Below, piece by piece: positions 1-64,000 of a DNA stretch of 64,000 bases (the first letter of the stretch is position 1; every line of letters starts with the position of its first letter). Source of the stretch: Macrostomum lignano (lineage: Eukaryota); NCBI GenBank assembly GCA_002269645.1, contig NIVC01000180.1, positions 1-64,000 of the forward strand, read 5' to 3'. The notes beneath the pieces are model-generated. The model saw only the letters and a list, made by a program, of their open reading frames with translations, searched no databases and was not told the DNA's origin. A program made the position numbers and the translations under genes.

Positions 1-36
1 TCATTTCAAGACAAAAAGTAATTTTACTAGAGAAGC

Positions 37-3000
37 ATGCAAACAAAAGTTAACACCGACCCTGGTCACCTGGGAAGCTATGAAAAACAGTTGGAAATCA
101 TCAAATCAATTAGAATCCAACCAGTATGCGCCTATAAAAAATTCTGCAAAGGAACACCAAGAGAGGAGTCGCAACTTAGTTAACAAATACGAAACTCTCA
201 CTGGTGAAAAAGCAAAGTACCCACAAAATAAGCAGGAACAAGAGAAATTAGAGCAATTAATCCATTTAAAAGAGTCGGAGCTTGCCATTGAAGAGATTAA
301 TTTTGCACAGAGGAAGTTTACAGAACATTACATAGAGTACACAATCCCAATTAAGGATACACCCGCAAACATCTACGACTATAAAGACAGCATCCAATCA
401 GTTGTTGATCACACACTCAAAACACGCAAGACTTTTAAAACTACAGATATCATTCAAGATTGCGTTTTATATGCCTGCAAAACCACTGAGCATCTCGAGT
501 ATTACATGACAACAAAGGCAAACCATTCACCCCTACTGACACACTGGATCCTTTCCTTCAAGATGTCACTAAGAAAATTGAAGCGTTTACATCCAGAGGT
601 TCCGGATGGGTCGTGGAGGGATTCAAAGAGCGACTGTCATGGTCATGAAATATGACCCACTTAAAGCCTCCTCTTATATAGAGCTCCCGCATAAGCTAGC
701 CGGCAAAAAAGCTTGCATAAATGTTAAAAATAAAGACAATTGCTGTGCTCTATGGCAGTTCTTTCTGCACTTATTAGTGTACCTCACCACCCGAAAGAAC
801 CTCAAATTATCAAAATTATTTCAACTACTATCTCATCGAATGCGAAAAGAAGGGAATCAGGTTTGACAAAGGAGGCTTGGCGATCTCTCAGATCCCAAAG
901 CTAGAAGAAGTGTTTAATAACAAAATTAGAATCACAGTCTTTGAGTGGAGTGAAAAAACTGAGAAAGTTCAACCGGTCAGATGTAGCAAAGACGTTTTAG
1001 ATCTGAGGGAAAAGGCGGACTGAAGTGGATCTTCTAGTGATTGGTAATTTACTAGAGGAGGCTCACTATGTTTGGATTAAAGATCTTTCAAGACTCATTC
1101 ACAAGCAGTTGAATAATCATCACGAGGCTGTTGCCATCTGCCGCTTGTGCCTTAAGCATTACAGTGGACCTGAACGCTTTTGAAAAACTAACAGAGCATG
1201 AATTATCATGCGAGGATCACCCAACAAACTGCTCTCTTCCTTCAGCTGAAGAGAAGTATCTCCGGTTTAAGAACTATCACAAGATGGAGAAGCTCCCATT
1301 TGTTGTATATGCTGATTTCGAATGCTCAATCATGCCAGAAACTCAAAACAAACTCAAACACAAAACAAACTCAAAAACTCAAAAACATGTCCCCAATTCA
1401 GTAGCATATGCCTTTATTAATACAAAAGGACTTGTTGAGTATAATTATTTCTTTGGAGAGCAGTGTGTGGAGCAGTTTATTGCCAGAATGTTAGAGTTTG
1501 CAAAAAGTGATTAGCACCCTTCAACCTGTTCCAATAATGATGACTGAGGAGGATGAAAGCAATTTCCTATCAGCAACTCATTGCCACATCTGCAGGAAAC
1601 ATTTAACTTGCACTAATATTAAAAACCCCACCGTTAGGGACCACTGCCACTTTACTGGGAAATTTAGAGGTGCAGCGCATAACACCTGTAATCTAAAGCT
1701 AAAATCGAACATTCATGATCTAACGATATTTTGTCACAACGCAAAGAACTATGACATGCATTTAATAGTTGAAAAATCGGCATGATTCCAGACATACACC
1801 TTGACTGCATCGCAGAGAACAAGGAGAAGTTTAAGTGTGTTGATATTAACAGGATAGGTAAAGTAATTCGGGTACAGGTAAAATAAGACTGAAGGATTCA
1901 TATCAATTTCTAGCTGCCAGTCTAGACGAACTAAGCAAGAATCTAAAAGATGAACAATGTACATATACAAAGATGTTTGCAAGTAAATTTACAACAGTGA
2001 TGAATCATTTAAACTCCTGAGAACCAAAGGCTTCTACCCCTATGAAAATATTACTGGGTATCACGTATTTGAAGAAGGTTTACCACCACAGGAGAAGTTC
2101 TTTTCAAAGCTAACAGACTCTGGAATCTCTGACAAAGACTATGAGCACGCGAAGCATGTCTATAATTACTTTAATTGTCAAAACTTCTTCCAGTATCACC
2201 TGCTTTACCTCTTCACAGATGTGTTTCTGCTGGCTGATGTGTTTGAAACCTTCAGATACACCTGGTACACAGCATATGGCCTCGATCCAGCACATTATGT
2301 GTCTCTGCCTGCCACTAGCTGGGAATCTTTGCTTAAAATGAAATGGGATCAAGATCCAGATTGGTACATTGAACTTCTTACAGACATTGACATGTACAAT
2401 TTTGTCGAATCGTCAAAGCGAGGGGGATCTCAATTTGCACAGTATGCAAAAGCAAACAATCCCTACATTGAATCTTACAATAAGGAGCAGCCCTCAAACT
2501 ACATTACTTACTTGGACGCTAATAATCTCTACGGGTGGGCGATGAGTCAAGATCTTCCAGTTAGAGATTTTCGATGGTTACCCTCATCAGAACAAAGTGG
2601 GACTTTTCATTGGCTGCCATTTATGAGTTGATGTTTACATTCCACCAGAGCTTCACGACTATTTCTCTGACTTTCCACCCTTCCCAGAGAACATCAAGTG
2701 CCCGAAATAATCGAAACTCCCAATGATAATAATGGAACTTGGCACCTGTCAGGAACAGAAAAAGAACATACAGAGAAACTAACACAGAATCTAAACAACA
2801 AGACACGTTACAAAATCCATTACAAACTGCTTCAGTATTTTATCTCACTTGGTTGCAGGTCACCAAAGTTCACGGGCTCTTACATTTACAGAGGAAGCGT
2901 GGATGAAACCCTACATTGATAAGAACACCCAGTTTAGGACCAAAGCAACCAACGACTTTGACAAGAACCTCTTTAAGTTGGCCAACAACTCTGTCTATGG

Positions 3001-3791
3001 CAAGACTCTTGAGAATGAGCGGAAAAGAACAAACCTGAAACTTGTTACCTCATCAGAGCCTGCTGTTATTCAGGCAAATATGTCAAAGCCAACATTCAAA
3101 GAACTCCATATCTTTAATAGCTACTTAGGTGTGATCATATTTTACAAAACCAAGGTGACGCTGCGCAAGCCGATCTATACAGGTGTCACTGTTCTCGACG
3201 AATCAAAACGTCTGATGTACCAGTTCTTCTATGGCATGAAGCAGCAGTACAAGGATAAATGAAACTCTTGTACACTGACACAGACAGTTTTATTATGGAC
3301 ATTCAAACAGAAGACATTTATCAGGACATGCTGCAGCAAAAAGATTTGTTTGACTTGTCTGAGTATGATGAATCTTTCAGGACACAGAATGGCGATCAAG
3401 TGTTTGACGCACTAACAAGAAAGTGATTGGGAAAATGAAGGACGAGATTGCTGGTGACATAATCACTGAATTCATTGGTTGAGAGCAAAGTCCTATTTTG
3501 TAAAATGTGAGTCGTCAGACCCAATTAAAAAATCAAAGGGAATTCCGAAACGTGTGGTTAGGAAGGAATTAATGAAGCTGAATACAGAGACGCCTTGAAT
3601 TGCAACAAAAAGACATCACATGAGTTCTCAAAGCTACAATCTAAAAACCATATTATTCACACAATTCAGCAAAAGAAGATTGGACTGTCAGGTGCAGATA
3701 ACAAGAGATTCATTTTTGATGACAAATTAACAGTCTACCGTTCGGGCATTGGAGATTAGGTTTAGGAGGTGAGGTTAGATTGGGTGATTAG
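37..3791 (+). pseudogene. polB: Protein-primed family B DNA polymerase (Polinton type), frameshifted as assembled
   Basis: Motifs run in order across frames: GSGW..YDPLKASSYIELP (~605-680), HYVWIKDLSRL, ExoI VVYADFE (~1310), VRDHCHFTGKFRGAAHNTCNL, HNAKNYD, KGFYPY, YLDANNLYGWAM (~2510), KLANNSVYGK (~2980), YTDTDS (~3271), KMKDE, DNKR. Likely start is ATG 37. Confidence 0.93.
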
Positions 3792-3855
3792 GAGATTAGG
3801 AGGTTGGGTTTAGGTTTAAGAGAAAGTTTAATAAACCTCATAAAAATACATAAAA

Positions 3856-4256
3856 ATGACGACAAATAACTTTCTTGAAGATTTGGCTAACGAACTGGAA
3901 ATCCCAAACTTTAGAGGAATATTTATGAGGGACACTCTGCCTGATTTTCCTCTAAGAAAGGAATGCGGCATCATGAACTTTGACACCACCGATAAGCCAG
4001 GATCTCATTGGGTTTGCTGGGTGATTGATCCCGATCGCAAGCACAAGTGTTATTACTTCGATAGCTATGGGACGGCAGTACCAGAAGAGCTAAGAAATTA
4101 TATGAAGGGAAAAATAATAAAAAAATTTATCGCTCAGACTTTATTCTCCAAGGTCTTAGCAGTGATATTTGCGGTGAGCTGTGCATGACTGTTTTGTATG
4201 CAATGACCAAAACACGAAAGACCTACAAGGAAATTATTCTTGGCTGTGTTTCATAG
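3856..4256 (+). CDS. Adenain-like cysteine (maturation) protease
   Basis: GSHWVC (His) and YFDSYG (Asp) lie in ORF 3856-4188. After one frameshift in the A-run at ~4120 the frame reads YRSDFILQGLSSDICGELC (oxyanion Gln, catalytic Cys) to TAG at 4254-4256. Confidence 0.88.
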
Positions 4257-4993
4257 GGTTCATTGTGCATTCTCGTCGTTTCTTGCCGAATTTCTTGCCG
4301 AATTTTTCGCGACTTTCTTTCCACATAATGTTGAAAAACTTTCTCGAGTTCATTTCTCAGCTGACTCATGTCATCAGTACCGACCATGTTCAAGTTCATT
4401 CGAATTGATTGTTCATAAAGATCCTGAATGGTTTTGAACTCATCCTCTGAAATGAACTTATCCTCGATTGCCCTTGAAATGTACCCTATGATTGATGTGT
4501 GCACCCCTTTCTCTTTTACTTGCTTCTCCTGTAGCTGCTTTAGTTTTTTTCGCCTGTTTCGCGCTAATGCTCCAGTAATTGCTGAAATAAGTCCACATGC
4601 AGCACCACAACCGAGTGGGATTGCGATTGGGGCTGTGATGCTGGCAACACTGAGACAGCTGCAGCAGATCCAGATAGAACAGACACAGATCCTAGAATCA
4701 TATTGCTGTAGTCGAAAAATTTACAGTGGTTGTCATAGCGCTTAATTTTCTTTGTGTGTAAAATATTTTTTTCAAGATCATCGCGCATTTTTGAATCTCC
4801 ACCATCGAAACTGTTGAGAGTTACAAGTAATGACGGGGTAAAGTGGTCTGAATATTGAGGTGCATTCAGATTCGATGCATTCAGATTCGGTGCCAGGTTT
4901 TGTGTGTTCGAATTCGGTGCATTGAGTTTGGTGCTGTCGGTATTTTAGGTTCAGCATATTGAGACTGATCGTATAGAGAATTTTGTTGGCCAT
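4223..4993 (-). CDS. Polinton accessory protein with two small-residue hydrophobic helices (putative membrane protein), split by frameshifts
   Basis: Joining frames gives LYPVI..FR..EIQKMRDDLEK..KRY..ILGSVSVLSGSAAAV..APIAIPLGCGAACGLISAITGAL..ISRAIEDKFISEDEF. I recognise this pattern from invertebrate Polinton-like elements; no search was run. Confidence 0.6.
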
Positions 4994-5084
4994 TTTTTTC
5001 TCTAGAAAAAATAAAAAAATTATAAAACTATCCGGTTGAAAGATCTGTTTTCTTTTTGATAATTCCATCTGCACCGCCGGTTGT

Positions 5085-5902
5085 CTAGGCGGCTCTCTTG
5101 ACGCCGGAGGATCGCGAGTCCAGCAGGCAGCGGCTGGGCGGCTGACGTTTGAGAGCGTGCCGGATTACTCCGTCGGGGTCCAGAGCTCCTTCTACTCGAT
5201 CTGTAGACATGACCGGACGAGCAGCAGATTCTGCTTCATCAATAGCAATATCACGAAGATTGAGTGTTCTCTCCAGACGATCAAGCCTCCTTATTATTTT
5301 ACCCAAGAGCTATACATTCCGTTTAGATAGCTACTGTGTGATACATCGTTTCTCTCTAATGCATCAAGTCTTTCTTTGATTCGATCATGCAACGATGTTG
5401 ACTGAGTCATGAACTCTTCTAAAGTATTGACTTTAACTGTGTTGGTTGCGACGTTTTCTTCAATTCTATCATGCAACGCTGTTGACTGGTTCATGAACTC
5501 TTCTAAATTATTTACTTTAGCTGTGTTTGTGAAAACTCCTCCTTCGAGAATACGCATCCGTCTATCAGTGGAATTTCTCAGAAGATTAACTGATGATCTC
5601 AAGCCGTTGATTAGCGAGACTATCGAAGTTATTTCTGACCTTAGTTCATTAGTTGCGTTTAACAACGGCGCATAAAGCTTATCACTTTCAAACTTCTGCC
5701 TAGCTACTTTAAGCCTGAGATCTTCCATGTTTATTTGCAACTGGTGCATGGAGCGCTCTAGGGCTTTCAGTCTGTTTTTATTCAGTTTGATCTCTGGGAT
5801 CTTTTCGTCGCTGTTGATATATCGCCTGTCAAGGATGGATATCTGAGCTGATGTAAGAGCGCTGTTGCCAGAAATGGATTCACCTGCAAAGTTTATCGAC
5901 AT
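5085..5902 (-). CDS. Coiled-coil protein (possible fibre/structural protein); ORFs 5294-5902 and 5085-5306 probably one gene
   Basis: Heptad-like helical sequence with an internal duplication (NTAKVNNLEEFMNQSTALHDRI / NTVKVNTLEEFMTQSTSLHDRI). An overlapping frame continues with LGKIIRRLDRLE. Confidence 0.55.
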
Positions 5903-5918
5903 CTTTTAATAGCAAATT

Positions 5919-6718
5919 TTAAATTACAGTTCTTTTTTCTTTGCTGATAATCACAAACTGGTAAGGCTGATTCCACTTGTCATAGCAAAGATTAACGAAT
6001 TCCTCTTGTGAAATCTTTCTGCTTGAGTTTTTTGTTGGATTTATGAAATAGGCAGGCGCAATGACCTCATTGTAAAATCTTTTAGCCTGTCCTGTGGAAT
6101 GGTTGGAAACAGGAGAATCAGATTGCAGTTCCCACGAATTGTTTTGTTCGGGAGCTCGAACCAATTCTGTGCAATGTAAATTACATTGCAATTGTTATGT
6201 CGCCCTCTTGTAAAATAGTTTTCTATCTGCTTCTGTGGGCCTGTCATACAATCATCAAAGACGATCAAATGCTTTCTCCCCTTTTCTAGCTCATCTGGTT
6301 GGGGTAGAAGTTTGGTCTTTGGATCAGCCTGTGGATCTCCATAGGTGAACACTTTAATGTTCTGCCATTTTTCATTGTCTTTGAGGTGCTTTGCATATTC
6401 AGCAGCTACAATTTCAGGGTTACTGGGAAGGCTCATTTGGTTATTAAAACATGCAATAATGTCCTCTTTGTGCAGTTTGTTTTGCAATCCAGAAATCAAC
6501 ATTTTATACTCATCTTGATACAGTGTGGGAGAGTAGATGTGCAGAGTGTCATAGTCGATAAAGCCAGGTCTAAGAAGCATGTTAAAGACTCTGAATGTTT
6601 TACCTGAACCTGATGAACCAACAACAATGCATCTGAAGTGACTCGGAATTGACTCGTGATGAGAAAACTTAATCTGAATACGCGTCCAGTGAGGATTGAA
6701 GTCGTTTGAAAAGTCCAT
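5919..6718 (-). CDS. A32/FtsK-like genome packaging ATPase
   Basis: Walker A GSSGSGKT, Walker B LIVFDD, and RGRHNNCNVIYIAQ. One missing A at ~6080 joins QDRLK to RFYNEV...KRTVI. Likely start is MDFSNDF at 6718. Confidence 0.93.
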
Positions 6719-6756
6719 TTTTTCTATGATGAAAAAAAATTTAAATAATAAATAAT

Positions 6757-6924
6757 TTAGATGTGTCATTTCGGGCTTAGATGTGTCATTTTGGGACTTA
6801 GATGTGTCATTTTGGTACTTAATTGTGTCATTTCGGGACTTAGATGTGTCATTTCGGGACTTAGATGTGTCATTTTGGGACTTAGATGTGTCATTTTGGG
6901 ACTTAGATGTGTCATTTCGGGACT
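6757..6924. repeat. 21-bp tandem array x8 (ttagatgtgtcattttgggac) inside the viral element
   Basis: Direct reading: 168 bp in the only long intergenic gap of the minus-strand gene block. Confidence 0.95.
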
Positions 6925-6950
6925 AGTCTTGTACCCTCGGAAAGTACCCT

Positions 6951-7340
6951 TTAGTCAAATTTGAAACCACTTCCTTTTTTAATGCTAGCCCTCATCTTCT
7001 CATAGACTGCAGGGTCCACACTGTCTGGATTTGGGGCCAATGGAGCCAGCGGGGCCAGTGGAGGCTGAATCTCTTGTTTAGGTGTTACAGTATCCTTTAT
7101 CTTTTTGGCTGCTGTGGCTACACTGCCAGCCGCTTCGGCAACGTTCTTGATGTTCTCTTTGTTCTCTCCAATGACCTTAAAAATCTTGGCCCCCTGAGCG
7201 ATCAAATCGGCAAGACCGTTCCCTGAGCGTTCTTTTCTTGGATAGTGGCCTGCAGGGAAAAGTCCAGATCCACGTTTAATGAGATTAAGTTCCTCTTTGT
7301 CATAGTATTTGTCAATGTCTTTTTCGAAAATAATTGGCAT
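6951..7340 (-). CDS. ~130-aa putative core/membrane-active virion protein with GxG motifs
   Basis: MPIIFEKD...KRGSGLF...RSGNGLADLIAQGAKIFKVIG...KKGSGFKFD; A-rich context before ATG 7340. Confidence 0.7.
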   Translation of the reverse strand: MPIIFEKDIDKYYDKEELNLIKRGSGLFPAGHYPRKERSGNGLADLIAQGAKIFKVIGENKENIKNVAEAAGSVATAAKKIKDTVTPKQEIQPPLAPLAPLAPNPDSVDPAVYEKMRASIKKGSGFKFD

Positions 7341-7356
7341 CTTTTTAAATAGAAAT

Positions 7357-8586
7357 TTATTTTTTGTTAAACCGTGAAAGCAAAAGTTCTCTTGCTCTTT
7401 TATCGATATATTTTCTCTCAAGCATCTTGTCCAGGATGTTGACAAATTCTTTTCTATTTTCATCTTTCATTCCGGTCTTTGCTGCTCCTAGAAGAACCGC
7501 TACTCGCTTGTAGATTTCAGAAATTCCTTTTCCAGTTGAGGGCGGTTGGTCTTGGGGTTGTGGAGTTGGTTGGGCTTGTAGCTGCTGGGGAGGTGATGCA
7601 AAAGACTGCTCACTTTCAGAGATGGAACTGTCATGTGGTGCCTGTCTTTGTTGAGGTGTGAAAACTCTTTGCTTGATTCTGTTCATTCGATCTGGAGAGT
7701 GTTGTTCTAAGTGTTGCCAGTCTGTCGGGTTTTGTTTCTTATATTCAGCCACTTTCAAAGGGTCTAACTGCTCGAGTTGACTGAGTACTTGTTCTTCTAT
7801 GGAATGTTGCTGCTGTTGTGGCGGTTGCTGTTGCTGTTGTGGTTGTTCTAGATATTTTATGACTTCCGCCTGATCTGGCAAACCGAACCATTGTTTAAAG
7901 TGCTTGTACTTTTTGAATTTAGTCAGGTTGACACCGCTATCGTACATGTGTTTCAAAACTTCTGGGACCTTTAGTATTTCTATATCTCTAGCAAGAGCAA
8001 AAGTCACTAGATTTCTGTAGTTCTTTAGCTGCTTCTCAGAGATTTTCTCTTGGTTCTTGGTCATAAAAGTCAGTAAGGTGTCTGTGAAAGGAATTTTCAT
8101 AGTTTCTGAGCCTTTGACAACAGAAATATTTTCCTTATTTATGTCGATATAATATTCCACTGGTTCATTATAAATGTTTCTTCTCCACACACTTATTCCA
8201 AATACATATTTCCCATCATGTTCTACACGCTCTACTGGTCCAAAAATATTATCTGTCACTTTTAGTTCCTGTTGTTGTGGTTGTGATTGTTGTGGTTGTG
8301 ATTGTTGTGGTTGCGGTTGTGTCTGTGGTTGCGGCAGTATCTGTGGTGCTTCTGGAATTTTGCCCAAAACCTTTTGCACTTGGGTTTCCTGTATGTCGTC
8401 GATAGTTTCTTTGACCTGATCAATATTTTTCTTAGCTTCTCCATACCCGGGCTTATGAAACTCTGTGGCTGCTTGGACAAACTCATTGTAGGATTGTTGC
8501 TCCTTATTTATTAGCCCGGTAACTCGTTTCTCTGCTTGTGCTAGCTTCTCCAATTCAGATATCTGCTGTGTACTTTTTCGCTTCAT
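7357..8586 (-). CDS. 409-aa Q/P-rich Polinton accessory protein with helical C-terminus
   Basis: Intact long ORF. C-terminus TGKGISEIYKRVAVLLGAAKTGMKDENRKEFVNILDKMLERKYI resembles a C-terminal motif common in Polinton-like elements (recognition only). Confidence 0.75.
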   Translation of the reverse strand: MKRKSTQQISELEKLAQAEKRVTGLINKEQQSYNEFVQAATEFHKPGYGEAKKNIDQVKETIDDIQETQVQKVLGKIPEAPQILPQPQTQPQPQQSQPQQSQPQQQELKVTDNIFGPVERVEHDGKYVFGISVWRRNIYNEPVEYYIDINKENISVVKGSETMKIPFTDTLLTFMTKNQEKISEKQLKNYRNLVTFALARDIEILKVPEVLKHMYDSGVNLTKFKKYKHFKQWFGLPDQAEVIKYLEQPQQQQQPPQQQQHSIEEQVLSQLEQLDPLKVAEYKKQNPTDWQHLEQHSPDRMNRIKQRVFTPQQRQAPHDSSISESEQSFASPPQQLQAQPTPQPQDQPPSTGKGISEIYKRVAVLLGAAKTGMKDENRKEFVNILDKMLERKYIDKRARELLLSRFNKK

Positions 8587-8616
8587 TTCTTATTTTATTT
8601 TATTTTTAGTTAAAAA

Positions 8617-9903
8617 ATGAACGACCCACTGACACCAGTTTTCTACAAAATTAACAAGCCTATTTTGAGTGATAATAGCACAATCAAAGCGACTCAGGTA
8701 AGAGTTCCCAGTCAGGAAAATCAGAATGAAACTAATCTTGGTCCTGGCCAAACACTGACATTTACATACAATGGATGTTCGTCTTTGGTTAGTGTGCACA
8801 GTCTTAAGAGCGGATTCCATATGACATTTCAATTCAAGACAAAGGGTGGTGCGGATGCGGCTCGTGCTAACGTTGACAAGCATGATGCGGATGTGGCTCT
8901 GATCAGTAACTTTTGGGCGTACATGTTCAAGGAGTTTAGTGTATCGAATGGGAGCACTGAGTTGGAGCGAATCGCCAACTTTGGAATTGTCTATGACGCT
9001 CATTGTTTGATCGAGAATCCTGATTTTATTCAGTTGGGAAGTGGTGCGGGTTTTATCGCAGATGAAAAAGAAGGAGACATCAATGACAGTGGCTATAAAA
9101 ATAGGAAGAAGAGATACAACTATGCTTTGCAAGGTGCAGATGATGCTGCTAAGAACCCGCTGTATCGGTCTGTTGATGTATTTGTACCATTGAGATTCAT
9201 GAGTGGATTCTGTAATACATTTAATCGACTGACTAGTAACTTTAGCTACACATTTAGACTGACTAGAGATGATCGCAGTAGAGTGTTGTGGACTGGGGCG
9301 GACCACACTGGGATGGCTGTGAAGCTAACCGGAATCGAGCTGTATTTGGAAGTCATTGAGCCAAAGACTGCACTAAAAGCGGATTATCTCAAGGCAATAG
9401 AGAAGGACATTGATGTTGCATACACGGCCTACATGTGTCGAGATGAGCGAAACGAAACTAGAACAAACATCTGCATTAAAGAGGGATCATGCAGCAATCC
9501 AAGGTATATCATTATTAATATGAGAAACCCAAATAGCATTATACGCTACATGCATGGAGACGTGCGGTCCATTCAGCATGAAATCAGTGATAATCTTTAC
9601 CCTGCACTGCCACAAAATGGAGATTTCAGTCAGAACAAGATTAGCAAATTTTACAGCGAGTTGGTCGACTTGGCTGTGAAAGAGAACAATGGAATTGCTA
9701 TCACTGCTCTTCAATATGGAACTCTATATCCGATGTTTGGCGCTGATGTGTCTGCCAGACAAATGCCTACTGATAACAGCCCTGTGAATATCGTGACTAA
9801 CATTGAGAGGACTGCCGCAACACCCGTGGACTTGTACATTATCTATGCATTTGAGAGGAAGGTGAAGCTTAACATGATCAACAATTCATCCAGTAAAGTT
9901 TAA
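8617..9903 (+). CDS. Major capsid protein (double jelly-roll, Polinton PY/hexon-like)
   Basis: Intact 428 aa, beta-rich. Motifs NFWAYMFKEFSVSNGSTELERI, VFVPLRFMSGF, PRYIII, LYPMFGADVSARQ. Size and position upstream of the penton gene fit. Confidence 0.85.
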   Translation: MNDPLTPVFYKINKPILSDNSTIKATQVRVPSQENQNETNLGPGQTLTFTYNGCSSLVSVHSLKSGFHMTFQFKTKGGADAARANVDKHDADVALISNFWAYMFKEFSVSNGSTELERIANFGIVYDAHCLIENPDFIQLGSGAGFIADEKEGDINDSGYKNRKKRYNYALQGADDAAKNPLYRSVDVFVPLRFMSGFCNTFNRLTSNFSYTFRLTRDDRSRVLWTGADHTGMAVKLTGIELYLEVIEPKTALKADYLKAIEKDIDVAYTAYMCRDERNETRTNICIKEGSCSNPRYIIINMRNPNSIIRYMHGDVRSIQHEISDNLYPALPQNGDFSQNKISKFYSELVDLAVKENNGIAITALQYGTLYPMFGADVSARQMPTDNSPVNIVTNIERTAATPVDLYIIYAFERKVKLNMINNSSSKV

Positions 9904-9923
9904 ATATTTTTTTAGGACAAAAA

Positions 9924-10787
9924 ATGGAAGCTATAGCCGAAAGACTAAACAACATTGTTTCACACTCTAAGGAGAGCATTCCTATTACAATAACTGGGCG
10001 AATTAATGACTCAAACGGGATATTTGTTGAAAAATTAGAGCAGGCGATTCGCCTGGATCCTGGCGCTAATTACCATGTCTATCTTAACGACTTCACTGGT
10101 TGGTCAAACGTTCCCAATGTGATGGCAGCAAATAATAAGTTTTATTACAAATGGAAAGGTGCAGCAGCAGACCCTGTGGTATTCCATGTGAGCACGCAAA
10201 GTGTGGATACCTACAATAACTTTCTAGAAAATGTCTTTACTAAGAGAGGCCATTTTGAGACACCTGATGCGAGTAAGCCAGAGAAGAAACTGTTCCCTGT
10301 CAAACTAACCTATGATCTCACTGTAATGAGAGTGGTCATGCAAGTTCACAAAGATGCGGAGGTTGAGTTTAAAGATGACACTTGGTATAGGGAACTGGGA
10401 TTCGAGAAGAAAGTTTATAAGGCAGAATCCGCGGCGCGGACCGCCACTCAAGCATCGGGGACCGTTAAAATGGCCCGGGAAAACGTAAGCGGTTTGTTCT
10501 TAGCACCCAATATTGCAGACATTGTAAAGGGTTTGAATATTCTAATCAGAAGTAATCTCAGTCTTGATTGGGTATTTAAGGGAAAGCGAACTAATATTTT
10601 GTACAACATCTCCAACTCTGTAGCTGGAGGACAGATGGTGGTAGAGAAACCAAATCCAGTGAAAAGAGTTGTATTGAGTAATAAGGAGATTCACGAGATT
10701 GTGCTACAGTTTGAGACTGAAGATGGGGTGGGTGTTGATTTCAACGGTGAAGAGTTTGTACTGACGTTGATCATTGAGAGAATGTAA
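9924..10787 (+). CDS. Minor capsid protein (penton, single jelly-roll)
   Basis: Intact 287 aa. N-terminal IRLDP..YHVYLNDFTGWSNVPNV..NNKFYY and C-terminal VEKPNP..IHEIVLQFETEDGVGVDFNGEEFVLTLII match Polinton penton patterns. Confidence 0.85.
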   Translation: MEAIAERLNNIVSHSKESIPITITGRINDSNGIFVEKLEQAIRLDPGANYHVYLNDFTGWSNVPNVMAANNKFYYKWKGAAADPVVFHVSTQSVDTYNNFLENVFTKRGHFETPDASKPEKKLFPVKLTYDLTVMRVVMQVHKDAEVEFKDDTWYRELGFEKKVYKAESAARTATQASGTVKMARENVSGLFLAPNIADIVKGLNILIRSNLSLDWVFKGKRTNILYNISNSVAGGQMVVEKPNPVKRVVLSNKEIHEIVLQFETEDGVGVDFNGEEFVLTLIIERM

Positions 10788-10795
10788 GAAAAAAA

Positions 10796-11032
10796 TTACA
10801 ATTGCCTAATGATTTCTGCAAAGTTAAAGTAGCTGTCGTAATCGTTAATGACTACTCCATACTTATGAAACCAATGTCTTTGGAGAGCTAGATTAATATT
10901 AGGGACATTGATTTGAACGTCGGGCCAATATTTTCTCATGTACTCGCTGCATTCCTTCTTGCATTGGTACTTACTCTTGTAATTAGGCTCGTGCGTTTTG
11001 TAATAAGAACCTGGAGAGACAACTGGAAACAT
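10796..11032 (-). CDS. 78-aa orphan viral ORF
   Basis: Converges on the penton stop 8 bp away and has the same AAAAATG start context as other element genes. Confidence 0.5.
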   Translation of the reverse strand: MFPVVSPGSYYKTHEPNYKSKYQCKKECSEYMRKYWPDVQINVPNINLALQRHWFHKYGVVINDYDSYFNFAEIIRQL

Positions 11033-11229
11033 TTTTAGAGAAAAATTAGATTTTTTTCAATGGGTAAGGACCCTGCGCTGATGATTTAAAGTTTTAGGGA
11101 TCTGGTTTCGCGTTGCAAATTGAATGTGGGAAGAAGAATGCAGATTATTTTCTGATTGTTTCGAAGATGCTATGGGTGGATGTCGGTGTCAATGAGCATA
11201 ACAGGTGTTAGTGGACATCTGTTATGCTC

Positions 11230-11443
11230 TGATTCTGTCAGGGATAGTAATGGATGGATTTAATAGGATTATGTTCGAAGTTTTCGGAGCAAGTGCGGCC
11301 CCTCCCCTTTTTCATGATTCTGTCGGGGATAATATGGATGGATTTAATGGGATTATGGAGGACGTTTTGTGAGCGAGTGCGACCCCCCTTTTTTCTGATT
11401 CTGTCAGGGATAATATAGATGGATTTAATGGGATTATGGAGGA
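11230..11443. repeat. ~80-85-bp degenerate direct repeats (tgattctgtcagggata...ggattatg), probable subterminal region of the element
   Basis: Copies start at 11230, 11315 and 11396. Confidence 0.75.
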
Positions 11444-11566
11444 GGTGAAAAATTTTGTCCTAGAAGCCCCCTCATGCCTTCTACTCGATTTTTAGAATCC
11501 ACCCACCCCCTCCGGTCACCAAGCTTTTGGTCACCAAGCTTTTAGTCTATGACACAAGTTCTGGTT

Positions 11567-12331
11567 AGAATGGTGTACAAAGCCGATGCTCAGAAATATA
11601 AGACATTCCACACTTAGAGAATGGTGTACAAAGCCGATGCTCAGAAATATAAGACATTCCACACTTAGAGAATGGTGTACAAAGCCGATGCTCAGAAATA
11701 TAAGACATTCCACACTTAGAGAATGGTGTACAAAGCCGATGCTCAGAAATATAAGACATTCCACACTTAGAGAATGGTGTACAAAGCCGATGCTCAGAAA
11801 TATAAGACATTCCACACTTAGAGAATGGTGTACAAAGCCGATGCTCAGAAATATAAGACATTCCACACTTAGAGAATGGTGTACAAAGCCGATGCTCAGA
11901 AATATAAGACATTCCACACTTAGAGAATGGTGTACAAAGCCGATGCTCAGAAATATAAGACATTCCACACTTAGAGAATGGTGTACAAAGCCGATGCTCA
12001 GAAATATAAGACATTCCACACTTAGAGAATGGTGTACAAAGCCGATGCTCAGAAATATAAGACATTCCACACTTAGAGAATGGTGTACAAAGCCGATGCT
12101 CAGAAATATAAGACATTCCACACTTAGAGAATGGTGTACAAAGCCGTTGCTCAGAAATATAAGACATTCCACACTTAGAGAATGGTGTACAAAGCCGTTG
12201 CTCAGAAATATAAGACATTCCACACTTAGAGAATGGTGTACAAAGCCGTTGCTCAGAAATATAAGACATTCCACACTTAGAGAATGGTGTACAAAGCCGA
12301 TGCTCAGAAATATAAGACATTCCACACTTAG
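11567..12331. repeat. 51-bp tandem array x15, near-identical
   Basis: Unit agaatggtgtacaaagccgatgctcagaaatataagacattccacacttag; 765 bp; three late copies carry one A>T variant. Confidence 0.97.
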
Positions 12332-12804
12332 AAAATGCATGTATTAAATAAGCAAGACAACATCGCTCAGTCACCAGACTCAGTTGCCGTCGTCGATACA
12401 CAACTCCGTAACAGCCATGCCATATAGCCCTTACGTCTGAACAACAACAGCTATGCCACAACAGCCATGCCTTTTTATCACTTGTGCTTTTTGCTTTTCC
12501 CACTGCTGCACCTTCACTCCGACTCTGCTGCAAGAATCCTGCTCAACTTCTTTTCTCCTTACACAATGCAATCAATCTACGTACGGTTACAGTATAGATA
12601 CAGAAATAATCTTGAGGACGTTTATGATGTTAAAGTTAACATAAAGAAGAGAGTTGCCGCTATAAATCTGTGCAAAATGATGTTATTTGGATCAGCAGAA
12701 CAAGATATATAGTGATAAGTAACACTACTTGATGGACAGCCCTCCTAGATTAGATAAAAAACTAGACTAGATTAGAACTAGAATAAACTAGATTTCAACT
12801 CTGA

Positions 12805-12922
12805 TTGAATTTGACTTGAACTTCCGAATGGAAAAACACTGCGGGAAAAAATCTCGCGGGAAAACCTCGCTGCGGGAAAACCTCGCTGCGGAAAACTTCC
12901 TGCGGGAAATTCTCATAGACCC
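12805..12922. repeat. Dispersed repeat end with gcgggaaaa sub-repeats; inverted homologue at 15644-15750
   Basis: ...aaaacttcctgcgggaaattctcatagaccc matches the reverse complement of gggtctatgagagttttctcaggaagtttt... at 15644. Confidence 0.7.
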
Positions 12923-13982
12923 GATTAGTCGATAGAATTTGGCGCCACCACAGGCCTCTTGTCGTGCTCGTCTCCGAATCACCCACCGGAGTAAAGGAAT
13001 TTTAAGGCAGCGTTTGGGCCTGAAGATGCCTTTGCAGGTTTTCGGGCCGCTGTAGGGGCCACCTTAAAGGCTGTCACTACCCGATATGAGCTCCCCATTT
13101 GCCGAAGATGGGACTTTGATCTGGCGTTCATCGGGAGTCTGCTACACCAACTAAATGATGTTTCAGCAGAGATCTTTTGTGGTTGTGTCTGACGAAAATA
13201 ACAGCGTGCTGGACTACTACTAAGAGTAATATGAGGGAACGTATAAAGCTCAATAGTTTCCTAAAATGCTCAGTGCGAGAAGCTAGGGTTCTGCATCCAG
13301 GAGTGGGTCACGTGTGGAAAATGAGAATCTGGGCGGGTGTGGGCGCATTCAGGTCAGCTCCGCGGGGGTCTGGCAAACAGGGTTCAGAGAAAGAAGAGTG
13401 AAACAAGAACAATAGGCTCAATTATCGGGAACAAGACAGAAATAGAATGATAATGATTGCGCAACAATGAACAATCGCTTGCAAATGAGTTGGGTGCATC
13501 AGAATGATGAATGGAGGGTCGGATGCAAGGGTGATCACGCAAGTAGGGTGTGCTAACCTACCAGGCTCTTGCGCGCGCATTTGAGTGAGAAAATGAAATT
13601 GGGGCAAAAACTTACGTAAAGTACTTTAAGTACTTACGTACTAACAGTAACAATGGAACAGTGAAAATTGGCGGACTAATACTGTATGGTATGGACGAAA
13701 TCCAGGGGAATGGAACAGCGCCACAGGGAAATAATAAGGGAATTAAAGGTAAATAGCATTAAGCCAGGGGCGAGACACTGCACAGATGGTTGCCGATGGT
13801 CTCTTAGGTATAGAGACGCTAAGCCGGCCAGGAGTGTTGGGGCGGGAGATGACAGACAGGGAAGGGTCTGCGCTCAACCCACAGGCCAAAACCCCAAGTG
13901 CCGAAACTCCAAGGCCTATTTGTGCTGGTCACCTGTGAAGAGACTGTGCCACTGTTTCACTCAAACTACAATGTAATTTTAG

Positions 13983-15498
13983 GCACTGCTGTGCTACAAG
14001 TACATCAACTCGTGGGAGGCTCATGCAACAGCTGAAGACAGCCAACTAACAGATAGCTATGCAATCTTATTTGATGGAGTTCAACAGGACGCTGCCAATC
14101 ACAGGCAAGAGATTCCCCCAGCTGCATTCGAGATCCCTCAAATTCTGCACCAAACCTTCGCCTCCGAGATGGTCTACGAGAACTACCGGCCAATGATCAG
14201 CAGCTGTCTGAAGCTCAACCCCAACTGGAAATACTACCTGTGGCGGGACTCCGATGCCAGGGCTCTCATCTCCAAGGAATGTCCTCAATACTTGAAGACT
14301 TACCTGAGCTTTAAATACAACCTGCAGCACTCCGATGCCATTCGATACATCATCCTACACCGGTTTGGAGGTGCGGCACTTTAACCTTTAATGGAGTTAC
14401 AAAATCTGCTGCATCCGAGATCTCCACAAAAATCTTCTCAGGTTTTCATCAGAATTCACCAGATCCCCATCAGAAGAATCTTCCTAGATCTCCATCAGAA
14501 TCCTCTCGGATCCCCATCAGAATCCTCCCAGATCCCCATCAGAATCCTACCAGATCCCCATCAGAACCCTTCCAGATCTCCATCAGAATCTTCCCAGGTC
14601 TCCATCAGAATCCGCTCACATTTCCGATAAACTGTAGCTTCCCACATTACCTCAACCGCAGGCATCTACCTGGACATGGACGTCGAATGCGTGAAGCCGT
14701 TCGGGCCGAGTCTCACCCGGCAGGCGGCCTTCATCGACCAGGAGCGGCTGGAGCTGACCAGAATCATTCATGACGCCAATTTTAGCGCCATGAACTCCCT
14801 GATGGGCTCGGTGCCGGGGCATCCCTTCTTCAGATCCATGATGCACAAAGTGCTCGCCGAGAGGCTGCCCGGTACAGCTATCGTCTCCACTGGCCCGATG
14901 GTTCTCACGAAGGTGTACAAGAACTACAGAGACAGCCGGTCTGCCCGCAGTTGGCCGGTGAGGCTGCTCCCACCCAGTGTAGCCTCCCCGCTGATGGACT
15001 GGCAGACCAACTGGACGAGTGTCTGCCGCGGAGCCAGTGAGTCTCCGACTTGGTATTCAGCATGCAGAGAGCGGATAGCTGGAATTGCCGGGGCATAATC
15101 TCAATTGTCTCTCTCCTCTGTTATTTTCTGCTTTCTCCGCTCTCTTCCCGCTATGCTGTCTCCGCAAGCTCCCCTGTGTAGACCTCTCTTCTACACTCGT
15201 ATCCCGATTCCCTATCCCTAATTATATGCAGTTCTCGCCCTACTTTCCCCGCTGTCCAACAAATGAAACGAAGCCTGCGCTCCTGTTTGCAGAGCCGCTC
15301 GGGAGAAAAAAGCGTCTCTGGTTGGATCGCGGCTGTCGCATGCTGAAGTTGAAGAACTGGAGCATGGATGACTCTGACAACAGCACTGTAGCTGTGCACC
15401 GCTTCCTGCACCTGGGCTATGAATACATGAGGAAGGGGCGGAAGCCGCTGTTTAATGTCACTGAGACTTTCAAGCCTAGAGTGAGATACTACAGCTAG
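13983..15498 (+). CDS. GT32-family (DXD sugar-binding, SUR1/OCH1-like) glycosyltransferase; first exon not located
   Basis: Exons 13983-14370 ([17 protein letters not shown]), 14662-15036 ([17 protein letters not shown]) and 15293-15498 (VAVHRFLH). GT-AG junctions keep the frame. Confidence 0.88.
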
Positions 15499-16315
15499 TG
15501 GCTGCGGTCTTTGGCGCGATGAACTGGCTATGTTTTGGACTGCATTTTTCTTAAATAGCATTAATGCTCCACCAACCACATTATTGATCGTTCAGCCAAA
15601 AACCACTGATACCGATCGCGAAGCGCCCTACCACCTCAATATATGGGTCTATGAGAGTTTTCTCAGGAAGTTTTCCCGCCGACGTTTGCCCACCGAGCTT
15701 TTCCCGCCGAGCTTTTCCCGCAGGGTTTCTCCAGTCGGAAGAGTCGATGAGTCTTCGCCGATCCTGCTCCGAGATAGTAACTCTGCGAATGCCTGCAGCT
15801 GCCGCCATGATGACTAAATTAAATTCAATTTGACTAAAATCAAGTCATGGAAGGGTTTAAATACGTGGCACTTGACTAAATCGCTTTCATTTCTTTACTA
15901 TAAACCCCGAGTGCTGACTTTAAAATTTAGCTATGTCCGTACCAAGGCCAGCGTGATACAAGACCACCTGCTTATGTGCAACCATTGGTATCCGCAAATA
16001 CTCGGAAAAGAAAATGTTTCTTGTCGACTTTGTCTTTTTAATCTTATTAAATCTATTTTTTCCTAATGTTTTAAATAGAAGACGGAGCTTGATGTGAGCC
16101 TTATATTGCCCGCTATTCCAAGCAGTTGCGGGCTTTATTTTTCAACCATTTGTCTATGGGAAATATATGGGCCTGAATTTTGCCCGATGCCCGCTATTTA
16201 TTTAAACAACAACAACACAAGGTTGTTAAAATCAACGTAGCAAGCAACAAAAACAAATTAACAAGGGCGAGTGAGAAAGGATACGAGTCTGGTGCAGTTT
16301 TTCCATGTCTAATTA

Positions 16316-17715
16316 TTAATTACCACTGCAATTGTTCAGATGAAAGTGGATTGCGATGTCACTGCTGCGTGATTGCTCAAGGGCTGCACGTCGAATTTGA
16401 CGAACATCGATCACAGCGGAACATTCTTGAAGTTGCTCGTCACTGGTCCGTTTGCACTGGCGCACACCCACCAAGCTCTTGTGGCCAGTTGTCTCCATGA
16501 TTTGTTGTTCATCGAGTCCAGCATGGTACAATCTTGTGGCACAAGTGGCTCGCAGGCTGTGATTCCGCTTGTTTCCCTAGACACCCGATTCTTCACAGAG
16601 ACGCTTCAACATGGTCGAAACGTATTCTTACCAAGTGGATGCTTGTTGTATCAACATGTCTCAGTAGGATTCCGCATTGCCTGCAGGTAAAAGCGACTGG
16701 TGTCTGTTGGGCGTAAGCTGGCAAACTTCCTAGAGTCGAACATGGTTGTGTTCGAGCTTAGCAACGTCCAGAAAGTGCAAGACTTCTTTAGGAGCAACGC
16801 GCTTGTCTTTCAGCCCTCCAGTGTAGGTCTTGGGGTTTCTCTCTTGGTAGATCAGACACTCTACGTCGTTGTTTTCCACTCGAAATTGGTCGATAGTGAG
16901 GTTACAATGTTCATCGCGACCCCGAAGCGCGAAGTGCAGGCCATTTAGATAGAAGAGGGTGCGAGTCAGTTGGTCAGGGTTCTTGTCACCAAGTTGTTTC
17001 TCCCAAAGTTGCGCCTCTTCTTCGAAGGAAATCGTTTCAGCGCTCTTGCGCTTTAGGCCATTGCCCTCCTTGGTAGAAATTTTCATAGCAGCATCAATCG
17101 AATCAGTGACAACTTTGAAGTCCTGACCCCGAAAGGAGTCCACAGGTGGATTTTTACTGCAAGTTTTAACTGCATTTTTTTACTGAATCTGTAGTCCAGC
17201 AGCGATGGAGACAATTGATCCAGAGGATAGCGTTCTCCATTTTGTTTGCAAACTTCGTGGACGAATCGCGGGAGCAAGTCACGTAGCTGGTCGTGACGCA
17301 GTTCACCAACCGTGCCTGGAAGTCGGGGAAATCTGGTAGCCATCCAGGCGGTGAACACTTTACTCGCCCACTTGTCTCTATCCAGTGTCTTTAATGACTT
17401 CGTACCGTCGTTAAGAGCCATGGCATCTTCGAAAATTAATAATGATCCGAAGCGATTCGATGGAGACGTTCCGGACTCCTGCGACGTAGCTGTTGTCATG
17501 TATCTGCCAGTAGTTAAGCTGCCAGTAGTTATGACGGCTAAGCTATCATGATGATTATGAAGGTCTCCACCGACAGCTAAGACAGCATCGATGTCAGATT
17601 GGCGCAGTCGATTCGGATCGAAATCACCAAAAAAGTCTACGCCATAGTCTACAAGTAGATTTATTATATAATAGGTTATTCGTAAGTGAGACTTCAGGAT
17701 AATCGGCCAACTCAC
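16316..17715 (-). mobile_element. Decayed Crypton-type tyrosine recombinase (DUF3504/ZMYM-like) gene
   Basis: RFVHEVCKQNGERYP, LFYLNGLHFALRGRDEH, NHSLRATCATRLY, TGHKS..VRQC. In-frame stop at 16577-16579 plus frameshifts. Confidence 0.85.
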
Positions 17716-18031
17716 GTGTGCGCGTAGTAAAAAGACTTTTTTGCATCCCCACAGTCAACTGCATGGGAGATTCGTAAAATGAGCATACAGTAATGTGTTG
17801 GTGAAGATCAAAAAACAATGAGATACAAGCTTAAATGGCATAAATATGGGATTTACAGTTTTAACTGTCATATACGAGCTACTTTTCTTATAATGCTTTT
17901 CTGATATTAAGCCGAAATGCTACGACAGGACATTCTAGCTGCAAAAGCTTTCCTGGGCGTCTTAAGCACCGAGTGACTTTGCTTGTTGCACGTGCCTTCT
18001 GAAAGACTGCCAGTCCTGCTTGACATACGAG

Positions 18032-21370
<3,339 letters not shown>

Positions 21371-22719
21371 TCTCTGCGGTGGAAACTGCGCCGCTGCAGT
21401 CTTGCTGAACTGTCAAGCTCCTCCTGCCTTTCACGACACTTTATTGCCTGCGCTGCTACCATATAAAAGGTAATCTGCAAGCACGCCGTTGAGGTGTGGG
21501 GGGTGGGGAGGGTTGGGTTCTGCAGCCCTACGTGCAATTGAGCTAGCTGTACGTTGATATTTAAATGTACATGCTTTTTTGACAAGCCCTACTGGTGTCT
21601 AACCGCCAAGCCAGCCCCCACCCCCAGCAGCCGCTGTGCTGTACACTGATATGATAGCCTGCGCTAAAATTCGTATGGTGTACAGGAAGCCACATAAGTG
21701 TTATTTTTCTGTCCAGCTGCTATCGCTATTTTGATTTACGAGTATAGCCGTGCCATGAAAAAGCAGCATGCACTGCACTGCTTTCTATTAAAAAGGGGCA
21801 CACGATGCGTGACAGTTATGGAATCTTATGAATTATTGTCACAGATCATGCAGTGATCTGCTTAAAGTTCCTAACCTAAACCAAACCTAATTTACTTTCC
21901 CAACCTTTCTACCTATACTGTAAGCTTTTGAACTAGTCACTTTTAGTTTTGTTAGTTGAGTTTCTTATTGAAGATGAAGTTTAAAGAAAAAATAATCAGT
22001 CCTAAGCCATGCAGCCAGCCATCTATGGCCTAAGAAATCAGCATCCCTTTTGAGCCTCCCTTAAGCCATAGCTGAATCCTAGTAGCTCTCCTTTAAGTTG
22101 ATGGCTCAATCGCCTAAAATATGTTGTGAATTCCCCGTTTTGTCAGCCTTGTATAACTTGTATAGCAGCCTTCTTGCGAAATTCTACATATGTACCTGTG
22201 CTATTTGTGCACATGTACCACTGGGGTAAATGTACATCTTTATATCAAGTACTGTACATGCTGCAGCTGCCCCAGTTCCTTGGCAGGCGCAAATGCTGCA
22301 TGGCCCTCGCAGAGTCAACCAAGGGATGTTACATGTAGATGCGTGGGTCAATTCTGGTTATTGTCTTTGTATAGATTTTGAGAAGGCAGCACACCTTTCC
22401 ACAGACTACAATTTAACAAAAATTAGAGATAAACGTCACAATAGTTGCTTGATTTTCTTTTTTGTCCAAATGATCTGAATAAATTTGTATCTGAAATTTC
22501 TTACTTACAGTAGAAACAGTAGTTTATGCAAATTTTCAGTCTTTAAGGTGATGTCTTGAAGATCAATGTCTTAAACAAAACATCTCACAAAATTCAATTT
22601 TAAGTCATCTTAAAAACAACTTTGTCAGGATGGTTTGTGGAAGCAAAGTTAAAGATATCTTGATCTAGTCTTAAGGTGTCTTTAGCCATCTTAAGAAGAT
22701 GTGTTAAGACATTTTGATC

Positions 22720-25700
22720 GTGTCCCGGCCCCTTGGTAGTTCGATGGACGGAAAACTACTGCTATTACATGTAAACATAGTTTCGAAGCGACCTGCTACT
22801 GGTGGATCTTGCTGGACCTCTGCACCCGTCGTGACCGGGTGTCAGTCGACAGGTTGAAGCCGGCAGTTATCGATGCAGCTGGCCTGGTCCCGTCGCCAGG
22901 GCTTCGACCGAAAGGCCGTCCACCAAACGACACATGATACCCGAAATTGAGGAAAAAATTTGAAACTTGCAATTTTATTCACAATAATTGACTTAATTGC
23001 AATTTCTTTCTCATAGAACTTGCAATTTTCTCAACTTTCATGTGCGCTTTAGATGCTTATGTAAGTAGTGTTAAAGACATATCAAGAAAGTGAAATTCTT
23101 GCAATCGCATTGCAAAGAATATTGCAATTTTTTCAATTTCAAATATGCTTTAAATATTACTTGTATAGTAGTAGATAAAAAATATCCTTGCTACTGGTAC
23201 ATTTACATCGCATCTATTACATGTAGATTGCCAAAAGAAATTATTTTTTAACGATTACATGCAGATTCTGAGGAGTACAGAAAATGAATTGCAATATATT
23301 GAAGCATAGTATAGACAAAGTCTTCGAAATTGAGGTATAAAATGATTTATATAAGTTGCAAATATGCACAATATAAGTTGTACTTACATGACTGCATTTT
23401 CACGACTCCCTGAACAAATTTAAAGTGTTCTAAATTCTTACAAACAAATAAAATTGATTTTTCTTAGAAATCTATCTGCTTTGTATATTCAATAGAAAGT
23501 GTATCTACCATTTTAGGAATTTTTTGTTTAAAAGTGTAACAACTTTGCTAAATTTAAAAAGCAGCGCGCCTTATTGCTCCTATTGGTCGACGTATTGCTG
23601 CTTTCTTGCTCTTGCTTGTTGTTGTTGCCTTCTCCTTTGTTGTTTTTACTAGCTTTTTTATCATTGTAATTGAAATTGAAGGCTAGTAATGCCACTTGCT
23701 TTTCACTTATCGTAAATGACAAGAACTTAGCCTTGCTATTTACTCTTGTAGTCTTGACTTAAGATTGTAAAACTCAAAAAAAGTTTTTTAGTTTATCTAA
23801 TTCTAGTCCTATTATTGCTAGCTATTACTAATAAGTATTGACTAGTCTAGCTAGCATTATTGGAGTTTGTCCAATTCATTTTTCATAGCTCCTTTTATAA
23901 AATACTAAAAGCTACCAATTGTCTATGTACTATGTCATTGTTAATGTTTTGTCAACTCTGTATTTGAACTTTATCTTTTAGTTTCATACATGTAATTATA
24001 CTTTTCTATCATTTTCTTATATCTAGGACTAGAGCTCTCTCAGTATCAGGCAAGTGCATACAATTAATTTTAATACTGCAGTGGCACTTTGTAGACTAAA
24101 ATTTTGTATTAATAAGTTATACTTTAATTGTAATTACATTGTCATTGGTCATTACATTATGTATTTCAATTCAAAATTATTTTAGTAGCTCTACTATTTA
24201 TAGGAGCTATACATTAAATTAAATTAGTGAAGCATGAAATTGAACATCATTGTTTAATAGGCAATTAGCTAGGCCTACAAATAGGTTTTTAATTAATGTA
24301 GCTATAGCTATTTTAAAAACATTTACTTTTTTCTAATTAAATTAATTGATGTATTGTCTAAAAGTCAAACTGAAGCTTATCAGGTTATTAAATGGTAGAG
24401 CATAATATATGCAAAAGATAGTTGAATAAGTAGGTATATACTAGATTACTAACTTAATCAATGACTTAATGACTAGGCCTAGCTATGAGCGTATAATCAT
24501 TTGTATAGCTTCTGTTTACTAATTAGCTACTATTTTAAGGTATTTAATATTTTGGCTTCTATTGATATATTGTCTGTTAGACTATATATCATATCACTAT
24601 ATCTAGATTGTTTTATGAAAATCTTGGTTGCAAGTTTTCAAAATAATATTTTATGATTCCATATACAAATTAATGGTATGCCAAAATTCTAAAATGAAAT
24701 CTATATAAATAAATAAAATAAGTGGCTCAAAAAGCTACTTTGTTTTTATAATCTATTATAATTATTTTATAATTATTAATTATATAATTATTTTATAATT
24801 ATTAATTATATCATTATTTTATAATTATTATTTATAATATAATACTCTTTTATAATTATAAAGCAGTGCAACTTCAACTCAATACTCAATTGTGTTTCTC
24901 TTCATGCCAAGAAATGAACACACAAAAGCGAAGGCATGCTGCAGACAAATTTGACCAACCGTTGCCTTTCGAGTTTGTGCTTCTATAGTTTCCTAAATCA
25001 AATTCTCATAGCGGGCCAATGTACATAAACTCCAATGTACATAAAGTACGTTCTTTGACGCTTCGGTGAGGAGTATTGCATTTCTGCAATTATTGAGCTG
25101 AATGGCTTAATGGAGCGCATTGCGATGGACGAGTAATCTGTCGAGGAGCTTCGAGCTGTTTTGTCCGAATGGTTTGCAGCCTACAACTGGAGATCTGTGC
25201 GAGCATCGTTAAATCAAATGTTTCGTGACATTTCTGGCAAGCGTAAGAAAGACAATACTGGAAACCATTAAGTATCAGTTATAGCCTATAGGAATAACAT
25301 TAAATAAGCAATCACTAAATCACTGCAAGGTAATCACTGTAATTGACTTCTGGAAGCTCTAACGAGCTTCAGGCTGGCAATGTTGGGTAGCCTTAAAAAG
25401 TAATGTCTAAGTAAGATCATGGAAAGGCGATAAAAAATTATAAATAAGCGAAAAGTGAATCCTAACTTTATCTGGGATCTTTTTTTAAATATTCAATTCT
25501 ACAAAATAGTTACCTGTGGGTTCTTAGAAAGTCTCATTTCGGAATCTAGAAATGTTTTGAACTTAAAAGTATCCAAAAGCTTCATCATAGATGTGTAAAA
25601 GGCTTCATCTTTAAAGTTTTAACTGCTTAGATAAACATGCTGATGCAGCCAGCACCCCTGAAAGTTAAAATATTGTTTAACTAATAAATTATGTTTATTT

Positions 25701-26708
25701 AGAACGCTTTTGCACTTCAAATGTAAAAGAATTTTTCAAATAGTTTCAATGTTCAGTGTGCTTATTAATGGTTTAATAATAATTTTTACTAATCTATGCA
25801 AGTATTTTCTTGTATCTTATACATCGTTTTTTGCCCGTACAGGTTTATATTTAGTATCTGTTTGTAGTTTTATTTTTTAATATGTAGTAAAGTGAAATAA
25901 AAAATTACAATGAAATGTATTGGATTGAAAAATGATTATAACATCTTATTGAAAAATTGCAAAATTTAATGTATTCCGAAATAACACCGGTGGTTTTTAC
26001 TGTGTCTTAATTACTTTTCTGGGTTCAATTCTGAGCAGATATAATGAAAATTGCAGATCGAGTGCTAAATTTGGGAAGTCTTAAAATTTACCTGCACTAT
26101 AATACGAGCGTATCAATATTCTGAAGTGCCACTCCAACGGCAATTTCTAAGCTCTTGAATTGCAATTTTATGCTCAATTAAATTGTAATTTTAAGCGTGA
26201 TTTCGTGTAATTTTATTGCACTTAATGAACAATTTGAGTGCAATTATTGCGCAATTCTTGCCCAATTTTTTTCAATTTTCTCACGTAATTTTGTGCAATT
26301 TTGCGCAATTCGCGTCACCATGTGGAGGCGCCTCCAGTGGCGATTCCTGCCCCATCCGGTGACTCTCAGTCCTCCACTCGACGTGCCGCTTCGCCGGTGC
26401 CGTCCGACTTTCTTCGCATGGCTCTCGGTGCTGGGGGAGCTCTGTGGCGGTGCACAACCGGGATCGAGAACTTATAGGGCGTTCGCAGGCAGGCTCCAGC
26501 ACGCCTGGCTGGTGGGGGTGACGATCCACCCAGCCAGCAGCTTGATGTTTCGTCTAGGGAAATGACTCGCGCTTCTGTGTGCGCACCTCCCTACGAGTGC
26601 TATGTCTGATTGCCCATCACAATGTAACGATTTATAAGAACTTTGTCTGACAAAATAAACGGTACCCTTTTCTCTCGCACCCTTCTCTTGATAGCCTCTA
26701 AAAAATAC
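22720..26708 (+). mobile_element. Ty3/Gypsy remnant (integrase C-terminus, PPT, 3' LTR) interrupted by a DNA transposon
   Basis: DRVSVDRLKPA..RPKGRPP at 22833-22925; frame resumes at 26327; PPT-like gggggagc at 26433; candidate LTR TGTGGCGG(26443)...AATAAA...AATACA(26708). Confidence 0.65.
22931..26324. mobile_element. 3.4-kb AT-rich DNA transposon with CACATG...CATGTG ends and 2-bp TSD (GA); CMC/EnSpm-like
   Basis: Left end cacatgatacccgaaattg versus right end (reverse complement) cacatggtgacgcgaattg; subterminal TTGCAATT-type motifs at both ends; excision restores the Gypsy reading frame. Confidence 0.7.
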
Positions 26709-29700
26709 ATGTATATATTAAATTTTATGCTCATTCATACAGGTTTCATTTCGATCTTGTGCTATTAATTTTGCTGGGGTATATTAGCTAGGCACTTTTC
26801 GCTTGATAGAAAACGATTATTATTACAAGCATACGCACATGTAATGCAGATCGATGTTGTAATATTTGACCTGTTTTGGATAAATGAAAATTTTTTGTCC
26901 CAGGTACCTGGGTTTAAAAATTCAAAATTGTAGCCAATCAAAACATACATGTAGCCAACGTGCATGTAACGCGCTGTTAAGAGGTTTAAAGTTCGTCTCG
27001 ATCGAAAAATTGTTCTAATATATTAATCCACACGCAACTATATGCACCCATATTGCAACACCTGCTTATTTCTAAATCGCATTTTTCATTGCGTGGCATA
27101 TAGAATTTTCTGTTCTAAAACCCCGAACCAATGGGCCGGTATAAAGTACAAATAGAGTTATTTATTTATAGGTAAACCCTCAAATAGTTATTTTTTTAGC
27201 GCGAATAATCCGGTTGACTAGATTTTTGCAGATTTGTCCGGCTTTTTAATGTCCTCGTAGTTTCGTTATTACATTTAAAAATTTTTTTAAACACACTTTT
27301 TTCTGCGAACTGTTCACGTGGCTGAGTCAGACAGAAGGCTGACACATCGATTTAATTATTCCAGTTCTTCTCGCTACTGCAAAGCGTTTGGTTAATAGAT
27401 TAGCTTGTTACTTTAATAAATGTACTAATTAATGTATAGTGCTTCTTTAAACTCATGCAAATCCATTTACTGCCGTCAAGCTTTTAGTGGCATTGGCAAC
27501 ATTTTATTCAACTGCTCAGAGCCTCAGTGCTCACTCTCAGTTCTTTCACCTGCCTTCAGCTCAGCTCAGGGAAGGGCCAGAATCGAGACCTACGCTCCGC
27601 CGGAACACTTACCTGTCGTATATTGAGCGTTTTGGACAGCATTAAGGGTCTATAAATCCATAGAGATTTCGACATGCAATTATTCGTCATACAAAATCTG
27701 CTCATTTTTCTTAGTATATATTCTATTGCAGCGAGAGTAACAACTACAAATGTTAATTTTTTTAATGACTACTACTTTGTTCTCACTTCCAATGCAAATG
27801 AAAGCTTTGGATTCTCTATGGCACCATATGAGAAAAATGGAATAATTTCGTGAGTTTATTTATTTATTTATTGCTTTCCTTTCCTATTTACTAAAAATTC
27901 TAGACTAAAAGCCTTTATGTGGTAATTTGATTTTAAATTTAATGTTAGTTAGCCTAGATATTATTTAACTCTACTTTCACTACATTTTTATGAAATTAGG
28001 CATAGATGACAATGTTTCATATACATCAAATAGGCATTATTTCAGTTTGTGATCATTAAAAATTGGGATGATCCTCATTAAAAAGATATAAGAAAGCAAA
28101 ACATGTATCATTTTAATCATATATCAAACCAACAATCCAAAGTCACTAAAAGCTTCTCTATTTTTCAGTTACCAAATGATCCAATGCTAAATATATATAG
28201 AATGAAATGATACAAAGAGATAGTAAAATGTTCATATTGTGCAAGTGTTTGTTGAAAAGGATCCTATATATCCAGTTTGGTTTAAAATCATTAAATTTAA
28301 TTTAAATGAGATAAATACATGTAAATGCTTTTATCCTTTATAATTATAATAAATTTTCAGTGAAAGTTATTAATGGTAAAAAACATTTGTAGTGACCATT
28401 TTGTCTAAATCTAGCTATTTTGGCAAACAATTATTGATATTGATCTAACTTTCAGCAAAGAGGGAAGAGTTTTTTGTTGTTTTAGAAAAAATTCAAATTT
28501 AAAACAGAAAATTTAAAGACTATTTTATTGTCATGTTTTTTGTGGCAATTTTATTATTTGATTAGTAAAATTTTGTTTTATTAGGCGCCATTCTATTATA
28601 GTACTAGTAGGTTTTCAAAGTACAATTTAGAAGCTGGAACTGAAAGACCACACTGTGTCATTTCTAGTCTATTGATTGCACTTTGCATGTACATAACATA
28701 GTTATTAGCCAAGTTGTAATGTTTTTAATTTATAAACTGAAAATATGTGCAAGGTGGTCAATGAATAATTTTTTAAAAGCTAGAATTACCATAGTGATAT
28801 ATTTGCAATTATAATTTAATAAATAGCCTACTATTTTTTGCCAAACTGGACACTTTCTTTTACTAAAATGTATATCTATATGAACTAAAAGTTCATTTTC
28901 GCCAAAGCATCTTTCGCCAAAAATTCCTTTGTCAAAATGGGCCACACCTGATTATAAAATGGCAAATGGCAAAATGACTAAGAACCCTTAAGCTGGCAAT
29001 ATTTTATTCTTATAGAGGAATAAGAATCCTTTTAGGCAAGCTATTGGTATATTTTTATACATAAAGTTTTTGTATTAGCTCTATATTATTTATGCTATAT
29101 TTTATGGTTTAATAATTAAATATAATGGATAACTAATAATTAGTAGACATGTAATTTTATGGAAATTATTTACAATGTAGAAGCCTATAAACACTTTATA
29201 TGCTATACTATATACTATATATAATGCCAATCAAAACCTTAATATAAGCAAGGATTTTTTTATAAGTCTGTCTTTGGTATACTAAGGCTAGTGTCTAAAG
29301 GAGAAAAGAAGACTGGCTTTATCAGGCATGCCAACAAGTATACTTATGCATTTTGTCTAATATACATAACAAAACCACTTAGACCACTTACTGCAGTTAT
29401 TTCTTGGCTATAATAGTAATGAAAGTATTAAAAAACATATTCTAAAAGCATGTCATATCAGAATAGTTTAGTTAATTAGTTACTTAGTGAGTAAGCTAGT
29501 TAGTTACTAGCAATCTATACTCTTATTGGGGAGCAAATGAAGAAAGGAATTAATATTATATAGTAGTTATATGGCCTTATAGTACTTAAAAACTTGAGAG
29601 CCTCCTTTGCTTTGCTTTTGCTCCTAGTGCACTTTTAAAAATTAGAAATAAAAAACTGGAGTAATTTCCCAGTTGTGTCTAAAACAAAGTTTATATTTGG

Positions 29701-29870
29701 TTTTAATAGTGTGGGTTCACATTCCTAAATTGCTATTCCTATTAGTAAATGTATAACATTGGGGAATGCTTATTTCTTAGCCTCAACATGTTGCATATTT
29801 TTTTAACAACAAATTATGTTGGTTGGTCATACAATGTTGTAAAATCTCAACCATTCACCCCCACACAAAG

Positions 29871-52340
<22,470 letters not shown>

Positions 52341-52374
52341 GAGCTGCGGCTGACCCACCGCCTGACTCACTGAC

Positions 52375-52925
52375 CCCTGTCTGACTCACCGACTGATCCC
52401 GGCCTGACTCACTGACCCAGTCTGACTCATCAGCTGATCCAGTCTGACTCATCAGCTGACCCAGTCTGACTCATCAGCTGACCCAGTCTGACTCATCAGC
52501 TGACCCAGTCTGACTCATTAGCTGACCCAGTCTGACTCATCAGCTGACCCAGTCTGACTCATCAGCTGACCCAGTCTGACTCATCAGCTGACCCAGTCTG
52601 ACTCATCAGCTGACCCAGTCTGACTCATCAGCTGACCCAGTCTGACTCATCAGCTGACCCGGTCTGACTCATCAGCTGACCCAGTCTGACTCATCAGCTG
52701 ACCCAGTCTGACTCATCAGCTGACCCAGCCTGACTCATCAGCTGACCCAGTCTGACTCATCAGCTGACCCAGTCTGACTCATCAGCTGACCCAGTCTGAC
52801 TCATCAGCTGACCCAGCCTGACTCATCAGCTGACCTAGTCTGACTCATCAGCTGACCCAGCCTGACTCACTGATCGACCCATGTTTGACAAACCGACTCA
52901 ATCCGGTCTGACTCATCAGCTGACT
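52375..52925. repeat. 22-bp tandem array (agtctgactcatcagctgaccc) just 3' of the integrin stop codon
   Basis: Direct reading. An AATAAA at ~53151 suggests the array lies within the 3' UTR. Confidence 0.95.
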
Positions 52926-53913
52926 TCCCAGCTTCACCTGAGCTAATTAGGTCAGCCGCAGTCGGTGACGCAGCCAGTCGCGTCCTCATCAATGTCAGCC
53001 AATTAGTTTTTCAGATGAAATTCTACATGCGAATGCAGTTCAAATCGCATCAGTTTCAGTCAGTCAAGTGCAAATGCAAACTTTCCTAGTGCTTATTACA
53101 CATTACCGGCTCTTTCCATATTAATATTAATTTATTATAATCTATATATAAATAAAGCTGCTGCTTCTGTGGAGAACAGCAACTCCGCTAACGCTTGCTG
53201 CTTTCGCTGCATTTCCCGCTCTCTTCTGATAGCTTTTAATTCCAAGTCTGTGCAGTCCCAGTCACGTTTAACACAATTTCATGTGGTTTTTTGTGTGAAA
53301 TGCTATTTTTACAGGTATTCTGTGGGCTTATGTGCCTACAGTACTACTTGTAGCCGATTGTGTGAGTAGTAGTATTATTTGCTAAATTCATGCCAAACTA
53401 ATCTAAAACAGCACCTGCCGCTTCTTTGCACTGTCCGCTTCGCGCAGTCCCGAGCAGCAAATAGAGCTCAGCGCTTTGGCGGCTGAGAGAGCCGGCTTGA
53501 GCAGCTAAATTGGTGAAATCAATCAGCTGTTTGCATGCCAATAGAGTCCCGAGTCAGGTCCCATCTAGCCTGTGCAATATCAACCATGTGCTCGATTGTT
53601 TTGCATTCAATTTTTTTAATTTGCTTGTTTTTAGTCTGGCCCAGCGGCCTCAAACTGTGCTGTTGCTTTCCCTTGCCCGCCTTCTTGGATAAATTTATCC
53701 TTAGTAGCAATACTGTGCTGTTGTGCTGATTGCAGTAATGCGTCTGCAATACTCCATGCCGACCCTTCAGATTCTAAACTCATCTCTTCTCATCTGTCTG
53801 TCTGTCTGTCTGCCTGCCTGCCTGCCTGTCTATCTGTCTGCCTGCCTGCCTGCCTGCCTGCCTGTCTGTCTGCCTGCCTGTCTGTCTGCCTGTCTGTCTG
53901 CCTGCCTGTCTGT

Positions 53914-53950
<37 letters not shown>

Positions 53951-55316
53951 TGTCTGTCTGTCTGTCTGTCTGTCCGTGTGTCTGTCTGTCTGTCTGCCTG
54001 CCTGCCTGCCTGTCTGTCTGTCTGTCTGTGTGCCTGTCTGTCTGTCTGTCTGTCTGTCTGTCTGCCTGCCTGCCTGCCTGTCTGTCTGTCTGTCTGTGTG
54101 CCTGTCTGTCTGTCTGTCTGTGTGTCTGCCTGTCTGTCTGTCTGTCTGTCTGTCTGTCTTTCTGTCTGTCTGTCTGTCTTTCTGTCTGTCTGTCTGTCTG
54201 TCTCTGTCTGTATGTCTGTCTGTGTCTGTCTGTCTGTCTGTGTGTCTATCTCTCTGCCTCCCATATCACTTTCATGATTCTATTTGCAGAATGAATAGCA
54301 ATTTTACAACCAATAATTCAATCAAAGTTACTTGTGCTAAAGTGCGCAAAAGTCACCGCAGTGTTAATTGTGCCGTGCAAATTCAATACAGAAGCATTGT
54401 CGGCTGCTTGTATTTATTTTATTTTAAAATTAAGGAGCGCAGTGTACTCAATAGTGATTGGCATGCACCAGCTTTCACAGCGGCATTCCAGTGTTGACAT
54501 GTGCAGACAAATGGTCCCTCTGTATTCCCGTGTGCTGCTCCTGGCCCTGTGGCTTCTGTCTGTGTTGCTGAATGAATTTGATTCATTTTGTAAATCATTT
54601 TATAAACTAAGCATGTATTTGTTTAGGACCTGTTTTTTAATATCTAAGATGGAAAATGTGAAAATGTGAAATATGTCACTTGAATAGTTATTGCTTTTGC
54701 AGCATTCAGTTACATGTAAAATATTTTATCAATGCCAATTGTGCTTGCAGTTATAACATATGCATATATAATTATGTAATTATACCGGCACTGTTCGGCT
54801 TTTCAACCTACTCCAGCCTTGTGCAGGCTCCGTGTCTGTCTGTACATTCTATTCGCGGAATACATGGCATGAGACTGTGCTGCTTGCTGCCTCAAACTTT
54901 GATTTTATTCTATTCGACAGCCACTGTTTGGGTAATAAATATTGCTCAAGTGTGCCACCGCTTTGCTGAGTTGTTGTGTAGATTTTTCTACTTCAGATCG
55001 ATCGTATCGTCAGGGTAGACGGGGTTGAATGGATTGCTAGTCTAGCCCATGAGTACATGTGAGGAGCACCTGAACTTCCCGCTAAATAGTATAGCTTTTC
55101 TGTCTGTCTGTCTGCCTGTCTGTCTGTCTGCCTGTCTGTCTGTCTGTCTGCCTGCCTGTCTGCCTGCCTGCCTGCCTGCCTGCCTGCTTGCCTGCCTGCC
55201 TGTCTGCCTGCCTGCCTGCCTGCCTGCCAGCCTGCCTGTCTGTCTGCCTGCCTGTCTGTCTGTCTGCCTGCCTGCCTGCCTGTCTGTCTGCCTGCCTGCC
55301 TGTCTGCCTGTCTGCC

Positions 55317-55347
<31 letters not shown>

Positions 55348-55476
55348 GTGTCTGTCTGTCTGCCTGCCTGTCTGTCTGTCTGCCTGCCTGCCTGCCTGTC
55401 TGTCTGCCTGCCTGTCTGTCTGCCTGCCTGCCTGTCTGCCTGTCTGCCTGTCTGTCTGTCTGTCTGTCTGTCTGTG

Positions 55477-55508
<32 letters not shown>

Positions 55509-55718
55509 AGTGTCTGTCTGCCTGCCTGCCTGCTTGTCTGCCTGTCTGCCTGCCTGTCTGCCTGTCTGCCTGCCTGCCTGCCTGTCTGCCTGCCTGCCTG
55601 CCTGCCTGCCTGTCTGCCTGCCTGCCTGTCTGTCTGCCTGCCTGCCTGTCTGTCTGCCTGCCTGCCTGCCTGCCTGCCTGTCTGCCTGCCTGCCTGCCTG
55701 CCTGCCTGTCTGTCTGCC

Positions 55719-55783
<65 letters not shown>

Positions 55784-56775
55784 CTTTCTGTGTAACAAGC
55801 CGGCAGTGAACTGATGCATGCCAATTCTTCGGGATTTTTGTTTGAGAAAAAATGATTAGGAGTCTGGGTACATCAGAGAGTCATGCAATGACGCTGTGGC
55901 CCCTAACATAGCTTAATCTCCCTAAGTGTTGACTAAGGATTGCGGTCGCGGGATTCCTTGATTATGAACTACGAGCGTATAAGCTTGCATATTAATATTG
56001 TACAGGTGCAACTTATCATTACAAAGAGACCGAGAGAAAGTGAACTTTACAATGAGATCCTTTTGAAATCTAGGAGTATAAAGTAAGGATGGATTGCACG
56101 ATTGGCGGCATGATTCAGCAAAACAACTCAGCCGCTTCTAACTCGCCCGTACTGACTTGCATGAGCAGACATATGAAGAAATTAAATTCAGCCAATCAGA
56201 GGCGGCAAGGGGTTGTGCAAAATTCAGCTTGTGGTCTGCGTGACTTGCGGGGCTTAAATTAGGGGTGGTGGGTGTGACAGCACGCAGTGAAACGGCACGG
56301 TTGGACGGCTTATCATCCCATATCCCTAACCTTAAATATGATTGGCTGAAACAAAACTGCAGTCTGTTGAGCATGCTGTGTGACATTTTCCGTTTAGCCC
56401 GGCTGGGTTAAGAACTGAAGTAAGCCGAACTTCTGTGGAATTGGATTGCACTGTATGGCAAATTCACGCCATCTACGAGCGTAAATCCAGCCCGGCTCCC
56501 ATAAATAGGAGCCGCTCTCAGTTCCCACACCAACTGGAGACAGAGACTGCCCAGGCGGCAGGCTGCTCCGGGGCATTGGGCCACGAACGACCGCCTTTTC
56601 TACACTCTCTGTGGCCTGATGGCTGGGTCACGGAGAGCTCCGAATAGAAACATGCTCAGCTGTTTCTTCCCTAAATCCTCGACCCAGCAAGACCCGCCTG
56701 ACTACTCTGTGGGAGGGCAAGGCCTAGCGAAGTCTATTATCGCCAAAGACCGCACTACTATAGCGCGGCAAGGTC

Positions 56776-56840
56776 CTTAACCTGTTCAAGGCACCTGGGC
56801 CCGACGACATCTACCCAGAGTTCTTCCACGAGGCCGTGAA
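56776..56840 (+). mobile_element. Non-LTR retrotransposon ORF2 fragment
   Basis: LNLFKAPGPDDIYPEFF matches the KAPGPDG motif preceding LINE RT domains; no RT core visible. Confidence 0.5.
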
Positions 56841-57380
56841 AAACCATCAATTGGACCTCCTTGGGCTATGTACCAGTGGCATGGAGAGAGGCTTGAGTGA
56901 TCTTATATCCTGAGGTGAAAAGAAATTTACTTTTGCATTTTACCAGGCCAATTTTTTCAATTTCAACTACAGTGTCGCGAGACACCGTTTTCGCTCGCCA
57001 AAATTACTCGAAGTATCCATGCAAGGGATTGAAATCAAATTTTCAAGTTTTAAACCTCCAACGCATAAAAATATAAGCTACGAGCGTATTGAATCGGATA
57101 GATAGAGTCAATTATTTTTTCGAAGAAGAGCTATAAATGCAAAATTTTGAGGCAAGGGTGTCGGCTACGCGAGCGGCGCGCGATTGGTCTATACAGATGT
57201 GTCCAGATCGAGAAGATTGTGTGTCCACGAAAAGCAGCGCCCCTACAAGTACGGCCAACAGTCCCTATTGGTTGTCTCTCCTTATGAAGATGAATTAAAG
57301 TTTTACAGGCCGTCAGTCTCCTACAAGACTGAAAGACACCCGATACTGCACTGTTAAAAACAGCTAGATTTTAAGCGACC

Positions 57381-58580
57381 ATGCGACCTCTACTCGGCGC
57401 CTGTCGAGTCAAGCCACTTAGAATAGGGATTTTTGTAGGCGGCATGGCAATGGGAGCAGCCCTCTCCTTCCTGCTGTGCAGCCTGCAGCTGACGCACTCC
57501 AACGCAGTCATTGGAATGACTCACATTTCGGCGCCCACCGGACCTTCAGCCTTGGTGGAGGGGAAAGAGCTGATTCCACCGAACATTTACACCGGGCAAA
57601 ACGGCGCCTTTCAGAGGCACTACGACCAGCTGGTCCGCGGCATGCGCGAGTCGCTGTACCGCTTCGACAGACCCGGCCTGCTGCTGCCGCTCATGCGGCT
57701 CTCCGAAGCCGAGAGGAGCCGCTCGCGCCGAGCAGCGGCCGGCAGGGCGTGGCTCCACAGCCAGTCGGCGGTGGTGGCAGCCACCGTGCGCAACGGCATG
57801 GACGGCCTGCCGAGCACCATGCACAATGTCCAGCGCCTCAGAGCTCTGTTCAACGATTCCTGGCTGGTGCTGGTCGAGAACGACTCGACGGACTCGACTC
57901 GCAGCTTCCTGTACAACATGATGCTGACCGACCCGAATGTGCGGCTGCTGGGCTGCGGCCGGGACGTCAACTCTGCGCTGCCGTGCGAAATCAACGTCCG
58001 CTACGGCAGCGGCCGCCAGCACCTGCCAGGTGTCCAAATAAACCGCACCTTCTCCGAGGAGGTCGAGCGCGGCCTGGCCATGTCCGCCCTCCGCAACCTG
58101 TACCTGGACTACATCTACGAGCACCTGGCCGACCGGGCATCGCTCCTGCTGATCGTGGACCCGGACATCACCTGGCAGGACTGGGATCTGGACAGCATCG
58201 CCCAGGGACTTTACTACTTTGCGGCCAAGCCCAAGCTGCAGCAGCTGTGCGCCCACACTACTCAGGACAGCCACCTCTACGACCCGTGCACGCTGAGCTT
58301 CCACCTGAACAAGCGCTTCGGCGAGGACACCAAGTACCCGGTGGTCAGCTACGAGAGATCGCTTCGGGACGCACCGCGCAGCCTGCCGCCGGTGAAGGTG
58401 GAGAGCTGCTTCCAGGCCGTGTCGTTCTACCGGATGTCGGCTCTAGCGGCCCGCAGGCTGCGCTATCGACGCAGTCCTGGCGAGTGGATTTGCGAGCACA
58501 ACACGCTCTCCCGGCAGCTGGACGAGGTGTACATCGACCCGCAGATGCGGCTGCGAGTCACGTCAGGAAATATTGGCTGA
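57381..58580 (+). CDS. Intronless type II membrane glycosyltransferase, CAP59/GT69-like GT-A fold
   Basis: 399 aa. N-terminal TM helix; VLVENDSTDST, MSALRNLYLDY, LLIVDPD, VKVESCF, CEH, VYIDP. GC3-rich like the host exons. Confidence 0.75.
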   Translation: MRPLLGACRVKPLRIGIFVGGMAMGAALSFLLCSLQLTHSNAVIGMTHISAPTGPSALVEGKELIPPNIYTGQNGAFQRHYDQLVRGMRESLYRFDRPGLLLPLMRLSEAERSRSRRAAAGRAWLHSQSAVVAATVRNGMDGLPSTMHNVQRLRALFNDSWLVLVENDSTDSTRSFLYNMMLTDPNVRLLGCGRDVNSALPCEINVRYGSGRQHLPGVQINRTFSEEVERGLAMSALRNLYLDYIYEHLADRASLLLIVDPDITWQDWDLDSIAQGLYYFAAKPKLQQLCAHTTQDSHLYDPCTLSFHLNKRFGEDTKYPVVSYERSLRDAPRSLPPVKVESCFQAVSFYRMSALAARRLRYRRSPGEWICEHNTLSRQLDEVYIDPQMRLRVTSGNIG

Positions 58581-59581
58581 TGGTGCTGGCGGACACTCGC
58601 AGATGTAATTTTAAAACCGCGAGTCTCGTAGGGAAGTGTAGCCTTGGGCAGTCTACGTTTTTCTTTATAAATTTTTCCCACTCGTCGGAATAATCCCTCC
58701 AGAAATCCAACCGCACTCAATGATTCTTGATATTATAAACCAGTTAGCATTATCTATTGCTGTTTGGTATCAACGAAGCTTTGTTAAATCATTAAACATC
58801 AAATTTTGACGCAATCTTATTTCACATACTTAAAATTTCATCTAACTGACTTTATGAATGATCCAGATTTCTTACCCAGACCCCCAAGTTTCGCGGCAGG
58901 CTGTTTTCATTCACTCTGAAGTTGCATTCGAGTGTAAGCAGCTTGGTAGGCAATGTGTGAGCATCGCATTTACACAGCTCAATTATTTGCTGTTGATGGA
59001 CAAAATGGCTGCCAGCCGCTGTAACCGTTTCCCTTGATCGTGACGATGCGCATATTTTTCACGCGGCTGCGGTGGCAGTGTCACTAATAACTTCTCTGTT
59101 GTCATTCTATTGAGATTCCTGAGGTGCTGTGTGAGTCTGCAGTATTTAATCAGTCAAATAGTTACATCTGTAGTAGAATTTCACTGATTGTGTGCTTATC
59201 TACGTGGAGGTCGCCACTGAGCGTTCAAGCACAAATATGCAGAAACGGAGTGATAGATTGTCTGCAGTGTTAGACATTTGTCTGGTTCAGTCGATGCCTA
59301 GAAATGCACTAGAAATGCATGGTCTTGAGACAACAGTGAAGTGACAATGTGAGGCATTTTATGAATTTTGGAATTTTACTGTTTTCGAGTATGTGAACTT
59401 TCGCAAGGACCACTGTAGTATATGATGTTCTCTTGGAGCAAGAAAGCATGTTGTTTTTGCATGCAACTTTATAGTTTCTGTTGATTTTCAACTTCGTGCG
59501 CACTCGTCATTCATTGAAGCTTTTGGACATGACAGTTAATATTTAATTACACTATTTTACCTCCTGCAAGCTCAAAAAAAT

Positions 59582-59845
59582 AAATATGGTATATATTCCC
59601 CATTTATACCAGTGCTAGGGCAATAAATGGTATATATTCCCCATTTATACCAGTGCTAAGGCAATAAATGGTATATATTCCCCATTTATACCAGTGCTAA
59701 GGCAATAAATGGTATATATTCCCCATTTATACCAGTGCTAAGGCAATAAATGCCTGAGTGACTGAGCGAAGCCGAGGTCAATAAGCGAGGCACTCAAGCA
59801 TTTTTGCCCTAGACACTTGGTATTAACGGGGAATATGTATTTAAT
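59582..59845. mobile_element. Foldback/MITE-like element whose left arm is amplified as 4 x 41-bp tandem copies
   Basis: Unit aataaatggtatatattccccatttataccagtgctaaggc; inverted counterpart gcatttttgccctagacacttggtattaacggggaatatgta at ~59797-59838. Confidence 0.7.
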
Positions 59846-60644
59846 CTCTCCCGTATTCATTTATCTGTGGCCTCTATCTGAAACAAGTTCTCAGTCGTTC
59901 AGGCCATAGACGAATGAATAAACGGGAGAGATATTATTTTTCCACAACTTGGCTCGGTCTAAATAAATATTTCTTCGTCCCGGACAAATAAATGCTTCAA
60001 CACTAGACCATAGACTTATTTGACCGGGACAAGTGGGGGATAAACCGTTTATCTGCACCGATGCAAATAAATGAAATTTACACTGAGACCACAGACGTTC
60101 GCCCGGAGCAAGTGGGGGATACATAAGCAGAACTTCAATTCAAACGAAGTCCCTTTCTATTGAAACAGATGAAATTTAATTCAGACTGTCTGTGGCCAAA
60201 ACTGTATCCGAGTGACGCGCTTTGAAATTCAAAAGAAGAAAAGGTTAAATTCTATTTCGAAAAAGAGATGAGACACAACATGTCAACGAACATAAGAATA
60301 AAATGTAGAACAGGAATAAGTCAGTACCAGCAGGTATCACAGCCATCCCACCTAAAAAGTGGAACGCACCCCGTGAGCTGCTTCCTCTGGCGGCTTACAA
60401 ATCAAAGGGATTCATTAATAGTACGAGCTGCTTCTTGAGTCCTTAAGGACTACCCGTGGTCCTTGCTTTGTCAGAGTGAAATAACGGTGCACGCAGTACA
60501 TACGAGTACATGTACATTTGAGATTGACGATAGCAGGTGCTGCCAACATGTGACGTGACTCAGTCAAATTTCATGACCAGCCTAGAGTCATCTGGTCAGG
60601 GGTTTCGTGTGCAAGTTCACCTGCGCTGCACCAATCACTGATCG

Positions 60645-61520
60645 GCGGGGCATGCCACACAGCTCCCCCAGCACCGAGCTGCATGCCACACAGCTCCCCC
60701 AGCACCGAGCTGCATGCCACACAGCTCCCCCAGCACCGAGCTGCATGCCACACAGCTCCCCCAGCACCGAGCTGCATGCCACACAGCTCCCCAGCACCGA
60801 GCTGCATGCCACACAGCTCCCCCAGCACCGAGCTGCATGCCACACAGCTCCCCCAGCACCGAGCTGCATGCCACACAGCTCCCCCAGCACCCTGCTGCAT
60901 GCCACACAGCTCCCCAGCACCGAGCTGCATGCCACACAGCTCCCCCAGCACCGAGCTGCATGCCACACAGCTCCCCCAGCACCGAGCTGCATGCCACACA
61001 GCTCCCCCAGCACCCTGCTGCATGCAACACAGCTCCCCCAGCACCCTGCTGCATGCCACACAGCTCCCCCAGCACCGAGCTGCATGCCACACAGCTCCCC
61101 CAGCACCCTGCTGCATGCCACACAGCTCCCCCAGCACCGAGCTGCATGCCACACAGCTCCCCCAGCACCGAGCTGCATGCCACACAGCTCCCCCAGCACC
61201 CTGCTGCATGCCACACAGCTCCCCCAGCACCGAGCTGCATGCCACACAGCTCCCCCAGCACCGAGCTGCATGCCACACAGCTCCCCCAGCACCGAGCTGC
61301 ATGCCACACAGCTCCCCCAGCACCCTGCTGCATGCCACACAGCTCCCCCAGCACCGAGCTGCATGCCACATAGCTCCCCCAGCACCCTTCTGCATGCCAC
61401 ACAGCTCCCCCAGCACCCTGCTGCATGCCACACAGCTCCCCCAGCACCGAGCTGCATGCCACATAGCTCCCCCAGCACCCTGCTGCATGCCACACAGCTC
61501 CCCCAGCACCGAGCTGCGCG
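60645..61520. repeat. 31-bp minisatellite (gcatgccacacagctcccccagcaccgagct)
   Basis: Direct reading; explains all ORFs at 60571-61740. Confidence 0.96.
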
Positions 61521-62428
61521 CTGATCGAGGTGGCGGTGCAGACTGCGAGATGTGCGAGCCGCGACGGTGGCAGTAATTTACGTGCTGAGGTGACCGGGTG
61601 GACTGAGACGGCAGGGGGAAGCTGCGGGGCGCCGAACGAGCACGAAAGCGGCCGCCCATGCAGACAACTGAATTTTTCTCTTGAAGAATAACTTTCGTGA
61701 TCGCTCTGCGATGCAGGACCTGACAGATTTTCTGTAGCAATTTTGATTTTAATGCGTATAATTTTGATAGTTTTTATGCGTTCTAAGATTTAAAATTACA
61801 TGTACGCTTGCATTACCAAGCAACGAACTTCCTTTAAGCAGTTCATAATGTATTTTATTACAGCCCAATTCCTTTTCCCTTCAGATTTATTTCATACTGT
61901 CCTACTTTTTCAGATGAGCTTTCAACTGAGGAGAGTTCTCAGCTCGTACAGGTAGTCTTTGTTACAGAATTTAGTCAAACCGACCGAGAAGAATAAGAGT
62001 CCGCAAAGTACTTTGTGCACACTCCGAAAGTATACGGTCAAAACAACATGAAGCATCAACCAGCAGCGGTACTGAGGAAATTGCTGAGTGATGTGGATGA
62101 GTCACATCAAACTGCGTCTTGTGATGACAGCAAAATATTAGCAAGCTTTTTATACTTGTCATAGAGAATTAGATTAAATATTTCATAGTCAGGAGGTGAG
62201 AGCTAACGAGATTTTTCCAACGCCAAAAAAGAAAAAAAGATGGCTTTAGTAGGTTATGCGACATCGACACCAAAAACTGTCTTCCAACGATCTGAGCCGC
62301 AAGTCATGGGTGCCCAGCACTGCCTAAACCGATCGGGGTTGAGAAAGTAGAGGAGAAAGTAGACAGACATGAAAGCAGTTTCAGTTTCCGGAACAATGCA
62401 TGCACCAATGCCCGGCTCTGCAGGAGAT

Positions 62429-62974
62429 TCAGGCCATGCACACGGCGCAGCAGACCAGCCCGCAGCAGACGCACACCGCGACAACCAGAGTGGCGACGAT
62501 GAGCGCCAGCCGGATGAACACCATCACCAGGGCGAACAGATACAGATTCGGGTTGCAGTACTGCGAACTAGAGGAGTCCGCGCTCACGTTGCCGCGCACA
62601 TGCAGAACCCAGTACATGCCGATGATCATCCAGATGAAGGCGAACAGAGTCAGGAGGCTGCGGATGCCGGACCAGCACTTCTCACCGGCGCTCTGCTGGT
62701 TCATCTCCTCCATGCCGCCCTGCAGCCGGTCGCTTTCGCCGCCTTCGTTTGCCGATGCGTCGCGCGACTTCTTGTGCGTCTTGTGCGCGTCCGAGCCGTT
62801 GGTCAGCGCCAGGATCACCCCAACGCCGCCGCTGACAACCAGGTAAATGGGAATGTAGTGCTCTATAGGGCAGCGGTTGAAATACATCGCGCCCATGACG
62901 ATCTCGGCTATGCTGAGGCAGAAGGACACGATGGCCAGAAAGGCCATGCAGACCACCATGCAGATGGCGCCCAT
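62429..62974 (-). CDS. TMEM272: TMEM272-like four-TM protein (single coding exon)
   Basis: CPIEHYIPIYLVVSG, FAFIWMIIGMYWV, YCNPNLYLFA and a Cys-rich tail. Confidence 0.75.
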   Translation of the reverse strand: MGAICMVVCMAFLAIVSFCLSIAEIVMGAMYFNRCPIEHYIPIYLVVSGGVGVILALTNGSDAHKTHKKSRDASANEGGESDRLQGGMEEMNQQSAGEKCWSGIRSLLTLFAFIWMIIGMYWVLHVRGNVSADSSSSQYCNPNLYLFALVMVFIRLALIVATLVVAVCVCCGLVCCAVCMA

Positions 62975-63634
62975 TTTTCAGCGCTTGTGGCTTACTCGGA
63001 AAATATTCCAATCTGGTTTTCTCTTCCAGAGAAAAAGCAAAATAATTGTGTCTCTATTGCTTGCGAAGGTCACCTGCTTGCTCGCCTACAAGGTAGTTTA
63101 TAACGCGGTCTTATATCGAGCGAAGCAAATTCATTTAGCGCCAATGTACGCAACTTTGCGAGTGTACAAGTGAGTCCAGAGGGACAGAGAGGTTTATGGC
63201 GGAGTGTAAACAGTGAGTGTCCCACTCGGCGCTGCGGCTGTGCTGTTTTCCAGTGCAGCCAGGCACAATGCAGCCGCGACGGAGCTGCACGCGTTCGGTT
63301 CACGTGTTTCTCGGGGTTGGCGCTGGCAGTTTTGTATCTGAGTGGGGGTAGGGGGGGGGAGCAGCGCTGCGACAGTTGCTCTGGCAGAACTAAGTGAGAC
63401 ATGCATATCATATCTAATAAGGCGTCGAAAGAGAAGCGCTCATAGCAGAGCAACAAGCACACAGTACTTGGGTTGGCGAGATCTCTCTAACGTTTGGTTA
63501 AACAATACTAAACTAGAGCTTCTTTGCTCAGCGGGGCTGGGGATTTCTACAATTTGAAAAATTTCACAGGCATCAGAATACATTGTTTCCTTTTAATTTT
63601 TCTTGTCAAGCAGCTTTTAACTATGGTTTTACTG

Positions 63635-64000
<366 letters not shown>

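Follow-up and report, generated by a model that had tools for sequence, protein, structure and literature searches.

The window, by which we mean the whole 64,000-nucleotide stretch of Macrostomum lignano DNA that was analysed, opens at a contig start, and its positions 1-11485 hold the right 71% of a 16.2-kb Polinton/Maverick element (Table 1). The Polinton/adintovirus identity put forward in the original prediction was upheld by the gene set, the inverted repeats, the target-site duplication and the capsid models, while the proposed span of 1..11520 overshot the right border at 11485. The description of the element as an AT-rich island held in part: its GC content is 38-43%, against 43-59% at 13-22 kb, but the value is 41% just outside it and falls to 25-34% across the bulk of 23-30 kb. 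A 51-bp array at 11567-12337 was considered as part of the element and rejected, because it also adjoins the empty insertion site described below.

Table 1. Features of the Polinton/Maverick copy at the start of the window
Feature	Position	Strand	Remarks
pPolB	1..3771	+	DNA_pol_B_2 E 0.003 (window ORFs); 29 frame-breaking gaps
Adenain/Ulp1-type maturation protease	3856..4255	+	intact copies encode 133 aa; frameshifted once in window
Accessory gene, two hydrophobic segments and basic coiled coil	4284..4992	-	up to about 240 aa elsewhere; broken
Coiled-coil accessory gene	5085..5902	-	elsewhere about 270 aa; frameshifted once in window
A32-type packaging ATPase	5919..6718	-	intact copies encode 266 aa; frameshifted once near 3' end
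Tandem array, 21-nt unit	6757..6924		between ATPase and next gene
Small basic protein, about 129 aa, G-x-G motifs	6951..7340	-	no Pfam or PHROG match
Glutamine-rich protein, 409 aa	7357..8586	-	unbroken; no family match
Major capsid protein (MCP), 428 aa	8617..9903	+	unbroken; predicted double jelly-roll
Minor capsid (penton) protein (mCP), 287 aa	9924..10787	+	unbroken; predicted penton-type jelly-roll
78-aa ORF	10796..11032	-	within terminal inverted repeat; no family match
Right terminal inverted repeat	10797..11485		about 690 bp; ends ...CTTCTACT
Target-site duplication CGATTT	11486..11491	+	flanks element both sides in contig C3158; single in contig C741

The packaging ATPase scored above the PF04665 cut-off (A32 E 2e-6 in window ORFs), the protease fell slightly under that of PF00770 (E 4e-4; adenain E 0.004 in window ORFs), and pPolB, scored on an intact segment from a different copy, exceeded that of PF03175 (E 1.7e-17). 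All three genes named in the original prediction are present, as judged from Pfam and other copies, but they are frameshifted in the window; with two accessory genes broken as well, the virion-morphogenesis module, once called complete, is incomplete as assembled. The window ORFs also contain an endonuclease VII Pfam match (E 4e-5). Five accessory ORFs with short spacers were seen, in line with the roughly five first reported. The broken accessory gene next to the protease is split into two ORFs with zero Pfam matches above cut-off, and it may resemble adintovirus 'GasderminX'. The product of the neighbouring coiled-coil gene is a possible candidate fibre, and the small basic protein may be a protease-processed core protein, a role suggested by its putative adenain sites. 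A PHROGs search with 10 proteins gave 0 matches. Because the 78-aa ORF lies inside the terminal inverted repeat, it occurs at both ends of many copies.

The same insertion is present in a second assembly (contig C3158), where the full element measures 16,156 bp and its 690-bp terminal inverted repeats are 99.7% identical between left and right. Sub-repeats of about 81 bp lie within the right repeat at 11228-11446. Another contig (C741) carries the empty site, with CGATTT present once. The left arm in the second assembly contains an rve integrase ORF, a PLA2-like gene and an adenovirus pX-like gene, the latter two being separate ORFs with the integrase between them. Pfam matches for these genes are PF00665 (E 1.5e-8), PF08398 (E 7e-14) and PF05829 (E 1e-6), respectively. 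An rve integrase match was found in 117 of 117 scored candidates. A variable gene slot adjoins the left repeat, and a protein-atlas comparison of the slot protein gave nothing informative. The integrase and left end do fall beyond the window, which begins where the contig does, and the integrase, the inverted repeats and the 6-bp duplication that the original prediction proposed to look for were all recovered.

Both capsid ORFs are unbroken in the window, as claimed, and the proposed structural check returned a predicted double jelly-roll for the MCP and a predicted single jelly-roll penton for the mCP. The MCP model is weak (mean pLDDT 54, TM about 0.3), and from this low-confidence model Foldseek matched the capsids of PBCV-1, iridovirus, Sputnik and mavirus with a best E of 1e-10; its Pfam DJR-like score (E 1e-4) lies below the curated cut-off, and 8 of the 8 profile relatives tested passed PF21738. 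The mCP model (mean pLDDT 77) matched the mavirus penton at E 1e-9, with adenovirus penton bases next. Sequence searches support a divergent capsid lineage without a named relative among the matches obtained, in keeping with the original prediction: close relatives are all unnamed, 10 clusters yielded nothing beyond 'hypothetical protein', and protein-atlas look-alikes of the MCP were unnamed or DJR-like, with recognition below threshold. In a FastTree phylogeny of 99 rows, limited to matches with lengths of 380-520 aa, the window MCP belongs to a clade of 10 rows (support 99) that sits next to 18 unnamed metagenomic proteins; as the tree holds zero named references, the clade carries no taxonomic placement. 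Searches of viral and metagenome contigs for the gene context of capsid relatives gave zero confirmed loci, and the penton protein alignment showed no usable pattern.

The copy count suggested by the original prediction revealed many near-identical copies. Exact 22-nt termini occur 346 times (control 0), capsid matches at 97-100% number 98, and assembled copies are on the order of 170, with a nearest-neighbour divergence of about 1-2%. Of 31 paired-end elements, 22 carry a perfect 6-bp duplication, 3 carry one with a single mismatch and 6 lack it. For variants common to several copies, pN/pS was 0.09 for the integrase, 0.13 for pPolB, 0.09 for the protease, 0.04 for the ATPase, 0.06 for the MCP, 0.10 for the mCP and 0.17 for the pX-like gene, values that show purifying selection on every core gene at the level of shared variants. 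The family is large and young; given the many near-identical copies, the unbroken capsid genes and the predicted folds, it likely spread recently and particles are possible. For the family, selection on the capsid genes favours a capacity to form virions, but in this copy the genes outside the capsid pair include several that are broken as assembled.

In four insertions, replacement of one arm by the other (three right-arm forms and one left-arm form) has left a near-palindrome that retains the 6-bp duplication; inverted arms of 1.75-5.4 kb occur in some copies. The two arms of a palindrome are 0-1.3 mismatches per kb apart, whereas the distance to the nearest other copy is 6-35. Since an arm is replaced and the duplication retained, the palindromes suggest copy-back while a free linear genome replicates, a behaviour of which no description was found in the accessible text of the Polinton literature searched. 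One copy-back junction, in another copy, falls at the 21-nt tandem array. An origin in missed-adapter chimeras was rejected because the flanking 6-bp duplications are direct, not inverted. We lean against a second explanation but regard it as a real contender: the palindromes would have formed in the chromosome after insertion, through repair primed at the inverted repeat and continuing into the other arm, or would be misassembled, and would be uninformative about a free form. The junction overlaps, three of them of 0-3 bp and two others of 10 and 41 bp, fit ordinary repair, each of the three junctions searched occurs at one insertion site only, so that these forms need not have multiplied, and the assembly is error-prone; against this, one palindrome was assembled three times with an identical junction (C1652, C276, C3945), and right-arm and left-arm forms both occur. 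Inner repeat identity had a median of 99.7% within copies versus 88.3% between copies, the own partner being best in 8 of 9, but over the outer 200 nt only 20 of 33 elements were matched best by their own partner.

Taken together, these results make it highly probable that the greater part of a single integrated copy lies in the window and that it belongs to a recently active Polinton/Maverick family, which integrates with 6-bp target duplications. Its own protein-primed polymerase likely copies the element as free linear DNA, which would be packaged in jelly-roll capsids. Replication may proceed through a strand-displaced single strand with paired inverted ends; such pairing would hold a copy's two ends similar, and the polymerase would occasionally copy one arm back over the other. 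The capsid genes would owe their preservation to particle production, present or recent, and the family may still form particles.

Whether an infectious particle belongs to this cycle divides the remaining readings. Tentatively, the Polinton could now be an intracellular transposon only, with capsid selection left from a recent viral past or serving an intracellular job. Purifying selection among copies reflects source lineages and maybe not the current state, private variants have a higher pN/pS (0.2-0.6), and none of the runs holding the stretch (20 of 24, from 8 studies and one coded organism) is RNA on record. Contigs assembled from three presumed-RNA runs and one DNA run covered 30 of 30 bins of 1-11050, a result that carry-over DNA of a high-copy repeat could also give and that is counted for neither side. 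This reading has to contend with two MCP types (97-100% and 78-79% nucleotide identity) on one polymerase backbone, both mostly unbroken, and with MCP relatives at 70-77% that other data sets carry on short contigs without names, which suggest a wider circulating lineage. The fullest alternative, an active animal polintovirus existing as a recombining swarm with two capsid types, a swappable gene slot, free linear DNA, integrating copy-back defective genomes and particles, we judge rather unlikely.

The frame breaks bear on how intact this copy is. Relative to the natural unbroken frame of another copy, the window shows 29 frame-breaking gaps in pPolB and a single one in each of the protease, ATPase and coiled-coil genes. 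Because the second assembly of this insertion repeats only 3 of the 29 pPolB breaks, most of the window frameshifts look like consensus errors near the contig end. The two assemblies differ by 118 gaps and 36 substitutions; 40 of 48 single-base losses of the window fall in the 5 kb beside its contig start, and 37 of 54 in the second assembly fall in the 5.5 kb beside its own. The three recurrent breaks, one of which is absent from every other copy examined, mean that the insertion may be truly defective. Across the surveyed copies, break density is about 2 per kb in pPolB versus 0.2-0.3 in the capsid genes, and unbroken alignments number 21 of 30 for the MCP, 26 of 32 for the mCP and 1 of 22 for pPolB (that one being the reference); uneven assembly polishing is the cause we propose. 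That the host keeps integrated capsid genes whole as the polymerase decays, in incipient domestication or to supply capsids in trans, would fit this roughly six-fold contrast but is very improbable, since single-base losses make up most pPolB breaks (117 of 145), private substitutions are similar across genes (1.5-3.5 per kb) with pPolB pN/pS equally low, 5 of the 117 pPolB matches scored fall in open frames of 1,170-1,295 aa with no stop in the match, and the second assembly has 8 breaks in the MCP and 4 in the mCP where the window has none.

In the accessible text of two studies (PMC11131425; PMC7805220), infectious particles and replication of animal Polintons are still argued from genomes. 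A young family in which occupied and empty sites are both known, all virion genes are under selection and palindromic junctions are defined offers concrete targets: in an untouched host one can search for particles, for free linear DNA and for copy-back junctions. If the active polintovirus were real and the host culturable, this would be a direct place to seek animal Polinton virions. Frameshifts in these repeats are unreadable as decay without accurate reads.

Several known systems frame the element. Polinton-like viruses mostly lack pPolB plus an rve integrase, according to the accessible text of PMC5499653, and that class was rejected here as both genes are present. Adintoviruses (PMC8502044), compared by description, share an animal host and PLA2-like and pX-like genes with the element, but carry a single PLA2X gene where the element has separate ORFs around the integrase. 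They split into archetypal versus divergent pfam03175 polymerases and PLA2X versus GasderminX modules; a weak pfam03175 match marks the divergent Beta class, and PLA2 is tied to Alpha virion modules (PMC8502044). Set against these published descriptions, the polymerase score is weak and Beta-like (64 bits) and the PLA2-like gene Alpha-like. By sequence, the polymerase is of a common animal type: a search limited to proteins of at least 1295 aa gave 2,516 longer proteins at E<1e-50, and identity is 39-47% for the 120 listed, many of which carry the endonuclease VII domain PF02945 and of which the named ones are from Chrysoperla, Stylophora and Oculina. It resembles these coral and insect Polinton polymerases, although none among those listed is close. 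Polinton polymerases have N-terminal terminal-protein and vOTU domains (PMC11161782), and Pfam gave zero matches in that region here. The mCP model finds its best structural matches in the pentons of mavirus virophage and adenovirus, and the MCP model finds mavirus and Sputnik MCPs among its own; with about 10% sequence identity to mavirus and adenovirus capsids, the likeness is at the fold level only. No description of a Polinton in the host genus was found in the accessible text of the literature searched, and earlier cataloguing (e.g. Repbase) is possible. Like other Polintons/Mavericks (class Polintoviricetes), the element has pPolB, rve integrase, protease, A32 ATPase and genes for major and minor capsid proteins, an ordinary set for the Polinton/adintovirus group, and its 16-kb length, 690-bp repeats and 6-bp duplication all lie inside the ranges in the accessible part of a preprint (13-25 kb, 100-1500 bp and 5-8 bp; bioRxiv 10.1101/2023.08.22.554363). 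It differs from them in the capsid lineage without a named relative in our searches, the long inverted arms of some copies and the variable slot by the left repeat. The element is a further member of the known Polinton/Maverick group, with a divergent capsid lineage.

The element is one member of a genuine Polinton family, both young and abundant. The family's gene set is ordinary, its capsid lineage is divergent, and its palindromic derivatives are informative. The assembly searched comprises 764 Mb in 5,269 contigs, the window being the initial 64 kb of contig C180. When the right junction of the element was used as a query, the same insertion was recovered on a second contig (C3158) and the flank without the insertion on a third (C741). 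On C3158 the full element measures 16,156 bp, with terminal inverted repeats of 690 bp (99.7% identical) and the 6-bp duplication CGATTT on both sides; CGATTT is single at the empty site. The left part encodes, in order, the left repeat, a variable slot, a PLA2-like gene, integrase, a pX-like gene, the protein-primed polymerase (pPolB) and the protease. An opposite-strand block follows (hydrophobic, coiled-coil, ATPase, small basic and Q-rich genes), then the major capsid protein (MCP), the penton and the right repeat, which contains a 78-aa ORF. The repeats, target duplication and integrase sought beyond the window by the original prediction were therefore all present. Element sizes fall within the Polinton definition given in bioRxiv 10.1101/2023.08.22.554363.

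C741 holds a different copy 384 bp away, at a position empty in C3158, such that filled and empty sites are reciprocal on homologous stretches of C741 and of C3158/C180. This locus and that of a palindromic copy on C1652 are each represented by three assemblies, which suggests a duplicated or polyploid genome. Genes beside the element in the window include FG-GAP (integrin-alpha-like) and protein-kinase exons, suggesting an animal host; the host-side 51-bp array (Table) also adjoins the empty site.

The 428-aa MCP and 287-aa penton genes were unbroken in the window ORF list, as had been claimed, and so was a 409-aa ORF; as assembled, the genes for polymerase, protease and ATPase were fragmented, as were two accessory genes. 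Pfam support for the names pPolB, protease and ATPase was weak in the window and clearer in intact ORFs elsewhere in the family (DNA_pol_B_2, E 1.7e-17; adenain, E 4e-4; A32, E 8e-7), which also matched rve (E 1.5e-8), Adeno_PX (E 1e-6) and PLA2-like (E 7e-14) domains. Breaks were counted against the natural unbroken frames of copies. The window pPolB contains 29 frame-breaking gaps, and single-base losses account for 117 of 145 pPolB events. Compared over 12.5 kb, this insertion's two assemblies show 118 gaps and 36 substitutions between them, and base losses in either are concentrated near its own contig end. The C3158 assembly has eight breaks in MCP and four in the penton, whereas the window has none in either, and 3/29 pPolB breaks of the window recur in C3158. 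It follows that consensus errors probably account for the majority of breaks. The excess that pPolB shows throughout the family (1.96 frame-breaking gaps per kb across surveyed copies, versus 0.31 for MCP, 0.18 for penton and 0.57 for integrase) speaks against this reading. Because three pPolB breaks are common to both assemblies, one of them found in no other copy examined, this insertion may be genuinely defective.

An exact 22-nt terminus occurs 346 times in the assembly (180 forward, 166 reverse; control, 0), which corresponds to roughly 170 elements as assembled; independent insertions are fewer, since some were assembled two or three times. The best 98 of 663 MCP candidates were all 97-100% identical, and median nearest-neighbour divergence was 0.9-2.3%. 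Both ends were taken for 31 elements (26 pairs from the first 100 termini listed and five picked by MCP matches); the 6-bp duplication was perfect in 22, two of which are one insertion, had one mismatch in three and was absent in six. Across seven core genes, pN/pS was 0.04-0.17 for shared coding variants and 0.2-0.6 for private ones. A second MCP type appeared in 5/30 alignments and a second penton type in 5/32 (76-79% nucleotide identity), and the ATPase likewise is of two types; the polymerase backbone beneath both is 94-97% identical. Modules are thus mosaic across copies. Copies of 20-32 kb on C27, C48, C217, C422, C741 and C860 carry nested insertions that lie within polymerase or accessory genes; visual inspection suggests reverse transcriptase ORFs of LINE and LTR type and a DNA transposase.

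At four insertions one arm is replaced by an inverted duplicate of the other (Table), and all four retain the direct 6-bp duplication. Three came from MCP or polymerase match lists; one of the 26 terminus-chosen pairs was palindromic. Palindrome arms differ from each other by 0-1.3 mismatches per kb, compared to 6-35 from the nearest other copy. For ordinary copies, an end's own partner was its best match in 8/9 cases (inner repeat) and 20/33 (outer 200 nt). The simplest mechanism would be that, prior to insertion, a strand-displaced linear genome is copied back on itself, by analogy with adenovirus replication. Formation by repair within the chromosome is a serious alternative, since the three palindrome junctions searched were found at a single site each (best 40 candidates scored per junction). 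A literature search for copy-back or palindromic Polinton forms found no paper among the entries listed.

The variable slot, which reaches about 2 kb, separates the PLA2-like gene from the terminal repeat. Its genes (260-300 aa) differ from copy to copy: one pair of variants shows 27% identity (E 8e-13), and others share just a faint C-terminal pattern. Slot genes gave no Pfam match above cut-off, no PHROG match and no useful Atlas match. We take the two DUF3504/QRICH1-type ORFs, one in a left arm and one in the host flank, to be tyrosine-recombinase-derived and Crypton-like.

Table. Features of the family and host flank. L numbers are stretches from other loci of the assembly (G000); C numbers are contigs.
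Feature	Location	Size	Details
Variable slot	L042:1133-1954
Variable slot	L061:1141-2052
Variable slot	L079:8344-9123
DUF3504/QRICH1-type ORF	L065:886-1944		left arm of one copy
Right-arm palindrome	C633	4.8 kb	without integrase
Right-arm palindrome	C1584	1.75 kb	without integrase
Right-arm palindrome	C1652	4.7 kb	without integrase; assembled three times
Left-arm palindrome	C975	5.4 kb	without capsid genes
Element with inverted flanks	G000:C716:368,625-392,104		flanks reverse complements of each other, no direct duplication; also ~7 kb insertion with several AT-rich ORFs
Second, distant Polinton family	G000:C67, about 349,000-365,500 (L068, L107)		abuts partial copy of this family
Host-side array	window 11567-12337	~15 near-identical 51-bp units	starts 80 bp from element end
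DUF3504/QRICH1-type ORF	window 16730-17754		host flank; broken; PF12012 E 4e-13
Fold-back element	window 19137-20532	arms ~480 bp, core 450 bp	inverted arms 96-99%; between exons of MAPK-like kinase gene
Intronless ORF	window 57375-58580	401 aa	weakly matches CAP59 mannosyltransferase (below cut-off, E 4e-6); unusual as animal gene

Jelly-roll folds were predicted for both capsid proteins, as anticipated. The MCP model, built from a 10-sequence alignment, is of low confidence (pLDDT 54). Its listed Foldseek matches among solved structures (PBCV-1, iridovirus, EhV, PM2, Sputnik, mavirus and faustovirus) were all double jelly-roll capsids (best E 1.2e-10, TM about 0.3). A viral structure library was concordant at ~10% identity, the likeness being one of fold. 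The penton model (14 sequences, pLDDT 77) resembled the penton of mavirus (E 1e-9) and the penton bases of adenoviruses. The family may plausibly form virions. Coral genes of this kind are expressed according to PMC11131425, and PMC11161782 gives a polymerase domain model.

The polymerase has 2,516 longer relatives at E<1e-50, the best 120 of them at 39-47% identity; named relatives among the matches listed come from corals and a lacewing, and many of those listed share its endonuclease VII domain. The suggestion that the capsid genes are divergent gains support: nine MCP relatives (43-77%) and 13 penton relatives (38-64%) are every one unnamed and on contigs <4 kb. With an MCP profile, 539 proteins were recovered at E<0.001; outside the close clade, the matches listed are ~20-27% identical. 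By these comparisons the polymerase is mainstream, but the capsid is not. The second family on C67 encodes an MCP with 20% identity to that of the window (PF21738, E 2e-13), an ATPase, an endonuclease VII polymerase, integrase-like and pX-like ORFs and a PriCT-2/D5 primase-helicase-type gene. As described in PMC8502044, adintoviruses have PLA2X and pX-like domains and two polymerase classes, Alpha and Beta, between which modules are exchanged; set beside these classes, the present element has a PLA2-like gene together with a weak match to pfam03175.
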